From: a virus
Length of the DNA: 64,000 nt
Reading direction: 5' to 3' (one strand)
Virus record (IMG/VR): IMGVR_UViG_3300025133_000055
Coordinates: 1 to 64,000 of that record
The translations under genes and the position numbers were made by a program. A model generated the notes under the pieces. The model did no database searches and was not told where the DNA came from. It worked only from the letters and a program-made list of their open reading frames with translations. Of the stretch, positions 1-64,000 are shown in pieces (the stretch's first letter is position 1; every line of letters begins with the position of its first letter).

Positions 1-108
1 TCTAACGATACAAGCGCAAATGCAACGAAGAAAAAAGAAGCCAAAACGGCGGCCGCGACCGCCAACTCCGGGGTCGACTACTTCGCACCCATTCCCCCCA
101 GCGATTAA
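1..108 (+). CDS. 3' end of upstream gene (partial)
   Basis: Open frame 1 from the window edge to TAA at 106-108, followed by the SD of the next gene. Confidence 0.5.
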   Translation, partial: SNDTSANATKKKEAKTAAATANSGVDYFAPIPPSD

Positions 109-122
109 TAAAGGAAAATAAA

Positions 123-464
123 ATGTCACTATCTAGATACACTTCTCAATTTATAATAACAAACAATAGCGAAATTTATGACGAGCTATTTCGTGAAAGG
201 GGGGTTACGAAAATAAATCAATTTGAAACTCCTACAATATATCACCCAGATCTCCAGGAGCTAACAAACATATCCTATGAGACAAAAAGATGGAAAGCTG
301 GCGACCGGCTTTATAAAGTAGCACACAGATTTTATGGAGATTCGACCTACTGGTGGGTCATCGCGCAATTTAATAATAAACCAACAGAGTCTCACTTTAA
401 GGTAGGAGATATCTATTATGTCCCTCTTTCGATAGAATCGATATTAGAATATTATAGGATATAA
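123..464 (+). CDS. LysM-like baseplate wedge protein (T4 gp53/P2 gpX-like)
   Basis: GDRLYKVAHRFYGDSTYWWVIAQFN...GDIYYVP matches the LysM-type baseplate pattern. Confidence 0.75.
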   Translation: MSLSRYTSQFIITNNSEIYDELFRERGVTKINQFETPTIYHPDLQELTNISYETKRWKAGDRLYKVAHRFYGDSTYWWVIAQFNNKPTESHFKVGDIYYVPLSIESILEYYRI

Positions 465-472
465 GGTAAAAA

Positions 473-3364
473 ATGTCTGACGAACCTGACAGATTTAAGA
501 ATTTAAAAGAAATCCCTGGCTTCGATGAAAAACTGAAGACCGCCAACAACCCGGAATACGGCGCTGGCTTTGATGGTGATAAGACCATAGAGGTGTACAA
601 TGAAGGGGAGAAATTTAAAAAAGCTCTTAGGTCGGAGAAAGCCGGATATGAGGATCTAAATGCTCTTTACGATGAGAATCTCTCTGGCGACCGCGCGATA
701 TTTGACGCAGCAATTGAAGAAACATACGGTAAAGGATCAGCACCAGTTGTCCGACAACTTATCGAGGCTCAGGTAGGCACCGTCAAAGACTCCCACCTCT
801 ATAAGAGAAAGATTGATAATTTAGATCATCAGGTTTTATCCCGCGACGTAGCAAACTATTACCATATCCAGAAAAGAGCAGCCGTAGAAACTATAGTCGC
901 TAAATCGGCGTCCGAATTGAAGTCCGCTGGCATCACAGGCGACGCAAAACAACAACAATTAGACGCGGCCCGGGCGGCAGCGGAACAATTTGTGAGGGAC
1001 GATGAAGACGGCATTCTCACCGATGATGAGGTGGAAGATTTTGGAGATAAATTAAAAGAGTTTACTGCCCAAGAGCTTAAAAAAGTTGGAAAGTTTGATC
1101 ATCAAAACTATCTTCTCGGGCATGTAGGGGAGTTGGCGAAACTGTCTAAAGACCGCCGTTCTGTCGTTAACGCCTCCATACCTGTCGGAGTCCGCGCACC
1201 CGGACTTGGCGGTATTCGACAAAATGATGATAGGATTTTATCCCTATACAGCACTTCGACAAACCCCCTTAGTAAATTAAGAAAAAAAGAGAAAGGATAT
1301 GGTATTCTTTCGCTCCCGACAGAAAAACTATCTCAATTGGTGCCATCTATAAGACTTTTTAAACTATACACCACTACAGCAACCAAGAAAGGATCAAAAA
1401 AGAAAAGTTCAACTACTCATGAAGTGGAAATTCCGTTTCCCACAACAAGCTTAATATATGCAAATAGTGGTAAAAATTTTGGTGCATCTGGCGGCATCAC
1501 GGCAGGAAGCCAAGATCCTAGTAATTTTTTTAAAAATAGAGACGGATTTGGAATAAAATCTTTTGATTGGACGTTAGCCGGTAAAACGGAGGTCACCGCA
1601 AAGACAGATATAACGGCCAATTTAAATCTTTATTTCCAGGACTTCGGACAGTTAACAACTCCTAGAAAAAACAAAAAAGGTCAGGTCTTCAGATATCTTG
1701 ACCTTATTTTAGAGCAGGACGAAGCCCTGAGGCAGGGAATACAATATTTAAAAATAGTAGTGGGTTGGGCGGTTCCCTTACATCAGGGCCTTGGGTCGTT
1801 TACTTCGGAAGAATTAGACATAATAAGAGAAAATAGTATATCCCTAAAAATGACAACCACGGATTATTCTATTGTTTTTAATGATTCTGGAAACGGAACT
1901 TTCGAACTAGGCATTGAATATCGGTCTTGGGAAGGAGAATTTACGACAGATAACCTTGTTAATATTTTATTGCCATCCAAGGAAAATTGCACAATACTGG
2001 GACGACTTTCCAAAACAATAAGCGATGCGGAAAAGAATAATTTAAAAAAAGTAGGAGGAAAAGATGTCACAGAGTTACAAACAGAAAGAAGTAATTTGGA
2101 AACTTCTCTGGTTCCCGAAACACATACGAAGATAATGACCCTCTTAACAGAAAGTGAATCCATATATCATATGTCCCTTCCCCTCAAAGCGGTTTTTGAT
2201 TTCCAAGGAGTAGATGCAGCGGCCTCCGAGGGTACTCTATCGCAACTTCCCGATAGTCAAAGTGGAGAGGCAGTCAACTCGCTAGTTACAAAAATAGCCG
2301 CAGGAGAAGAAAAGCCATCAGGTTCGGAGGCAGACACAGAAGGAAATGTAGACATCTATTATACTTTTCTGGGAGATATAATCCAGGCAGCTATGGTAAA
2401 CTCTTTGGATGCGGACAAACTCAATCTTTTAAACAAAGTCGATGCCTCACAAGCTAATTTTATCAAAGTTTTAACCACAGATGTAAGATTTGGAAACGAT
2501 ATTGTGAATATTGCCGATATTCCCATAGATATTAAATTTTTTGCCTCATTCTTCTTTGAAAGAATCACAAATAAGAAAGAGGGCCAAAAAAGTCTTTCGA
2601 GCTTCATAGGTGATATGTTGGCTTATATGGTGGAAAACAGGATTGGAGATTTCTTCAATAAGCAGGCGGGAGATAATTACGAATATAAAACTTCGTGGTT
2701 TAATTTTGAAAATAAGGTCGTAGGCATACAAGATGCAAAAACAATAGTTCTCAAGGAGGGAATAAAATATTCTTATTTGGCTGTATATCCACAACCGGTG
2801 GCAGGTTTCGCCGGCTCATCTCTTATAATAAAAAAGGGAAAATACGCCAAGGCCAAAAAGACAGATCAAACACAAGATGGTATATATCATTTTATTTTGG
2901 GAGCCGCTGACTCAATCGTAAAGAGCGCCTCTTTTGAAAAAACCGATCTGAAATTCGAGAAAGAGCGAAGACTGGTCGAGGGGTCTTCGCCGTTTGCTAT
3001 CCTGAGGAATGTGTTTATGGTTAATTTGAGATTATATGGAAACACTCTTTTTTGGCCTGGAAGTTTGGTATTTATTAATCCCTCCCAAGCTGTGGGTGAC
3101 GGTGGACATCCATGGATCCCAGGTTCAATATTTAATATAATGGGTTTCGGCGGATACCATCAAGTTATAAGTGTTAAAAACACTATAAGTGATAATACAT
3201 TTGAAACTGCTTTGGAGACTAAATTTATAAATTCGGGAAACCCGCCGGTTAAAGGGTCGGGGTCGAAGGGTAAGACTACACAGGGCGGACTTGTCCGTGG
3301 GCAGAGCACCCCAGATGAAGTAGGGATAAAGGCTGTTCGAACTGAAGGGGGTGTCAAAAAGTGA
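473..3364 (+). CDS. large virion protein, probable baseplate hub (gp27/GpD-like C-terminus)
   Basis: 963 aa; C-terminal LYGNTLFWPGSLVFI...GGYHQVISVKNTI...FETALE resembles hub proteins; next to the LysM wedge gene. Confidence 0.55.
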   Translation: MSDEPDRFKNLKEIPGFDEKLKTANNPEYGAGFDGDKTIEVYNEGEKFKKALRSEKAGYEDLNALYDENLSGDRAIFDAAIEETYGKGSAPVVRQLIEAQVGTVKDSHLYKRKIDNLDHQVLSRDVANYYHIQKRAAVETIVAKSASELKSAGITGDAKQQQLDAARAAAEQFVRDDEDGILTDDEVEDFGDKLKEFTAQELKKVGKFDHQNYLLGHVGELAKLSKDRRSVVNASIPVGVRAPGLGGIRQNDDRILSLYSTSTNPLSKLRKKEKGYGILSLPTEKLSQLVPSIRLFKLYTTTATKKGSKKKSSTTHEVEIPFPTTSLIYANSGKNFGASGGITAGSQDPSNFFKNRDGFGIKSFDWTLAGKTEVTAKTDITANLNLYFQDFGQLTTPRKNKKGQVFRYLDLILEQDEALRQGIQYLKIVVGWAVPLHQGLGSFTSEELDIIRENSISLKMTTTDYSIVFNDSGNGTFELGIEYRSWEGEFTTDNLVNILLPSKENCTILGRLSKTISDAEKNNLKKVGGKDVTELQTERSNLETSLVPETHTKIMTLLTESESIYHMSLPLKAVFDFQGVDAAASEGTLSQLPDSQSGEAVNSLVTKIAAGEEKPSGSEADTEGNVDIYYTFLGDIIQAAMVNSLDADKLNLLNKVDASQANFIKVLTTDVRFGNDIVNIADIPIDIKFFASFFFERITNKKEGQKSLSSFIGDMLAYMVENRIGDFFNKQAGDNYEYKTSWFNFENKVVGIQDAKTIVLKEGIKYSYLAVYPQPVAGFAGSSLIIKKGKYAKAKKTDQTQDGIYHFILGAADSIVKSASFEKTDLKFEKERRLVEGSSPFAILRNVFMVNLRLYGNTLFWPGSLVFINPSQAVGDGGHPWIPGSIFNIMGFGGYHQVISVKNTISDNTFETALETKFINSGNPPVKGSGSKGKTTQGGLVRGQSTPDEVGIKAVRTEGGVKK

Positions 3365-3392
3365 GACACCTTTACAACAGGATTTCTAAATA

Positions 3393-4676
3393 ATGGCTAT
3401 AAAATATAAAGCGACAAATTCAACAAATTTATTATCTTTATTCGTAGAAAGAATATTGTATGACGCAATTTTTATATCACCCGAAAATGCAGATCAACTT
3501 TTTGTTGTACCTGGAGGAAGGCAAAAAGCTTCCGGTGAGGCTATTGGCGTCAAAAATTATTGGGCATTCGAAAACATCTTATATGGTAAAGTAAATAAAA
3601 GCCTGATATGTGTAGCCCCCATAAAAGAAATATTAAAACCTATTGATAGCGATGGAGAGACATTTTATGTCTTTTCAGAAGTGGCCGAGTGTTATTCAAC
3701 TTTTAGGGATTTTTTTAACTTGAGGGCAAGATATGGTAATCTGGCCGAAGACAATTATTTGCAGTCTCCTAAAATTTTTAAGGCGTTCGAAGATGCAGAT
3801 ATAAATTATAATGTTTATTTGACTAAAAGGGTGTCCAAGTTTAATAAAAATATCTTTTTAGAACAACAGAACAATAAAATAAAAAATATAAAAGATTATT
3901 CAAAAAAATTTATAAATGATTTTATGAATAACAAGGGAGATAATATATTAACGAGAACTGCCTATCGCTTATCAAATAAAGTTTCCTCGATTTCTTCGGG
4001 TCTTTCTATAGAAATAGCAGATTTAGACCCATCAAGTAATGCAGATAAACAATTGTTCCTCGATTCTCCAAATTTTCAATTTTATAGACAATCAGCAATA
4101 AATGCCGGATTCCTTATTGATAAAAATATTCCTTGGAAATTAAATTTTGATATGTCATCTCCAACAAATAAAGATAAAATACGACTTGCAGGCCCCGGCA
4201 TTGATGCAGCCACAAGTTATTTGACTGAAAATTTTGTTAGAGTTTATCGCGAAGACATCGAGTATTTACTTTCCATGATCGTAATGGGGTATAATTCTTT
4301 GGTTAATGATGCTCCATTTTATAGAGAGGGTCTTTGTGTTTTCTCACGGGAAAAAGTCGATAAAGAAAAGGTATTCGAAGAAACCTTAAAAAGAAATTAT
4401 TGGATTAAAAAGTATATTTTAATAAGAAATAAAGAAACCGGACATCCGTATAGAGACACCGAGATTGATAAAATAATTTTTAATGCTATCGATCTACCAG
4501 AAGGTCGGGGGATAGATTATATTGATAAGAAATTTAGATTGCCATTCATATATGAGGGATCGCTTACCTATGAGCTTTTCAGACAAAATTTTACACAAAA
4601 TACGAAATTTCCCCTTGACAATTTCTCTGAATATGTTAAAATAGTAATACAAAGAGCGATTAACGAAATATATTGA
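3393..4676 (+). CDS. hypothetical protein
   Basis: 427-aa ORF, no motif recognised. Confidence 0.6.
   Translation: MAIKYKATNSTNLLSLFVERILYDAIFISPENADQLFVVPGGRQKASGEAIGVKNYWAFENILYGKVNKSLICVAPIKEILKPIDSDGETFYVFSEVAECYSTFRDFFNLRARYGNLAEDNYLQSPKIFKAFEDADINYNVYLTKRVSKFNKNIFLEQQNNKIKNIKDYSKKFINDFMNNKGDNILTRTAYRLSNKVSSISSGLSIEIADLDPSSNADKQLFLDSPNFQFYRQSAINAGFLIDKNIPWKLNFDMSSPTNKDKIRLAGPGIDAATSYLTENFVRVYREDIEYLLSMIVMGYNSLVNDAPFYREGLCVFSREKVDKEKVFEETLKRNYWIKKYILIRNKETGHPYRDTEIDKIIFNAIDLPEGRGIDYIDKKFRLPFIYEGSLTYELFRQNFTQNTKFPLDNFSEYVKIVIQRAINEIY
4615..4642 (+). promoter_or_regulatory. sigma70-type promoter inside the 3' end of the upstream gene
   Basis: TTGACA-N16-TAAAAT with extended -10 TG. Confidence 0.55.
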
Positions 4677-4682
4677 GGGATC

Positions 4683-5864
4683 ATGCTTTTTCAGACACTT
4701 GACGACAAAAAAGATTGCGTCGGAATTTACTATGATGAACTTCTTTTCAACCAAGAATTGCCAGATGACCTGACTCACACATGGTCATATTCGGGATTTC
4801 TCAAAGGGAAGGAGATTGAGTATGCAAAACTCTATTGTGGAGGAAAAACCCTCGATATGGTATGTCCAGAGGCCCTGAAAGACCGCTACAAGAGATCCAG
4901 TGACAAACTCAGGGCTTTCGTCAAATCTTTTATGACGGCTCGTGTATCGCTCGATGAGAACTGTTTTTTTGATTTAGTACCTCAAAGATTCCTTGAGGAG
5001 TTCTGTCAAGTCAAAAATTATATTTGTGAGCACGTTTTTGAGAATTATGAAAGGCCAAAGAATTATGATTATCTTGTTTCTTTGACTGAGATAATCGAAG
5101 ACATAAAATATAGAAGTTTAAATTTGAATCCCAAGAATCTTTCCATGTTTAAGGCAGATCATAGAAAATTTTCACAAAATTTAAATCAGATTGAACATTC
5201 GTGCAAATTTAATATTCACGGAACAAAGACGGGGCGCCTAACAACAGTGCCGAAGAGCTTTCCAATTCTAACTTTAAAGAAAGAGCTTCGCTGTGTGGTC
5301 AAACCTCATAATGATTATTTTGTTGAGCTTGATTTTAACGCTGCGGAGTTACGAACTTTGCTTGCTTTGCAGGGGAAGTCTCAGCCGATCGGCGATATAC
5401 ACGAATGGAACATTAAGAATATATTTCAAGACTCAATAACGAGGGACGAGGCCAAAAAAAGAATTTTCGCATGGTTATATAATCCCGAGAGCGAGGACCA
5501 CCGGTGCGAGCATACATATAACAGGGAGTCGGTGGTACAAAAGTACTTCACACAGGGCCAAGTGAAAACCTTTTGGGACAAGGTGATCCCGTCAGAGGAG
5601 AGAACCGCATTGAATTACATTATTCAATCAACATGTGCCGAAAATGTTCTGAGACAAATGATTAAAGTATCTAATTACCTAAAAGGATGTAAATCATATG
5701 TTGCTTTCCCGATCCATGATTCTATTGTACTTGACCTTTCTAAAGAAGACAAAGAAAAATTGCCAGAAATCATAGATATTTTTTCTAATACGGCCCTTGG
5801 TAAATTTATGGTGAATGTCAGAGTAGGTCAAAATTTTGGCCAACTAGAGAAACTGGGGGTATAA
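4683..5864 (+). CDS. truncated family A DNA polymerase (polymerase domain only)
   Basis: GTKTGRLT, motif A ELDFNAAELR, motif B RDEAKKRIFAWLY, IIQSTCA, motif C IHDS. Confidence 0.8.
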   Translation: MLFQTLDDKKDCVGIYYDELLFNQELPDDLTHTWSYSGFLKGKEIEYAKLYCGGKTLDMVCPEALKDRYKRSSDKLRAFVKSFMTARVSLDENCFFDLVPQRFLEEFCQVKNYICEHVFENYERPKNYDYLVSLTEIIEDIKYRSLNLNPKNLSMFKADHRKFSQNLNQIEHSCKFNIHGTKTGRLTTVPKSFPILTLKKELRCVVKPHNDYFVELDFNAAELRTLLALQGKSQPIGDIHEWNIKNIFQDSITRDEAKKRIFAWLYNPESEDHRCEHTYNRESVVQKYFTQGQVKTFWDKVIPSEERTALNYIIQSTCAENVLRQMIKVSNYLKGCKSYVAFPIHDSIVLDLSKEDKEKLPEIIDIFSNTALGKFMVNVRVGQNFGQLEKLGV

Positions 5865-5865
5865 T

Positions 5866-6705
5866 TTGAATATCATAGGTCTAGGGGATGCTGGGTGTAA
5901 TATTGCAGATGCTTTTAATCAATATCCTCAGTATAAAATATTTAAAATAAATGTTGACATCGAGGGAAAGGGGTGCTATAATGTATTAAAGTGTCAGACA
6001 GCAGAGGAATACGAGAACGTGGATCTCCCAAAAATCAAAACATTTTTCAAGGGAACAAAGGGAGAGACCCTTTTTATTATTGGAGGTTCAGGAAAAATAT
6101 CTTGTGCTTCTTTAAAAATATTGGAACACATTAGGCATTTGCCAATTTCTGTTCTTTATATTAAACCAGACATGATGTTGCTCAATAAAGTACAAAAAAT
6201 GCGTGAAAGACTCGTTTTTGGTGTGATGCAAGAGTACGCACGATCTGGAGTTTTTGAGAAGATGTATATAGTTTCAAATACCGAACTTGATTCTGTTGTG
6301 GGGAGTGCCCCGATTATCGGATATCACGATAAGTTAAATGAAGTTTTAGTTTCAACGATCCATATGATAAATGTATTCCAGAATACAAAACCAGTAATTG
6401 GCAAAATCGGGAAACCCAAGGAAACACACCGCATATTAACGATCGGCCTTTTCGACGCGGAAAAAAATGAAGAAAAAATGTTTTTTTCCCTTGACAAAGC
6501 CCGCGAAAGATGTTATATTTATAGTATAAACGAAGATAAGTTAAGAACCGATAGCGATTTATTCAACAAGCTGAAAAAGCAAGTGAAATCAAAAACAACA
6601 GAAGATCTCAATATAACATACGCTGTGTATTCAACCAATTACGACTATGATCTCGGCTATGTTATAGAAAGAACACCAAACATCCAATTACAGGAAATAA
6701 ATTGA
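5866..6705 (+). CDS. divergent tubulin/FtsZ-like protein
   Basis: N-terminal IIGLGDAGCNIA (FtsZ/tubulin T1 loop); degenerate signature GGSGKISCAS; later YIVSN and NEVL elements. Confidence 0.65.
   Translation: MNIIGLGDAGCNIADAFNQYPQYKIFKINVDIEGKGCYNVLKCQTAEEYENVDLPKIKTFFKGTKGETLFIIGGSGKISCASLKILEHIRHLPISVLYIKPDMMLLNKVQKMRERLVFGVMQEYARSGVFEKMYIVSNTELDSVVGSAPIIGYHDKLNEVLVSTIHMINVFQNTKPVIGKIGKPKETHRILTIGLFDAEKNEEKMFFSLDKARERCYIYSINEDKLRTDSDLFNKLKKQVKSKTTEDLNITYAVYSTNYDYDLGYVIERTPNIQLQEIN
5954..5982 (+). promoter_or_regulatory. sigma70-type promoter (intragenic)
   Basis: TTGACA-N17-TATAAT with TG, perfect consensus. Confidence 0.6.
6491..6519 (+). promoter_or_regulatory. sigma70-type promoter (intragenic)
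   Basis: TTGACA-N17-TATATT with TG. Confidence 0.55.
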
Positions 6706-6971
6706 AAGCACATTCAGGAACATTTAGGAAAATAGACGGAAGTCTACGAACAATGAGATTTATAACACTGGACAACCTTCCAGAAGGATTTTTTATCTCT
6801 CAAACAAAGGGCACCGGCAAGAAGAGAACTCTTGCAGAGGGGAGCAATCTTGTTTGGGATTTGGATAAACAAGGATTTCGTGTTTTTAACAGAAACACGA
6901 TTATAGGGGAGATTGAGGATTTCAATATTGAAAGTCTTGAGAACTTCGAACTCATTAGTAATTTTGAGTAA
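6702..6971 (+). CDS. SH3-like/WYL_2 (DUF2693-type) phage protein
   Basis: FRKIDGSLRTM...VWDLDKQGFRVFN pattern. Confidence 0.65.
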   Translation: MKAHSGTFRKIDGSLRTMRFITLDNLPEGFFISQTKGTGKKRTLAEGSNLVWDLDKQGFRVFNRNTIIGEIEDFNIESLENFELISNFE

Positions 6972-7058
6972 ACAACAAAACAAACTAGCAAGACGAGAGA
7001 TTTGTCGTCTTGACTTTAGCCAATGGCACAATTTCAATAATAAAAGGAGAAAATTAAC

Positions 7059-7835
7059 ATGGCACTAGATATTGCAAAAATTCGAGCAAGGCTCGATAGC
7101 GTTAAAAACAACGGGAAGGCAGGAGGGTCTTTTTGGCGTCCAAAAGACGGCACACAGACAATCCGCATCGTTCCAACTGCTGACGGCGATCCCTTTAAGG
7201 ATTATTGGTTCCACTATAACTTGGGCCCAGATCAGCGAGGAGGCCTTCTCTGTCCTAAGAAAAATCATGGGGAAGGATGTCCCATCTGTGATTTTAAGGA
7301 TCGACTCTGGAAGGAATTTAATGGGAATCAGGATCCTGATACCATGAAACTCGCTAAGGACTTGAGCCCTCGTCAACGCTTCTTCTCACCCGTAATGGTT
7401 CGTGGTGAAGAGGCAGAAGGAATTCGTATCTGGGGCTATGGTAAAGAAGCCTATACTTCCCTCCTCAACTTGGTTTTGAATCCCGAGTATGGTGATATTA
7501 CTGCGATCGATGACGGAACCGATCTTACTATGACCTACGGGAAGCCGCCGGGAGCACAGTTCCCCAAGACCACTTTGACGCCGCGTCGACGAACCTCTCC
7601 GCTTTGTGATGAAGCAGTGGGAGGAGATGAGGAGTGCACTCGACTTATGGATAATATCCCTAACATCGATGGTCTCTTCCCCAAAAAGACGCTTGAAGAA
7701 GTTCAAGCAGCTTTGGACGGATTTATTAATTCTCTGGAAGGCACGAGCGATGAATCCGATTCTTTCACTCCTCCTACTCCATCGAATACAACTCCTGATG
7801 TTGTTGCTGCATTCAATGAGTTAACTGGAAACTAA
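7059..7835 (+). CDS. single-stranded DNA-binding protein (T4 gp32-like)
   Basis: FWRP..G...IRIVP, Zn ligands HY...CPK...CPIC, YGDIT..DDGTD, acidic tail. Confidence 0.85.
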   Translation: MALDIAKIRARLDSVKNNGKAGGSFWRPKDGTQTIRIVPTADGDPFKDYWFHYNLGPDQRGGLLCPKKNHGEGCPICDFKDRLWKEFNGNQDPDTMKLAKDLSPRQRFFSPVMVRGEEAEGIRIWGYGKEAYTSLLNLVLNPEYGDITAIDDGTDLTMTYGKPPGAQFPKTTLTPRRRTSPLCDEAVGGDEECTRLMDNIPNIDGLFPKKTLEEVQAALDGFINSLEGTSDESDSFTPPTPSNTTPDVVAAFNELTGN

Positions 7836-7852
7836 CAATCCCCCCCACCGTT

Positions 7853-7889
7853 TGGGGGCACGCGGTTTAAAATAAGTGCTCCCATTTTT
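7853..7889 (+). terminator. hairpin/putative terminator between ssb and recA
   Basis: gggggcac...gtgctccc stem followed by a T-rich run; overlaps an alternative C-tract/G-tract hairpin. Confidence 0.35.
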
Positions 7890-7907
7890 ATTTCGAGGGA
7901 TTAATTT

Positions 7908-9014
7908 ATGGCAAGAAAACCAACACCAACCGGCAAACTTTCAATGTCTGAGATGCGGAAGCTTATCAACAAGAAGGCCGGAATGAATGTCGCCCACGAC
8001 CTCAATGAGGCAAACCCGACAGAGGTTACCCAGTGGATTCCTACCGGCTCACGTTGGCTTGATTCCATTATCTGCCGAGGGCAGTTGTCTGGGATCCCCG
8101 TAGGAAAAGTTACGGAAATCGCAGGTTTAGAGGCAACTGGCAAATCCTATATGGCAGCACAAATCGCCGCCAATGCTCAAAAGATGGACATGGATGTTGT
8201 TTATTTCGATTCAGAATCTGCCATCGATCCAAAATTTCTTATAAATGCCGGGTGTGACTTAGGAAGACTTCTATATATCCAGGCCCAGTCCGTAGAATTT
8301 GTTCTCGAAACTATCGAAGAGCTACTCGGATCCAAAAATCAGATTCTTTTTATCTGGGATTCGCTGGCACTAACACCGGCCATTAGCGAGGTCCAAGGCA
8401 GCTTTGATCCGATGTCGCAAATGGCTATGAAGGCTCGCATTCTTGCGAGGGCTATGTCAAAGTTGGCCCTACCCATCGCAAATGCCAAAGCAACATTCCT
8501 CGTTCTAAATCAATTAAAGACGAATATTACTCGCATTGCGTCAGAGGCGATGACCACCCCATATGTAACTCCCGGCGGGAAAGCTATGATTTATGCTTAT
8601 TCTCTCCGCATTTGGCTAACAGGCCGCAAAGCCAAGGCAAGTTTTGTTCTTGATGACAACGGCTTTCGCATTGGCTCGGAAGTCAAGGTAAAACTTGAAA
8701 AGTCCCGATTTGGAACTTCGGGCAGACGCTGTAATTTCCGCATCCTTTGGGGTGGCGATGATGTCGCCATTCAAGATGACGAGTCGCTCTTCGACGCGAT
8801 AAAGGGATCGGATAACATCATCCAGTCAGGTGCTTGGTATACCATGATTTTCGAAGATGGCTCAACTGAAAAGTTTCAGGCAACGAAGTGGGTCGAGAAA
8901 ATGCAAGATGATAAGTTTCGGAAAAGAGTCTATCAGATCATCGATGAAGAAGTAATTTATAAATTTGATAATCGACAAGGAAAAGCAGAAGATTTTTACG
9001 AAGTCGAAGAGTAG
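7908..9014 (+). CDS. recA: RecA/UvsX recombinase
   Basis: IPTGS..LD, Walker A GLEATGKS, WDSLA, NQLK, TPGGKA, KLEKSRF. Confidence 0.92.
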   Translation: MARKPTPTGKLSMSEMRKLINKKAGMNVAHDLNEANPTEVTQWIPTGSRWLDSIICRGQLSGIPVGKVTEIAGLEATGKSYMAAQIAANAQKMDMDVVYFDSESAIDPKFLINAGCDLGRLLYIQAQSVEFVLETIEELLGSKNQILFIWDSLALTPAISEVQGSFDPMSQMAMKARILARAMSKLALPIANAKATFLVLNQLKTNITRIASEAMTTPYVTPGGKAMIYAYSLRIWLTGRKAKASFVLDDNGFRIGSEVKVKLEKSRFGTSGRRCNFRILWGGDDVAIQDDESLFDAIKGSDNIIQSGAWYTMIFEDGSTEKFQATKWVEKMQDDKFRKRVYQIIDEEVIYKFDNRQGKAEDFYEVEE

Positions 9015-9020
9015 GTCAAA

Positions 9021-9977
9021 ATGAAGAGAGTAATGGTCATCGATGCCCTGAATGCATATTTCAGGGCATATATTGTTAACCCCAGTCTATCCAAAAATGG
9101 CCAGCCGATCGGAGGATATAAAGGTTTCCTCGGGATCTTACAGAAGCTTTGCCGAGAGATGAAGCCTGATGAAATTATTATAGCTTGGGACGGGGCTGGT
9201 GGTTCCCTGCGAAGAAAGCAGATTAACTCGAACTATAAGGAGGGGCGCAAGCCCATCCGACTCAACCGCGATGTCCGTGTCCTTACTAAAGATGAGGAGA
9301 TGCAAAATAAAGTTTGGCAGCAATACCGGCTCATGGAGATACTAAACTTTATGCCAGTTATTCAATTGATGGCAGACTGTGTTGAAGCGGACGACATTAT
9401 CTCGTTTATCTCGCAGTCTCCACGGTATAAGGGATGGCAGAAGGTGATCATATCCAGCGACAAAGATTTCTTCCAATTGTGTGATGATGAGACGGTTCTT
9501 TATCGACCAATTCAAAAGAAATTCATGAACAAGCCAAGGCTCCTGGAAGAGTTTAAAATTCACCCAACGAATTTTGCCTTAGCTCGCGCCATGGCAGGCG
9601 ATTCAAGCGACAACCTTCCGGGAGTTAAGGGTGTCGGCCTCGGAACCATTTCTAAACGCCTCCCATTTTTCGCGGAGGAGAAGTCCGTGACTATTCCAGC
9701 ACTCATAGAATTCTGCGAGAACGACAATACAGGATTGAAGGCCTTCTCTTCAATCTGTGAAGCAGAAGAAATTATAACAGAAAATTATAAAATCATGCAA
9801 CTCTACTCCCCGTCTATGTCAATTAATGATAAAAGCAGGGTAAAGCACACTCTTGATAATTTCGAGCCAGAGTTTAACAAGACAGAAGTGATTAAACGCA
9901 TGGCCGAAGATGGCTTTGGAAACTGGGATACATCAGACCTGTTTTCTACTTTCAAAAGAATATCAAGTAAGGCTTGA
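9021..9977 (+). CDS. 5'-3' exonuclease/flap nuclease (PolI N-terminal/T4 RNase H type)
   Basis: IDALN, AWDG, YKEGR, EADD, SSDKDF, GDSSDNLPGVKGVG. Confidence 0.92.
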   Translation: MKRVMVIDALNAYFRAYIVNPSLSKNGQPIGGYKGFLGILQKLCREMKPDEIIIAWDGAGGSLRRKQINSNYKEGRKPIRLNRDVRVLTKDEEMQNKVWQQYRLMEILNFMPVIQLMADCVEADDIISFISQSPRYKGWQKVIISSDKDFFQLCDDETVLYRPIQKKFMNKPRLLEEFKIHPTNFALARAMAGDSSDNLPGVKGVGLGTISKRLPFFAEEKSVTIPALIEFCENDNTGLKAFSSICEAEEIITENYKIMQLYSPSMSINDKSRVKHTLDNFEPEFNKTEVIKRMAEDGFGNWDTSDLFSTFKRISSKA

Positions 9978-10002
9978 CAAGACGAATCTTAGGTGTTATA
10001 AT
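9974..10002 (+). promoter_or_regulatory. sigma70-type promoter of the helicase gene
   Basis: TTGACA-N17-TATAAT with TG. Confidence 0.75.
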
Positions 10003-10021
10003 AAAATAATGGGGGGGAATA

Positions 10022-11380
10022 ATGCCGAAGGAAGACTTTAGCCAATACGGCAAAGACTTTCAAGAAAGCTTGTGTCATTTGATTTTAGTTGATAGACCAT
10101 TCGCAGATCAAATGTTCGAGGTTTTAAATATTAATTTTCTGGAGCTTAAATATCTCCAGGTTTTTGTGCAGTTGGTCAAAAAATATAGAGAGAAGTATTC
10201 TGTCCACCCGACAGAAAAGATTATGACATCTATTCTGAGAACAGAATTAGAAGAACATAACGACTCTGTTAAGCAACAAATTAGAAACTTCTTCGCACGA
10301 ATATCTAAAACACAGATAGAAGATTCTGAATATATTATTGAAACTTCTCTCGATTTTTGCCGCAAACAAAAGTTAAAAGAGGCAATGCTGAAATCTGTTC
10401 GACTTCTTAAGACTTCTTCTTTTGATGAAATTTCTCAGGTTATCAACGATGCCCTAAAGCTCGGCTCAGATTCTAACTTTGGTCATGACTATATAAAAGA
10501 CTTTGAGCAGCGGTTTTTATTCAAGTCTCGAAACCCCACTCCGACTGGTTGGCCAGAAATTGATACCATAACTCACCAAGGGTTGGGAGAGGGAGAACTT
10601 GGAGTGGTGATCGCCCCAACTGGAGCCGGGAAAAGTATGGCACTTGTTCATCTCGGAGCAGAAGCCCTAAAGGCTGGTAGAAATGTGGTGTATTATACTC
10701 TCGAATTGGCAGATACAGTTGTGGGATCCAGATTTGATAGCTGCATAACAAATGTACCCCTTAACGATCTTAGCTCTTTCAAAGAAGAGATTTATGAAAA
10801 GGTCCAAATGTTAAACGGAAAGCTTGTTATCAAGGAATATCCGACAAAATCCGCCAGTGTGAACACACTAAAAAATCACCTCGAAAAATTAATAAATCGC
10901 GGCTTTAAACCCGATGTGATACTGGTAGATTACGGGGATCTTTTGCGCCCAATTTCCACATTAAAAGAGAAAAGGCATGAGTTGGAGACTATTTATGAAC
11001 AGCTACGAGCACTGGCGCAAATACACAATTGTTGTGTATGGACCGCATCCCAAACGAATCGTTCTGGATTAAATGCCGAAGTTATTACAATGGAATCCAT
11101 AAGTGAGGCTTTTAATAAGTGTTTTGTCGCAGACTTTATTTTTTCAATATCCAGAACGTCGGAAGACAAATTGAGTAATTCCGGCCGCATCTTTATCGCT
11201 AAAAATAGAAACGGCATGGATGGAATCATCTATCCGATCTATATGGATACAGCAAATGTCACAATAAGAGTTGAATCCTCAACGGGTGAGACCATTGGAG
11301 ACGTTAAAAAAGAAGCTAAGAAAAGACAAGAAAAGAAATTGGTCACATTATATAAAAAAGTAAAAAACGGGGGAAAGTAA
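10022..11380 (+). CDS. replicative DnaB-family (gp41-like) helicase
   Basis: APTGAGKS, YTLE, VDYGDL, WTASQTNR, KNRNG. Confidence 0.9.
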   Translation: MPKEDFSQYGKDFQESLCHLILVDRPFADQMFEVLNINFLELKYLQVFVQLVKKYREKYSVHPTEKIMTSILRTELEEHNDSVKQQIRNFFARISKTQIEDSEYIIETSLDFCRKQKLKEAMLKSVRLLKTSSFDEISQVINDALKLGSDSNFGHDYIKDFEQRFLFKSRNPTPTGWPEIDTITHQGLGEGELGVVIAPTGAGKSMALVHLGAEALKAGRNVVYYTLELADTVVGSRFDSCITNVPLNDLSSFKEEIYEKVQMLNGKLVIKEYPTKSASVNTLKNHLEKLINRGFKPDVILVDYGDLLRPISTLKEKRHELETIYEQLRALAQIHNCCVWTASQTNRSGLNAEVITMESISEAFNKCFVADFIFSISRTSEDKLSNSGRIFIAKNRNGMDGIIYPIYMDTANVTIRVESSTGETIGDVKKEAKKRQEKKLVTLYKKVKNGGK

Positions 11381-11383
11381 TTA

Positions 11384-13636
11384 ATGTCAATCAACGCACT
11401 ACAAGAATATACGAGAATAGCAAAATATGCAAAGTATTTGCCAGAATTAAAAAGACGAGAGACTTGGAAAGAACAGGTTACCCGAGTTTTTGATATGCAC
11501 CGAGAAAGATTCAAGGACAATGACGAAATTATGTCTCTTATTGGCGAAGCCGAAACATCGGTTCACAAGAAAGAGGTACTGGGCTCTCAAAGAATTCTTC
11601 AATTCGGAGGAGATCCAATCTTTAAGCACAATGCACGTGTATACAATTGCGGCTTTGGTCACATCAACCGCACCAGAGCTTTTCAAGAACTGATGTATCT
11701 TCTTTTATGTGGTTGTGGTATTGGCTTTTCTATTCAAAAGCACCACGTTGCCTCTCTTCCTCTCGTTAATCGCCCGGATGGCACAACGGGCGCCCAAGTT
11801 TTCGTCGTTCCAGATTCTATTGAGGGCTGGGCAGATGCTATTGGTGTGTTGGTGACAAGCTACTTCGGCGGAAATCAAGAGTTTGATGAATACATTGGAC
11901 ACAGGGTTATTTTCGATTATTCAGAAGTGCGACCAGCGGGAGCACCTTTGAGTTCCGGCGCAAAGGCACCCGGCCCGGACGGACTGAAGAGGTCTATTGA
12001 GAAGATCCGACAAGTGTTTGAGACGTGCCTCGGAGATAGCAACCATATCCGCATGCGGCCCATAGATGTTTATGATATTATTATGCACGCCGCCGATGCA
12101 GTCATTTCAGGTGGTGTCAGGCGATCTGCAACTATTGCACTCTTTTCACCCGATGATGAAGAGATGGCCAGAGCAAAGACGGGTAACTGGTTTGTTGAAA
12201 ACCCTCAGCGAGGAAGATCAAACAACAGTGCCCTTCTTATCCGCGATCAAACCACAAAGGCAGAGTTTAATCAGTTGATGGAGTGGGTGCGAGAATTTGG
12301 AGAACCGGCCTTTGTGTGGGCCGAGAGTACAGAGATGGGATTTAACCCCTGTGTCGAAATTGGCCTTTATCCAGTTGACGTGGAGACAGGCAAACCTGGA
12401 TGGCAGTTTTGTAACTTGACCGAGATTAATGGGAAGAAGGCAAATACTCCAGAGAACTTTTATAAAGCTTGTCGAGCGGCCGCCATAATTGGAACACTTC
12501 AATCTTCCTATACGAGCTTTCCGTACTTAGGGGAGACAACCGAGAAAATAACAAAAAGGGAAGCGTTGCTCGGCGTCTCTATCACTGGCATGATGGATAA
12601 TGCCGAACTTCTATTTGACCCACAGGTTCAAAGAAATGGTGCCAAGATCGTTAAAGAGGTTAATAAGTGTGTCGCTTCAATAATCGGGATTAACCAAGCG
12701 GCAAGAACGACTTGTGTAAAGCCGGCAGGATCAACAAGCTGCATCCTTGGTACTGCCAGCGGTATTCACCCCCATCATGCAAAGAGATATTTCCGAAGAG
12801 TACAGGCAAATAAACAAGAGAACCCAGTTCAACATTTTAAAAAATATAATCCCCGAGCCGTTGAAGTTTCAGTGTGGGATCCAAACGAAGTCACAGAAGT
12901 TATTACTTTTCTTTGTGAAGTTCCAGTTGGAGCTAAGACAAAGAATCAAATTGATGCACTAAAGTTGTTGGAAAGTGTGAAGTTAACACAGCAGAATTGG
13001 GTTCGTTATGGAATCAATAAAGATCTTTGTACACAACCATGGTTGAGCCACAATGTTTCCAACACAATTCATGTCAAAGAAGATGAGTGGGATGAAATTG
13101 CAGACTATATTTATAAAAACAGAAAATACTTCGCAGGGATCTCCCTGATTCCATGTTCTGGAGATAAAGACTATCCACAGGCTCCATTTTGTGCCGTACC
13201 TTACCCTAACGATATCCTTCGTGAATACGGCGCAGGTTCTTTTTTTGCTTCTGGGATCATCGAAAAGGGCATCGCAGCCTTTGACCACGATCTTTGGGCC
13301 GCAAGCGATTGTTTGCTAGGAATTGGAGAGCCGCTTGATCAGGTTACTCCCGTCAAGCGAGACTGGGCCACCGCCGCCATCAAGTTCGCCCATAGTCATT
13401 TTGAGGGAAATGTTAGAAAGATGACTTATTGTTTAAAAGACGTTTATAACCTAAAGCGATGGGAAAAGCTTTCTCAAGAGTATGGAGACGTTGATTGGAC
13501 AACAATGTGTGAAGAGGAGAATAATGTACACTTTGAAGCAGACTCGGCCTGTGCCGGCGGTGCATGCGAATTGCCAATTGAATATTTAGAAGCACTTAGA
13601 GAATCGAAAAATATAATGCACCTGGAGGAAACATGA
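11384..13636 (+). CDS. nrdJ: class II (B12-dependent) ribonucleotide reductase
   Basis: YNC, GGVRRSA, NPCVEI, FCNLTE, TTCVKPAGS, C-terminal CAGGAC; no small subunit gene nearby. Confidence 0.85.
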   Translation: MSINALQEYTRIAKYAKYLPELKRRETWKEQVTRVFDMHRERFKDNDEIMSLIGEAETSVHKKEVLGSQRILQFGGDPIFKHNARVYNCGFGHINRTRAFQELMYLLLCGCGIGFSIQKHHVASLPLVNRPDGTTGAQVFVVPDSIEGWADAIGVLVTSYFGGNQEFDEYIGHRVIFDYSEVRPAGAPLSSGAKAPGPDGLKRSIEKIRQVFETCLGDSNHIRMRPIDVYDIIMHAADAVISGGVRRSATIALFSPDDEEMARAKTGNWFVENPQRGRSNNSALLIRDQTTKAEFNQLMEWVREFGEPAFVWAESTEMGFNPCVEIGLYPVDVETGKPGWQFCNLTEINGKKANTPENFYKACRAAAIIGTLQSSYTSFPYLGETTEKITKREALLGVSITGMMDNAELLFDPQVQRNGAKIVKEVNKCVASIIGINQAARTTCVKPAGSTSCILGTASGIHPHHAKRYFRRVQANKQENPVQHFKKYNPRAVEVSVWDPNEVTEVITFLCEVPVGAKTKNQIDALKLLESVKLTQQNWVRYGINKDLCTQPWLSHNVSNTIHVKEDEWDEIADYIYKNRKYFAGISLIPCSGDKDYPQAPFCAVPYPNDILREYGAGSFFASGIIEKGIAAFDHDLWAASDCLLGIGEPLDQVTPVKRDWATAAIKFAHSHFEGNVRKMTYCLKDVYNLKRWEKLSQEYGDVDWTTMCEEENNVHFEADSACAGGACELPIEYLEALRESKNIMHLEET

Positions 13637-13902
13637 AATTTGAACCCTGTAACCGATATCTACTTATAGAAAAATCATCAGCCGCAAAAGAAGAAAGCCT
13701 TATAGCTCTTCCTGATAATTTTAAAACAAAGGAAAAATATGAAAGAGTAAAAATATTATTAATAGCGTCAGATGTGAGGCCGCCCATCTCACCAGGACAA
13801 CAAGTGGTCGTTTTGGCACATATGATCGAAGAGGTTGATTTTGGCGAAGGTAAAGTCTATTTAGTGTTAGAAAATCACGTTGTAGGCGTGCTAAAGGAAT
13901 AA
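13633..13902 (+). CDS. GroES-like co-chaperonin
   Basis: FEPCNRYLLIE...LIALPD...PGQQVV...YLVLENHVVGVL pattern, 89 aa. Confidence 0.7.
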   Translation: MKFEPCNRYLLIEKSSAAKEESLIALPDNFKTKEKYERVKILLIASDVRPPISPGQQVVVLAHMIEEVDFGEGKVYLVLENHVVGVLKE

Positions 13903-13908
13903 ATACAA

Positions 13909-14058
13909 ATGAAACTGACAGATAAACAATTTTTGAATTTACTCAAAGATCTTATTAGAGAGGAAGTGGGCGATAGGGAGGTTCTTTTAGAAGCCCCGAA
14001 GAAAAAGAAAACCATTCGCGAAAAAACGAGTGCACGTGAAAAGACTAGACAAACATGA
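13909..14058 (+). CDS. 49-aa basic peptide with the MKLT...LIREE leader (not in ORF track)
   Basis: MKLTDKQFLNLLKDLIREEVGDREVLLEAPKKKKTIREKTSAREKTRQT, translated by hand. Confidence 0.65.
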   Translation: MKLTDKQFLNLLKDLIREEVGDREVLLEAPKKKKTIREKTSAREKTRQT

Positions 14059-14929
14059 ATATAAATATGAAATGATCGTTATTGGAGGGGGGCTAAATGC
14101 TCTTCTATTCTCTTATTATAATAACTATCCTTGTATTTTTTGTAAACCTCTTGTCCCCTTTATTTTTGACATGTGTAACGAGGGGTACGATTTCTCTTTT
14201 CTGGGCCTACATCCTGGCGCCAGCAAGGCGATCATCTGGCAAAGATTAATAATTTCCCTCTCTCTTGCAGGCCTTCTGCCGATGGGAGACAAAGTTGTAT
14301 CATTGGGTGTTCAAAAAGATAAATTAAAAGCTTCAACCCATAATTCTAGGCTCGGGAGGTTTGAATTTAATAAACTCATAATCTTTGATGATAAAGATAT
14401 CAGAGGTTTGTCAAAAGTAAAGGAACAGCAGTTTGGAAAGTGCAGAGTTATTGATTGGTTTCATGTTCGCTCTGGTATGGAGCATGATCATAATTTATTT
14501 GAGACCGAAGACAACTTCATTCAGAAGGTTATTTTTCACCCCTCAGACAGATTCGGAAATCAAACGTCGGGGAGACTTAGAAAAGACCTTGTGGCGATAT
14601 CATATCTTGATGAGAACCAGATAGACGATTTCGACTACTCCGACACGATGGCAAAGTTTAAAATCACACAGATGATGAAAGATGCAGGAATCAAGGGTGC
14701 TCGGAACGGCAGAGACACTTACAACCCCAATATTTATAGATACTATTCTCCCAAGATAGAAGCGGTAGAGAGACAAATAATTCCAGATATTAAAAACTTT
14801 TACCACAAGGATGAAAGATTTGAATTTCGCTATGAAACTCCGGAAGAAATTATTGAAAAGTTTAGTCGCAATCCAGAAACTTACGCATCAAAAATTGCCA
14901 ACTTAATAAATCGCGCGAACTATTTATAG
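14030..14929 (+). CDS. hypothetical protein with Rossmann-like N-terminus
   Basis: MIVIGGGLNAL dinucleotide-binding-like motif; start uncertain. Confidence 0.5.
   Translation: MHVKRLDKHEYKYEMIVIGGGLNALLFSYYNNYPCIFCKPLVPFIFDMCNEGYDFSFLGLHPGASKAIIWQRLIISLSLAGLLPMGDKVVSLGVQKDKLKASTHNSRLGRFEFNKLIIFDDKDIRGLSKVKEQQFGKCRVIDWFHVRSGMEHDHNLFETEDNFIQKVIFHPSDRFGNQTSGRLRKDLVAISYLDENQIDDFDYSDTMAKFKITQMMKDAGIKGARNGRDTYNPNIYRYYSPKIEAVERQIIPDIKNFYHKDERFEFRYETPEEIIEKFSRNPETYASKIANLINRANYL
14918..14928 (+). promoter_or_regulatory. putative phage late promoter motif
   Basis: AACTATTTATA 3 nt before the ATG. Confidence 0.6.
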
Positions 14930-14931
14930 AT

Positions 14932-16530
14932 ATGAAATCCTTATTTGAAAATTTTCGGCGCTGGTCCACACTAGATAGGACACAACTTCTTATAGAGGGA
15001 ATTCTTGACGATGTTAAAAAAAAATATCCAGACATTAACGCAGATGTAATAACGACTCTTTCCAATAAAGATCCTTCCGGCAGAAATAAATATTTAATGT
15101 GGATGGCCAACCAACTTTACACACGATTAGTTGTTATGGCTAAAGAAGCCGCAGCGACTGTCGCACCACAGGATATCCCGATATATGGTGACACTCTTGG
15201 GACACCTGCTATGTTTCGCCGGCGCTACCACATCGCCTATAACGCGGCAAAAGAGATAATAAGAGAAATAAAAAAGTTTCACGAAAACAGGCAGAGAATA
15301 AAAAACACGGATCTTGGCTCTTATAAAACCTTAGAAGATTTGAAAAAAGTTAATAGAGATCTGGGATTCACCGACAAACAAAAGAGAAAAAAGAAACGCG
15401 AAGCTGCAAGAGCCGGATCAAGTATCATTTTTCAAAATGATGATTTCTTTATGGTGAGGCCAACCACACAAAAGGCATCGTGCTACTACGGCCGGGGTGC
15501 ACCATGGTGCATTTCCAGACAGGGCAGTAATTATTTTCACCAATATACCAAAGAAGGTAAGGCTTTCTATATGATTTTGCTGAGAAATCTTGATGCCCAC
15601 GATACGGGGCAGCACATTGTAATAGTTTACAATTCGGAGCAAACAAGTACAAACCCTTCCGAAATATGGAATTTTGACAATAAGGAAATCGGATCCGTGG
15701 CTTTTTTTCGTCACATTACCAAAAACATTTTGGCCGGCCATGTTTCTGATTATGAAAGATTTTATGAAGAATATAAAACATTCTCTGGTCAGCCATCAGA
15801 AAAAATAACACCCGAAATTAAAAAAGTATCGGAAGCCATACTCGAAAATAAGGACTCCTTCAGCGGCCCAATATCGAAAGAGGAATTAAAAACATACGAC
15901 CCAGTAGATCTTGCAAACGCGATGATAAATGAATTTGAACAGGCCTATGAGACACTGGAGACTTCCGCATTTGAGAATAATTATGAAAACCCAGCAGATC
16001 CAGGTGAGGTCAACCTAGCAATTTACAATAATATCTTGGCTGAATATGAAGATAGTTTGCATGCTGTCAGTGTAGATTTAAATCTCGACAGTGAGGATCC
16101 GGAGAATATGCACTATTCCGCCGCAATGGGTTGGCCACTTCCCGATGATCTCAAATATGCATTAGACGACGACGGGGTTGCATACGATTTTGGAGACTGG
16201 CAAAATGAAATTGAAGAAATCTTCAAAGCAGCCGGAGAAGATAGAGGGATTGATCCAGATACAATAGATAGCAATGATTATAGGCAGGATCCAGTCGTTC
16301 GCTTTGACTTTTACCCAAAAATTGATGAATTGAACCATTCCGATGGATTTAGGGATTTCCTAATAAGAATTTCAGATTATGATGGGAAACATGATGAGGT
16401 TCTCCAGCTTTCGTTGCAAATGATGGAAGAGAAGGGAATTATTCGTTCCGACGAATCCGACGCCGCACTCGCCGAAAATGCTTCTTACGGAAAGTTATGT
16501 GAAAGCTGGAAGGGGTGGGTGAAGAGATGA
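14932..16530 (+). CDS. hypothetical phage protein with MKSLFENF leader
   Basis: 532 aa; DPSGRNKYLMW and ASCYYGRGAPWCIS segments typical of large-phage proteins. Confidence 0.65.
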   Translation: MKSLFENFRRWSTLDRTQLLIEGILDDVKKKYPDINADVITTLSNKDPSGRNKYLMWMANQLYTRLVVMAKEAAATVAPQDIPIYGDTLGTPAMFRRRYHIAYNAAKEIIREIKKFHENRQRIKNTDLGSYKTLEDLKKVNRDLGFTDKQKRKKKREAARAGSSIIFQNDDFFMVRPTTQKASCYYGRGAPWCISRQGSNYFHQYTKEGKAFYMILLRNLDAHDTGQHIVIVYNSEQTSTNPSEIWNFDNKEIGSVAFFRHITKNILAGHVSDYERFYEEYKTFSGQPSEKITPEIKKVSEAILENKDSFSGPISKEELKTYDPVDLANAMINEFEQAYETLETSAFENNYENPADPGEVNLAIYNNILAEYEDSLHAVSVDLNLDSEDPENMHYSAAMGWPLPDDLKYALDDDGVAYDFGDWQNEIEEIFKAAGEDRGIDPDTIDSNDYRQDPVVRFDFYPKIDELNHSDGFRDFLIRISDYDGKHDEVLQLSLQMMEEKGIIRSDESDAALAENASYGKLCESWKGWVKR

Positions 16531-17189
16531 AGCTCCTTATGGAAAACTGGCGAGAATATCTTAAAGAAGAAGCCATTGATGAAGTTTGGAATCCTTTTGG
16601 TAGACGAGACATCGACATCGGACCCCCAAGAGAGAAAAGGAATAAGAAGGAAGCTCAGATAAGTGGGGAAGACTTTAAACTCTCCGAAGAGGTCCTTGAC
16701 TACGCAAACAGTCTTATCTGTGTATTAAGTCTCCATGGAGAGGCCGGCGAGACCGGAAGACAGGCCGGCTTCCCCGATCGTGACTGTCACAAGTATCAGA
16801 AATTTGGTACTTCTCGGTGGCAGGACGACGACACATTCTATATCAGCAGCCCATACTACCGAGACTTTCCCCATGAAAACGAGACATTATCCGAGATGCT
16901 AGAAAGAGTAATAAGATTTTATGAAGAGCGCCTGGAACCACTTTTAACTAAGTTAATAATCGCGCGAGCACAAATAGAAAATTATGGTAAACGATTTCCA
17001 AAAGAACTGGGACGCACCGGGAAAGCTCACGACCGCCTCTCAAAATCAATCGGTGCTCTCGAACAGCATCGAAACGCTCTTTTGGGATTATACAAGAGGT
17101 TGCATGGTGTGGCACGTTTGCCAAAATATACACCAAAACCGGGGATATATGATCTCCAAAAATTGAGGAAGCATGCCACCGGCGCCTAA
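16527..17189 (+). CDS. hypothetical protein with MKLLMENWREYLKEE leader
   Basis: ATGA overlap with the previous stop; leader shared with 37294. Confidence 0.7.
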   Translation: MKLLMENWREYLKEEAIDEVWNPFGRRDIDIGPPREKRNKKEAQISGEDFKLSEEVLDYANSLICVLSLHGEAGETGRQAGFPDRDCHKYQKFGTSRWQDDDTFYISSPYYRDFPHENETLSEMLERVIRFYEERLEPLLTKLIIARAQIENYGKRFPKELGRTGKAHDRLSKSIGALEQHRNALLGLYKRLHGVARLPKYTPKPGIYDLQKLRKHATGA

Positions 17190-17229
17190 AAAGACAAATT
17201 TATTCAGCCCAAAACCCGATGAGGATTAA

Positions 17230-18111
17230 TTGAGCAGCTTTCATCTGGCCGGCATCATACCGGTGGCAGGACAGCCATTAGATTTCAAAATGGACTGGCA
17301 CGACGCGATGATGCCGATAGCCCCGAACTACCTCGCGGTTGAGCGAGCGGTGTATGAGTGTACTTGGGCTGGATGTGAAACCATCTGGATTGTCTGTAAC
17401 GATGACATGAAGCCGTTGATAAGACATCGACTTGGAGAGTGGGTCCAAGATCCTGTTTGGATTGGAAGAGGGCTCGATCCCTATCCATCACAGACGAGAA
17501 AACAAATCCCAATCTTTTACGTTCCGGTTCATGCAAAGGACGTGGGCAAACGAGACTGTTTATCTTGGAGCATCATTTGGGGAGCAACCACTGCTTTCAG
17601 AGTCTCGATCAAACTGAGCAAGTGGATCGTTCCCAAAAGATATTATGTGGCATTCCCTTACGGGGTTTATGATCCTGAGATTTTGAGATCACATAGAAAA
17701 GATATTTCAAGTGAGAGACCATTTATGTTGAGCCACGACGGGAAGACAGTTAAGGATAATGAGTATCTTGGATTTACATTTGGCCGCGATGACTTTGTTG
17801 CTTGTCGTAGAAAGCTCCGCGAGGGCACCGGACAGTATAATTCTGAGGTTATGGAGGACGGAATATATCCCAGGGAGAAACTGCCAAAAGAAGAAAGATA
17901 TTCTGCACGACATTTTTTACTTGACAAAATCTTTGAACCTGTTATAATAGATATAGAAAGCAAAGTTGAAGTCCCATGGTATCACAACATAGATTCTTGG
18001 GATGGCTACTGTAACTTTCTAAGTTCAGAGGAAAGAAAGAATGTTGAACGACCTCACCCGATTTTCATGTCTTATCACGAATGGAACGAAATAGGAGTTG
18101 ATGATGAATAA
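17230..18111 (+). CDS. sugar-nucleotidyltransferase-like (GT-A/NTP_transferase fold) protein
   Basis: AGIIPVAG...MMPIA...AGCETIWIV; YYVAFPYG. Confidence 0.6.
   Translation: MSSFHLAGIIPVAGQPLDFKMDWHDAMMPIAPNYLAVERAVYECTWAGCETIWIVCNDDMKPLIRHRLGEWVQDPVWIGRGLDPYPSQTRKQIPIFYVPVHAKDVGKRDCLSWSIIWGATTAFRVSIKLSKWIVPKRYYVAFPYGVYDPEILRSHRKDISSERPFMLSHDGKTVKDNEYLGFTFGRDDFVACRRKLREGTGQYNSEVMEDGIYPREKLPKEERYSARHFLLDKIFEPVIIDIESKVEVPWYHNIDSWDGYCNFLSSEERKNVERPHPIFMSYHEWNEIGVDDE
17921..17948 (+). promoter_or_regulatory. sigma70-type promoter (intragenic)
   Basis: TTGACA-N16-TATAAT with TG. Confidence 0.5.
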
Positions 18112-18730
18112 TTCTAGCGCACAAGATGACACAAGAGAGAGCCAACAAAAAGAATTGTTTGGCCTTATCGAAGAACACATTCGAGATCAAACATATGATG
18201 CAGTCTTGGATGATATCAAAATAGATTTTAAAACGAGAGCCACTGGAAAATCTTGTTCGACAAAAAGAAAATACAGACCTGATGCATTTAAGGATGTTGT
18301 TTTGGTTGTCAATGAATACAAAGATAAAAAAACCATTCGTTCAAAGGGACATCTCATTTTTCCTCCTGGTCTTAAAGATTGGAGAAAATACCAAGAGGAA
18401 AAATTATATAGCGGAGTTTCGCCAAAGCCTATAAATTATCAAGAATGCGAATTATTGAGAGCCGCCATTGATTCTGATAACACAGTGGTACTAAATCTCA
18501 TAGAAAGAATTGAAAAAGAAATTCACCTTGGGGATCCACACATTGGTTTATCTATTTTCAAAAGCGATGGAGATTACATCTATATTGATCGTAGGAAGCA
18601 TAAGTTAGAACACCCAGAATGGGTTGTTCCGTTTGATGAAAATAGCGACCATAAAAAATTAATAAGAGAGGAGATATCCAGATATAAAGAGTTTTTAAAG
18701 TTAACAGGAGTTGGTGATGAGCAAACTTGA
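18098..18730 (+). CDS. hypothetical protein
   Basis: 210-aa ORF with SD. Confidence 0.55.
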   Translation: MMMNNSSAQDDTRESQQKELFGLIEEHIRDQTYDAVLDDIKIDFKTRATGKSCSTKRKYRPDAFKDVVLVVNEYKDKKTIRSKGHLIFPPGLKDWRKYQEEKLYSGVSPKPINYQECELLRAAIDSDNTVVLNLIERIEKEIHLGDPHIGLSIFKSDGDYIYIDRRKHKLEHPEWVVPFDENSDHKKLIREEISRYKEFLKLTGVGDEQT

Positions 18731-18881
18731 TGAAGCATACATCGAGAAATTTCAAAAGGGGCGAAGAATGAAAGATAACCGGCCGAAGACCTACAAAGGA
18801 AGACAGGTAGAATACCGAGGCGAGATCTCCGATAGAGAATCTTTCGAGGGCAAAAAAGAAATTAGAAACAGGATCCAATAA
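18717..18881 (+). CDS. 54-aa hypothetical protein (not in ORF track)
   Basis: MSKLDEAYIEKFQKG...; overlaps the neighbouring stop and start codons. Confidence 0.45.
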   Translation: MSKLDEAYIEKFQKGRRMKDNRPKTYKGRQVEYRGEISDRESFEGKKEIRNRIQ

Positions 18882-18982
18882 TGAATCTTGACCATCCACT
18901 TATGCCCTTTGTACTAATCTTTATTGTTTTCCCAGCCATTGGTTTGCTTACGGCCATCGTCTCTCTTGCCTTGGGGATCTAA
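18881..18982 (+). CDS. 33-aa single-TM peptide (not in ORF track)
   Basis: MNLDHPLMPFVLIFIVFPAIGLLTAIVSLALGI; TAATG coupling on both sides. Confidence 0.5.
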   Translation: MNLDHPLMPFVLIFIVFPAIGLLTAIVSLALGI

Positions 18983-19203
18983 TGGTTGAAGAAATTAAAG
19001 AGGGAGATTTCGTATCAATCTCCTCCGAAAGAACAAGGTTTGGAGACATCATACCGGGTATAATTTTAAAAGTTATGGATGTTCCTGGCGCTCCTTATGG
19101 AAAGATGTACGAGGTTTTTACTTGCGGAACTATCATAATTTACGTTCAGGGTTTTTGGAAATTTAAAATATTAAGTAGAGCAAATGAAGAATTTAATAAA
19201 TAA
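18982..19203 (+). CDS. small beta-barrel-like hypothetical protein
   Basis: IKEGDFVS start resembles the early-region paralogue family. Confidence 0.5.
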   Translation: MVEEIKEGDFVSISSERTRFGDIIPGIILKVMDVPGAPYGKMYEVFTCGTIIIYVQGFWKFKILSRANEEFNK

Positions 19204-19912
19204 TGTTGTATGTGGCGATGCCATTCAAGTAATGAAAACAATCCCCGATGGTTCGGTGGATATGATTCTGTGTGATCTTCCTTATGGAACCACCAGGTGT
19301 AGGTGGGATACTCCACTTCCGCTGGATGAATTATGGGAACAGTATCTGAGAGTAACAAAGATGAATGCAGCGATCGTCCTGACAGCATCGCAGCCATTTA
19401 CCAGTGTCCTTATCTGTTCAAATTTGAAGCACTACAGATACAATTGGGTGTGGGAGAAGTCCAAAGCATCGGGTTATTTGAACGCAAAGAGAATGCCACT
19501 AAAAGCACACGAAGAAGTTTGCATCTTTTATAAGAAGCCGCCTACTTATAATCCTCAGTTCTGGGAGAGCACACCTTACAACAAGGGGAAGGCTCACAGG
19601 CCCACCGAGGTTTATGGAAAACAAAAATCTGTGTTAGTAAAAAGTGACGGACAACGCTATCCTCGATCAGTTCAATATTTCAAGACTGCCGAGAGCGAAG
19701 GCCAAACGCGCCACGCGACTCAGAAGCCACTGTCTCTTTTTGAGTATATGATCGAGACTTATACAAATCCGGGGGAATTAGTCCTCGATAACTGTATTGG
19801 GAGCGGCACAACTGCGGTGGCCGCAAAAAGATTAAAAAGAAGCTATATTGGTATTGACATTGACCCAGAATATGTTATAATAAGTAAAGAAAGGTTGGAG
19901 AACACACAATGA
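19184..19912 (+). CDS. N4-C/N6-A DNA methyltransferase (beta class)
   Basis: DLPYG, HATQKP, VLDNCIGSGTT. Confidence 0.9.
   Translation: MKNLINNVVCGDAIQVMKTIPDGSVDMILCDLPYGTTRCRWDTPLPLDELWEQYLRVTKMNAAIVLTASQPFTSVLICSNLKHYRYNWVWEKSKASGYLNAKRMPLKAHEEVCIFYKKPPTYNPQFWESTPYNKGKAHRPTEVYGKQKSVLVKSDGQRYPRSVQYFKTAESEGQTRHATQKPLSLFEYMIETYTNPGELVLDNCIGSGTTAVAAKRLKRSYIGIDIDPEYVIISKERLENTQ
19854..19881 (+). promoter_or_regulatory. sigma70-type promoter of dnaE
   Basis: TTGACA-N16-TATAAT with TG. Confidence 0.55.
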
Positions 19913-22900
19913 AAAAGATCCCATTTGTTGGATTACACGCGCATTCCGTAGCCGGCAGCATTTTTGATGCCCTTGGATATCCACAGGAACACATGGACTT
20001 TGCCTATGAAAACGGCATGGATGCCTTGGCATTGACTGACCATGGGAACATGAACGGCTTGCCCCATCAGGTTCTTCACGCAAAGAAGATGAAGGAGGAG
20101 GGAAAGGACTTCAAGCCCATATTCGGCATTGAAGCATATTTCTTGCCTAGTCTCGATGACTGGCGTGATGACTATGAAGCAGCCAAGGAAGATAAGAAGC
20201 GGCGCAAGGCACTAAGTAAAGATGTAACTGCAACAACGGTCGAAGATGAGGATGCATCGAAGAAGCAGGTTAGGAACATTCTTAATCGCCGGCGACACCT
20301 CATCCTGTTGGCGCAAGACCAAGAGGGATTGAGCAACCTCTTTTCGTTAATTTCTGAATCGTTTAATCCGGGAAATTATTATCGTTATCCGAGGGTTGAT
20401 TATAAACTCTTAAAAAAGTATTCTCAGGGTGTCGTGGCGGCCTCGGCCTGCCTTGGAGGCGTGTATGCTGGAAACTACTGGGAGAACCGTGACAATGGGC
20501 AAATGGCGGTCCTGGAGGCTATGCGTGAGACCACAAAAGAGATGATGGGTATCTTCGGGGATCGATGGTACGGAGAGCTTCAATGGAATAATATTCCAGA
20601 GCAACATGAACTCAATAAATATATCATCCAAATGCACGACGAGTTTGGAATCGAACTGATTTCAACCTCTGACTCACACTATCCCAATCCAGATGCATGG
20701 AAGGATCGAGAGCTTTACAAAAAGCTTGGTTGGCTTGGGAAACCAAGGCCAGGATATGAGAGTCCAGATCTTCCAGCGGGAGTTGAGGAGATTGGCTATG
20801 AGCTATACCCTCGCAATGGGAATCAGATGTGGGAAGCATATAAAAAGTACTCTGAATCTTGCGGCGTTGAGTACGACGACGACTTGGTTCTGGAATCTAT
20901 TACGAATACATATCACATCGCTCACGAGAGGATTTCTGACTTTCTACCGGATAATACTGTTCGGCTCCCCGACTTTGTTATTCCCGATGGAGAGACAGCA
21001 GACTCGGCGTTGGAGAAGTTTTGCATCGAAGGCTTACGTCGGCTTGGTTTATATACGAACGAGGAGTACACCGAGCGATTGCGAATGGAGCTTGAGGTTA
21101 TTTCAGACCGAGGCTTCTCAAAGTATTTCTTGACGATGAATCAGATCAGTGAAAAGGCAAACGAGGTTATGTTAACTGGCCCAGGCCGAGGCTCAGCCGC
21201 TGGCTCGTTGGTTGCCTATGCGCTGAATATTACACAGGTTGATCCAATCAAGTGGGACTTACAATTTGCACGGTTCCTTCGCGCCGATGCGACTGACTAT
21301 CCCGACATCGATTACGATGTTGCTGACAGCATGGTGCTTAAAGAACTTCTTATCGAAGACTGGGGAAAAGATAAAGTTGCGCCCATTTCAAACTGGAACA
21401 CACTGCAACTTAAAAGTTTAATCAAGGACATTTCAAAGTTTTACGGAATTGAATTCAGAGAAGTCAATGATGTAACTTCTGTGATGATGGTGGAAGCCAT
21501 TGGGCCGGCGAAATTGAAGCACGGCATCAAAACTGGCATTTATGCTCCAACTTTCGAAGAAGTGATGGAATTCAGCGATACTCTAAAGGTTTTCTTGGCC
21601 CGCTATCCCCACATCAAGACTCACATTGAGGCTTTATATGGTCAAGTGCGTTCCTGCTCTCGCCATGCGGGAGGGATAGTTATCGCCGAGAACTTAAACA
21701 ACAGAATGCCTCTTATTAATTCTGGTGGTGTTCGTCAAACACCTTGGAGTGAGGGGCAGAATGTTAGACACCTTGAGCCAATGGGCTTTATTAAATTTGA
21801 TGTCCTTGGCCTTTCGACCCTGAAGATGATTGACGGTGCTATTCGCCATATTCTGCGAAGACATCATAATATTGAGAATCCGACATTCGAAGATGTAAAA
21901 GACTATTACAATAAGAACTTGCATCCAGATGTTATTAACTTCGATGATCAGAAAATTTACAAAAACATTTTCCAGGCAGGGAAATGGGCTGGCATCTTTC
22001 AGTTCACCGAGACTGGGGCACAAAGATTCTGTCAACAAGTCAAGCCGACAAGCTTGATCGATCTCGCTGCTGTTACTTCTATCTATCGTCCAGGCCCATT
22101 GGGCGCCAATGTTCATAATGATTACGTCCGGGCCAGGGAAAACCCACACCGGCTCAAATTTATTAATGAAGAACACAGGTCTGTCACCGAGGAGACCTCA
22201 GGCTTCCTTATTTTCCAGGAGCAAATTGCGCTGTTGGCTCACAAGCTTGGAAAGGATCTCTCTCTCGATGAGGGAAATGCCTTGCGCAAGGTTCTAACCA
22301 AGAAAGGAACAGGCAAAGAGGCAAAGGTTAAGAAGGCTTTGAAATCAAAGTTTCTTAAAGGCTGCATTGAAAAGGGCTTGAAGAAGACAACTGGTGAAAG
22401 ATTCTGGGAAACCTTTGAGTACTTCTCTGGTTATGGATTTAATAAGTCTCACGCCGTATCATATTGTATTCTATCTTACCAATGCGCTTGGTTACTTAAT
22501 TATTATCAGGTTGAGTGGCTCGCTGCATTTTTGGACAAAGAACCCGAGACGAGAAAAGAAAAGGCAATTGGCATCGCAAAGTCTTTTGGTTTGGGAATAA
22601 AGGGCCTTGATATTAATTCTTCCGGTAGAGTTTGGGAAATTTCAGAGGATGGGACGAGGTTAATTCAACCGTTGTCTTCAATCAAGGGATTGGGTGATGC
22701 AGCAATCGATCAGATCACTGCCAACAGACCATTCGCAAATGTCGAAGAGTTTTTGTTCAATGAAGATATCATTTATTCAAAGTTGAATAAGAAGAGTCTA
22801 GATGTTCTTTGCAGAAGTGGAACACTCAACGGCCTGATCGATGATAGGTTCACGGGAGGTAAGCATTTCTGGTCTGCCATTTGTGTTGATCGGCCGAGGA

Positions 22901-23328
22901 AAGAACAGAACCTCATTGATAATATTGGACTATACTCTCCGGAGGGAGACTTCTCCGATGAGGAAAAGATTGGATATCTTGTTGAACTAACTGGAGTATT
23001 TCCATTCAATAAGGTTATGAAACCGGAGATTTATAATCAGTTGAGTGAGGCCTCTATTCCGGCGATTGCGAATTATGATCCTAGACTATGTGAGTGTGTT
23101 TGGTTCATTCCGAGAAGAGTTGTCCCAAAGAAGACAAAGAACGGGAAGCCATATTGGATTATTGAGGTTGTTGATGATACAAATGCTTTAACAAAAATTC
23201 GTTGCTGGGGAGTCAAAGACCACGATAGAATTCATGTTAATAAGCCATATATGGCAAAGTTAGAGTATAATGAGAAGTGGGGATTTTCAACTCGAAGTCT
23301 CCGAAGAAATTTTAGAATCTTGGCATAG
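19909..23328 (+). CDS. dnaE: DNA polymerase III alpha subunit
   Basis: PHP domain LHAHS/ALTDHG, GPGRGSAAGS, PDIDYD, KFDVLGL, YGFNKSHA. Confidence 0.95.
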   Translation: MKKIPFVGLHAHSVAGSIFDALGYPQEHMDFAYENGMDALALTDHGNMNGLPHQVLHAKKMKEEGKDFKPIFGIEAYFLPSLDDWRDDYEAAKEDKKRRKALSKDVTATTVEDEDASKKQVRNILNRRRHLILLAQDQEGLSNLFSLISESFNPGNYYRYPRVDYKLLKKYSQGVVAASACLGGVYAGNYWENRDNGQMAVLEAMRETTKEMMGIFGDRWYGELQWNNIPEQHELNKYIIQMHDEFGIELISTSDSHYPNPDAWKDRELYKKLGWLGKPRPGYESPDLPAGVEEIGYELYPRNGNQMWEAYKKYSESCGVEYDDDLVLESITNTYHIAHERISDFLPDNTVRLPDFVIPDGETADSALEKFCIEGLRRLGLYTNEEYTERLRMELEVISDRGFSKYFLTMNQISEKANEVMLTGPGRGSAAGSLVAYALNITQVDPIKWDLQFARFLRADATDYPDIDYDVADSMVLKELLIEDWGKDKVAPISNWNTLQLKSLIKDISKFYGIEFREVNDVTSVMMVEAIGPAKLKHGIKTGIYAPTFEEVMEFSDTLKVFLARYPHIKTHIEALYGQVRSCSRHAGGIVIAENLNNRMPLINSGGVRQTPWSEGQNVRHLEPMGFIKFDVLGLSTLKMIDGAIRHILRRHHNIENPTFEDVKDYYNKNLHPDVINFDDQKIYKNIFQAGKWAGIFQFTETGAQRFCQQVKPTSLIDLAAVTSIYRPGPLGANVHNDYVRARENPHRLKFINEEHRSVTEETSGFLIFQEQIALLAHKLGKDLSLDEGNALRKVLTKKGTGKEAKVKKALKSKFLKGCIEKGLKKTTGERFWETFEYFSGYGFNKSHAVSYCILSYQCAWLLNYYQVEWLAAFLDKEPETRKEKAIGIAKSFGLGIKGLDINSSGRVWEISEDGTRLIQPLSSIKGLGDAAIDQITANRPFANVEEFLFNEDIIYSKLNKKSLDVLCRSGTLNGLIDDRFTGGKHFWSAICVDRPRKEQNLIDNIGLYSPEGDFSDEEKIGYLVELTGVFPFNKVMKPEIYNQLSEASIPAIANYDPRLCECVWFIPRRVVPKKTKNGKPYWIIEVVDDTNALTKIRCWGVKDHDRIHVNKPYMAKLEYNEKWGFSTRSLRRNFRILA

Positions 23329-23336
23329 GAGAGCAA

Positions 23337-24338
23337 GTGTCTTTATTTGTTGATGTAATCGTTGGCGTCCAATACGGTGACGAGGGGAAAGGAAAGGTTA
23401 CTCACCACCTTTTAAAAGATGGGGATTATACACACTGTGTCCGTTACAACGGTGGATGCAATGCTGGTCATACTATTTACCATAATGGTGAAAAGTTTGT
23501 GACGCACCACATTCCAGCCGGCGTGTTCTTTGGTGTGAAAAGCATCATCGGGCCCGGTTGTGTTGTTGATGTTCACAAGTTCTTTGCAGAGATTAAAATG
23601 CTCAAAGAAGCTGGTATAGATGTAACTAACAAAATATACATTGCGAGAAACGCCCACATGATAAAAGATGAACACTGTGAGGCCGACCGCAAAGAGACAA
23701 AGCTCGGCACAACAAGGACTGGCAATGGCCCCTGTTATGGGGATAAGTACGGCAGAAATGGGATGAGGGCAGAGAACTTATCAGTGCTTGAAGACTATCT
23801 TATAGATATGTATGAGGAGTTTTATTTTCATAATCCTGATGCCATTGTTCTTTGTGAGGGCGCCCAAGGATTTGGGCTTGACATCGATTGGGGAGACTAC
23901 CCCTACGTTACGAGCAGTCATTGCACGAGCGCCGGCGCACTGTTGAATGGGTTCCCTCCGCAGTCCGTAAGGAGGGTCTATGGTGTAGCGAAAGCATACG
24001 AAACCTATGTTGGTTCAAAAACCTTCCAGCCCAAAAATCCCATATTTGAAACTTTACAAGAAGCGGGACAAGAATATGGAGCCACGACGGGAAGGAAAAG
24101 GCAGTGTGACTGGATGAGCTTGCACGATTTGGAAAAGGCAACACAGCTAAATGGAGTTACTGATTTGATTATCAACAAGATGGATGTGCTCCAAGAGGTC
24201 GGCTCTTGGAAAGTTTATGTTGATAGAGGAAAGTATAGTTTGTTTTCTTTTCAAGATAAAGAGGAGTTTTGTGATTTTATTAAAGTTTATTTTAAAGATG
24301 TAAATGTCACTTTTTCTGACAATCCGCATACCATTTGA
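23337..24338 (+). CDS. purA: adenylosuccinate synthetase (short form)
   Basis: QYGDEGKGK, GGCNAGHT, EGAQG, YPYVTSS, GATTGRKR, NKMD. Confidence 0.92.
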   Translation: MSLFVDVIVGVQYGDEGKGKVTHHLLKDGDYTHCVRYNGGCNAGHTIYHNGEKFVTHHIPAGVFFGVKSIIGPGCVVDVHKFFAEIKMLKEAGIDVTNKIYIARNAHMIKDEHCEADRKETKLGTTRTGNGPCYGDKYGRNGMRAENLSVLEDYLIDMYEEFYFHNPDAIVLCEGAQGFGLDIDWGDYPYVTSSHCTSAGALLNGFPPQSVRRVYGVAKAYETYVGSKTFQPKNPIFETLQEAGQEYGATTGRKRQCDWMSLHDLEKATQLNGVTDLIINKMDVLQEVGSWKVYVDRGKYSLFSFQDKEEFCDFIKVYFKDVNVTFSDNPHTI

Positions 24339-24363
24339 GAAAAACAGACATAGTTACCCGTAG

Positions 24364-24528
24364 ATGGGTAAAGAGTGTACCAATTGCGAGGAACTGAAGA
24401 GAGAGATAAAAGATCTCCGAAGAAGGCTGGAAGAAGCTCAAAAGAATTTGCAACAAGCAAAAATTCAAAGAGATGCTATAAAGTCTGTTCTAAATATTTA
24501 TCGCGATTGGGGAAGGTTACCAGAATAG
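24364..24528 (+). CDS. 54-aa coiled-coil protein (not in ORF track)
   Basis: MGKECTNCEELKREIKDLRRRLEEAQKNLQQAK... Confidence 0.5.
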   Translation: MGKECTNCEELKREIKDLRRRLEEAQKNLQQAKIQRDAIKSVLNIYRDWGRLPE

Positions 24529-24539
24529 GGAACTTTAAT

Positions 24540-24758
24540 ATGGAATGTTTGGACCTACACGGAATACATTATGATGAGGCTGAGTTTATTATAGAGAAGT
24601 TTATATCAGATAATTTTGATAGGCTTCCAATAAAAATAATAAGCGGACATTCCAGAGCCTTTTCTGATCTCATCAAAGAGGTTGTCGATTGTCACGATCT
24701 TGAGTGTCACAAAGAAATGTGGTTCAACGACGGCTGCTGGGTAATCACAGATTTTTAA
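24540..24758 (+). CDS. stand-alone Smr domain protein
   Basis: LDLHG...IISGHS; start reassigned from 24375. Confidence 0.7.
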   Translation: MECLDLHGIHYDEAEFIIEKFISDNFDRLPIKIISGHSRAFSDLIKEVVDCHDLECHKEMWFNDGCWVITDF

Positions 24759-24767
24759 AAATAATGC

Positions 24768-24796
24768 TTGACAACAAGCGATAAAAATGTTATATT
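24768..24796 (+). promoter_or_regulatory. sigma70-type promoter of the endonuclease-methylase pair
   Basis: TTGACA-N17-TATATT with TG. Confidence 0.65.
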
Positions 24797-24819
24797 ATAT
24801 AGAGAAAGGGGAGTTTGCT

Positions 24820-25650
24820 TTGCTAAGTGAGAATTGTGTGAAGAAGAGTGCAGGCGAGAAAGGAAGATCCGAAGGGTATGACTATGAGAGGCAACTTGTG
24901 GATGCCTTCAATAATATTATTCCCGGCATTGCAACTGAAGCACAGCAGTCTGTGTTGTCTAAGTTTGAACGAAGGACGATATCGAAGGCAGATATCAATG
25001 TCGCCGGACAACCGGTAAGCATCAAGAATCCGGGAAGATCTAGCTCTTCTATTCAAATTATGGTAACCGCAGCGGAGAACTTTTTCCTTTCTCTTGGTGT
25101 GAGTCCGGAAACGATGAACGCTTTTAATTTGTTTTTTGGCTTGGGAGACGGCTTCTCTAGCCTTCTGGAGGAGAACTCTATCGATAGACACACCTTGGAT
25201 TGGGACAGTGAGTCTCGCCGCCAAAGGTTGAAATATGGTAGCCTACCGCAGGATTCACAGGATTCTCTTTTATCTTTTCTCAACAAAAACAAGAGAGAAA
25301 TTGTAGAGGTTGTATTTTCTCATGGGTGGGCAAAAGATTCCGAATATCATGCAAGTAAGATGATTTGGTGCAATTCGTCTGTCTCTGGAAAGAGTAATGT
25401 AGACAATCTATGTCTCTTCGATATGGAAGAGGTGATTGATAAAATCTGCCAATATGAGTGGAGTGTTCGACCCAGCGAAACGGTGGTTGAACTGGGTCCG
25501 CTGACTCTCCAAATGAAGGGGTCGGGAAAGGGCAAGTCATATCACTATCCGCAGTTCAACACTTCTCTTAACGATTTGCGAAAATTTGGAATCAATTGTG
25601 TTGAGGGGGATTACAAACAAATACTAGAAACCATCGCGGGGTCAAATTGA
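24820..25650 (+). CDS. putative type II restriction endonuclease (PD-(D/E)xK, HinP1I/MspI-like)
   Basis: GYDYE, KADI, VSIK, LTLQMKGSG...QF; coupled to a C5 methylase; TTG start after GGGGAG. Confidence 0.6.
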   Translation: MLSENCVKKSAGEKGRSEGYDYERQLVDAFNNIIPGIATEAQQSVLSKFERRTISKADINVAGQPVSIKNPGRSSSSIQIMVTAAENFFLSLGVSPETMNAFNLFFGLGDGFSSLLEENSIDRHTLDWDSESRRQRLKYGSLPQDSQDSLLSFLNKNKREIVEVVFSHGWAKDSEYHASKMIWCNSSVSGKSNVDNLCLFDMEEVIDKICQYEWSVRPSETVVELGPLTLQMKGSGKGKSYHYPQFNTSLNDLRKFGINCVEGDYKQILETIAGSN

Positions 25651-26759
25651 AAGCATTATCTCTATTTGCAAATGTGGGTATCGGAGAGACTTATTTTTCC
25701 GAAGTTGGGATAGAGGTGGTAGTTGCCAATGAGTTGGAAAAAGATCGAGCAGAGTTTTATCAGGAGCTATATCCAAAGTCCAAGATGATACATGGCTCTA
25801 TTGTAGATTCGGAAGTTTATGAAAGAGTCATCGAGGAAGCCAAGAATCATAATGTTGAATTAATTTTTGCAACCCCACCCTGCCAAGGTATGAGCATCGC
25901 CAATGCCAAACGCGCAGAGAGAGATGATCCTCGAAATTCTTTAATTAAAAGAGTAGTTGGTGCGGTGCATGAATTGAATCCTAAGTATGTTTTGATTGAA
26001 AATGTGGCGGGAATGGCTAGTGAAAAAACTTTCATCTTGGATAATTCTGGTAACCAGACAAATATTATGCCCTATATTGAGTCAGAACTTGGCGATAAAT
26101 ATGAAGTGAGGTATAAGGTGCTTAATGCCGCCGACTTCGAGACTCCACACTACAGGAAGAGACTGATTACTTTATTGTCTAGAAAAGACTGCGAACTGTG
26201 GGAGCATCCTGTTCCCAACGAAGACCACATAACAGTTCGAGATGTCATCGGCGACTATCCTTCTTTAGAGTCTGGACAATCTTCGCCTATCAAGTGGCAC
26301 TCAATGGAGCATAAGATTCATAATGGCAACCACATCGAATGGATCTCGAATACCCCCACGGGCAAATCAGCTTTCGATAACGAAGTCCACTATCCAAAGA
26401 CCATCGATAAAGAGACTGGGCTATTGAGGAGAATCAAAGGCTTCAAGACAACCTATAAGCGTATCGATTGGGACAGGCCAGCACCTACTGTAACAATGAT
26501 GAACGGTAGTATTAATAGTCAAAACAATTGCCATCCCGGAACCAAAAAAGAAGACGGCACATATTCAGATGCAAGAGTCCTGACCATCAAAGAATTGTTA
26601 GCTGTCGTTGGCTTGCCTCTTGATTGGGTCGACCATTTGGATCATACACAGAAGAGGGAAAACTTCTTGAGAAAAGTAATTGGAGAATGTTTCCCACCCA
26701 AGATGTCTCTAAACATCGTAAAAGTAATTCCAGCAAAAAAATACCTTGACATAGAATAG
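25647..26759 (+). CDS. C5-cytosine DNA methyltransferase
   Basis: SLFANVG, TPPCQG, ENV, RKR, RVLTIKE, IGECFPP. Confidence 0.92.
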   Translation: MKALSLFANVGIGETYFSEVGIEVVVANELEKDRAEFYQELYPKSKMIHGSIVDSEVYERVIEEAKNHNVELIFATPPCQGMSIANAKRAERDDPRNSLIKRVVGAVHELNPKYVLIENVAGMASEKTFILDNSGNQTNIMPYIESELGDKYEVRYKVLNAADFETPHYRKRLITLLSRKDCELWEHPVPNEDHITVRDVIGDYPSLESGQSSPIKWHSMEHKIHNGNHIEWISNTPTGKSAFDNEVHYPKTIDKETGLLRRIKGFKTTYKRIDWDRPAPTVTMMNGSINSQNNCHPGTKKEDGTYSDARVLTIKELLAVVGLPLDWVDHLDHTQKRENFLRKVIGECFPPKMSLNIVKVIPAKKYLDIE

Positions 26760-26774
26760 ATAATGAGTTATAAT
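26746..26774 (+). promoter_or_regulatory. sigma70-type promoter
   Basis: TTGACA-N17-TATAAT. Confidence 0.7.
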
Positions 26775-26807
26775 ATAAGAACAAAACAAACAATAGGAGT
26801 CACTACC

Positions 26808-27119
26808 ATGATGAGTGGTTATGAAATTTTTGAAAATGTAGTTGGAATTCATGCAGAGGAAAATGATGAGGAGGTGAACATAAAAGAGCAGAAGATGCTT
26901 GAGTATGTTCGTAGTCTCAAAACTCTAGAAGATGCGATGGAGCCTTACAAAGAACAAAAGCGAGAACTCAAGAAAGAGTTTAAGGATCAGGGCTGGTTGT
27001 CCGGAGATGAAATCTCGATGACGGTAAAGGCCTATCGCATGATGAGCACAAAAGACTTTGACTTCGATGAATTTACACAAGTTTATGAATCACTTGCCAA
27101 AGTGGCGGGGAAGATATAA
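26808..27119 (+). CDS. dsDNA-binding protein (T4 DsbA/GapR-like)
   Basis: Helical LEYVRSLKTLEDAMEPYKEQKRELKKEFKDQG pattern; start after the SD. Confidence 0.55.
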   Translation: MMSGYEIFENVVGIHAEENDEEVNIKEQKMLEYVRSLKTLEDAMEPYKEQKRELKKEFKDQGWLSGDEISMTVKAYRMMSTKDFDFDEFTQVYESLAKVAGKI

Positions 27120-27658
27120 TGATTTTAGAATATTTTAGAACACGAGGGGATGCCGTCCCCCCAAGCCGAGCTAACCCCTCGGACGCTGGACTGGATGTTC
27201 ATTTTAATCCAGACGACGGAGAAATAAAAGGAGTTTACCTTGAGCCAGGAGAGAGCAAGTTGTTCTCAACAGGCTTGAAATTCGGAGTACCTCACGGTTA
27301 CATGTTGGAGGTCAAGAACCGCAGTGGCAACGCCTCCAAGCGCAGCCTCCTTGTCGGAGCCTGTGTCATTGACTCCGGTTATGACGGGGAAGTTTTTGTT
27401 AATTTACACAATGTTGGTATAGAAACACAATTCATTGAGCGAGGAATGAAGATTGCACAGATCGTAATGGTGCCAGTGGTCCACTTCCGAGCCCTTGAGA
27501 CTTCAAAGGATAATCTATATGATTGGTATCCCATTAGCATGAGCGACCGAGGCGATGGTGCACTCGGCTCGACGGACGGAGGTACCGCTGGATCCTCCAT
27601 TGATCCTTTCGAGGCTCATCCTAGTTCTAGAACTTGGGAAATGGGAGACGAACTATGA
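27119..27658 (+). CDS. dut: trimeric dUTPase
   Basis: AGLD, NRSG, VIDSGYDGE, IAQ, RGDGALGST. Confidence 0.93.
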   Translation: MILEYFRTRGDAVPPSRANPSDAGLDVHFNPDDGEIKGVYLEPGESKLFSTGLKFGVPHGYMLEVKNRSGNASKRSLLVGACVIDSGYDGEVFVNLHNVGIETQFIERGMKIAQIVMVPVVHFRALETSKDNLYDWYPISMSDRGDGALGSTDGGTAGSSIDPFEAHPSSRTWEMGDEL

Positions 27659-28149
27659 AGGGGGGTGAGTTAAAAACAATGTTTTCCTCCAAAACTCCCG
27701 AATGGGGAACACCGCAAGCATTCTTCGACAAACTTAATAAGAAATATAATTTCACTCTCGATCCTTGTGGAAATAAGAGCAATCATAAGTGTGCTAAATA
27801 TTTCTCAGTGGAAGAAGACGGGCTCAGTCAGGACTGGGGAGGGCATAAAGTATTTATGAATCCTCCGTATGGGAGGGTGATTAAGGAGTGGATCCATAAA
27901 GCACATGAAGAAAGTCTAAAAAGAAACACTACGGTTGTGTGCTTGATACCAGCCCGAACCGATACGAAATACTGGCACGATTATTGTATGAAACATGCTA
28001 AAGAGATTCACTTTGTCAAGGGTCGTCTGAAATTCGAGGGCACTTCAAATAACTCTGCACCCTTTCCATCGGCTGTTGTAGTATTTAGTTCAGGAAGGAA
28101 GTATGTTTTCGGCCATTACCCAATGATATATACGATGGAGAGAAAATGA
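27655..28149 (+). CDS. phage N6-adenine DNA methyltransferase
   Basis: WGTPQ, FTLDPC, NPPYG, PARTDT, GRLKF. Confidence 0.9.
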   Translation: MKGGELKTMFSSKTPEWGTPQAFFDKLNKKYNFTLDPCGNKSNHKCAKYFSVEEDGLSQDWGGHKVFMNPPYGRVIKEWIHKAHEESLKRNTTVVCLIPARTDTKYWHDYCMKHAKEIHFVKGRLKFEGTSNNSAPFPSAVVVFSSGRKYVFGHYPMIYTMERK

Positions 28150-29186
28150 AGATACGACAGTGTTTATCTTATGACGATGTTCTTCTCGCGCCTCAGTATT
28201 CTGGAGTTACAACGAGAAGAGAGGTAAGCATTGGCTCGGGCCTGGATTCGGATTTCCACTTTAGTTTGCCCATCATTTCTTCTCCGATGGATACGATTAC
28301 CGAAGCCGAGATGTGCGTGTCTATGGCAAGTTATGGTGGCTTGGGAATCATTCATCGATATAATTCAATTGAAGATCAGGTTGCTATTGTAAAGAAAGCC
28401 AAAGAGGTTTTAGAAAAACATGGAAGCCCTCCCATCGCAGCCGCCGTGGGGATAAGCGATGATTACTTAGAGAGAGCATCGGAACTTTATAATCACGGCG
28501 TCCGTGTCTTTTGTTTGGATGTGGCCCACGGCCACCATGTTTTAATGGAAGGTGCCCTCCATGCCATCAAGTCTCGCTTCACGGATGCTCACATCATGGC
28601 AGGGAACGTGGCCACAAAGGGAGCATTCGAGGATCTCGCTTATTGGGGGGCGAATTCTATTCGAGTTGGAATAGGGGGAGGCTCCATCTGCTCTACCAGA
28701 CTTCAAACTGGTCATGGAATTCCCACTCTTCAGTCCATCATAGATTGTTCCCATGCGGATATTAGGTGGGAAGTGTCAATGATTGCTGATGGTGGTATAA
28801 GAACCAGCGGAGATATTGTGAAGGCACTCGCCGCCGGCGCAAACTTTGTTATGCTCGGATCCTTATTGGCTGGAACTTCGCAGACACCAGGGAATATTAT
28901 GACTGGTGCCTCCGGGAAGAAATACAAGGCTTATCGAGGAATGGCCAGCAAGGAAGCCCAGTATGATTGGAGGGGAAGGCATAGTTCGAACGAGGGGATC
29001 TCAACAACAGTTCCCTATCGAGGCAGCGTCATTGAGATCTTACATGATTTAATCGGAGGAATTAAGAGCGGCCTTTCTTATTCTGGCGCCAAAGATATTT
29101 ATGAACTTCAAGCGAAGGCCGAGTTTGTTTTACAAACTGGTGCTGGTCAGGCAGAGAGTGGCACACATATTTTGGGAAGAAAGTAA
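28146..29186 (+). CDS. IMP dehydrogenase/GMP reductase family (no CBS domains)
   Basis: SSPMDT, DVAHG, GIGGGSICSTR, ADGG, YRGMAS. Confidence 0.9.
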   Translation: MKIRQCLSYDDVLLAPQYSGVTTRREVSIGSGLDSDFHFSLPIISSPMDTITEAEMCVSMASYGGLGIIHRYNSIEDQVAIVKKAKEVLEKHGSPPIAAAVGISDDYLERASELYNHGVRVFCLDVAHGHHVLMEGALHAIKSRFTDAHIMAGNVATKGAFEDLAYWGANSIRVGIGGGSICSTRLQTGHGIPTLQSIIDCSHADIRWEVSMIADGGIRTSGDIVKALAAGANFVMLGSLLAGTSQTPGNIMTGASGKKYKAYRGMASKEAQYDWRGRHSSNEGISTTVPYRGSVIEILHDLIGGIKSGLSYSGAKDIYELQAKAEFVLQTGAGQAESGTHILGRK

Positions 29187-29516
29187 ATGTCAGATTACGG
29201 GAAGAGAGACAAAAGAATATCTTTTATGGATACAGACAAAAGAAGTGCAGATTTAATGATACGTTTAAAGCACGACGGACTAACTAAGACAAAGTTCTTT
29301 AGAATACTTCTAACGGGCTATTTAGAGAGGGACCATTCTATTGTTGAATTTATTGAAAGATTTAAAGAGAACACAGGAATACAAAGCAAAGCTAAGGCAA
29401 AGATTGTCAAAGATCTTGAAGAAAGGGGCGACCAAAATAAGAGAAAGTTTGGATTGGAAGATAGTGAAATAGAGAGTATTTTTGATATACTTGAGAAAGA
29501 GCATCCTGATTTATAA
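29187..29516 (+). CDS. hypothetical protein
   Basis: 109-aa ORF abutting the previous stop. Confidence 0.6.
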   Translation: MSDYGKRDKRISFMDTDKRSADLMIRLKHDGLTKTKFFRILLTGYLERDHSIVEFIERFKENTGIQSKAKAKIVKDLEERGDQNKRKFGLEDSEIESIFDILEKEHPDL

Positions 29517-29542
29517 ATTTCGTGGTTTTTTAGAATTCAAGG

Positions 29543-29553
29543 AACTATTTATA
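29543..29553 (+). promoter_or_regulatory. putative phage late promoter motif
   Basis: AACTATTTATA. Confidence 0.6.
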
Positions 29554-29598
29554 AATGTAAAAACTGCTACTTTTGTGGATTTTTGAGGAGAACATACT

Positions 29599-30477
29599 AT
29601 GAGCAAGAAGCAACTGAATGAAGTTCGTCGCTTTATGAAACTGGCCAATCTTAACGGGAACATTACTTCTAACTTTATTAAGGAAACATATGGCGCAGAC
29701 TATATGCACGAAGAGGAAGAGATCGAAGATGTAAGTGTGGAGGACGAGGGCACTGAAGATGATGTCATGGATCTTGAAGATGTCGGCCTCGAAGATGAGA
29801 TGGGCCCCCCCGTCGCTGAAATCGAAGGGGGAGGGGACGCCGAAGAACTCGTTTTAAATATCGTTAACGATATCCAGCAACTTGCATCTCTCGCTGGTGT
29901 TGATGTTGATGTCGAGGGCGACGAGGCAGTTGAAGATGATGTGGACATGGACATGGATATAGACATGGAAATGGGCCCCGACGATGAAATGGACATCGAG
30001 GGCGATATCGAATTAGACACAGAAGAACCTGCGGAAGAAACCCTTGAAGAAATGATCAATGCCATCTTGGCAGAAGATCCTAAAGGAACTAAGAAAGGTG
30101 CCCCCCGAAAAACTGCTCGACGAGCTTACGAAAAGGAAGAGCTTGAAGAAGAAATAAGTGACGAAGATATCGACGGCTGGTTGAAGGGAGAGAGGGAGAT
30201 GCCCAGCAAACAACAAAGCGATGACGACGATCTGGCGAAACTCCAAGCAAGAGCAGCAGAGGAGGATGCGCCAGAAGATAAGGGCCGCACCAAGCCGCAC
30301 CGACGCGCCAAACGACCCCCACGCAGCGGCACACCCCTAAAGGGAGTTGCCCCTCAAAACGAATCAGTTCAAATTCTTGACGACGAAAAGCTTATTCAAG
30401 AGGTTACAAAGAGAGTTAAAAAACGCCTTGCTAAATATGCAAGGGCCCAAAAACGCCAACGACGCCAACGACGATAG
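29599..30477 (+). CDS. highly acidic low-complexity protein, possible internal head/scaffold protein
   Basis: D/E-rich body, Arg-rich tail, LNEVRRFMKLA start, late motif upstream. Confidence 0.6.
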   Translation: MSKKQLNEVRRFMKLANLNGNITSNFIKETYGADYMHEEEEIEDVSVEDEGTEDDVMDLEDVGLEDEMGPPVAEIEGGGDAEELVLNIVNDIQQLASLAGVDVDVEGDEAVEDDVDMDMDIDMEMGPDDEMDIEGDIELDTEEPAEETLEEMINAILAEDPKGTKKGAPRKTARRAYEKEELEEEISDEDIDGWLKGEREMPSKQQSDDDDLAKLQARAAEEDAPEDKGRTKPHRRAKRPPRSGTPLKGVAPQNESVQILDDEKLIQEVTKRVKKRLAKYARAQKRQRRQRR

Positions 30478-30492
30478 CATAATTTATAAAGC

Positions 30493-30530
30493 AATACCTC
30501 GGCAATGTGGAGTGCATAGACCGAGGTATT
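30493..30530 (+). terminator. stem-loop after the acidic protein gene
   Basis: aatacctcgg...ccgaggtatt perfect 10-bp stem. Confidence 0.5.
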
Positions 30531-30549
30531 TGTGCATTTGGAGTAGTAA

Positions 30550-30933
30550 ATGTTAAATCTTATTATAGGAGCACTCCTGGGAATTCTATTATATAGATTC
30601 TTCAGTCGTCTCTATGGACCCTCTGTTCCTACTACACTGCTCAAAGTATCAGAATTTTATTGTTTGCAGCTTTTAATCTCAGCACATGATGATTTAGTCT
30701 TTCTAAAAGAAACGAAGGCAAAGACGATGAAAGACTTGAATTTAACAGAAAATCAAATAAAGATAGCAAAAAATATAGAAGAGGCTCGTATCAATAGGTG
30801 GAAGCACGACTCCATTCAACAACTCTTATTACGATATCCAGCCTCGTTTTTAACAACGGTGGAATACCATGATTGGAACTCTGCTATGAGCTACTTGGAA
30901 AAAATAATAAAAAGACTTGACAAACCTTCTTGA
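30550..30933 (+). CDS. membrane-anchored hypothetical protein
   Basis: N-terminal hydrophobic helix. Confidence 0.6.
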   Translation: MLNLIIGALLGILLYRFFSRLYGPSVPTTLLKVSEFYCLQLLISAHDDLVFLKETKAKTMKDLNLTENQIKIAKNIEEARINRWKHDSIQQLLLRYPASFLTTVEYHDWNSAMSYLEKIIKRLDKPS

Positions 30934-30945
30934 AACAGATATACT
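30917..30945 (+). promoter_or_regulatory. sigma70-type promoter
   Basis: TTGACA-N17-TATACT. Confidence 0.6.
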
Positions 30946-30969
30946 TATAATAGAAGGGGGAATTTGTAA

Positions 30970-31347
30970 ATGAATGCTACAGCGTGGAAACACACTAAAG
31001 ACATCGACGGAGTAATCTATGCTATTCAAATCGATGGTATAAAGGGAAAGAGAAATGAAAGTAATCTTTTAAAGGAATTAAAAGATTGGAAGAGCTTCGG
31101 AGAAGGATATGACCCTACAAAAAAAGCCAGAACATTAATGTTTAAAAAGATATTTTCCAGCGACACAGATTGGAAAAAGTGGGCCCGAACATTTCCTTAT
31201 ATTTTAGTGGAGATTGGTTCTGTTAGTGGAAAACCCAAGCCCTATAAACTGGGGTTAGAGTATATTAAATCTAAAGAAAAGGGGAGCAAGAAAAATGTCA
31301 GAAAAAATGTCAGAAAAAAACAAAGAGGAAGAAAAAGCACCAAGTGA
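30970..31347 (+). CDS. basic hypothetical protein
   Basis: 125-aa ORF with SD. Confidence 0.55.
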   Translation: MNATAWKHTKDIDGVIYAIQIDGIKGKRNESNLLKELKDWKSFGEGYDPTKKARTLMFKKIFSSDTDWKKWARTFPYILVEIGSVSGKPKPYKLGLEYIKSKEKGSKKNVRKNVRKKQRGRKSTK

Positions 31348-31870
31348 GGATCTGAAACCTCCTGAGCCACGAGCTATTGGAATATTCAGCGATATTAATG
31401 AAAAGAAATCAGAAGATATAGTTTATGCCCTCAAATTATATACCGCTGATTCCAAAGAAGATATAGATTTCTATATTTCAACTAGCGGGGGTTCTGCTGC
31501 TGATATGTTTGCCATCTATGATTTCATGCGGGAGACGCGGGAAAAATTAGATATTGTAACCCACGGATTGGGGAAGGTAATGTCGGCTGGTATTTTGCTG
31601 CTTGCGGCCGGAACAAAAGGGAAGAGAAAGGTAGGGAAGCATTGCAGAGTGATGATTCACACGGTTGTTGGTGCCAATGCTGGACCCTTTCATGAACTAG
31701 AAAATGAAATGTGCGAAATTCAACACATACAAAATATGTATATACAGGCCCTATGTTTAGAAACAAAACTTACAAAGAAGAAAATAAGAGCATTATTTGC
31801 AAAAAATGTAAATGTTTATCTGTCGGCAGAAGAAGCAGTTGAATATGGCATAGCCGACATTATTGTATAG
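31295..31870 (+). CDS. clpP: ClpP-family protease 1
   Basis: ISTSGGS, VMSAG, MIH, YLSAEEAVEYGIADII. Confidence 0.88.
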   Translation: MSEKMSEKNKEEEKAPSEDLKPPEPRAIGIFSDINEKKSEDIVYALKLYTADSKEDIDFYISTSGGSAADMFAIYDFMRETREKLDIVTHGLGKVMSAGILLLAAGTKGKRKVGKHCRVMIHTVVGANAGPFHELENEMCEIQHIQNMYIQALCLETKLTKKKIRALFAKNVNVYLSAEEAVEYGIADIIV

Positions 31871-31887
31871 AATAACAAGATATTGAG

Positions 31888-31898
31888 GACTAATTATT
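31888..31898 (+). promoter_or_regulatory. putative phage late promoter motif
   Basis: GACTAATTATT 3 nt before the ATG. Confidence 0.5.
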
Positions 31899-31901
31899 AG
31901 T

Positions 31902-33299
31902 ATGAATAAACTAGAAAATTTAATTGAAAAACACTATAAAAGGAAGAAGGGGAGTCTTACATTTCGATCTCTTATTGAAATGGTAGAAGAGACTATGAAA
32001 AATCTGAGCCCCCTCTTCGAAGAGACACTGGCGGTCAGTTATGATGCTGCTGAGGGAGAAGTTCCCCCCGAATTAAAAAACGGAGTGAGGCTTCCCATAT
32101 TTAAAATTACAGAATTATGGGGAAAAGTTGATAATAAGGACAGGGAGATTATCGAGCAATTCACCAAGAATTTGGGGGGTTCAACGATAAAAGAAAAATT
32201 AACCAACCTTAACGAGATAATTCAATATGATCCAAAGGCAGATATTCCCAAAATTATATCTGCGATGGTAGTGGTGGAAACACTCAGGAGTATCATCATT
32301 GAGTATACCGAAGCCGTTGGTGGCTTTTTATTCGAGGGTTTTTTAGCTGGCATCTTTGGTGGTCAAAGTATTCAAATTGTGGATGTCACCGGAGATGAGG
32401 CCGCTGGCCAAGCTGGGAAACCCATTACCGATGTTGTTCTCAATGGCATTCATTATAGTTTAAAGTTGTTGTCACCGGGAACGACCATTGATGGCTCTTA
32501 TAAAAATATTGTAGAGCACTTTGCCACCGTTTCTCCGCCGGAGATAACTTACTTAGTTGTACGCAAAGTGGGCAACGATGTTTTAGACTTCTATGAATTT
32601 ACCATTACACAAGACAACTTTACAGATTATATCGGCTGGGCTGAGTATCATGACGTGAAAGAGGAGAAAGAAATTAGTGGTCTTTCAAGTGATGAGATGA
32701 TAGATCTTTTTAGCGATATCGGGTCTTCGAAAGGGAAGGGGAAGTCTGGTGTTGTGAAGATTAGCGATAAAAATGAAAAGAACGTCAATCGAAGTATTAA
32801 ATCTTTTAAAGACTCCCGCGCCCCCTTTACTGTTATTTATCGCGGAGAGGAAGATATAAGTCAACTTAAAAGATATTCCGCCAGTGTCAATCACCTTTAT
32901 GGCTCACCGGAGGTATACCAACAAGTTAAAGAAGCCCAGAATGGTCCGTTTGAGGAGTTTATTAACCTTTTAAGAACAACTCCCGGATATACCGGATCCC
33001 AACAGTTTCATATTTCTCCCGAATATGCCAAGTCTGTGTCTGAAAATGTGGGACAGTTAGATCTATCAGAAAATAATTTATTGGGTATCACGGAAAAGTA
33101 TCTAGATAAACTGGCAGGAGAATTGATACCCATCTATTCCACACTTCACTCATTTAGTGAAAATATAAATCGTTATTTCCTGGGTGTCGATGAAAAGGAC
33201 ACAACTCGAAAAAAACGAGCACTTGCCGCAAGAGAAGATGCGTTTAGACTTCGTAAAAATGTCGACAATGTTGTTGAAAAAGAAACAGAAGAGAGGTAA
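31902..33299 (+). CDS. hypothetical protein, possible PD-(D/E)xK nuclease-like fold
   Basis: GFLFEGFLA...ITDVV...YSLKLL. Confidence 0.5.
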   Translation: MNKLENLIEKHYKRKKGSLTFRSLIEMVEETMKNLSPLFEETLAVSYDAAEGEVPPELKNGVRLPIFKITELWGKVDNKDREIIEQFTKNLGGSTIKEKLTNLNEIIQYDPKADIPKIISAMVVVETLRSIIIEYTEAVGGFLFEGFLAGIFGGQSIQIVDVTGDEAAGQAGKPITDVVLNGIHYSLKLLSPGTTIDGSYKNIVEHFATVSPPEITYLVVRKVGNDVLDFYEFTITQDNFTDYIGWAEYHDVKEEKEISGLSSDEMIDLFSDIGSSKGKGKSGVVKISDKNEKNVNRSIKSFKDSRAPFTVIYRGEEDISQLKRYSASVNHLYGSPEVYQQVKEAQNGPFEEFINLLRTTPGYTGSQQFHISPEYAKSVSENVGQLDLSENNLLGITEKYLDKLAGELIPIYSTLHSFSENINRYFLGVDEKDTTRKKRALAAREDAFRLRKNVDNVVEKETEER

Positions 33300-33302
33300 T
33301 AA

Positions 33303-34871
33303 TTGACCAAACATTATGGTTCTGGCTCTGAGATGAGCCAAAAGATTCTGAAAGGAATTAATGTTTTAGCAGATAATGTAGCTTCCACCCTTGGACCAAG
33401 GGGGAGGAATGTTATTCTGCAAGAGAAAGGAAAGCGACCTATCATCACCAAGGACGGTGTGACAGTTGCAAACTTTGTGGATTTAGAGGATCCAATTGAG
33501 AATGCTGGTGTTCAGATTATTAAACAAGCGGCAGCACAAACAAATTTGGATGCCGGTGACGGCACAACAACTGCAACAGTTTTATCACGCGCTATTCTCA
33601 ATAAGGCTCAAAAATATATTTCTGCGGGAGTTCCCCCTATTGAATTGCAGCGAGGGATCGAAAAGGCAGTTGCAGTTATTGTTGAAAACTTAAAAGAGAT
33701 GTCGCAACCAATCGCATGCGAAGAAAACATTGCTCACATTGCAACCATTTCTGCAAATAATGATAAACATATCGGAAATTTGGTTGGCCGTGCGGTGAGT
33801 GCAGCGGGCAAGGACGGTGCTATTACAGTCGAGGAGGCACGCTCCCATCAAACCAGCCTAGACCTTGTAGAAGGCTTCAGGATGGACTCTGGTTATGCTG
33901 CAACGGCTTTCATTACCGATGAGAGACGACGCGCCGCAACTTACGATAACCCGCTTCTACTGGTAACAGATGAGAAGATCGAGCATGTTCAAGATATCAT
34001 GGGCATCTTGGAATTGTCGGCCAGGGAGGCGCGCCCTCTGGTGTTTATCTCTACGGAGGTAGAGGGTCAAGCATTAGCCGCAATGATTATGAATGCGATT
34101 AAGGGTACATTAAAGATCGCAGCAGTCAAAGCACCGCGATATGGCGAGGAAAGACAAAACATCCTAAAGGACTTAGCCATCTCCACTGGCGCAAACTTTA
34201 TTAGCAGGTCGCAAGGAAGAAAACTTAGTGAAGTTAAGTTGACTGATTTTGGAACCGCCGCCAGAATTGATATTACTCGAAGTCAGACTACAATCGTCGG
34301 CGGCGATGGGAACCAAGACTTGATTGATGAGCAGGTCGAAGAACTCAAATCAGACCTGATCCACGAAGAAAACTTGCATGAGTGTGAGAAGATTCAAGAC
34401 AGGATCGCCAGATTGTCAAGTGGGATCGCCATCATCCGAATCGGTGCAGCCACCGAGATTGAGATGATCGAGAAGAAACACAGAGTTGAGGATGCCCTAG
34501 AGGCTGTCCGATCGGCACAAATGGAAGGCATCATCGCGGGGGGAGGTGCGGCATTGATTCGAGCGACCACTAACCTAGAAGTTGATGTTGACAATGATGA
34601 TCAACTGCTTGGTGTTGAAATTGTCAAAGAGGCAGTTAAGGCGCCCCTCAAACAGATGGCCCTGAATGCGGGTAAATCTCCAGACATTATTTGTGAACTA
34701 GTTTTAAAAGAAAAAGGTAATTGTGGTTATAATTTTATATCCGATAGCCTTGTTGATTTATTAGAGGCCGGCGTCATAGATCCTGTAAGAGTCACACGTA
34801 CCGCACTCCAAAATGCAGCCTCAGTTGCGGGCACATTAATTACAACAAACTGTGCCATAATACAAAGTTAA
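33303..34871 (+). CDS. groEL: chaperonin GroEL
   Basis: TLGPRGRNV, ITKDGVTVA, AGDGTTTAT, GGGAAL, VIDP. Confidence 0.95.
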   Translation: MTKHYGSGSEMSQKILKGINVLADNVASTLGPRGRNVILQEKGKRPIITKDGVTVANFVDLEDPIENAGVQIIKQAAAQTNLDAGDGTTTATVLSRAILNKAQKYISAGVPPIELQRGIEKAVAVIVENLKEMSQPIACEENIAHIATISANNDKHIGNLVGRAVSAAGKDGAITVEEARSHQTSLDLVEGFRMDSGYAATAFITDERRRAATYDNPLLLVTDEKIEHVQDIMGILELSAREARPLVFISTEVEGQALAAMIMNAIKGTLKIAAVKAPRYGEERQNILKDLAISTGANFISRSQGRKLSEVKLTDFGTAARIDITRSQTTIVGGDGNQDLIDEQVEELKSDLIHEENLHECEKIQDRIARLSSGIAIIRIGAATEIEMIEKKHRVEDALEAVRSAQMEGIIAGGGAALIRATTNLEVDVDNDDQLLGVEIVKEAVKAPLKQMALNAGKSPDIICELVLKEKGNCGYNFISDSLVDLLEAGVIDPVRVTRTALQNAASVAGTLITTNCAIIQS

Positions 34872-34872
34872 A

Positions 34873-34883
34873 AACTATTTATG
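34873..34883 (+). promoter_or_regulatory. putative phage late promoter motif
   Basis: AACTATTTATG. Confidence 0.5.
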
Positions 34884-34920
34884 AGTGTTGGGATAAAACT
34901 TAAAGGGGGGCCCAAGTGAC

Positions 34921-35199
34921 ATGTCTGAAGATGAAGTTAGCAAGGTGGATATTATTGAATTGGATGGGAAACTATCAAGGATTGTCGATGGATTGGAAGG
35001 GGTTAGAACATGCCAGGACCGGATGTCAGATGATATTGCGAAGATTAAAGATGCAGTCTACAATCCTGACGAGGGATTGTACGCAAGACTCAGGAATCTT
35101 GAGCAGTGGAAAGAGGCTTCTTCAAAAATTACTTGGGTGATAATGACCAGTATTGTAGGTCTGGCATCTGCAACAGTTTGGCACACTTTTTTTAAATAA
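34921..35199 (+). CDS. coiled-coil plus C-terminal TM protein (XhlA/holin-like)
   Basis: RLRNLEQW followed by a hydrophobic C-terminal helix. Confidence 0.5.
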   Translation: MSEDEVSKVDIIELDGKLSRIVDGLEGVRTCQDRMSDDIAKIKDAVYNPDEGLYARLRNLEQWKEASSKITWVIMTSIVGLASATVWHTFFK

Positions 35200-35203
35200 A
35201 GGG

Positions 35204-35232
35204 TTGACAATTATTTCATAACATGTTATAAT
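35204..35232 (+). promoter_or_regulatory. sigma70-type promoter
   Basis: TTGACA-N17-TATAAT with TG. Confidence 0.75.
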
Positions 35233-35253
35233 TATAATTAGCGTGGAGTATAA

Positions 35254-35568
35254 ATGCGTGTTAATATAAGTTACTCTGTGGAGCTATGTGAAGTCCCACG
35301 AGAGGTTGATAAATTACTTGAAGAGTGTGAGGTTCTTTTTAGACAAATGTGCGGAAAATTTGGGGGTGTTTGTAGCACTAGTCCACTTGAAACTATTGAA
35401 AATTTAAATGATATTCGTGAGCAGTTGAAGACAACCGACATTAGATTGTCGGAATGCACTCAAATTTTGGCGGGGTATGTGGATATTAAAACCAAAATGC
35501 CTTTGTTGTCCCCCCAAGAGCAGGAGCACCAACCGGAGGAGAAGCAAGGCGATGATGAAGAACTTTAA
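35254..35568 (+). CDS. hypothetical protein
   Basis: ORF with SD after a promoter. Confidence 0.6.
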   Translation: MRVNISYSVELCEVPREVDKLLEECEVLFRQMCGKFGGVCSTSPLETIENLNDIREQLKTTDIRLSECTQILAGYVDIKTKMPLLSPQEQEHQPEEKQGDDEEL

Positions 35569-35797
35569 ACAGGGGGAGTATGTTTATATTCCCTCAAATG
35601 TGATGCTGTTTCGCATCGATATGGACCAAAAAAAAGACTTGACAAACTTTGAGGCGGCTAAATTAATGGAAAAACCACAGCACCTGATGTTTATTAACGA
35701 ATGTAAAGTTGATAGTAACTGGGTTCAAGTTTTTTATAAAGGAGAACTTTGGACCGTTAAAAAAGAAAATATTTATGAAATAGAGGAAGAAGGATGA
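35552..35797 (+). CDS. small beta-barrel-like hypothetical protein
   Basis: FKQGEYVY start; start reassigned. Confidence 0.55.
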   Translation: MMKNFKQGEYVYIPSNVMLFRIDMDQKKDLTNFEAAKLMEKPQHLMFINECKVDSNWVQVFYKGELWTVKKENIYEIEEEG

Positions 35798-36084
35798 ACA
35801 TAAAATTTATAGAAGTTTTTGGACATGGACACGGAAGTGCTTCAAAGAATTATTCTTTGAGAACAGTATATGTTAATCCAAACCATGTAGTTTGTTTGAG
35901 AGAGGACTCCGATACATCCAGGCTTTTAAGTGAAGGACGCCTACCTGACGAGTTAGATTCTCGACAGACTTTTACTTGTATGTCGATCAACAAGGGAACT
36001 CATGGCCAGGATATTATTATAATTGGCCCTGTCGAGGAAATTCAGAAAAAACTACAATCCCACCGACAATTACTAAGGGGATAG
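35794..36084 (+). CDS. hypothetical protein (FlbD-like motif)
   Basis: VYVNPNHVVCLRE. Confidence 0.5.
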   Translation: MNIKFIEVFGHGHGSASKNYSLRTVYVNPNHVVCLREDSDTSRLLSEGRLPDELDSRQTFTCMSINKGTHGQDIIIIGPVEEIQKKLQSHRQLLRG

Positions 36085-36086
36085 TT

Positions 36087-36518
36087 ATGGAAATTGCATG
36101 TAAATTTAAAGAGCTTAAAGAGCTTGAACCGTCCATTGTTCGAGAAAAAGATACGAGAACGAAGTGTGGTAGATATGAAGGGGGGAGTCTTAATATAAAG
36201 GGTTTTGGTCATGACAGGTGGGCGGTTGCTGCTTATATTATTCCCGACAAACCCCTTAAAAAATATGTTTCTAAAGGTCTGTCGGAGCAACAAATCGTCG
36301 AGGGATGCTTGAAGTATCTCAATAAGCCTCCCACCAAGAGATCCAAAAAGCTTAAATATGGAAAATTGGAATGTAGACATTTTATTTTTATGGAAGGAGC
36401 GATTAGTGTTTCTTTGATCGTTGACCAGAGAAATAATAAATATTTCTGGGGGCGCGGAAAAATTAACAAGCAACGAAAAATAAACTCATACAGGGGTCGA
36501 CCGAGAAAAAAGAAATGA
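36087..36518 (+). CDS. basic hypothetical protein
   Basis: Start reassigned to the ATG after the SD. Confidence 0.55.
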   Translation: MEIACKFKELKELEPSIVREKDTRTKCGRYEGGSLNIKGFGHDRWAVAAYIIPDKPLKKYVSKGLSEQQIVEGCLKYLNKPPTKRSKKLKYGKLECRHFIFMEGAISVSLIVDQRNNKYFWGRGKINKQRKINSYRGRPRKKK

Positions 36519-36913
36519 TAACAGAAAAAATAGAACAAGACCTCTCTTGTGTGGAGGCTTATTTGCTGGACTATCATAGTGTTGTTGTGGATTTCGATAT
36601 ATTAGGGCTGGATGAATATTGGGTTGAGGATAGGACAGTGACAATTAATAGCTCCCAAGATAAAAAACACCAGCTTTTTGTTTTGCTACATGAAACGGGC
36701 CATGTAATTTTGAGAGACAGAGAAAATTTCAATGAAGCATTCCCGGATGTCGAATACGAAAGAATAGAAACGCTAAAAGAAGAGGTAATGGCATGGGAAG
36801 AAGCCAGGAAGTTGGCAAAAAAATTAAATATTGAATTAGATGCTGACTGGATTTTAAATTATCGTAATTCTTTAAAAAGATATGCATCGTGGTCTATTAG
36901 GCTGGAGAGTTAA
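36515..36913 (+). CDS. zinc metallopeptidase-like (ImmA/IrrE type)
   Basis: LLHETGH followed by EEVMAW. Confidence 0.7.
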   Translation: MITEKIEQDLSCVEAYLLDYHSVVVDFDILGLDEYWVEDRTVTINSSQDKKHQLFVLLHETGHVILRDRENFNEAFPDVEYERIETLKEEVMAWEEARKLAKKLNIELDADWILNYRNSLKRYASWSIRLES

Positions 36914-37260
36914 TGACACCCAAATTTTATTTAGCGTGCCTCCTTATCTTGGCGGGACATGTTTTTGCTTGGTATGGAACTTACTCTCAATTTATCTGGG
37001 ACTGGTGTAAAAACAATGTTCATCTGCTTCCTTTAATATTCGCCATTCCAACTGGCTATCTCTTTCTTTATGGAATGAGATTTGCCGTTCAAGAAATGGG
37101 AGAAGTCTGGGGTCCGCGATTGTTGGGCTTCGGGCTTTCTTATTTGGTCTTTCCTATCCTGACTTATTATTATTTTGGCGAGAGTATACTGGCTCCTAAA
37201 ACTTTAATTTGTATTGGTTTATCTTTTTCTATCGTAGGTATCCAGGTATTTTGGAAATAA
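36913..37260 (+). CDS. four-TM small membrane protein (SMR/DMT-like)
   Basis: Four hydrophobic helices, FGES motif. Confidence 0.6.
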   Translation: MTPKFYLACLLILAGHVFAWYGTYSQFIWDWCKNNVHLLPLIFAIPTGYLFLYGMRFAVQEMGEVWGPRLLGFGLSYLVFPILTYYYFGESILAPKTLICIGLSFSIVGIQVFWK

Positions 37261-37264
37261 GATG

Positions 37265-37275
37265 AACTAATTATA
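37265..37275 (+). promoter_or_regulatory. putative phage late promoter motif
   Basis: AACTAATTATA. Confidence 0.6.
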
Positions 37276-37293
37276 AGCTGGAAGGAACTTGAT

Positions 37294-37638
37294 ATGAAAC
37301 TTTTAATTGAAAGCTGGCGGAAGTATCTTAATGAAGGTGACGTTGTTGATCTCTCTTCTCACCCTAAATATAAAGTTCACCAAACAAAGGCAGAGAAGAT
37401 GATTGCCGCAGATGACTTGATCGAATGGGGCGCCAAATATTTAAACAGCACCAGATATGATGTCACCGAGAAACACAAAGAGTTAGCTAAATTCGCTGAG
37501 AAGGCCGAAGAGTTAGGTTTAAATTTGGGCAATGAGGAACTTCAAGATTTTATAGACGACTCATATATAGCACATGCCGCATACAAAGCCGAGCCTGAAA
37601 AAAAGCCATGGTGGAAATTTTGGGGTGATGAAAAATGA
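37294..37638 (+). CDS. hypothetical protein with MKLLIESWRKYLNEG leader
   Basis: Leader shared with 16527; ends KKPWWKFWG. Confidence 0.7.
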   Translation: MKLLIESWRKYLNEGDVVDLSSHPKYKVHQTKAEKMIAADDLIEWGAKYLNSTRYDVTEKHKELAKFAEKAEELGLNLGNEELQDFIDDSYIAHAAYKAEPEKKPWWKFWGDEK

Positions 37639-37991
37639 ACTTAGATCAAATTATAGATGAACAATTGGAGGTTCTCCAAGAGGAGAAATATAAGTTAAGA
37701 ATATTCCAGGTTGAGGTTCTGCTAAGAATTGAATCTGAGTTCGGAGTCGAAGAAACATTGCAAGATATTCGCTCTATTTCCGGGGTGACCGTTGTAACTG
37801 CTTTGGATTCGCTATTTAGAAAAAACACTGGTTCCTATTTGAGTCACATTCGGATAAAATTTCATCCCCACAAAGATTCAACGACCGCAAAAACTTATAT
37901 AAAAGATTTCTTGCTTCCTTCTTTAAGGGGCGGCGAAATCCCTGGTTGTAAAATAATTAGAGTTGTCTCATCTCCGGAACAAATTGGGTGA
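37635..37991 (+). CDS. hypothetical protein
   Basis: DIRSISGVTVV, possible ferredoxin-like fold. Confidence 0.55.
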   Translation: MNLDQIIDEQLEVLQEEKYKLRIFQVEVLLRIESEFGVEETLQDIRSISGVTVVTALDSLFRKNTGSYLSHIRIKFHPHKDSTTAKTYIKDFLLPSLRGGEIPGCKIIRVVSSPEQIG

Positions 37992-38401
37992 TTAAAGTGA
38001 AAATAATTTCGCCTCAACAACCGCGCCGTGATACTAAACGAGTCGCGAAGGTAGTGATCGTGAATGACAAGGGTGAAATCTTATTGTTGCTCCGAAAAAA
38101 AGACCAGCCCTTTCCGATGAAGTGGGATCTTCCTGGCGGCCACCTTAAAGAGGGGGAGACTTGGGAGGAGGGAGCGCATCGTGAGGCCAAAGAAGAAACA
38201 AACCTTGACATCGGAAAAATGAAAATGATTTCCGATAAGGGAAAAAATAAATATTTCAAAACAGCAGACTGGGGTGGTGAATTATTCAGTTCCAAAGAAT
38301 TACCAGAACACGATGACTTTGTGTGGAGGGATCCAAATAGGCTCAAAGACTTGGATATCGGGCAACTCTATTTAGACGTTATAAGGAGTGCATTCAAATG
38401 A
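37988..38401 (+). CDS. Nudix hydrolase
   Basis: WDLPGGHLKEGETWEEGAHREAKEETNL Nudix box. Confidence 0.92.
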   Translation: MIKVKIISPQQPRRDTKRVAKVVIVNDKGEILLLLRKKDQPFPMKWDLPGGHLKEGETWEEGAHREAKEETNLDIGKMKMISDKGKNKYFKTADWGGELFSSKELPEHDDFVWRDPNRLKDLDIGQLYLDVIRSAFK

Positions 38402-38562
38402 AGTGGATGATAATAATTTTGTTGCTCGGTGGGTGTCTCAAAAAAAAGAAAGAAGTTGAACCGACTCCCATTCCGAGAGAAAAGATCTTGACGGAAGAAG
38501 ATCTTGAGCGGCTGCCCGAAACAAGATGGCCCGAAGAAAAAAGACCAGATGAAGGTTCATAA
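38398..38562 (+). CDS. 54-aa lipoprotein (not in ORF track)
   Basis: MKWMIIILLLGGC lipobox followed by a Pro-rich polar body. Confidence 0.6.
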   Translation: MKWMIIILLLGGCLKKKKEVEPTPIPREKILTEEDLERLPETRWPEEKRPDEGS

Positions 38563-38639
38563 ATTTTAAAATAGTTCTTCTTTTAGTCATTCCTTTAATA
38601 GTTACTAATAGAGGTGATAATTAGGAAGGAACTAAATTA

Positions 38640-39449
38640 ATGAAAATCGCAAGGAAGGTGTTAAGAAGCTTATTTGTTTTAATGTGCTTTATGTTAATTG
38701 TAACAACTCCCGGCTGCACAAAGATCGGGTCCTCTTTCTCTGATCTTGAAAAAAGTATCAAAGATGCACAGCAGGGACAGGAGTGTTGTTATTTAGAATA
38801 TGGTGTGAAAGAAAAGATAAGGGGTCGCGCCAATAAGGTGTCGAGAGAGTCCACCGTAAAAGTGGTGGTTCAAACGGAAAGAGGCACCTATCGTGGAACT
38901 GGTAGCTATTTTGTTTACAAGGGTCATCATATTGTGATCACTGCTGGGCATCTTTTCGCAGAAGGGCTTCCAACTGTTTTGGATTCGGAAGCTCTCATAA
39001 CAGCGCCTACTGAAAAAGTAGTTGGGACGCTGGCTTATTTCGATCCCTATACTGATATGGCAGTCTTTAGGGTTGCCCCCCTGGAAAGCCGCAAGCCGGC
39101 TAAGTTTGTACGCACGCCAAACTATGTGGTGGGGGATCCGGTGGTGTACTCGGGGTTTCCAGGCTCAAACAATCTGCTCACTCTTAATGGTGAGATAGCT
39201 GGAGATGGTTACGGAACCGATCTCGCCATTCAGTCATTTGCATGGGGCGGCTCGTCTGGATCGGGTGTCTTTGATGCCAAGGGTCATTTCGTTGGTGTGG
39301 TAGTCTCTATTATGGTGGGTCGAAGCCTGTTCGGATATCCAGAAAAAATTGGTTCAATTGTGTATGTGGCACCAGCCAATTTAATAGATATGGTTTATTT
39401 GAGACAAAATTTAGATAAATTGGAGGCGACAATGAATGACGGTTTTTAG
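38640..39449 (+). CDS. exported trypsin-like serine protease
   Basis: Signal peptide ending PGC, TAGH, D, GGSSGSGV. Confidence 0.85.
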   Translation: MKIARKVLRSLFVLMCFMLIVTTPGCTKIGSSFSDLEKSIKDAQQGQECCYLEYGVKEKIRGRANKVSRESTVKVVVQTERGTYRGTGSYFVYKGHHIVITAGHLFAEGLPTVLDSEALITAPTEKVVGTLAYFDPYTDMAVFRVAPLESRKPAKFVRTPNYVVGDPVVYSGFPGSNNLLTLNGEIAGDGYGTDLAIQSFAWGGSSGSGVFDAKGHFVGVVVSIMVGRSLFGYPEKIGSIVYVAPANLIDMVYLRQNLDKLEATMNDGF

Positions 39450-40407
39450 AAATGTTTTGTTAATAGTTTTCTCGGTTCTTTTGATGAGTTGTGATAATGG
39501 AATCGATTATGTCGTCCACGGTGGAGAAGGAGAGGTAGAGACAGAAACAATTATCAAATACATTGTCACGGAACCAGAGGCAGATATTTGGATTGATTCA
39601 TTCATACAGATTGAGGCATATGAGGCGATAGATATTGTATGGGTCATCGATGGTTCCTGCTCGATGATGTCACACCAGACTCGATTACTCGCCGGAATCG
39701 AACACATGATGAACAATCTCCCCCCCGATGTAAATTGGAGGCTCAAAATGATAACCGCCGGTGACGGTTCCTATGTTACACAGCCTACAACTTTTCCACT
39801 GACAAGGGGTGATGACATCGCAGATGCCATGAATATGTATAATCAGTTGCCCAATGACGGACAAGAGAAGGGTTTCGATGCTATAAAGAATTATGTAACA
39901 CTTGATGTATATGCTAAAACTTGGATGCGCAGCGATGCCGCACTATTAGTGGTCTTCGTCACTGATGAGAGAGAGCAAAGCCCTATGACAACAACAGACT
40001 TTATTAACTGGTATGCTTGGCTCAGGCCATCTGTTTATTTGTCATTTATCGGAAATGTGGACACGGAAGATTCGATTTGTCCTTACAAAACAAATTATTC
40101 CACCATTGGAAGAAAATATATGGATGCGGTAAGTCACTTTTCAGGTACTATAATTGATATCTGTGAGACTGATTGGTCAGCCGGTGTCGATGATGCAACT
40201 CAAAACATTGAGCCGATTGTGGAGTGGGAACTGACCCATGTGCCCTATGTTGATACACTGGTGGTCTTTGAAGATAATGCCCCGATGGACAGTAGCAAGT
40301 GGACATACAGTGCGGTGGACAATATGATTGAGTTTTCGACAACTCCACCAGAAAATTCTTTGATAGAAATTGGGTATGCTATCAAATTTTATAAATTAAA
40401 CCCTTAA
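39436..40407 (+). CDS. VWA-domain lipoprotein
   Basis: LLMSC lipobox; MIDAS DGSCS; VFVTDE. Confidence 0.8.
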   Translation: MTVFRNVLLIVFSVLLMSCDNGIDYVVHGGEGEVETETIIKYIVTEPEADIWIDSFIQIEAYEAIDIVWVIDGSCSMMSHQTRLLAGIEHMMNNLPPDVNWRLKMITAGDGSYVTQPTTFPLTRGDDIADAMNMYNQLPNDGQEKGFDAIKNYVTLDVYAKTWMRSDAALLVVFVTDEREQSPMTTTDFINWYAWLRPSVYLSFIGNVDTEDSICPYKTNYSTIGRKYMDAVSHFSGTIIDICETDWSAGVDDATQNIEPIVEWELTHVPYVDTLVVFEDNAPMDSSKWTYSAVDNMIEFSTTPPENSLIEIGYAIKFYKLNP

Positions 40408-40409
40408 CA

Positions 40410-40420
40410 GACTAATTATA
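40410..40420 (+). promoter_or_regulatory. putative phage late promoter motif
   Basis: GACTAATTATA. Confidence 0.55.
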
Positions 40421-40437
40421 GTTGAGGTACAAAACAA

Positions 40438-40725
40438 ATGTTATTCAAGATGATAGATGCTATTTTGCGGTTGGTGGGGTATACACGCACGAGCGAGGTT
40501 AATCTTTTAAAGTTTCAGAAGAGGATCCTGGAAGAGCAGGTTGCTTTATTAAACGAAGAGATCAAAGCCGTTAATGACGAGAATGGATCTCTTTGGGACA
40601 TGATAGATGAACTACAAGGATCCAGCAAGGTGGGCAAAGATACCGCCACCCAACTTCTAGAATCTCTCAAGGATGCTCTTGCCGATGAAATGTTAAAAGA
40701 TTTCAAAGCCGTTGGCGAAGCATAG
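40438..40725 (+). CDS. coiled-coil hypothetical protein
   Basis: 95-aa ORF with SD. Confidence 0.55.
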   Translation: MLFKMIDAILRLVGYTRTSEVNLLKFQKRILEEQVALLNEEIKAVNDENGSLWDMIDELQGSSKVGKDTATQLLESLKDALADEMLKDFKAVGEA

Positions 40726-40737
40726 GAGCACAAACTA

Positions 40738-41070
40738 ATGAGTGATTCTATTGAGGGAGAAATAGAGGCTTCCGGCGCCGAGGACTTGAAGCCCAAACCT
40801 CCTGCCAAGCTGGCGCCACGCGGAATAAGAACTTTCACGGTTTGTCGGCAGCACGATGAAACGGGAGTATCTGGTGAGGGAGTGGTCATCGAAGGTGTCG
40901 TTCTGGGAACTGGTCAGTGTATCGTTCATTGGCTTTATCCCACACCCCGAGGTGGTATAGCGATTTTTGATTCAATGAGCGACTTCATTAAAGTACACAT
41001 TGGACCGCATCCGAGCAATAAAACAATAATAACTTATCAAGACGGGGAGCAAGATCTTTATGGAAACTAG
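40738..41070 (+). CDS. conserved phage hypothetical protein
   Basis: DETGVSGEGVVIEGV...W motif. Confidence 0.6.
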   Translation: MSDSIEGEIEASGAEDLKPKPPAKLAPRGIRTFTVCRQHDETGVSGEGVVIEGVVLGTGQCIVHWLYPTPRGGIAIFDSMSDFIKVHIGPHPSNKTIITYQDGEQDLYGN

Positions 41071-41075
41071 TTATA
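41065..41075 (+). promoter_or_regulatory. putative phage late promoter motif
   Basis: AACTAGTTATA. Confidence 0.5.
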
Positions 41076-41088
41076 ATGAGGGGCGATT

Positions 41089-42009
41089 ATGTATTTAGAA
41101 GAGTGGGAAGAATTTAAAAGTATTTTAAAGGAGGTTGAACCTTATCAGGAAAAGGTCCGCAATATAATAAATCCGGCCTTCAAAGAGGACACAATGTTGA
41201 ATGGCGGAATTTCAAACACAGCGCCGTATACTAACAAAATTTCTGCTAAAAGTGGCAAATCAGGTCTTGGACCGATGGAGGAGGAAGTTAATCTTATTCC
41301 TGAAATTAGAGAAGATCTAAATCGTGATATTTGGAATGATGATAATAGATTAAAGCCCGAGATTGCTGACAAATTAGTAAGAATTGCCGAAGACTTTTAT
41401 AAAAAACTAGAATTACCGGCACCCATTTTAAACATAACCTTAACTGGTTCTATGGCAAATTATAATTGGACTGACAAATCAGACCTAGATGTTCATATTG
41501 TTATTGACTACTCGGCGGTGGATGAAGACATCGAGCTTGTCAGAAAGTATTTGATGGAAGCAAAAATCAATTGGAATAGGAGTCATGAAATAATGATTAA
41601 GGGCCACGAGGTGGAAATATATGTTCAAAACATAGGCGAACCTCATCACTCAACGGGTGTTTATTCTATTTTAGACGAGGAGTGGGTAATTGAACCATTG
41701 CCAGTTGATTTTGAGGTTAGTGAAGATGCAGTTAGGCAAAAGACCGATGGCCTTAGAGAAACAATCAAGATGATCGAGAAACTTCAAAAAGAAGGAAAGC
41801 ATGAAGAGGCATATGGAGATTCTGATAGATTAAAAGAGAAACTGAGAAAATTCAGGCAGGGTGGTCTTGAGAGCGGGGGCGAATTTTCAGTTGAAAATTT
41901 AGTTTTTAAGGCGCTGAGAAATGGAGGCGAGCTTGAAACTTTATCGAATTTAAAGCGCGAATCCTATGATGCCATTATGTCTATAAGAGAGGCCAAAGGG
42001 AAAAAATAA
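41089..42009 (+). CDS. Pol-beta-superfamily nucleotidyltransferase
   Basis: GSMANYNW...SDLDVH (GS + DxD), VEIYVQ. Confidence 0.8.
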   Translation: MYLEEWEEFKSILKEVEPYQEKVRNIINPAFKEDTMLNGGISNTAPYTNKISAKSGKSGLGPMEEEVNLIPEIREDLNRDIWNDDNRLKPEIADKLVRIAEDFYKKLELPAPILNITLTGSMANYNWTDKSDLDVHIVIDYSAVDEDIELVRKYLMEAKINWNRSHEIMIKGHEVEIYVQNIGEPHHSTGVYSILDEEWVIEPLPVDFEVSEDAVRQKTDGLRETIKMIEKLQKEGKHEEAYGDSDRLKEKLRKFRQGGLESGGEFSVENLVFKALRNGGELETLSNLKRESYDAIMSIREAKGKK

Positions 42010-42012
42010 TGA

Positions 42013-42318
42013 ATGTCGGATCCATCTTTCAAATGCGGAGATATTGTAAGATGGAAGCCGATCTTAGATGATGTTGAATACTATTATGGATTGGTTTTAG
42101 AGAGCGAGACAACTGATGAATATGGGTATATGGAATATCCCTTTTTCTCCTATGATGATATATTCGATATGGGTTACACAACTTTCTGCACCAGGAGAAT
42201 AGTTGTCTTTTCATTTCACGAACAAAAAGTAACCACCATATATCAAAGCACATTTGACGTCCCCTCCTTCCCCGAGATGGTTCACGTTTACAAGATTCCT
42301 GAAAGTGAAGATCAGTAA
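42013..42318 (+). CDS. beta-barrel-like paralogue
   Basis: FKCGDIVRW. Confidence 0.55.
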   Translation: MSDPSFKCGDIVRWKPILDDVEYYYGLVLESETTDEYGYMEYPFFSYDDIFDMGYTTFCTRRIVVFSFHEQKVTTIYQSTFDVPSFPEMVHVYKIPESEDQ

Positions 42319-42338
42319 TAAATCATACAGAAAATGAC

Positions 42339-42367
42339 TTGACAAGGTGCCTCGCATGGTGTATAAT
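42339..42367 (+). promoter_or_regulatory. sigma70 consensus promoter opening the early region
   Basis: TTGACA-N17-TATAAT. Confidence 0.75.
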
Positions 42368-42391
42368 AATATTATAAACTTGGAGCTTTCA

Positions 42392-42763
42392 ATGTCACAA
42401 ATTAACCTTCAACCCTCAGAACTCGAAATAAAACACGAGTTCGGTATCCTTATGCAGAGGTTGCAGGAAAAAATTAATATATCCCACAGTAAAAATAGGA
42501 ATTATGGCCTTTCTCCCGAATTGACCTTTAAAAAAGGCCGAGTATATTGGAAATTGATAAAGGAGCAGCGCTATGAGAATCAAGCTCAGAACAGTAAAAC
42601 TGTATATGCTTTTATCCGTCGAAAAGATGGCGCAATTTTACGAGCCGCAACGTGGAAACAACCTGAAACTCGTACTAAAAACCCAATTAAGGGATATATA
42701 ACTGATGAATGGTCCGCCGATTATTTTACGGCATACGGAGTCGCCTATGAACCTCAAGATTGA
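42392..42763 (+). CDS. conserved phage hypothetical protein
   Basis: KGRVYWKL...VYAFI...GAILRAATWKQP; start reassigned. Confidence 0.65.
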   Translation: MSQINLQPSELEIKHEFGILMQRLQEKINISHSKNRNYGLSPELTFKKGRVYWKLIKEQRYENQAQNSKTVYAFIRRKDGAILRAATWKQPETRTKNPIKGYITDEWSADYFTAYGVAYEPQD

Positions 42764-42896
42764 AACACAACGATTGATAGTGCAGCTTCTAAATGAAGAA
42801 TTGCGACGGGCAAATCGTCTTGCCACGAGGCTTTATCATAAAGAGATCGAGGACGCCAAAGCTAACTTTATTAAATTCACTAACTTTCCAAAATAA
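42747..42896 (+). CDS. small hypothetical protein
   Basis: GGAG + ATG MNLKIETQRL. Confidence 0.45.
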   Translation: MNLKIETQRLIVQLLNEELRRANRLATRLYHKEIEDAKANFIKFTNFPK

Positions 42897-42901
42897 TCCT
42901 C

Positions 42902-43153
42902 TTGAGGTATTCGAATATGATGAAGCCAGGACAGATCATTCAGCACTGCTGTAAATTTCTCGATAAGGAAGAAGAAGAAATGGACCGCCATTTAATTTTA
43001 TCGGTGGATGAAGAATGGCTGGAAACTTATGTTTTGTTTACTAACTGGCCGGAAGGCCCACATCGTGTGGGTGAACTTCAGCAAATACTCGTTTCAACTA
43101 TCGAGTCCGAAGAAGAGACAACGAACAATTTTTATTGGAAAATAGTCTCTTGA
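42902..43153 (+). CDS. beta-barrel-like paralogue
   Basis: MKPGQIIQ...YWKIV. Confidence 0.6.
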   Translation: MRYSNMMKPGQIIQHCCKFLDKEEEEMDRHLILSVDEEWLETYVLFTNWPEGPHRVGELQQILVSTIESEEETTNNFYWKIVS

Positions 43154-43204
43154 CATTCTCTTGACAACTTAGTTGTTGACATGAGGCTCTTTATCCTGTA
43201 TAAT
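43150..43204 (+). promoter_or_regulatory. triple-TTGACA early promoter 1
   Basis: TTGACA-N5-TTGACA-N9-TTGACA-N17-TATAAT. Confidence 0.85.
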
Positions 43205-43231
43205 ATGGGTATAGAAAACGGAGAAACCAAA

Positions 43232-43471
43232 TTGTTTAGAAACTGGATAATTCAGAGCGGCGATAATGTAATCATTGATGAGTGGTGTTCATGCTGCACC
43301 CCGGAAGAAGAAGAGTGCAGCCCTCGTTTCTTCGTTATCGACGACCCGAATAACGCCGTGCATTCGCCCGGCGACCTCTATATTCGCTGCACGTGTTATG
43401 CTTCGGGCGATTCAGATTATGCAGTTGGTGAAACTTATCTAAAAAGAACCGTGGATCTAAAGGTATTATAG
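43232..43471 (+). CDS. Cys-rich hypothetical protein
   Basis: TTG start after GGAG, downstream of the promoter. Confidence 0.5.
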   Translation: MFRNWIIQSGDNVIIDEWCSCCTPEEEECSPRFFVIDDPNNAVHSPGDLYIRCTCYASGDSDYAVGETYLKRTVDLKVL

Positions 43472-43749
43472 TGCAGTTTAAGCCTGGACAAATGTTAAAA
43501 ATTGTCGGTGCCGAAGGATCGGGTGAGTGGGGTGTGTTCATAGTGTTGGAAAATATGCCTGATAATGGAATTAAACTTTGGACCGTTTCTGCGCCCAAAG
43601 CATGGTCAAACACCCTTTCAAGACAGACATTTATTTTCGAACCCCAACTATGGCTCGATCGACATGGCGGTGAATACATTGAAATATTAAGTGAAGAGAC
43701 GGCATCACTCAATGAAGCCCCCAAGGGAAAACAACGAAATGAAGTTTAA
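43471..43749 (+). CDS. beta-barrel-like paralogue
   Basis: FKPGQMLK. Confidence 0.6.
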   Translation: MQFKPGQMLKIVGAEGSGEWGVFIVLENMPDNGIKLWTVSAPKAWSNTLSRQTFIFEPQLWLDRHGGEYIEILSEETASLNEAPKGKQRNEV

Positions 43750-43915
43750 AGTAGGAGATTTAGTAAAGCATAAAGTTGCCGGTTGGATCGGTCATATTTT
43801 GGATATGACCGAGAGGGATATTACCATCCGAGTTATGTACGAACCAAGGGGAACAATCTGGCCAGTGATTTTATTGTTCCCTTCACAACTGGAATTGCTG
43901 GAAAAAGTATTATGA
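43739..43915 (+). CDS. beta-barrel-like paralogue
   Basis: MKFKVGDLVKH. Confidence 0.6.
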   Translation: MKFKVGDLVKHKVAGWIGHILDMTERDITIRVMYEPRGTIWPVILLFPSQLELLEKVL

Positions 43916-43939
43916 AAAGACATTACAAACCAATCAAAC

Positions 43940-44203
43940 ATGAAGGAAAACATGATCAAAACTTGTAAACATTGTGGAATTGAATTTAACTTATACTCAC
44001 GTCAGAAAAAACTGGTCGGAGGTTATATAAATGAGTGTCCAGACTGCGTTGAGGAATTGGGTGGTGACCAGTCAGAGCCTAGACATTTCGGTGTCACTGG
44101 TTCCTGTGGCTCTGTGAATATCCGACGATTCGATAGTGAGGAAGATAGAAAACAATTTCAAAAAGATTATGAATCTACCAAAACAATTAAGGATTTCTTA
44201 TAA
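43940..44203 (+). CDS. zinc-ribbon protein
   Basis: CKHC...CPDC. Confidence 0.6.
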   Translation: MKENMIKTCKHCGIEFNLYSRQKKLVGGYINECPDCVEELGGDQSEPRHFGVTGSCGSVNIRRFDSEEDRKQFQKDYESTKTIKDFL

Positions 44204-44439
44204 TGTCGATGCTCGAAGAACTTCAGGGCTACCCTCTCCCAGATCCCTCTTTCCAATGGAGGGACGAGGCAGAAATTTATACTTTGGAGCAGTCTGATTC
44301 GTCTTGGGTTTTGTACTGCGACGGCATGTCAGTTCGCGATAACTTTGGATATCCCATCATTTTCGAGACTAGCTGGGATGCAAAAAAGTATGCGAAGGAG
44401 ATTTTAGGGCACGAAGATGTGGTCTTGACATTCTCTTGA
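44203..44439 (+). CDS. hypothetical protein
   Basis: TAATG coupling. Confidence 0.5.
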   Translation: MSMLEELQGYPLPDPSFQWRDEAEIYTLEQSDSSWVLYCDGMSVRDNFGYPIIFETSWDAKKYAKEILGHEDVVLTFS

Positions 44440-44479
44440 CAACTTTTCTCTTGACCTGACCTAAAATATCGTGTATAAT
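44425..44479 (+). promoter_or_regulatory. triple-TTGACA early promoter 2
   Basis: TTGACA-N5-TTGACA-N9-TTGACC-N17-TATAAT. Confidence 0.85.
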
Positions 44480-44512
44480 ATAGATACATTTCAACCAAAG
44501 GAGCATTTTCAA

Positions 44513-44683
44513 ATGCCTTATCGTGACGAACCATCCCTTAAAGACCTTTACACTATTTCTTCTGAGGAATACTACGAAGAAAACTATGATTTTGGCGGGT
44601 CATATGATCCAATGCCTCTCGATATGGAGGAAGAATGCCCACAATGGATGCAGGAGCAAATTGATGAAGAAATCCCCTTTTAA
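44513..44683 (+). CDS. small acidic protein ending DEEIPF
   Basis: AGGAG + ATG; MPYRDEPS...QIDEEIPF. Confidence 0.6.
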   Translation: MPYRDEPSLKDLYTISSEEYYEENYDFGGSYDPMPLDMEEECPQWMQEQIDEEIPF

Positions 44684-44921
44684 AAATGGAGATACTGTTA
44701 CTCTGACCTTTCGTAGAAAGGACAGAAAGGCATCGTCACGCACTCGCAATAGAATAAGGGAACACGGGCCGGAATTCGTGGTGAGACAATCACCACGGGC
44801 CTTTAGGGGTGCGGGAGAGCTTGAAAATCGCCTGTGTGTTATGTTAGAGCCGGTCCCAAATCCAAACGAGTGGGCCGGTTGGTTGCCACTGGATGAAATA
44901 GAGATTATAAATGTCGTTTAA
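44664..44921 (+). CDS. beta-barrel-like paralogue
   Basis: FKNGDTV...WAGWLPLDEI; start reassigned. Confidence 0.55.
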   Translation: MKKSPFKNGDTVTLTFRRKDRKASSRTRNRIREHGPEFVVRQSPRAFRGAGELENRLCVMLEPVPNPNEWAGWLPLDEIEIINVV

Positions 44922-45129
44922 ATTTAAAACAGGACAAATCATTGACATGGAAAAACGCTCGCTGCTCGGCCGCCGCGTGTATCGGTATATCATTCTAGGC
45001 CCAGGCGAGAACCGGGGTTTCTCCTTGGTTTATTGCATGCACTCACCGCGAGATCATGATGTAGGGCAAACCTTCTCTATGAATAATTTTGTTCTAAACG
45101 CCGCAGGAGTCGCTGTTGATGGAATTTGA
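44911..45129 (+). CDS. beta-barrel-like paralogue
   Basis: FKTGQII. Confidence 0.6.
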   Translation: MSFKFKTGQIIDMEKRSLLGRRVYRYIILGPGENRGFSLVYCMHSPRDHDVGQTFSMNNFVLNAAGVAVDGI

Positions 45130-45349
45130 AGTTGGCCAAGCTGTTGAGGAATTTTATTCCGATAGTCATAAGTGGGTTTCCACCTACCTTATCCTTCAAG
45201 TGGATTATGTGGGAAGGGTAGTCGAGGCGCTGTGCCTGGGAGAATCGGAAGATCACGGCTACACTGGCGGACATATTGTGAAATTCCCCTTTACTGTTTT
45301 CACGGATCCGCCCGAGAGTTATTGGAAAGTAAATGAAAAATCAGTTTAA
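45116..45349 (+). CDS. beta-barrel-like paralogue
   Basis: FEVGQAV...YWKV. Confidence 0.6.
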   Translation: MMEFEVGQAVEEFYSDSHKWVSTYLILQVDYVGRVVEALCLGESEDHGYTGGHIVKFPFTVFTDPPESYWKVNEKSV

Positions 45350-45596
45350 ACCTGGGCAAATCATTAACGAGTATTGTGTATGGAAAACTGACAGATTGTT
45401 TTCGTCTTATTTAATAATTGATGAAGGCGGTTATCAAAATATGCACTGGAAATGTTTGTGTATATATAACGACTGTGCCGATATCAGGGAAAAGCCAGGA
45501 GAAACGCGCTTTATCAAAAAAGAGTGGCTGGCAAATCAGTCCAGCGCGAAGCAGCGCAACTGGCCATCTTTCTGGAAAATTGAAAATGAAGTTTGA
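45333..45596 (+). CDS. beta-barrel-like paralogue
   Basis: MKNQFKPGQII...FWKI. Confidence 0.6.
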   Translation: MKNQFKPGQIINEYCVWKTDRLFSSYLIIDEGGYQNMHWKCLCIYNDCADIREKPGETRFIKKEWLANQSSAKQRNWPSFWKIENEV

Positions 45597-45792
45597 AACA
45601 GGACAAATCGTTGTGCAATCTATGAATGGCATCCAGGGAATTGTTTTGGAACACAAGACTACACCTCACAATTCGTATTACAATAAGGTAATTATCTACT
45701 GTACTTTCGCTCCTCACAATTCATCATTGGTTGGACAAGCCCTGGAGCTTAGCGCCTTTGGGCTAAAGGTTAAAGATGAAAAATCAGTTTAA
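45586..45792 (+). CDS. beta-barrel-like paralogue
   Basis: MKFETGQIV; start reassigned. Confidence 0.6.
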   Translation: MKFETGQIVVQSMNGIQGIVLEHKTTPHNSYYNKVIIYCTFAPHNSSLVGQALELSAFGLKVKDEKSV

Positions 45793-46060
45793 ACCTGGGG
45801 ATTTGATTGGGAACGCCCCAAATGGATACCATCCCGATGAGCCACTGCCTCCACAACTCATGGCGAGTGGCGATTTCCGAGGTATAATCTTGGATATCAA
45901 TAGTATCGGAGACGGCGGCTTTCGTCAGTGGTGCATAACGCTGCTTATCACGCTGAATCTAAATTACAATGAGTATTTTCAGAAAGAATACCCCGTTAAT
46001 ACAGTTAAAACCTTAACAATCAACGACCTTTCAAAATGGAGAAAGATAATAAATGTTTGA
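45776..46060 (+). CDS. beta-barrel-like paralogue
   Basis: MKNQFKPGDLI...WRKI. Confidence 0.6.
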   Translation: MKNQFKPGDLIGNAPNGYHPDEPLPPQLMASGDFRGIILDINSIGDGGFRQWCITLLITLNLNYNEYFQKEYPVNTVKTLTINDLSKWRKIINV

Positions 46061-46298
46061 AGCAATTTACATCAACCGAGATCAGGCTTTTGAATTCGAT
46101 AATGGGCAGGATCTCTATTTTGGTCCGGTTGGAACTTGGTTTTCAGTCCGCGCCGATGCTCTCCTGAGATCCCGTCCTGGCGGATACGACAAGACTCACA
46201 CTGAAATACTAAAATCATATGGTACAGAAAATATCCTGCTTGTACGCACACAATCCTGCGGTCCAGGCTGGTATCAAATTCACCCGAACGAAAGATAG
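46053..46298 (+). CDS. hypothetical protein
   Basis: Overlap-coupled ORF. Confidence 0.5.
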   Translation: MFEAIYINRDQAFEFDNGQDLYFGPVGTWFSVRADALLRSRPGGYDKTHTEILKSYGTENILLVRTQSCGPGWYQIHPNER

Positions 46299-46304
46299 AT
46301 TATA

Positions 46305-46315
46305 AACTATTTATA
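46305..46315 (+). promoter_or_regulatory. late-type motif directly upstream of an early promoter
   Basis: AACTATTTATA. Confidence 0.4.
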
Positions 46316-46321
46316 AAGTTG

Positions 46322-46376
46322 TTGACATTCTCTTGACAACTTTTTTATTGACTCCAACTGAAAAACCCTGTATAAT
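46322..46376 (+). promoter_or_regulatory. triple-TTGACA early promoter 3
   Basis: TTGACA-N5-TTGACA-N9-TTGACT-N17-TATAAT. Confidence 0.85.
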
Positions 46377-46405
46377 GTATATACATTCAACGGAGATCCT
46401 CTCAC

Positions 46406-46996
46406 ATGCCCGCACAACTTGAACGAATTGAAAAACTCCTCGAAAATCAGGACTTGTCAGCTTCTAACCGCTCTTTCGCGGAGTCGTTGAGGAATAGCCA
46501 CAAAAAGTGGAAATCTCTCACTTTTGCTCAGTGGTCTGCATTCGAGAGGATGGAAGCCCGCTATGACCCTGCCGTCATTAACGCTCGAAAAGAGTGGACC
46601 AATGCCTGGAATAACGAAAAGGCTAAGAACCTTCGCATTGCTGCTGAGTATTACCTTCAAAATCCGCCTTATTTCGGTGACATCGCCGCGAAGATTGTTT
46701 CGGACGAAACTTATGTTCCGTCTGCTAAGCTTTATCGCAAGATGGTCGAAAACAAGTACGTTCAAAAGGTGCTTACAACCCGTGCTTCCGAGCCTGCCTT
46801 TGAAGTCGGCTCGCTGGTAAAGGTTCGCAAAACCAGTAGAAATCACCGTCTGAGAGATCGGATCGCTATGGTTGTCGATAATAACGGAGTAGTCAAGACA
46901 TCAGCTAAGGGAGGAAAAACCTACACTATCCTTCCTTTCGGTGAAGCGAACACGATCCAGATCGAAGAACGTTGGCTCAAAAGACACCGAGGATAA
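46406..46996 (+). CDS. hypothetical protein with C-terminal beta-barrel
   Basis: Helical N-terminus, then FEVGSLVKV. Confidence 0.7.
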   Translation: MPAQLERIEKLLENQDLSASNRSFAESLRNSHKKWKSLTFAQWSAFERMEARYDPAVINARKEWTNAWNNEKAKNLRIAAEYYLQNPPYFGDIAAKIVSDETYVPSAKLYRKMVENKYVQKVLTTRASEPAFEVGSLVKVRKTSRNHRLRDRIAMVVDNNGVVKTSAKGGKTYTILPFGEANTIQIEERWLKRHRG

Positions 46997-46998
46997 AG

Positions 46999-47238
46999 AT
47001 GCTTGAACCTGTACAATTGAAGGCCGGGGATGTTATCTCTCAAGTCCACGGCGAAAAGGAAGTTTTAAGGGTAGCTTTAACGAAGGCCGACGAGGAGATT
47101 TTGGAGGGTTACATTTTGCTCAGCGATTACGAAACCTGGGGGCAGGAAAACATAGGGGAAACCTTCCGAATGACGACGGATTATTTTTCAGCATGGTCGA
47201 ATAATAAAACTGCCTTTGTTTATTGGAGGGTAGTGTGA
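46999..47238 (+). CDS. beta-barrel-like paralogue
   Basis: LKAGDVIS...YWRVV. Confidence 0.6.
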   Translation: MLEPVQLKAGDVISQVHGEKEVLRVALTKADEEILEGYILLSDYETWGQENIGETFRMTTDYFSAWSNNKTAFVYWRVV

Positions 47239-47260
47239 AAACACAGATTTAAACTTGAAT

Positions 47261-47476
47261 ATGGCCAAGTGGGGCCAATTAACAAAAAACCCAGCCCGTT
47301 GCTGTATAGGGCTGGCTCTCGATTCTAAGGGTTGAAGGTTGCTTATCGTGGATGCGGTACATAAAGGGCTTTCTATCTCCATTATCGAGGGGGCTACCAT
47401 GAGAGTGTCAACAACAGATTTATGCAGATAGGAAGTCGGCTATCCGAGAAAAACGACACCGGCCCCACTTGGTCAT
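47261..47476 (+). ncRNA. candidate structured non-coding RNA
   Basis: 16-bp closing stem enclosing three nested stems; no credible ORF. Confidence 0.55.
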
Positions 47477-47511
47477 CATCTATTTACCAGTTTGAAACTT
47501 TATAAAATCTC

Positions 47512-47566
47512 TTGACATTTTCTTTACAATTTAGTTATTGACTTGAACCGAAATATCCTGTATAAT
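47512..47566 (+). promoter_or_regulatory. triple-TTGACA early promoter 4
   Basis: TTGACA-N5-TTTACA-N9-TTGACT-N17-TATAAT. Confidence 0.8.
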
Positions 47567-47592
47567 ATAGGTACAAATTAGGAGTTCCCAGT

Positions 47593-48369
47593 ATGTCTAT
47601 TCGCCGTCCAAATTCTGCCCATAAAAGAACCGTCCGTTGCTCATTTTGCTATGAGAGAGGACATAACAAGTCATCCTGTCCAAAATACGCCGCGAAAATA
47701 GAGGATTTTCGTACTAAATACGGTGATGACCATTATGATGTCCGCCGCTTTGACGCGAAGAAAGCCAGAAGACACGCGAAGGCCAAGGATCGCAAGTGCT
47801 CATATTGCGACGGGAAAGGCCACAATCGCGCGACCTGTCCTGAACTACTCAGCCACATTCGCGAAAGTCAGGCTAAAACCGCCTCTTTCCGCAAGTCGAT
47901 GCTCGCGCGAATGAAGGCGCTGGGAATTGGTGTTGGGACTGTTTTGTCAACGGATAGGTTTATGGGTCGCACCAATAAGGATGATTATGAATCTGCGCGC
48001 TATCGCATCCCGCACGTTATTACACTTATAAACTGGGATAATATCAATCACTTTAATCGAGAATACTCTTATTTTGATGGCAATGCCCCGTGGGTTTCCA
48101 AGCCTTTATGCGAGATCTCGGCACGTTGGAATAGTGAACCGGGCTGGCCCTGGGACGCCGAAATTGTGAAGTTACTTATGGGAGAAGCAAATGCGACAGA
48201 ATGGATTGAAGGAACCCACTGGCGATTCGATCGAAGGATGCAATATTTTTGTGATGTAGAATGCCCGGTACCAACCCCACAGCCGCCCCACAAGTGGCTT
48301 CTCGGGGGAGATCTAAAGTATTGGAAAGGGATTTATAAGAAAACAAAATCCTATTCAGGGGCTTTGTAA
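47593..48369 (+). CDS. double zinc-knuckle (CCHC) protein
   Basis: CSFCYERGHNKSSC and CSYCDGKGHNRATC (CX2CX4HX4C). Confidence 0.8.
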   Translation: MSIRRPNSAHKRTVRCSFCYERGHNKSSCPKYAAKIEDFRTKYGDDHYDVRRFDAKKARRHAKAKDRKCSYCDGKGHNRATCPELLSHIRESQAKTASFRKSMLARMKALGIGVGTVLSTDRFMGRTNKDDYESARYRIPHVITLINWDNINHFNREYSYFDGNAPWVSKPLCEISARWNSEPGWPWDAEIVKLLMGEANATEWIEGTHWRFDRRMQYFCDVECPVPTPQPPHKWLLGGDLKYWKGIYKKTKSYSGAL

Positions 48370-48383
48370 GCCTCTTTTCACCC

Positions 48384-48438
48384 TTGACATTCTCTTGACA
48401 ACTTTCTTATTGACCTAAGCCAAAATATCGTGTATAAT
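48384..48438 (+). promoter_or_regulatory. triple-TTGACA early promoter 5
   Basis: TTGACA-N5-TTGACA-N9-TTGACC-N17-TATAAT. Confidence 0.85.
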
Positions 48439-48484
48439 GTATACATAACTTGAACCTCTTCCCTACTTATCACTGGAGCCTAAA

Positions 48485-49639
48485 ATGTCCGTCGCCATCA
48501 CATTCTCAAACCTCTCTTCAATGATCCCGGCCCTTTTATCGGGTGACGAAAACAACCTTTATTCCGTTCTTATCCGTGGTCGCCACGGTATCGGCAAATC
48601 GTGGATTGCATACCAGACCGCCGCTGGCCTGACGTGGGATAAGAAGGCCAAAACTACGCGCCCGATTAAGAAGGGCGAAACTCCTCTTCCGGTAGAAGAG
48701 CAGCGCGCATCACAGATGACTGAGGGCGATCTGCTGGGTTTGCCGAGTCCAGAGATGGTTAAGATCAATGGCGAGCTTGCGGCCAACCTGCGCCCATTTG
48801 CTTGGCTTATAAGGGCATGCACGGAGCCGGTTGTGCTTTTCCTCGATGAGATCGATCGAGGCACCACCGAGGTACGTCAGGGATTTTTCCAGCTTGGCGA
48901 TAGCCGTCAAATCAACGGCTGGAAATTGCACCCTGGAACCGTTGTTTTCGGTGCAGTCAACGGCGGCGTTCACGCAGCCCAGTATCAGGTCGCCGATATG
49001 GATCCCGCAGAACTTGATCGCTGGGTTACTTTCGATGTCGAACCTTCTATTGAAGATTGGCTTAACTGGGGCAAAACCGAGGTTCATCCTATCGTATGGG
49101 ACTTTATTAATCAGAATCACGATCATCTGGAGCACAAAGGCGAATTTGAGCCGGGTACCGTATACCCATCACGCCGATCGTGGCACCGCTTGAGTAACAC
49201 ACTCGCTAAGGTCGATATGCTCGACGACGAAAACGCCGATTTAGGCTTGCTTTTCAACCTGAGTCATGGATTTGTCGGCTTTGAAGCTGCGGTTTGCTTC
49301 CGCGACTTCGTTGAGAATTTCGAGCGTCAAGTAACCGTTGAGGATATCTTAGATGATGGCAAGATCGAGAAAACCAAAGATTTTGGCCTAGTTGATCATG
49401 TCGCTTTAATTGAGAAAATGGCAGCACGCGCCGTATTCGCTGCTAAAATTGAGGATCCCCGAATGATCAATTTAGTCGCCTACTTTGATGCACTCCCGGC
49501 TGAGGCTCGAATGAAGTTATTCACAACTTTAACTGAGGACAATAACCAGATCTCAGCGGACAACGGCTCCACATTCCACAGAGAATTAGCTAGACAGGGC
49601 AAGGTTGGAGCATTTATTAAGCTTCTCGGTGGGAAGTAA
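48485..49639 (+). CDS. MoxR-like AAA+ ATPase
   Basis: GRHGIGKS, DLLGLP, LFLDEIDR, DPAELDRW, PSRRSW. Confidence 0.85.
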   Translation: MSVAITFSNLSSMIPALLSGDENNLYSVLIRGRHGIGKSWIAYQTAAGLTWDKKAKTTRPIKKGETPLPVEEQRASQMTEGDLLGLPSPEMVKINGELAANLRPFAWLIRACTEPVVLFLDEIDRGTTEVRQGFFQLGDSRQINGWKLHPGTVVFGAVNGGVHAAQYQVADMDPAELDRWVTFDVEPSIEDWLNWGKTEVHPIVWDFINQNHDHLEHKGEFEPGTVYPSRRSWHRLSNTLAKVDMLDDENADLGLLFNLSHGFVGFEAAVCFRDFVENFERQVTVEDILDDGKIEKTKDFGLVDHVALIEKMAARAVFAAKIEDPRMINLVAYFDALPAEARMKLFTTLTEDNNQISADNGSTFHRELARQGKVGAFIKLLGGK

Positions 49640-49649
49640 AACACAGGTT

Positions 49650-49673
49650 GAAGGGGGCTTTTTCGCCCCCTTC
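49650..49673 (+). terminator. hairpin after the AAA gene
   Basis: gaagggggc-N6-gcccccttc 9-bp stem; weak U tract. Confidence 0.45.
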
Positions 49674-49679
49674 GGCCTC

Positions 49680-49734
49680 TTGACATTCTTTTGACAATTG
49701 TTTTATAGACAAGTGCACTAAGATCGTGTATAAT
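49680..49734 (+). promoter_or_regulatory. triple-TTGACA early promoter 6
   Basis: TTGACA-N5-TTGACA-N9-TAGACA-N17-TATAAT. Confidence 0.8.
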
Positions 49735-49759
49735 ATATATATAAATCGGAGCTTCCTAC

Positions 49760-51112
49760 ATGACAACTATCGCCACAAAACCCGCTACTGAGGTTCTACC
49801 TTTTAATCTCGATGAACACATTGTTGATCTTTTGAGAGATGAACCCTTTTTTGCCGCTTTATCCCGTCGTATGGATAAGGTACCTTCAACCCGGATCCCT
49901 ACCGCTGGCGTGTGCTTAAATGAGGAACGATGCCGGTTTGAACTGGTTTATAACCCGATCTTCATGGGATCGATCCTTGCACGCGATAGGAAATTCGTTA
50001 AGGGTATTTTGCTCCATGAATTTTATCACATTGTGCTTTTGCATGTCACTACTCGCTTGCCAGATGGTAAAATGTCTAAAAAGTGGAATATTGCAACCGA
50101 TTTAGCGATTAATAGCGATCTTTCAATCTTTGATCACGCCGAGACATCTACAGGCTGGAAAATGGTTAGTACAATATTGCCCGAAGAAGCACTGTTTCCG
50201 ACCGTAGGCCCATTTGCAGAGTTTCCACCGGGATTATCGGCCGAGGAGTATCTTGAAATGCTGCCCGAGGGCGACGACGAAGGCGACGAAGGCGACGAAG
50301 GCGGCGAAGGCGAAGGCTCCGGCGCTGGGAAGGGAAAAGGGCAGAAAGAAAGTGATGAATCCGACGAAGGTGAGGAGGGAAGTGAGGGATCTGGCGATAG
50401 TGACGGTCCCTCCTCACCTTCCGAGGGTCACGGTGACCATTCCAATTGGGGCGACTCTGACGGTACAGATGAAAAACGTAAGATTGCGGAAGAGCGCCTA
50501 AAGGAAAATATTAAAGAGTCTTTCGTTGAGTCGCAATCTAAGGGGTTCGGATCTGTATCGGCTGGCATGCGCCGACAAATTAAAGAAGCGATCACACCTA
50601 AAGTCAATTGGCGTTCTATCCTTCGTTCATTCGTCAAGGCTTCTCAAAGAGCGGATAGAACCTCGACAATTAAGAAATTAAATCGCCGCTATGCCTATAT
50701 CCATCCGGGCCGCAAAGCAAAGCGCCAAGCGAAAATAGCGGTTTCAATTGATCAATCGGGCAGTGTGTCCGATCAAATGCTTGTCGCATTTTACGCCGAG
50801 CTTGAAAAGCTTTCTCAGCTTGCTGAATTCACGGTAATCCCCTTTGATACCGAGGTTGCCGAGGATCATGTTCACGTCTGGAAAAAAGGTGAGCGTCATG
50901 AGAAGGCCCGTTATAGATACGGCGGAACCTGCTTTAATTGCTGCACCAAATGGGTCAACGAACGACAGTTCGATGGTCACATTGTCCTGACTGATATGGA
51001 GGCTCCTAAGCCGGTTCCGAGCAAGTCTCAGCGTATGTGGATGACAACCAAGCGATGCGCCGAGCACCCTTATTTCAAAACCAACGAAAGAGTGATCGCA
51101 ATCGATGATTAA
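49760..51112 (+). CDS. HEXXH metallopeptidase-like + VWA protein (DUF2201 type)
   Basis: LLHEFYH, WNIATDLAIN, acidic linker, DQSGS, GGTCF, LTD. Confidence 0.85.
   Translation: MTTIATKPATEVLPFNLDEHIVDLLRDEPFFAALSRRMDKVPSTRIPTAGVCLNEERCRFELVYNPIFMGSILARDRKFVKGILLHEFYHIVLLHVTTRLPDGKMSKKWNIATDLAINSDLSIFDHAETSTGWKMVSTILPEEALFPTVGPFAEFPPGLSAEEYLEMLPEGDDEGDEGDEGGEGEGSGAGKGKGQKESDESDEGEEGSEGSGDSDGPSSPSEGHGDHSNWGDSDGTDEKRKIAEERLKENIKESFVESQSKGFGSVSAGMRRQIKEAITPKVNWRSILRSFVKASQRADRTSTIKKLNRRYAYIHPGRKAKRQAKIAVSIDQSGSVSDQMLVAFYAELEKLSQLAEFTVIPFDTEVAEDHVHVWKKGERHEKARYRYGGTCFNCCTKWVNERQFDGHIVLTDMEAPKPVPSKSQRMWMTTKRCAEHPYFKTNERVIAIDD
50267..50317 (+). repeat. 9-bp tandem repeat (gaaggcgac) in the acidic linker
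   Basis: Encodes EGDDEGDEGDEGGEGEG. Confidence 0.7.
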
Positions 51113-51371
51113 AGAGTTTAAAACCGAGGAATTGAAGGTAGGTGATATAATATCCCTTCGCGCGGGTTTACAGCCCGCTCCTCTTGATCATTTTACAGAA
51201 TGGTCCAGGCTGGCAATCTTTGAGATTACCAATAGGTTAATTAGAACCGTTATTTTGCTTGATAGGACTGATGGCTTCGCGCCCGGAACCCTTTACAATT
51301 TCCAGATAATCGACTTAGAACGGGCCTTAGAGACAGGCGCCCGTTGGAGGCTTTTGTGCGATTCAAAGTAG
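51105..51371 (+). CDS. beta-barrel-like paralogue
   Basis: LKVGDII...PGTLY...WRLL. Confidence 0.6.
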   Translation: MIKEFKTEELKVGDIISLRAGLQPAPLDHFTEWSRLAIFEITNRLIRTVILLDRTDGFAPGTLYNFQIIDLERALETGARWRLLCDSK

Positions 51372-51589
51372 GCGATTTGGTACTTAATAGGCTGGAATCC
51401 GAGCAGGGCGAAGAGGTAGATTGCGAGGGGATTATCGTCCAGCACTGGCAAACGCCGAGCATGGACGGCCCTGGAACTGTCGATAACGTAGTTTTATACA
51501 TAACTCTCGACCGGTCATGGCCCACACAAACGAATAAAGTAGTTACACACCGGGGTTTCAAAGAATTCCAATGGGAACTAAAACAATGA
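51356..51589 (+). CDS. beta-barrel-like paralogue
   Basis: FKVGDLV...WELK. Confidence 0.6.
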   Translation: MRFKVGDLVLNRLESEQGEEVDCEGIIVQHWQTPSMDGPGTVDNVVLYITLDRSWPTQTNKVVTHRGFKEFQWELKQ

Positions 51590-51641
51590 AGCCCAGGTTT
51601 ATGCAGGTTGAAAGGGGATTCTCGGCTCTATCTACTACAGG

Positions 51642-51902
51642 ATGGAGCACAAATTCAAAAGGGGCGACCTAATACAATATATCAGGACCGAAGCACTTTA
51701 TCTGCTATTGGAGCAAGTGGAACTCACAGAGCTTACCACCAAATATAAGAGGAAGGGAGTCGGTTTTCGCGTGATGGTGATTTATTCAGGTAGAAGCTAC
51801 ACAAAGCAGAGTACAATAACAACAATTTTTATTCCTTTCACTGCACCCTATTATGTAGTTTTAAGCTCGGCTCTCGGCGCCACCCAGGAAAACCGGGCTT
51901 GA
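51642..51902 (+). CDS. beta-barrel-like paralogue
   Basis: FKRGDLIQY. Confidence 0.6.
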   Translation: MEHKFKRGDLIQYIRTEALYLLLEQVELTELTTKYKRKGVGFRVMVIYSGRSYTKQSTITTIFIPFTAPYYVVLSSALGATQENRA

Positions 51903-51951
51903 ACGCCGATTTTTATTCGCCAAATTTTTTTAATCCACTAGGGACAACGAT

Positions 51952-52176
51952 ATGCTAGATTTAAAGCCAGGAATGTTAATTGAAGTCATAAGTCCGGTCC
52001 TTACCGAGGACAACCGCATATGGCACCTCCTCATATTGGAGGAAGAACCCGCACATTGGGTGACTCGCATGGTTTATAATAATACGAAAAAGCCAAAAGA
52101 TTACTTTCGCATCGAGAAATTATATTTAGAAAACAGATCGAGAGCGAATCAACTTAGAATCCTATCCGAAATTTAA
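51952..52176 (+). CDS. beta-barrel-like paralogue
   Basis: LKPGMLIE. Confidence 0.6.
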   Translation: MLDLKPGMLIEVISPVLTEDNRIWHLLILEEEPAHWVTRMVYNNTKKPKDYFRIEKLYLENRSRANQLRILSEI

Positions 52177-52222
52177 TAAATGACAATGAAAGATATATTT
52201 TTCGATACCCCAGAGGCCAAAA

Positions 52223-52573
52223 GTGAATCCTCACATATATGAATATATTTTTAGTCCTGGCGATATTGTAGCTGAAAGCTGGACTTTGCCCGAGAGTGGC
52301 AATATAAAAAGAGAAGAGGTTCTCCGCGTGCTTATCATTGATAAGCGAGATAGATGGTGCGATATGAACGATATCTATTATGTAGAATACCAAACAAGGG
52401 TAGTTTTTGCGCATCCCGATCGGCTTCCGCTCCATCCAGAAGGAAGGGACTTTAAACCCGGTGATACCTGGGTTTTGACGTCTTGGGAAGAGGATAATGT
52501 GAAGAAATGGAATAATGACTGGCGATCGTGGGAAGTCCTGCTTGAATCGGGCTTATCGTGGGAAGGAGAGTAA
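52223..52573 (+). CDS. beta-barrel-like paralogue
   Basis: FSPGDIV...FKPGDTW...WEVL. Confidence 0.6.
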   Translation: MNPHIYEYIFSPGDIVAESWTLPESGNIKREEVLRVLIIDKRDRWCDMNDIYYVEYQTRVVFAHPDRLPLHPEGRDFKPGDTWVLTSWEEDNVKKWNNDWRSWEVLLESGLSWEGE

Positions 52574-52678
52574 AAGTGGGCGTTTGCACCGCGACAATGG
52601 GATACTTTGTCCTATTTCTCTATTTTTCATCGATGGTGACCGCCGTGATTGTCCTCTTGGGAAGGTGGAAATGACGAC

Positions 52679-52733
52679 TTTACAAGCCCTTGACATAATA
52701 AAGATGTACAATAAGCCGCTTACGCGGTATAAT
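52679..52733 (+). promoter_or_regulatory. degenerate triple-hexamer early promoter 7
   Basis: TTTACA-N5-TTGACA-N9-TGTACA-N17-TATAAT, same geometry as promoters 1-6. Confidence 0.65.
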
Positions 52734-52967
52734 ATGTATATGAAATCGAGCACTTCACCACTTTTTACCCTTCCCGCGCGCTTCCTGCTCGTCTGCGCGA
52801 TTATGGAGTTTATAACTTGCTTTCTAAGTCAAACCAAAAATATTGGAGGATTCACCGCCGATGACATTCAGTTTGGCGCGTTATGTTTGGAAGTCGCGCA
52901 CCCATCCCGCAAAAGCCCCTTTAACCTTGCTTTTCACCAAAGCTATCACTTTCAGTCAGAGAGCATT

Positions 52968-53240
52968 ATGTCTTTAAAAACCGACAAATCCACACCCCTT
53001 GAGGCGGCGAATAGCGCCGCTTCATCCTTCGCTATTAACCTGCTCCTTAACACGGCTATCACCGAGACTCTCAAGACCATCGAAAAAATGCGCTTAGAAG
53101 GCCAGGAATTGCTCGGCGAGTTCAAGGCGAGTGAGGGTCCAGCGAAAGAGAAGGTTAAAACTGCCATATCGCTGAACATTCAAGACCGCAAATTCCTGCT
53201 AAAAGCTATTTTTACGAACCCTATCGAAAAGGATGTTTAA
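52968..53240 (+). CDS. hypothetical protein
   Basis: Helical C-terminal part of the 52515 ORF; true start uncertain. Confidence 0.5.
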   Translation: MSLKTDKSTPLEAANSAASSFAINLLLNTAITETLKTIEKMRLEGQELLGEFKASEGPAKEKVKTAISLNIQDRKFLLKAIFTNPIEKDV

Positions 53241-53243
53241 ACC

Positions 53244-53516
53244 ATGAATATCATCAATTACAAAGCAAATCAAACTATAGTCGAGGCCCGAGACGATCAG
53301 GGAAAACCCAGTTTCACGGCCCTTTTATCATATGGCGTACCACAATGCGTTATCCTCCATAAGGAAGGTTTAAACCTGATTAACACAAAGCGGTATTCGA
53401 ATACCACTTCAAAGCACCGCAACGCATACGCGCGCGATATGATGCCTTCTAACTTCACAACCATCGACGCCACTCCCGAAGAGATTCAGGAAATAACTGG
53501 CTTGCAAACCCGATAA
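53244..53516 (+). CDS. conserved phage hypothetical protein
   Basis: LSYG...YSNTTSKH motif. Confidence 0.65.
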   Translation: MNIINYKANQTIVEARDDQGKPSFTALLSYGVPQCVILHKEGLNLINTKRYSNTTSKHRNAYARDMMPSNFTTIDATPEEIQEITGLQTR

Positions 53517-53529
53517 TCCGAGGCTCCAA

Positions 53530-53784
53530 ATGAATAAATTAAATAACAGAAACCAGCCGGGCGATTCATCGCTTTCAACCGTCATAACGAGGGATGAAGC
53601 CATTATCCGGTTTGAAACAGAGCTATTGCCTCTTATTATCGAGGAATTTGAGCAGGATGGAGTACCTGATATTCCCGCTCGATCCGAGGCTTTCAACAAC
53701 TGGACCGATGCTCTATGTAAGGACGGCGAGATCAGCGAGTGGCAATATAATAACTGGACGCACCCAGACTCTTGTGAGTATTAA
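53530..53784 (+). CDS. conserved phage hypothetical protein
   Basis: AFNNWTDALCKDGEIS..QY..W. Confidence 0.65.
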   Translation: MNKLNNRNQPGDSSLSTVITRDEAIIRFETELLPLIIEEFEQDGVPDIPARSEAFNNWTDALCKDGEISEWQYNNWTHPDSCEY

Positions 53785-54060
53785 ATGAGTTCAAACCTTC
53801 TATATCCAGAGGTCGGTGATATTGTGCTTTGTACCCATAAAAATATCAAAGAGGTGGGAAAGTTCATTGTCCTCCAAAAGAAGGTTTATACCAGTGATAT
53901 CGTCTATGCTTGCATGTGCCTATGGTTTGATAATTTCTATAATGCCATTGATGCCGAAAATGCAGGGGAAACCTTTACTATCACCCATAAGGAGATGACT
54001 TTAATATCGGCCTTGGATGAGTATCGGTTCTCCCTTGATTATCGGCCAGAGGAGGGATAA
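53785..54060 (+). CDS. beta-barrel-like paralogue, LDYRP subfamily 1
   Basis: EVGDIV...GKFIVL...LDYRPEEG. Confidence 0.7.
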   Translation: MSSNLLYPEVGDIVLCTHKNIKEVGKFIVLQKKVYTSDIVYACMCLWFDNFYNAIDAENAGETFTITHKEMTLISALDEYRFSLDYRPEEG

Positions 54061-54360
54061 ATGAGTTTGAAAGTCAAAGATATCAAAGTCGGTGATATGC
54101 TAGTTTGCACCACCTCTTCCGAGGCTGCCGTCGAACCCGGCGTTGTAATTGGCAAATTCCTCGTTCTAGCAAAAGAAAGGTCCGAGGCCAACAATAATAA
54201 AAATGATGATAATACAGTTCTAACCTTACATATCATGTATAGGAACCACGAAGGTTCCAAACATGGCCATAAGCAAGGTTCAAACTTCAATATCGCCTTA
54301 GAGTATTTCAACCATGAAGTATACAGGTGGAAACTTGATTATCGTCCAGAGGAGGGATAG
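54061..54360 (+). CDS. beta-barrel-like paralogue, LDYRP subfamily 2
   Basis: KVGDML...GKFLVL...LDYRPEEG. Confidence 0.7.
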   Translation: MSLKVKDIKVGDMLVCTTSSEAAVEPGVVIGKFLVLAKERSEANNNKNDDNTVLTLHIMYRNHEGSKHGHKQGSNFNIALEYFNHEVYRWKLDYRPEEG

Positions 54361-54654
54361 ATGAGTTTCAACCTTGAGGATGCCGCGCCCGGTGATATAC
54401 TAGTTTTGACCTCCAATTGGTCGAACCATTCGCTGAAAGTCGGCGAGCTACTTGGTAAATTCATCGTTGTCTCAAAAGAAAGGTCCGAGGCCAACAATAA
54501 TAATAATCCTCATTCCAAAGGTTTAACCTTGCATATCATCCAGGCCAAAGAGAGTTATCCTCCCCTGAGTAATAACATAGGAAGAAACTGCTCTTTCAGC
54601 TTTGATCAGATGGATGTCCCAATATTGACTTGGAAACTTGATTATCGTCCATAG
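54361..54654 (+). CDS. beta-barrel-like paralogue, LDYRP subfamily 3
   Basis: PGDIL...GKFIVV...LDYRP. Confidence 0.7.
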   Translation: MSFNLEDAAPGDILVLTSNWSNHSLKVGELLGKFIVVSKERSEANNNNNPHSKGLTLHIIQAKESYPPLSNNIGRNCSFSFDQMDVPILTWKLDYRP

Positions 54655-54944
54655 GGGGAAAGAAATGGTTCAAAGTGGGTTATCGTGGGGGGACATCTGA
54701 CCCATAGGAATGGTAGTTTAAAGCCTGCATATGGCTGTTCCCTTATAGGCAAGGGAGAAAGCGGGGAATCATGCTTTGTATTTAGCCCCTTCTAACTAGT
54801 AAATCAACCCCTATATTATCAACAATATTATCCCCTTGCAACCCCCACAATGCCCCGTGATGCCCATATGAATGTGATCCCCCTCTATAGCGAAGGGTGA
54901 ACCACACATATCGCGGACACACTTAAAATAAACCTATGCCCTTG

Positions 54945-55056
54945 ATAAGTCAGCTTTATGCTGGCTTTTTTTTTGTCAAGCATTATTATAACGAATTGAT
55001 ACAATGTTGACAATAAAGTGCTTGACAAGGGAAAAGCCAGCATCAAGCTGGCTTAT
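54945..55056. repeat. inverted repeat 1 (38-bp arms, 33/38)
   Basis: 54945-54982 vs 55019-55056; each arm is itself a terminator-like hairpin. Confidence 0.9.
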
Positions 55057-55384
55057 AGAGAATTGATATAAACTTGACAACTTTGTGCTTGACAGGGGAA
55101 AGCCGGGGTTTAAACTTATATATAAGTTACCAGCCCATATTGAAAGGGGGATCGCCCTAAGAGAAGTTTATAACTGACCTTTCGTTTGTCAAGTATTATT
55201 ATGACGAATTGACATAAGATTGACATTAATTTGCTTGACAGACGAAAGGTCAGTTATAAACTTGGCTATGACGAATTGACATTCAATTGACATTCTCTTG
55301 ACAACTTAGTGCTTGACAGGCTACTAATTACTTTGTAACTCCCTTATGGCGAATTGACATGCATTTGACACAAATCGCTTGACA
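54986..55384 (+). repeat. array of five TTGACA-triplet direct repeats
   Basis: Units at 54986, 55053, 55199, 55266, 55344; consensus TTAT.ACGAA-TTGACA-N5-TTGACA-N6-TGC-TTGACA. Confidence 0.9.
55164..55263. repeat. inverted repeat 2 (30-bp arms, 29/30)
   Basis: 55164-55193 vs 55234-55263. Confidence 0.9.
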
Positions 55385-55452
55385 CAAATTAATAAGTTAC
55401 AACCTGACATATCGACGATCCCAACTGATTTGTCAGGTTTAAAGGGGCATAT

Positions 55453-55475
55453 GGGGGGGGTCCCCCCCTCCCCCC
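55453..55475. other. G8-T-C7-T-C6 homopolymer tract
   Basis: Directly visible; anomalous in an AT-rich genome. Confidence 0.8.
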
Positions 55476-55591
55476 ACCGGCCGGAAAGTACCTTCCTAAC
55501 TGGGATATGGGCCGCCCCGCGCTGATACACCCGCGAGAGAGCGATTCAAAAATTTCCCAGAATAAAAAAACACAGATATGCGATCCCTAAG

Positions 55592-55602
55592 AACTATTTA
55601 TA
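55592..55602 (+). promoter_or_regulatory. putative phage late promoter motif
   Basis: AACTATTTATA. Confidence 0.6.
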
Positions 55603-55621
55603 AGCAAGAGGATCAAGAAGT

Positions 55622-55822
55622 ATGAGTGGATTAGTGACAAAAGAAGAATTAAAAGAGCAATATAGTGCCCCAAAAGAAGAAGGCTTTGAAACCAAAGAAG
55701 AGTATTTAAACGCCAAGATTGCCTGGGTCGCATCGAACCCGGATGAATACCAAGAAATCCTAAATGCGTCAAGCGCAGATGAACTATTAATGCATGAAAA
55801 GAAAAGAGGATCCAAATCATGA
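55622..55822 (+). CDS. hypothetical protein
   Basis: 66-aa ORF with SD. Confidence 0.55.
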   Translation: MSGLVTKEELKEQYSAPKEEGFETKEEYLNAKIAWVASNPDEYQEILNASSADELLMHEKKRGSKS

Positions 55823-56286
55823 AAATCACGAAAAACCAGCTAAGAAAAATTATCAAAGAAGAAGTTCAAAAGGTTTTTGAAATAGACGCTTCTGGCAGAG
55901 GTGCTTGGGATCCCGTAAATGTCAAAAAAAGAGAAAAAGAAGTTCATCGACTTGGAAGAAATAAGATCGCACAATTGCGGCGTGATGCAGAAAAAGACCA
56001 AGAGGACCGCGCCAAATCTCCAAGGTTTGGTAAAAAAAATAATAAAAAAAATAATCCTTCCAAGGAAGAGGAGCCATCACCCATTAGCGAGGATGATGTT
56101 GGCGAACCCATCTATTCCCGCCATCATGGAGGGGAGGATGATTTGGATAGTCTAGATGTCATATTTGACCTAGCACAACAGATGGCTCTTTTCACCAGGA
56201 TGATACCAAGCGATCCTTTAAGAAATCAGCTTCAAGAGCTTATACAGAGCATTATCGATAAGCTCGGGGGAGAGCAGGGAGAGTGA
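55819..56286 (+). CDS. leader-bearing protein (MKITKNQLRKIIKEE)
   Basis: Conserved N-terminal leader. Confidence 0.7.
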   Translation: MKITKNQLRKIIKEEVQKVFEIDASGRGAWDPVNVKKREKEVHRLGRNKIAQLRRDAEKDQEDRAKSPRFGKKNNKKNNPSKEEEPSPISEDDVGEPIYSRHHGGEDDLDSLDVIFDLAQQMALFTRMIPSDPLRNQLQELIQSIIDKLGGEQGE

Positions 56287-56362
56287 CCTTTGAAAATCAA
56301 TGCAACAGCTAGCGATGAATTTGATGCGAACCTCAATAAAATCCTCCAGAATAAAACTTGAT

Positions 56363-56871
56363 AAAACTTGACAGAATTCGAGTTCTATGGTATAATAAAG
56401 TATGAAGAGATGCTTTGAGTGCGACAAGACCGAAGATAATATTGAGATACATGATCACCATGTTGTCCCAAAAAGCCGTGGTGGAACGAAGACAATACCC
56501 CTTTGCTATGTGTGCCATGCATTGGTGCATGATAAGAGGGCAGTATCTAGTAGATATTTGATAAGGCAGGCACATAAAGAAAGAAGAAGTAAGGGCCTTG
56601 TCTGCGGCCACCCTCCTTACGGCTTCAGTCGTGGGGAAAAGGATGAACTTGTTGTGAACCCAGAGGAGCAAGCCATCTGGACTTATGTTGAGGAACTACG
56701 AAGCACACCACTAGGAAAAAAGAAAAAGCACCCGTGGCGAGCAATTGCCGAGAAACTAAACGAGCAAGGATTCAAAAACCGCTCTGGTCGTGAGTGGAAA
56801 CTTCACAATCTGTTCGTAATCAACAAAACCAAAAACAAAAACTTGACAGAATTCGAGTTCTATGGTATAAT
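56363..56871 (+). mobile_element. HNH gene insertion bounded by exact 34-bp direct repeats
   Basis: aaaacttgacagaattcgagttctatggtataat at 56363-56396 and 56838-56871. Confidence 0.65.
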
Positions 56872-56881
56872 GGAAGAATAG
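56402..56881 (+). CDS. HNH endonuclease fused to a serine-recombinase-type DNA-binding domain
   Basis: CFEC...HHVVPKSRGG...LCYVCHALVH plus PPYGF...AIAEKLNEQG...GREW. Confidence 0.75.
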   Translation: MKRCFECDKTEDNIEIHDHHVVPKSRGGTKTIPLCYVCHALVHDKRAVSSRYLIRQAHKERRSKGLVCGHPPYGFSRGEKDELVVNPEEQAIWTYVEELRSTPLGKKKKHPWRAIAEKLNEQGFKNRSGREWKLHNLFVINKTKNKNLTEFEFYGIMEE

Positions 56882-56897
56882 AATAGAATAGAATAGA
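56876..56897 (+). repeat. (GAATA)4 microsatellite
   Basis: gaatagaatagaatagaataga right after the second direct repeat. Confidence 0.7.
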
Positions 56898-56999
56898 GCA
56901 TGAAATGAGGCTTTTAAAATTTAAAAACTCAAAACCTCAAAAGTTTAAAGCCTTGAGCACGGAAAAAATTTCCGTCGAAAAAACAGAAGGATCAATCAA

Positions 57000-57566
57000 G
57001 TGGCAGCTTCATCATTACCGGTTCCGAAGGGAAGAAATTTATATCTCCCAAAGCAAGTTACTCAAGAATCAATGCATGATTTAACGAAATCAATCATTGA
57101 AATAAACGACAGCGATGATTATTTGAAAAAAATATATGCGATCCATGATTTGGTATATGTTCCCAAGCCGATCAAACTGTATATTGATTCCTATGGGGGT
57201 GCAGTTTATCAGTGCTTCGGTTTGATCGGTGTCATTGAAAAGAGCGAAACTCCTATATGGACAATTGTCACAGGTGCGGCAATGTCCTGCGGGTTCATGA
57301 TTTTAATAAACGGACATAAAAGACTTGGGTACACCCATGCAACTCCGCTCTATCATCAGGTTTCAACTGGGTTTCATGGCAAAGTCCAGGATATGGAGGA
57401 GACCCTTGCCGAAACGAAGCGGCTCCAAAAGAAGATCGAAGAAATGACATGCAGGTTGACAAACATCCCAAAAAAGAAACTCAAGGAAATTTTGAAGAAC
57501 AAAGTTGACTGGTTTATGGATGCAGAGGAGGCACTTCTTCTCGGTGTTATTGACGAAATCATTTGA
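57000..57566 (+). CDS. clpP: ClpP-family protease 2
   Basis: IDSYGG, AMSCG, YHQ, DWFMDAEEALLLGVIDEII. Confidence 0.88.
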   Translation: MAASSLPVPKGRNLYLPKQVTQESMHDLTKSIIEINDSDDYLKKIYAIHDLVYVPKPIKLYIDSYGGAVYQCFGLIGVIEKSETPIWTIVTGAAMSCGFMILINGHKRLGYTHATPLYHQVSTGFHGKVQDMEETLAETKRLQKKIEEMTCRLTNIPKKKLKEILKNKVDWFMDAEEALLLGVIDEII

Positions 57567-57591
57567 TTCTTATTCTTTTATGTCTGATTTA

Positions 57592-57602
57592 AACTATTTA
57601 TA
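57592..57602 (+). promoter_or_regulatory. putative phage late promoter motif
   Basis: AACTATTTATA. Confidence 0.55.
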
Positions 57603-57634
57603 GAAGAAGCATTTAAATATATAGGAGGAGAATT

Positions 57635-58009
57635 GTGAAGAATATTGGAATAGGAATAATTCTATTAATTGGGGGGTTTGGGGTAATACTAATCAGTATG
57701 CTAGCATTCGTTTTTGGGGCAACAGTATCCCTGGCATCACAAGAGGAAAGAATTGGCAGCGCTGTAAACGGCCGAATTGTATACGAAGGCTTTTGCACAG
57801 GATGTCACCAAGCAGACGGTAAAGGAATGAATGGAATGTTGGGTGCAGATTTCACTGATAAAGAAAGAATGAAAAAATCAAACGACGAATTGCTTAAATC
57901 CATAAAATTCGGATTTAAAGGGAAGAACGGTGTGATGCCACCATGGGAAGGGACATTATCAGATAAACAAATGAAAGATGTTTTACAATATATAAGAGAT
58001 GAATTTTAG
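57635..58009 (+). CDS. class I c-type cytochrome
   Basis: N-terminal TM/signal, CTGCH haem motif, MPPW axial Met. Confidence 0.9.
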   Translation: MKNIGIGIILLIGGFGVILISMLAFVFGATVSLASQEERIGSAVNGRIVYEGFCTGCHQADGKGMNGMLGADFTDKERMKKSNDELLKSIKFGFKGKNGVMPPWEGTLSDKQMKDVLQYIRDEF

Positions 58010-58017
58010 GGGGAAGG

Positions 58018-59196
58018 TTGAAAAAAGCAGAAGAACAAGAAAAGCAAGAAGAATTGGTGAGCTTACAGAAGATAACCGAAAATACCGAAATATCAAAAAT
58101 AACTTTTAATACCCCAAGATTTACACAACTTTTAAGAATGTCAGGAGCTATACTTAAAAACAGGATTTCGTTTAAAAATCCGCTCATGTTAATGCACTCA
58201 GTCACTGAGGCATGTAATGCTAAATGCCCCTATTGTGTATTTCGCCATGGAAAAGGGGGCCCTAACGAAATGTCTCTAGACGAGATTTCCTCTCTATATA
58301 AAGAGGCGGAGAAACTTTCTATGCAATATGTTCACCTCTGGGGAGGTGAGCCGCTTATTCATCCGAGAATTTCTCAAATTTTAACCCTCGCAAAAGAATC
58401 TCGACTAATAACCGGACTTGTTACGAATGGTGCCTTTTTAAGAAAGAAGGCTGATGATATAATCCCCAAGCTTGATAGACTTTATATATCCCTTGATTAC
58501 CCGGGCCCTTATCATAACACTTTGAGGGAAACTCCTGGACTTTATGAAGCCACTATAGAGGGGGTTAAGTATATTCGCTCAAAATGGAAAGATCAACCAA
58601 TAGTCGTTAGTTTTACATTAATGAAAGATAATGCTGATGCTATTGTTGAAATGGCCGCATTATGTAGTGAAATAGGTGCAAGGCTATATGTTAATCCGAT
58701 GCGAGAAACTTCAAATTCAGATTCAGATCAAATCTCAATCCTCCAAAATAAAGAAGTTTTTGAGGTTAATAACAGTGACAGAATAATAAAGTGGACCGAA
58801 CAGTCTTTGATTTGGGAGCAGCTTATACAGCTTAAAAGACAGGGTTATCCCATTCAAAACTCTATGTATTATATGAAAATGTTGGCTAAAACTGGAAAAT
58901 CTCCAACCTACAAATGTCACTGGCCCAAGATTGCCATTGGAATAGAGTCTAATGGAGATATTGCAGACTGTCAAAGGTGGGGGAATCCAATTTCTAATAT
59001 AAGAGAGCAATCTCTCAAGGGTATTGTTCAGCTTCCAAGAATGAAGGAACTTTACGGGGCCTGCGGTGAAGCCTGTAATGAATGTGCATCTCCAGCTAGA
59101 GTGGAGCCTTCAAAATTTTGGGATCTCCATGTCGGAATGATATTGCAAACAGTGCAGAGTATGGTTTTTGGAGCACCTGTTCCAAAGAAAGAATGA
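58018..59196 (+). CDS. radical SAM protein with SPASM/Twitch-like C-terminus
   Basis: CNAKCPYC, GGEP, TNG, ISLD, C-terminal Cys cluster. Confidence 0.88.
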   Translation: MKKAEEQEKQEELVSLQKITENTEISKITFNTPRFTQLLRMSGAILKNRISFKNPLMLMHSVTEACNAKCPYCVFRHGKGGPNEMSLDEISSLYKEAEKLSMQYVHLWGGEPLIHPRISQILTLAKESRLITGLVTNGAFLRKKADDIIPKLDRLYISLDYPGPYHNTLRETPGLYEATIEGVKYIRSKWKDQPIVVSFTLMKDNADAIVEMAALCSEIGARLYVNPMRETSNSDSDQISILQNKEVFEVNNSDRIIKWTEQSLIWEQLIQLKRQGYPIQNSMYYMKMLAKTGKSPTYKCHWPKIAIGIESNGDIADCQRWGNPISNIREQSLKGIVQLPRMKELYGACGEACNECASPARVEPSKFWDLHVGMILQTVQSMVFGAPVPKKE

Positions 59197-59271
59197 AAAA
59201 AAATAAAAAAATCAAACGACGAATTGCTTGAATTCATATCTACAATATATAAGAGGTGCATTTTAGGGAAG
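59184..59271 (+). pseudogene. internally deleted duplicate of the cytochrome c 3' end
   Basis: Matches 57860-57904 and 57984-58011. Confidence 0.7.
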
Positions 59272-59275
59272 TTTT

Positions 59276-59286
59276 AACTATTTATA
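59276..59286 (+). promoter_or_regulatory. putative phage late promoter motif
   Basis: AACTATTTATA. Confidence 0.6.
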
Positions 59287-59300
59287 AGCGGGGAAAGCAA

Positions 59301-59594
59301 GTGAATTTAACAAAAAAACAATTAAAAAGAATTATAAAAGAGGAGCTTAATCTTCTCAATGAGCAAGAGCAAGAGCAAGCCCCAGCCAGGGCCCGCACAA
59401 ATGTCAAGCGTGTGTCTAAGAAGCTAGAAAAAGTCGCTGGACTTGATGAGTTGCTCGCCGGGCTAACAAATAGACAAGATCTTATACAATTTATTTGGAG
59501 TCAGGTTCTTCAAAAAGTTAGTGGAAACATTTCAAAACAAGATATCGGCGCCGCACTTAAAGCTCTTCTTGCTCAAGTGGCTAAATCAGGATAA
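59301..59594 (+). CDS. leader-bearing protein (MNLTKKQLKRIIKEE)
   Basis: GTG start after the late motif; conserved leader. Confidence 0.7.
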   Translation: MNLTKKQLKRIIKEELNLLNEQEQEQAPARARTNVKRVSKKLEKVAGLDELLAGLTNRQDLIQFIWSQVLQKVSGNISKQDIGAALKALLAQVAKSG

Positions 59595-59605
59595 TAAAAA
59601 AACAA

Positions 59606-59902
59606 ATGAAAATATCAAAAGACACATTAAGAAAGATGATCATGCAAGAAATAAGAATTTCTATTGCCCAACAGGCGCCTGTCGAAGAAGAACTTGGTTC
59701 TGCTCAAACTTATGTTACAGCCAAGCCAACTTCCTATATTGCATCGCACGACGCAACGATGGGACAAATCTCTGAGGACGAGGACGAGGATGAAATAAGT
59801 GAGGGAACTACTGGAATTACCCTAACGAAGAATTGGCTAAAGACCATGGTTCAAGAAGCCATCGACGATTTACTTTTTTCAGATAAAGGTGTTGTTGAAT
59901 AA
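59606..59902 (+). CDS. leader-bearing protein (two leader copies)
   Basis: MKISKDTLRKMIMQE and internal ITLTKNWLKTMVQE. Confidence 0.7.
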   Translation: MKISKDTLRKMIMQEIRISIAQQAPVEEELGSAQTYVTAKPTSYIASHDATMGQISEDEDEDEISEGTTGITLTKNWLKTMVQEAIDDLLFSDKGVVE

Positions 59903-59920
59903 AAGGGGTGGAAAATTACA

Positions 59921-60070
59921 ATGAAAAAACATCTTAGAAATCTTATTAAAGAGGGGCTCGACGAGGCCTGCGGGATTCCCGCTGAACGTCTTCCCCTTAT
60001 AATAAAAGAACCTCCAAAGAAAAAAATCATTATTAGAATTCTAAGAAAAGCGAATAATGATTCAATTTAA
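59921..60070 (+). CDS. 49-aa peptide with truncated leader (not in ORF track)
   Basis: MKKHLRNLIKEGLDEACG... Confidence 0.5.
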   Translation: MKKHLRNLIKEGLDEACGIPAERLPLIIKEPPKKKIIIRILRKANNDSI

Positions 60071-60584
60071 ATTATCCCAGGGACTCCAAGACCGCGAGTT
60101 TAAAAATAAAAACCCCATTAAAGAAAAAATAGATCAAATGACTCATATTCTGCGTGAAGTGCAGAATATTAAGGATGAGCTTGACAAGTTAATTAAACCA
60201 GGAAACCTCCCTATTTCCAAAAATAATGAGAAGGAAACATGGGCCCAAGATGTTTTAGAGTTGTTGGGTGGACCTCACACAAAAAGTAATAAATTATTTG
60301 ATAGGCTATTATATCTTCATAAAAATTTTCATAATCTTTTTATGCCCATGTGGGATGATATAGACGGTATAGACTCGGAATGGGAAACCAAAATAAAAAA
60401 AATGTCCGAAGATTATTGGTCGATATATAGTTTGTTAAGCATACTGAGAGATTTTGCCCAATCTCTTATAGAGAGAGATTGGGGGGCCCTTGAGGGCATT
60501 TTAGATTTCTATTACGATAATTTTGTGTTATTTAATCTTCAAAATAAGCTAGACGGGAATATGTGGGAGCGCGCCCAAAACTAG
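60057..60584 (+). CDS. helical hypothetical protein
   Basis: 175-aa ORF. Confidence 0.55.
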   Translation: MIQFKLSQGLQDREFKNKNPIKEKIDQMTHILREVQNIKDELDKLIKPGNLPISKNNEKETWAQDVLELLGGPHTKSNKLFDRLLYLHKNFHNLFMPMWDDIDGIDSEWETKIKKMSEDYWSIYSLLSILRDFAQSLIERDWGALEGILDFYYDNFVLFNLQNKLDGNMWERAQN

Positions 60585-60604
60585 GAATAAAATAACAATA
60601 ATGC

Positions 60605-60633
60605 TTGACATCTCTACGAAAATATGTTATATT
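60605..60633 (+). promoter_or_regulatory. sigma70-type promoter
   Basis: TTGACA-N17-TATATT with TG. Confidence 0.65.
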
Positions 60634-60649
60634 TATAATAGAGGAAAAA

Positions 60650-61117
60650 ATGAAAGCAAACAAATTTAAACTCTCTTATATCATTGCATTCTGGCCGGCC
60701 CTATTCTTTGTGATGATTATGTTATGTTTATCAGCCCTTTCTGGGTGTTATGGCTATGATACGGGATATTATAGTCATAAGCATAATAATCCCGAGCGGA
60801 CACCAATGATCGAGGCAGTTAAGGCCTCGTGTTATTATAATTATACATACGACGACTATAAGTGGTACTTCGATGCTTGGGTTCACTACCCAAGATATGA
60901 TTTCGAAGGTGTCGTAGAAGTTCATGTTGATATTTTCGATGAAGGGTATCTAGTCGATACTTTTCCCCTATATCATAATAGGGAAAAGTATTGGGAGTCA
61001 CAATGGATCGAAATGGCGGAAACACACTTGTGGTGTGGAGACTACTACGAAGTCGAATTCGTTGCATATGATCACCAAGGGAATTTTGATATTTTTAGAA
61101 CAACTCCTTATTATTGA
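60650..61117 (+). CDS. Tyr/Asp-rich lipoprotein
   Basis: Hydrophobic signal ending LSGC; start reassigned. Confidence 0.65.
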   Translation: MKANKFKLSYIIAFWPALFFVMIMLCLSALSGCYGYDTGYYSHKHNNPERTPMIEAVKASCYYNYTYDDYKWYFDAWVHYPRYDFEGVVEVHVDIFDEGYLVDTFPLYHNREKYWESQWIEMAETHLWCGDYYEVEFVAYDHQGNFDIFRTTPYY

Positions 61118-61163
61118 ATAAATTTGTATCTATAAAATTATTACTGGTTTATAAAACTCCTGA

Positions 61164-61174
61164 AACTATTTATT
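61164..61174 (+). promoter_or_regulatory. putative phage late promoter motif
   Basis: AACTATTTATT. Confidence 0.55.
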
Positions 61175-61197
61175 AGTGTTGGAGAAATTTGATTTTT

Positions 61198-61722
61198 ATG
61201 AAATTAACAAGAGAACAATTATTACAGATCGTTCAAGAAGAACTCTCAAAAATTTTAAAAGAGAGTGACCCTCCATGGATTCGTAAACGAAGAGAGAAAG
61301 AAAAGGGAGGGAGAAAACAAATACCCCTGTATGTTCCTCAGTATAGAGAACCTCCCGAAGAAGAAGAAGAAGAGGAAGAAGAGGCTCGGAGGGGAACAAC
61401 CTATATAAGTGGGGGTAATATTCCAAGTGGGGGCAATATTCCATCAAGTAATATCCCGGAGGGAAAAATGTTTAAACTTACAAGATCACAGTTGAAAAAA
61501 ATTATAAGAGAAGAAATATCGAATATAGTTCATGAATCCGGAGAAGATTTCCTTCAAGATATAAAGTCAACCGGAGAATGGACAGATTATACCATCGCAC
61601 AGTTGGAAAAGAAGAAAGCCGCACTGATGAAGAAAAAGACAAGAACGAAGCCCGAACAAGAAAAGGTTAGTCAAATTACTTTTGCGATCAATGCCAAAGA
61701 AGGGGATTATAAGAAGAAATGA
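61198..61722 (+). CDS. leader-bearing protein (two leader copies)
   Basis: MKLTREQLLQIVQEE and internal FKLTRSQLKKIIREE; poly-E tract and (SGGNIP)n. Confidence 0.72.
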   Translation: MKLTREQLLQIVQEELSKILKESDPPWIRKRREKEKGGRKQIPLYVPQYREPPEEEEEEEEEARRGTTYISGGNIPSGGNIPSSNIPEGKMFKLTRSQLKKIIREEISNIVHESGEDFLQDIKSTGEWTDYTIAQLEKKKAALMKKKTRTKPEQEKVSQITFAINAKEGDYKKK

Positions 61723-62090
61723 AATTATCCAGAAAAAGATTAAAACAAATTATCGCTGAAGAAATTCAAAGAGTGGAAGAGATTAAAAATGATGCCGTTC
61801 AATTAGCGACAATGCAAGATCAAATGAGCCAAATCAATGGTGGTGGAGATGATCAACTGATAATAGATCTCGGTTCTATGTGCGACGAGATGATCGATCC
61901 AATCAGTAGACTTAGCGATGGGTCGATGCAGGGTGCTCTACGACTATCTCTTGATAATTTAAGGGCAATTGTTGGCGAAATCGCACAAGATTTGAAAGGT
62001 AGAAGTAGGCAGGCGGTTCAATCGCCAGAACAACATATGGGGGGTGTGCAGCCGGCACAGGCGCCACCAACGCAAGAGGAGAATAGTTAA
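61719..62090 (+). CDS. leader-bearing protein
   Basis: MKLSRKRLKQIIAEE. Confidence 0.7.
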   Translation: MKLSRKRLKQIIAEEIQRVEEIKNDAVQLATMQDQMSQINGGGDDQLIIDLGSMCDEMIDPISRLSDGSMQGALRLSLDNLRAIVGEIAQDLKGRSRQAVQSPEQHMGGVQPAQAPPTQEENS

Positions 62091-62468
62091 ATGTCACGAT
62101 GGGGAAAACCAATAAAAAATAAGAAAAGATTCGATGCTCGTTATTTTATGAGCGAAAGAGAAGAAAGGATTGATGAGATTCATCCTGGAGATCCTGGAAT
62201 TGACTCTAAAAAAAGAGATAGAAAGGAGCCTGGGGTTGATGGTGCACCATTCCCGGGTGGTTCAATTGAAGATCTTCCTCCTATTTCCGATGATATATTG
62301 CAACAAGAAAAAGAAAAAGCTCTAGCTACAAAATTGGGATTACCATGGAAGGGTACCGGTGGTCCGAACAAGATGGAACCTGGAGATTTTGATTGGGATG
62401 ATGTTGTTGATGAAGTGGAGGCTGCACAGGAAAGAACTGCACGTGCCACCGAATTGGAAGAAACTTGA
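62091..62468 (+). CDS. hypothetical protein
   Basis: KKRFDARYFMSE N-terminus. Confidence 0.6.
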   Translation: MSRWGKPIKNKKRFDARYFMSEREERIDEIHPGDPGIDSKKRDRKEPGVDGAPFPGGSIEDLPPISDDILQQEKEKALATKLGLPWKGTGGPNKMEPGDFDWDDVVDEVEAAQERTARATELEET

Positions 62469-62508
62469 ATGAAGCACGATGATCAGGATGATCATCAATA
62501 ATAAAAAA

Positions 62509-63000
62509 ATGAAAATTACACAATCACATTTAAAGAGACTTATTAAAGAAGAACTTCAAAAAGTTCTCCTTGAGGCGGAATATGATACAAAAGTAGCTAT
62601 GGATATGGCATATCTTAACTGCGATAACGCAACAGCAGGAGAATTTTGTGGTGATTTTTTTAATAAAGAAAGGGCCGATCACTGGGTAGATCTCAGGGAT
62701 GACCCAAAAGAGATAGAAAGAATAGGCCTATCCTTTCAGAAAAGAGGCTTATCTGCTGGAATGGTTGATCATTTGATGAAGATTTTAACCGTTATAAAAT
62801 GCATTCGCGCTGGATCTGATCAAAATGAAACCGTCCAAAGAGAAATTAAAACTATAGTTTCTGTTATTCGGGATATAATGGGTGTTGATGGAGAAATACA
62901 GTGTCCTCCAAGTGATACAGAAGAGCCTGAAGAATTAGATCACGAAGAAAGAGCCCAAAGATATCGAGATATTGGATACGGAAGGCCTTCTAGGGATTAA
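62509..63000 (+). CDS. leader-bearing protein
   Basis: MKITQSHLKRLIKEELQKVLLE. Confidence 0.7.
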   Translation: MKITQSHLKRLIKEELQKVLLEAEYDTKVAMDMAYLNCDNATAGEFCGDFFNKERADHWVDLRDDPKEIERIGLSFQKRGLSAGMVDHLMKILTVIKCIRAGSDQNETVQREIKTIVSVIRDIMGVDGEIQCPPSDTEEPEELDHEERAQRYRDIGYGRPSRD

Positions 63001-63015
63001 GGGGGTGGTATAAAT

Positions 63016-63102
63016 ATGGATATTCCTATTCCATTACCGTGCTTACTGTTTATTTTATTTGGATTATTTACTTTTTTGGTAGTACTTTATCTAAAAGATT
63101 AA
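63016..63102 (+). CDS. 28-aa TM peptide (not in ORF track)
   Basis: MDIPIPLPCLLFILFGLFTFLVVLYLKD. Confidence 0.35.
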   Translation: MDIPIPLPCLLFILFGLFTFLVVLYLKD

Positions 63103-63116
63103 TAATTACTTATGAT

Positions 63117-63230
63117 ATGATGAAAAATAGAATTCCTTTAAAAGATTACTTGACATTCATTGCCGGAGTTGGTATAATGGTATTAATGATGGCGGGATTG
63201 ATTTCTCTTGCTCTCTTTGCAAATTGTTAA
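63117..63230 (+). CDS. small TM peptide
   Basis: Hydrophobic 37-aa C-terminal part of the 63039 ORF. Confidence 0.35.
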   Translation: MMKNRIPLKDYLTFIAGVGIMVLMMAGLISLALFANC

Positions 63231-63240
63231 ACTATTTATA
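63230..63240 (+). promoter_or_regulatory. putative phage late promoter motif
   Basis: AACTATTTATA. Confidence 0.6.
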
Positions 63241-63257
63241 GCAGGAGATCTCAAAGA

Positions 63258-63866
63258 ATGATAATAACAAAGAACCAGCTACGAAGAATTATCAAAGAAG
63301 AAATTCAAAAAGAGTTGCTTAAAGAGGGCGATGAGATAATTTTGGCCCAACAAATTATTGATTCAATAATTGGCAGCATACTTGGTGCCGGTCTCGGTGC
63401 ACTCATCGCACTTCCTGGTATAGCGCTGGTTGATTGGTTGGGATCTCTTGGAATAGGTCCTGCGAAATATGATCATCAACTGAGAAAACAAGACGAAGCT
63501 AAAGCTTTGGAGAAAATTAAAGATGTTGTTGCGGGCACCTTCTTGGGCTCCGAAGATTATGAAGATCCAGACTACGAAGGTCCACCTCCAGGATACACCT
63601 CAATTGCACATGAAGAGGGGGCAAGAGAGAAGATAAAAAGAGAGATTGATAGAAGGCTAGAAGAACTCAAAGCTAGTGACGAGATTGAGGAACTGCGCCA
63701 AATGTTCAGAGAAGAGACTGATTCAGAGAAATCAGGATCGGCAAAAGAAGATATAACACAAGTTTGGCCGCTGCATGCATATGATGAAAAATTGAACAAT
63801 ATGACCCTTAAGGGCGCCCAGGAATATCTTCAAGCGAGACAGCAAACCAAAGACTGGAACGAATAA
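63258..63866 (+). CDS. leader-bearing protein with a glycine-zipper hydrophobic segment
   Basis: MIITKNQLRRIIKEE...IIGSILGAGLGALIALPG. Confidence 0.72.
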   Translation: MIITKNQLRRIIKEEIQKELLKEGDEIILAQQIIDSIIGSILGAGLGALIALPGIALVDWLGSLGIGPAKYDHQLRKQDEAKALEKIKDVVAGTFLGSEDYEDPDYEGPPPGYTSIAHEEGAREKIKREIDRRLEELKASDEIEELRQMFREETDSEKSGSAKEDITQVWPLHAYDEKLNNMTLKGAQEYLQARQQTKDWNE

Positions 63867-63868
63867 AA

Positions 63869-64000
63869 ATGAAGCTTACAAAAAAATATTTAAGAAAATT
63901 TATTAAAGAGGAACTGGCCAAGGTCGTAGAAGACGAAGCTCACAATCCACTGGCAGCGCGCAACACCCTAATGAGGGATCTTGGCGCAGGTGAGGCTACT
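63869..64000 (+). CDS. leader-bearing protein (partial, runs off the window)
   Basis: MKLTKKYLRKFIKEELAKVVE. Confidence 0.7.
   Translation, partial: MKLTKKYLRKFIKEELAKVVEDEAHNPLAARNTLMRDLGAGEAT

Follow-up and report, generated by a model that had tools for sequence, protein, structure and literature searches.

The capsid-targeting sequence (CTS) of the phage T4 internal proteins and its removal by gp21 were reportedly described by Mullaney and Black in 1996. The T4 CTS is 10 residues long, is cut at L/I-x-E and serves in core targeting (PMC9026906, PMC10229621); in IPI, IPII and IPIII (and in Alt) it is removed by the prohead protease gp21 (PMC9026906, PMC3012670). Read directly, the T4 N-termini are MKTYQEFIAE/A in IPIII and MKTF...ITE/A in IPI. 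Head and ejection propeptides of the phages phiKZ, 201phi2-1 and SPN3US are cut at (S/A)-x-E by proteases of the gp175/gp245 type (PMC9026906, PMC7411985). Encapsulin cargo-loading peptides are short helical tags that send diverse cargo inside an HK97-fold shell.

The DNA analysed here (the window) comprises the first 64,000 nucleotides of the IMG/VR record IMGVR_UViG_3300025133_000055, a contig of 87,145 bp from an uncultured marine phage of the T4 type. An N-terminal helix of 15–22 residues with the consensus M-K-(I/L)-T-K-x-Q-L-(K/R)-x-I-I-K-E-E, termed leader A, recurs on several of its ORFs, as a sequence-only reading had claimed: a loose regular expression found 10 copies in the window and none in 200 dinucleotide shuffles. 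A six-frame search of the contig with a profile built from the leaders gave 11 strong copies (29–39 bits), all on the + strand and within 55.8–64.7 kb, and no comparable match in the rest of the contig. Nine begin ORFs (55819, 59301, 59606, 61198, 61719, 62509, 63258, 63869 and 64182, the last lying just beyond the window end at 64,000) and two are internal (59816 and 61471). The internal copies confirm the second leaders that the same reading had placed inside ORFs 59606 and 61198, and two-leader ORFs were found again in relatives. Eight of the starts that it had listed are full copies and 59921 is a decayed leader, but a 49-aa ORF in the replication region (13909–14058, + strand) is only weakly leader-like (5.1 bits, E 2.2) and was rejected as a member.

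Among 221 copies of leader A, the conserved residues were K2 (94 %), T/S4 (98 %), K/R5 (99 %), L8 (99 %), I/V12 (100 %), E14 (98 %) and E15 (95 %), and the best-kept feature, (I/V)12-x-E14-E15, lies inside the leader, where the sequence-only reading had not mentioned it. Hydrophobic residues at positions 8, 11/12, 16 and 19/20 form a heptad-like seam along the helix. The same codon was used at the same residue with a frequency of 0.54, compared with 0.40 expected from codon usage. Leader A is a portable tag under protein-level, not DNA-level, selection.

Both leader A and the T4 CTS are transferable N-terminal tags on unrelated small proteins, with an MK-T start and an (I/L)-x-E end. Both phage groups have a gp21-family S77 protease together with a gp23-family capsid protein, and at both loci hypervariability spares only the tag. 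Leader A differs from the T4 CTS in being longer (15–22 residues versus 10), with two candidate cut sites, in tagging 10–15 genes or more in each genome, compared with three or four, and in sometimes being present in several copies in one ORF. No similarity between leader A and the T4 CTS (MKTYQEFIAE) could be detected; the N-termini share only MK-T and I-x-E. The propeptides of the giant phages resemble the proposed role of leader A in that many head-internal proteins are cut after Glu, at redundant sites, by a gp21-related protease, but they are long, lack a single shared portable sequence and have Ser/Ala rather than an aliphatic residue at P3. Encapsulin cargo-loading peptides provide an analogy only, being usually C-terminal and uncleaved and operating with neither scaffold nor protease. 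Searches of the literature found no description of leader A, and a tblastn search of 50,697 GenBank phage records, T4-type phages included, gave no match to it.

All genes of the array are on the + strand. The first (55819–56286, 155 aa, 38.8 bits) has its leader at residues 1–21 (MKITKNQLRKIIKEEVQKVFE). The second (59301–59594, 97 aa, 30.1 bits) has a GTG start and a basic body; its orthologues in two relatives, L250 and L252, start with ATG, and the gene is missing in L247 (a relative at 96–100 % identity). The ORF at 59606–59902 (98 aa) carries two leaders (31.1 and 33.0 bits), the internal copy (59816–59881) being followed by just seven residues; its counterpart in L251 has a longer module after the internal leader, with DIKSTGE-T-YT in common with the body behind 61471. 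A decayed gene (59921–60070, 49 aa, MKKHLRNLIKEGL, 11.1 bits) has lost three leader residues, and its orthologues in L251, L252 and L255 have a full leader beginning MKLTK(R/K)xL..(I/F)IKEEL. The second two-leader ORF (61198–61722, 174 aa) has leader 1 at 61198 (29.0 bits) and leader 2 at 61471 (34.4 bits), the latter with a Met at 61468 and GGAGG upstream. It is followed by a gene with an acidic body (61719–62090, 123 aa, 31.5 bits) and by one with a Cys-containing helical body (62509–63000, 163 aa, 32.9 bits). Orthologues of the latter (81–96 % identity) have substitutions concentrated at the variable leader positions, and AF2 placed a helix at residues 5–22 of this family with low confidence, in a poor model (mean pLDDT 50.6). 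The gene at 63258–63866 (202 aa, 31.5 bits), with a Gly-rich hydrophobic stretch in its body, was found in L247, L250 and L255 and is missing in L252. The array ends with a 103-aa gene that starts at 63869 and continues past position 64,000 to contig position 64180 (36.5 bits), and with a gene beyond the window (64182–64664, 36.0 bits); both are missing in L252 and L255. Pfam and PHROGs gave no match for the leader proteins. The bodies are unrelated, as had been noticed from the sequence alone (best BLASTP E 0.086, pI 4.1–11.1).

Near-identical relatives (96–99 % identity) differ by the gain and loss of entire cassettes, leader together with body, and the junctions fall exactly at the leader. 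L250 has an extra 228-bp leader-A cassette exactly before its 61719 homologue, with AAATGAAA on both flanks. A leader-to-leader deletion was observed in P0039, where, as in L251, L252 and L254, the second body of the 61198 ORF is missing and leader 2 is joined to the 61719 body; in L247 the 55819 gene is replaced by another leader-A cassette. Leader-A cassettes are thus exchanged at the leader, and the locus is hypervariable. The array also contains a block of genes, identified with Pfam, that lies outside the leader system (56402–59196, + strand) and encodes an HNH protein, ClpP2, cytochrome c and a radical SAM/SPASM enzyme. In L252 and L253 the homologues of 55819 and 59301 adjoin each other with no enzyme block between them, and L247 lacks HNH and ClpP2 at this site; the block is a lineage-specific insertion in the array.

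The sequence-only reading had placed a shared upstream motif before most of the leader genes. With one mismatch allowed, AACTATTTATA occurred 13 times (2.0 expected), with 11 of the 13 copies on the + strand. On this strand it precedes the 55622/55819 unit (55592–55602) and recurs at 59276–59286, 61164–61174 (one mismatch) and 63230–63240; it therefore heads four leader-A transcription units rather than each gene. In the complete relative G001 the core CTATTTATA was found eight times on the + strand and never on the − strand, and its copies stand before genes of the morphogenesis region and before the leader-A operon of G001. The late nature of AACTATTTATA is presumed: with Pfam and PHROGs, no recognisable structural domain was found in the genes behind it.

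A wider collection of 80 leader-centred loci was drawn from IMG/VR with one exact degenerate DNA pattern. These contained 233 leader copies, of which 214 stood at the first Met of their ORF. The 207 bodies fell into 161 separate BLAST clusters (134 singletons), with a median length of 105 aa; they ranged from about 50 to 375 aa and differed in charge and fold class. The few recognisable bodies were a pentapeptide-repeat protein, a GNAT and a FliG_C domain, all compatible with injected effectors. Among 1.84 billion proteins, at least 5463 protein clusters (50 % identity) carried leader A at E ≤ 0.001, and these come from uncultured marine phages. In 596 Gb of cellular genomes the leader was almost never found, an outcome that favours the sequence-only reading.

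The sequence-only reading had also proposed a check for co-occurrence of the leader with a gp21-type protease, and a prohead protease of this type (S77, PF03420) was found in all 10 large leader-bearing contigs, which had been chosen by the leader alone; it was also present in four of the five large ClpP2-bearing relatives searched. Among the phages tested, leader A is restricted to predicted S77 encoders. The contig of the window is a 48 %-complete fragment that lacks the head module, so the link to the protease rests on relatives; it is collinear with G001, a complete T4-type genome encoding terminase, gp20 portal, S77 and gp23. ClpP was found in five of five complete leader-bearing relatives and is thus as frequent there as S77, so that co-occurrence by itself does not single out S77. 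ClpP2 was rejected as a candidate head protease because the relatives have a separate S77 inside the head module, and ClpP2 itself belongs to a pair of ClpP paralogues and has another location in G001 and L247. In G003 (29.8 bits) and G004 (25.6 bits), canonical leader-A genes are found two genes behind that of S77, and a conserved post-protease protein in G004 begins MGITKGQLKAIVKECL. Nine gp23-type capsid proteins keep, at a predicted T4-like maturation site, an (L/V)-L-x-E motif about 30 residues before FPIVRRVF, and 18 such motifs occur in a scaffold-like protein whose gene lies upstream of that for the capsid protein. Neither this scaffold-like protein nor the post-protease protein had a match in Pfam or PHROGs. 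A complex prediction for the scaffold-like protein of G006 with 40 residues of a leader protein from the same genome scored 0.00, a result that counts neither way. The leader-A phages are distant from T4, with a DnaE polymerase, S21 and a portal about 25 % identical to those of cyanophages and T-even phages.

Two hydrophobic-x-Glu motifs may be relevant to cleavage. The first, (I/V)12-x-E14, is present in 98 % of leader-A copies. A second [LIVM]xE with P1 at residues 19–24, of the kind already noticed shortly after the leader in the window, was found in 55.5 % of 200 leader proteins from other contigs, compared with 9.3 % of background windows; it peaks at residues 21–22, where it is six-fold enriched, and the next residue is mostly A or G. 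The remaining 45 % of members have no second site. In 86 % of copies Glu14 is followed by another Glu, unlike the capsid-protein site and the T4 sites, which have Ala, Ser or Thr after the cut Glu; the first motif may therefore belong to a docking helix and not be cut. The genome also has a second leader (leader B, MKLLLENWR(K/R)(Y/F)(L/I)xE) at 68.8–73.6 kb of the contig. Leader B is likewise N-terminal, with a first (L/I)-x-E at residues 12–14 and arrayed unrelated bodies, but its sequence is unrelated to that of leader A and it is nearly frozen in its codons (codon identity 0.82 versus 0.54).

The leader might instead be a docking or oligomerization helix for some other shared partner: a tag for timed degradation by ClpP1/ClpP2 with a host unfoldase, a client tag for a GroEL-type chaperonin, or an anchor to DNA or membrane. 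A chaperonin and two ClpP paralogues are encoded on the contig, and both the occurrence of ClpP in all five complete leader-bearing genomes and the heptad-like seam would fit such a role, yet none of the 80 leader-centred loci has ClpP nearby, and ClpP2 adjoins the array only in this lineage, lying elsewhere in L247, L252 and G001. A degron would also leave the fixed hydrophobic-x-Glu positions, the second site before Ala/Gly and the leader genes beside S77 unexplained, and we regard this kind of partner as unlikely. The location of the SPASM gene (58018–59196), directly upstream of 59301, raised the alternative that the radical SAM/SPASM enzyme recognises the leader, in a RiPP-like arrangement of one maturase and many precursors. 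This was rejected on distribution and is extremely improbable: the enzyme was found in none of the 80 leader-centred loci and is missing from 79 of the 80 ClpP2 loci, the complete leader-bearing genomes G001 and G010 lack a radical-SAM domain (PF04055), L252 and L253 carry the leader array without the enzyme, bodies reach 375 aa, and phage RB43 gave no match to leader A. The reading fails because the enzyme block is a lineage-specific insertion.

Tandem duplicates of a single diverged family, in which only the N-terminal helix can still be recognised and has no addressing function, would account for genes that are clustered, small and fast-evolving and for a codon identity somewhat above expectation. 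Such a descent is improbable, given the differences between bodies in length, charge and fold class and their unrelated Pfam domains, seven leader positions that are 90–100 % conserved over more than 5000 clusters while the bodies share nothing, and the swapping of whole cassettes at the leader. The conserved element might otherwise act as nucleic acid, either as a recombination site or as a translation-initiation region, with the peptide incidental: AAATGAAA at the leader start bounds indels, and leader B of the same genome is nearly codon-frozen. In leader A, however, synonymous positions drift almost freely, residues 2, 4, 5, 8, 12, 14 and 15 are conserved at 90–100 %, and internal in-frame copies retain the peptide, making this explanation very improbable indeed.

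We consider it fairly likely, from the sequence evidence, that leader A is a capsid-targeting propeptide on hypervariable injected proteins, a longer and non-homologous analogue of the T4 CTS. The modular prohead-loading tag envisaged in the sequence-only reading is in this respect favoured by the S77 protease in 10 of 10 contigs, the near-absence from cellular genomes, the fixed cleavage-type motifs and the leader genes next to the protease gene in some relatives; against it stand the missing head module of the contig itself and the equally good co-occurrence of ClpP. Leader-A genes would be transcribed from the shared late-type motif, and the amphipathic helix (residues 1 to about 22) would dock each protein on the scaffolding core during prohead assembly. 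The gp21-type S77 protease would then cut behind Glu14, behind the second (L/V)-x-E at 21–22 (usually before Ala/Gly), or at both, to free a small mature protein (median body about 80–90 residues) that remains inside the head until it exits together with the DNA. Two-leader ORFs would be fused neighbouring cassettes, separable by the same cuts. Because every cassette opens with the same sequence, recombination between leaders would add, delete and swap cargo genes, and may have produced a hypervariable locus resembling the internal-protein locus of T-even phages.

More tentatively, an entire clade of abundant marine T4-type phages, probably infecting Bacteroidota, may share a single 15-residue address by which dozens of hypervariable effectors are loaded into each virion, and this address would serve as both recombination joint and protease joint. 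If so, the cassette-like hypervariability of leader-A loci would be explained: cargo genes would behave like integron cassettes, being inserted, deleted, swapped or fused into polyproteins with delivery kept. The T4 principle of ‘address, then cut’ would be ancient and widespread in distant T4-type phages with different addresses, and capsids could be loaded with foreign proteins by means of a second, longer tag. The injected proteins of T4 include anti-restriction and host-takeover factors. Should the proposed function of the tag be right, searching for its sequence would suffice to find thousands of proteins injected by uncultured ocean phages, a class otherwise invisible in metagenomes, and the more than 5000 tagged clusters would already amount to a catalogue of injected proteins for anti-defence and takeover.

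The leader profile, applied to the six-frame translation of the whole 87,145-bp viral contig, whose first 64 kb form the window, detected 11 copies of the shared N-terminal helix (leader A) with scores of 29–39 bits, all on the + strand, which holds nearly all genes of the window, between 55819 and 64182. Nine of these copies start ORFs (55819, 59301 with a GTG start, 59606, 61198, 61719, 62509, 63258, 63869 and 64182) and two, at 59816 and 61471 (the latter with Met 61468 and GGAGG ahead), confirmed the internal recurrence that had been described for ORFs 59606 and 61198. A loose regular expression for the leader gave 10 matches in the window and none in 200 dinucleotide shuffles, in agreement with the sequence-only reading that many late-region ORFs share this leader. 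Its list of starts stood in part: ORF 59921 scored 11 bits and carries a decayed leader minus three residues, since the full sequence was kept in its orthologues. ORF 13909 scored 5 bits and was rejected as a leader-A member. The bodies following the leader were, as had been claimed, mutually unrelated (best BLASTP E value between bodies of this contig 0.086), and their pI spanned 4.1 to 11.1. None of the leader-A proteins of the contig matched a Pfam or PHROG family.

Alignment of 221 distinct copies gave the consensus M-K-(I/L)-T-K-x-Q-L-(K/R)-x-I-I-K-E-E-L-x-x-(L/V)-L-x-E, in which T/S4 (98 %), K/R5 (99 %), L8 (99 %), I/V12 (100 %), E14 (98 %) and E15 (95 %) were conserved; I/V12 and E14 therefore form an (I/V)-x-E motif within the leader that ends at residue 14. 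For the 62509 family, AlphaFold2 predicted residues 5–22 as a helix, at low confidence. The hydrophobic-x-E site noted downstream of the leader was recovered: among 200 leader proteins taken from further contigs, 55.5 % possessed a second [LIVM]-x-E ending at residues 19–24, compared with 9.3 % of background windows; this site peaked at residues 21–22, was mostly followed by Ala or Gly, and was missing in 45 % of members. The residue after Glu14 is Glu15, compared with Ala, Ser or Thr after the capsid-protein site, so the first motif may be part of the docking helix, with the second site as the usual cut, although so many members lack the latter.

At least 5,463 proteins matched the leader profile at E≤0.001 among 1.84 billion cluster representatives, and a word-indexed search returned 1,436 leader proteins among 8,000 candidates scored, its best matches carrying two to four leader copies per protein. 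A DNA pattern that exactly encoded M-K-I-T-K-x2-L-x2-I-I-K-E-E in degenerate form matched at least 120 IMG/VR stretches. Commonness outside viruses had been named as a counter-argument; the pattern was rare in cells, with just 12 stretches on 9 contigs in 596 Gb of prokaryote genomes. All of these were in MAGs of unrelated phyla, two of which also encode an S77 (gp21-type) prohead protease, and the MAGs are therefore likely to contain mis-binned phage. The contigs with leader-A clusters (L233–L244) were binned as Methylococcaceae, Halobacteriovorax, Opitutia, Peribacter and others, for example NHDW01000006.1 (305,838 bp) and PBIO01000025.1 (101,404 bp), and are probably mis-binned phage genomes.

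The 80 loci derived from the DNA pattern (661 kb in total) contained 233 leader copies, 214 at the first Met of an ORF and eight at later internal positions, and their 207 bodies formed 161 BLAST clusters; the median length was 105 aa. Only three of 88 members scanned contained a domain known to Pfam, one each of the pentapeptide-repeat, GNAT and FliG_C types. GenBank phage records gave no leader-A match at E≤1, and the leader was not found in the cultured phages Mel-JY01, RM378 and RB43. Among cultured relatives, one short variant, MKKSQLRQIIKEAL, was present in Flavobacterium phage vB_FspM_immuto, where it forms the leader-A-like N-terminus of the 253 aa gp190 of vB_FspM_immuto_3-5A (MW353176.1, 113144–113902; L232, 2645–3403). 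This gene, ~5 kb ahead of the terminase gene, may serve as an entry point for experiments in what is the nearest cultured carrier found.

The contig is 48 % complete, without the head module, and is collinear with the complete relative G001 (203,859 bp, terminal repeats), in which 37 of its 97 ORFs have homologues; positions 0.1–50 kb correspond to 134.7–199.3 kb of G001. The latter encodes a T4-type terminase, gp20 portal, S77 prohead protease, acidic scaffold-like protein and gp23-family capsid protein, and the closest cultured portals (32–39 % identity) were those of Microcystis phage Mel-JY01, Flavobacterium phage immuto and Rhodothermus phage RM378. In the head modules of G001 (108485–108724; L092, 8485–8724) and Mel-JY01 (L229, 10737–10964, annotated RpsU), the prohead protease gene is directly followed by one for ribosomal protein S21, which connects the group with phages known to encode S21 (PMC9723584). 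The relative G010 (293 kb) possesses two tandem near-identical gp23-type capsid genes of 632 and 629 aa (L223 and L226; 176–181 kb). Two ClpP paralogues are present in our contig (31295–31870 and 57000–57566), as in some complete relatives.

The 10-residue capsid-targeting sequence of T4 internal proteins targets the scaffolding core and is removed at L/I-x-E (PMC9026906, PMC10229621); in the T4 record, IPIII starts MKTYQEFIAE/A and IPI starts MKTF...ITE/A. The expected co-occurrence with a gp21-type protease was found in all 10 large contigs picked by the leader pattern alone. In nine gp23-type proteins of such genomes, (L/V)-L-x-E is kept ~30 residues ahead of FPIVRRVF, the position at which T4 gp23 is matured, and the scaffold-like protein contains 18 hydrophobic-x-Glu motifs. 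Canonical leader-A genes lie two genes past the S77 gene in the relatives G003 and G004, the conserved protein directly after the G004 protease starts MGITKGQLKAIVKECL, and a leader-A gene is immediately upstream of the terminase in G001. Protease co-occurrence and cleavage-type motifs favour the earlier capsid-cargo proposal, and the best supported of the readings weighed, probably the correct one, is that leader A would act as a capsid-targeting tag on the T4 principle.

A docking helix for a partner other than the prohead, such as a Clp-dependent tag, is an unlikely alternative: ClpP was encoded in five of five genomes, but adjacency gave it no support and it leaves the motif positions unexplained. 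Descent of all members from one diverged gene family by plain paralogy is improbable given the unrelated bodies and precise cassette exchange. Identical residues used the same codon in 54 % of leader-A pairs, compared with 40 % expected from codon usage (82 % for the second leader family, leader B), and leader A is therefore conserved at the protein level; such synonymous drift makes a purely DNA-level element very improbable. Least credible is a RiPP-type system with the leader as recognition sequence of the radical SAM/SPASM enzyme whose gene adjoins 59301, which fails on distribution, as leader-A arrays occur without that gene in L252 and L253.

Leader B (MKLLLENWRxY(L/I)xE), N-terminal at 14932, 16527 and 37294 of the window and at 68820–73650 of the contig, with variants MKLLMENWREYLKE, MKLLIESWRKYLNE and MKSLFENFRRW, is unrelated in sequence to leader A and likewise reaches (L/I)-x-E at residues 12–14. 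The motif AACTATTTATA, inferred to be a late promoter, occurs 13 times (2.0 expected), is strand-specific, and precedes four leader-A units and the leader-B-type genes 14932 and 37294; in G001 its core is located in front of genes of the morphogenesis region and of the leader-A operon.

The leader-A array differed among metagenome relatives of the region. Its HNH, ClpP2, cytochrome c and radical SAM/SPASM genes (56402–59196) are a lineage-specific insertion: the array is unbroken, without all four, in L252 and L253 (~84 % identity), whilst L247 (96–100 %) has neither HNH nor ClpP2 nor the 59301 gene, keeps the cytochrome c and radical-SAM genes at 99–100 % identity and has another leader-A cassette at the place of 55819. 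In G001, ClpP2 sits between homologues of our 13633 and 14030. L250 (96–99 %) possesses one additional 228-bp leader and body cassette exactly ahead of 61719, with AAATGAAA on either side. Leader 2 of the 61198 ORF is fused straight to the 61719 body in protein P0039, whereas in L252 and P0006 it runs into a short, truncated remnant that ends at a stop; most of the 61471 body is missing in L251 and L254, which keep a separate 61719 gene. The last three genes (63258, 63869 and 64182) are absent from L252, and substitutions in the 62509 orthologues cluster at the variable positions of the leader. Relatives also encode long ORFs in which the leader occurs as many as four times (P0001, 545 aa; P0003, 598 aa; P0028, 997 aa), P0003 having a 55819-type module first and then other modules, with a leader ahead of each. 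The cassette differences among relatives therefore indicate that the leader is also a joint for the gain, loss and fusion of cargo genes.
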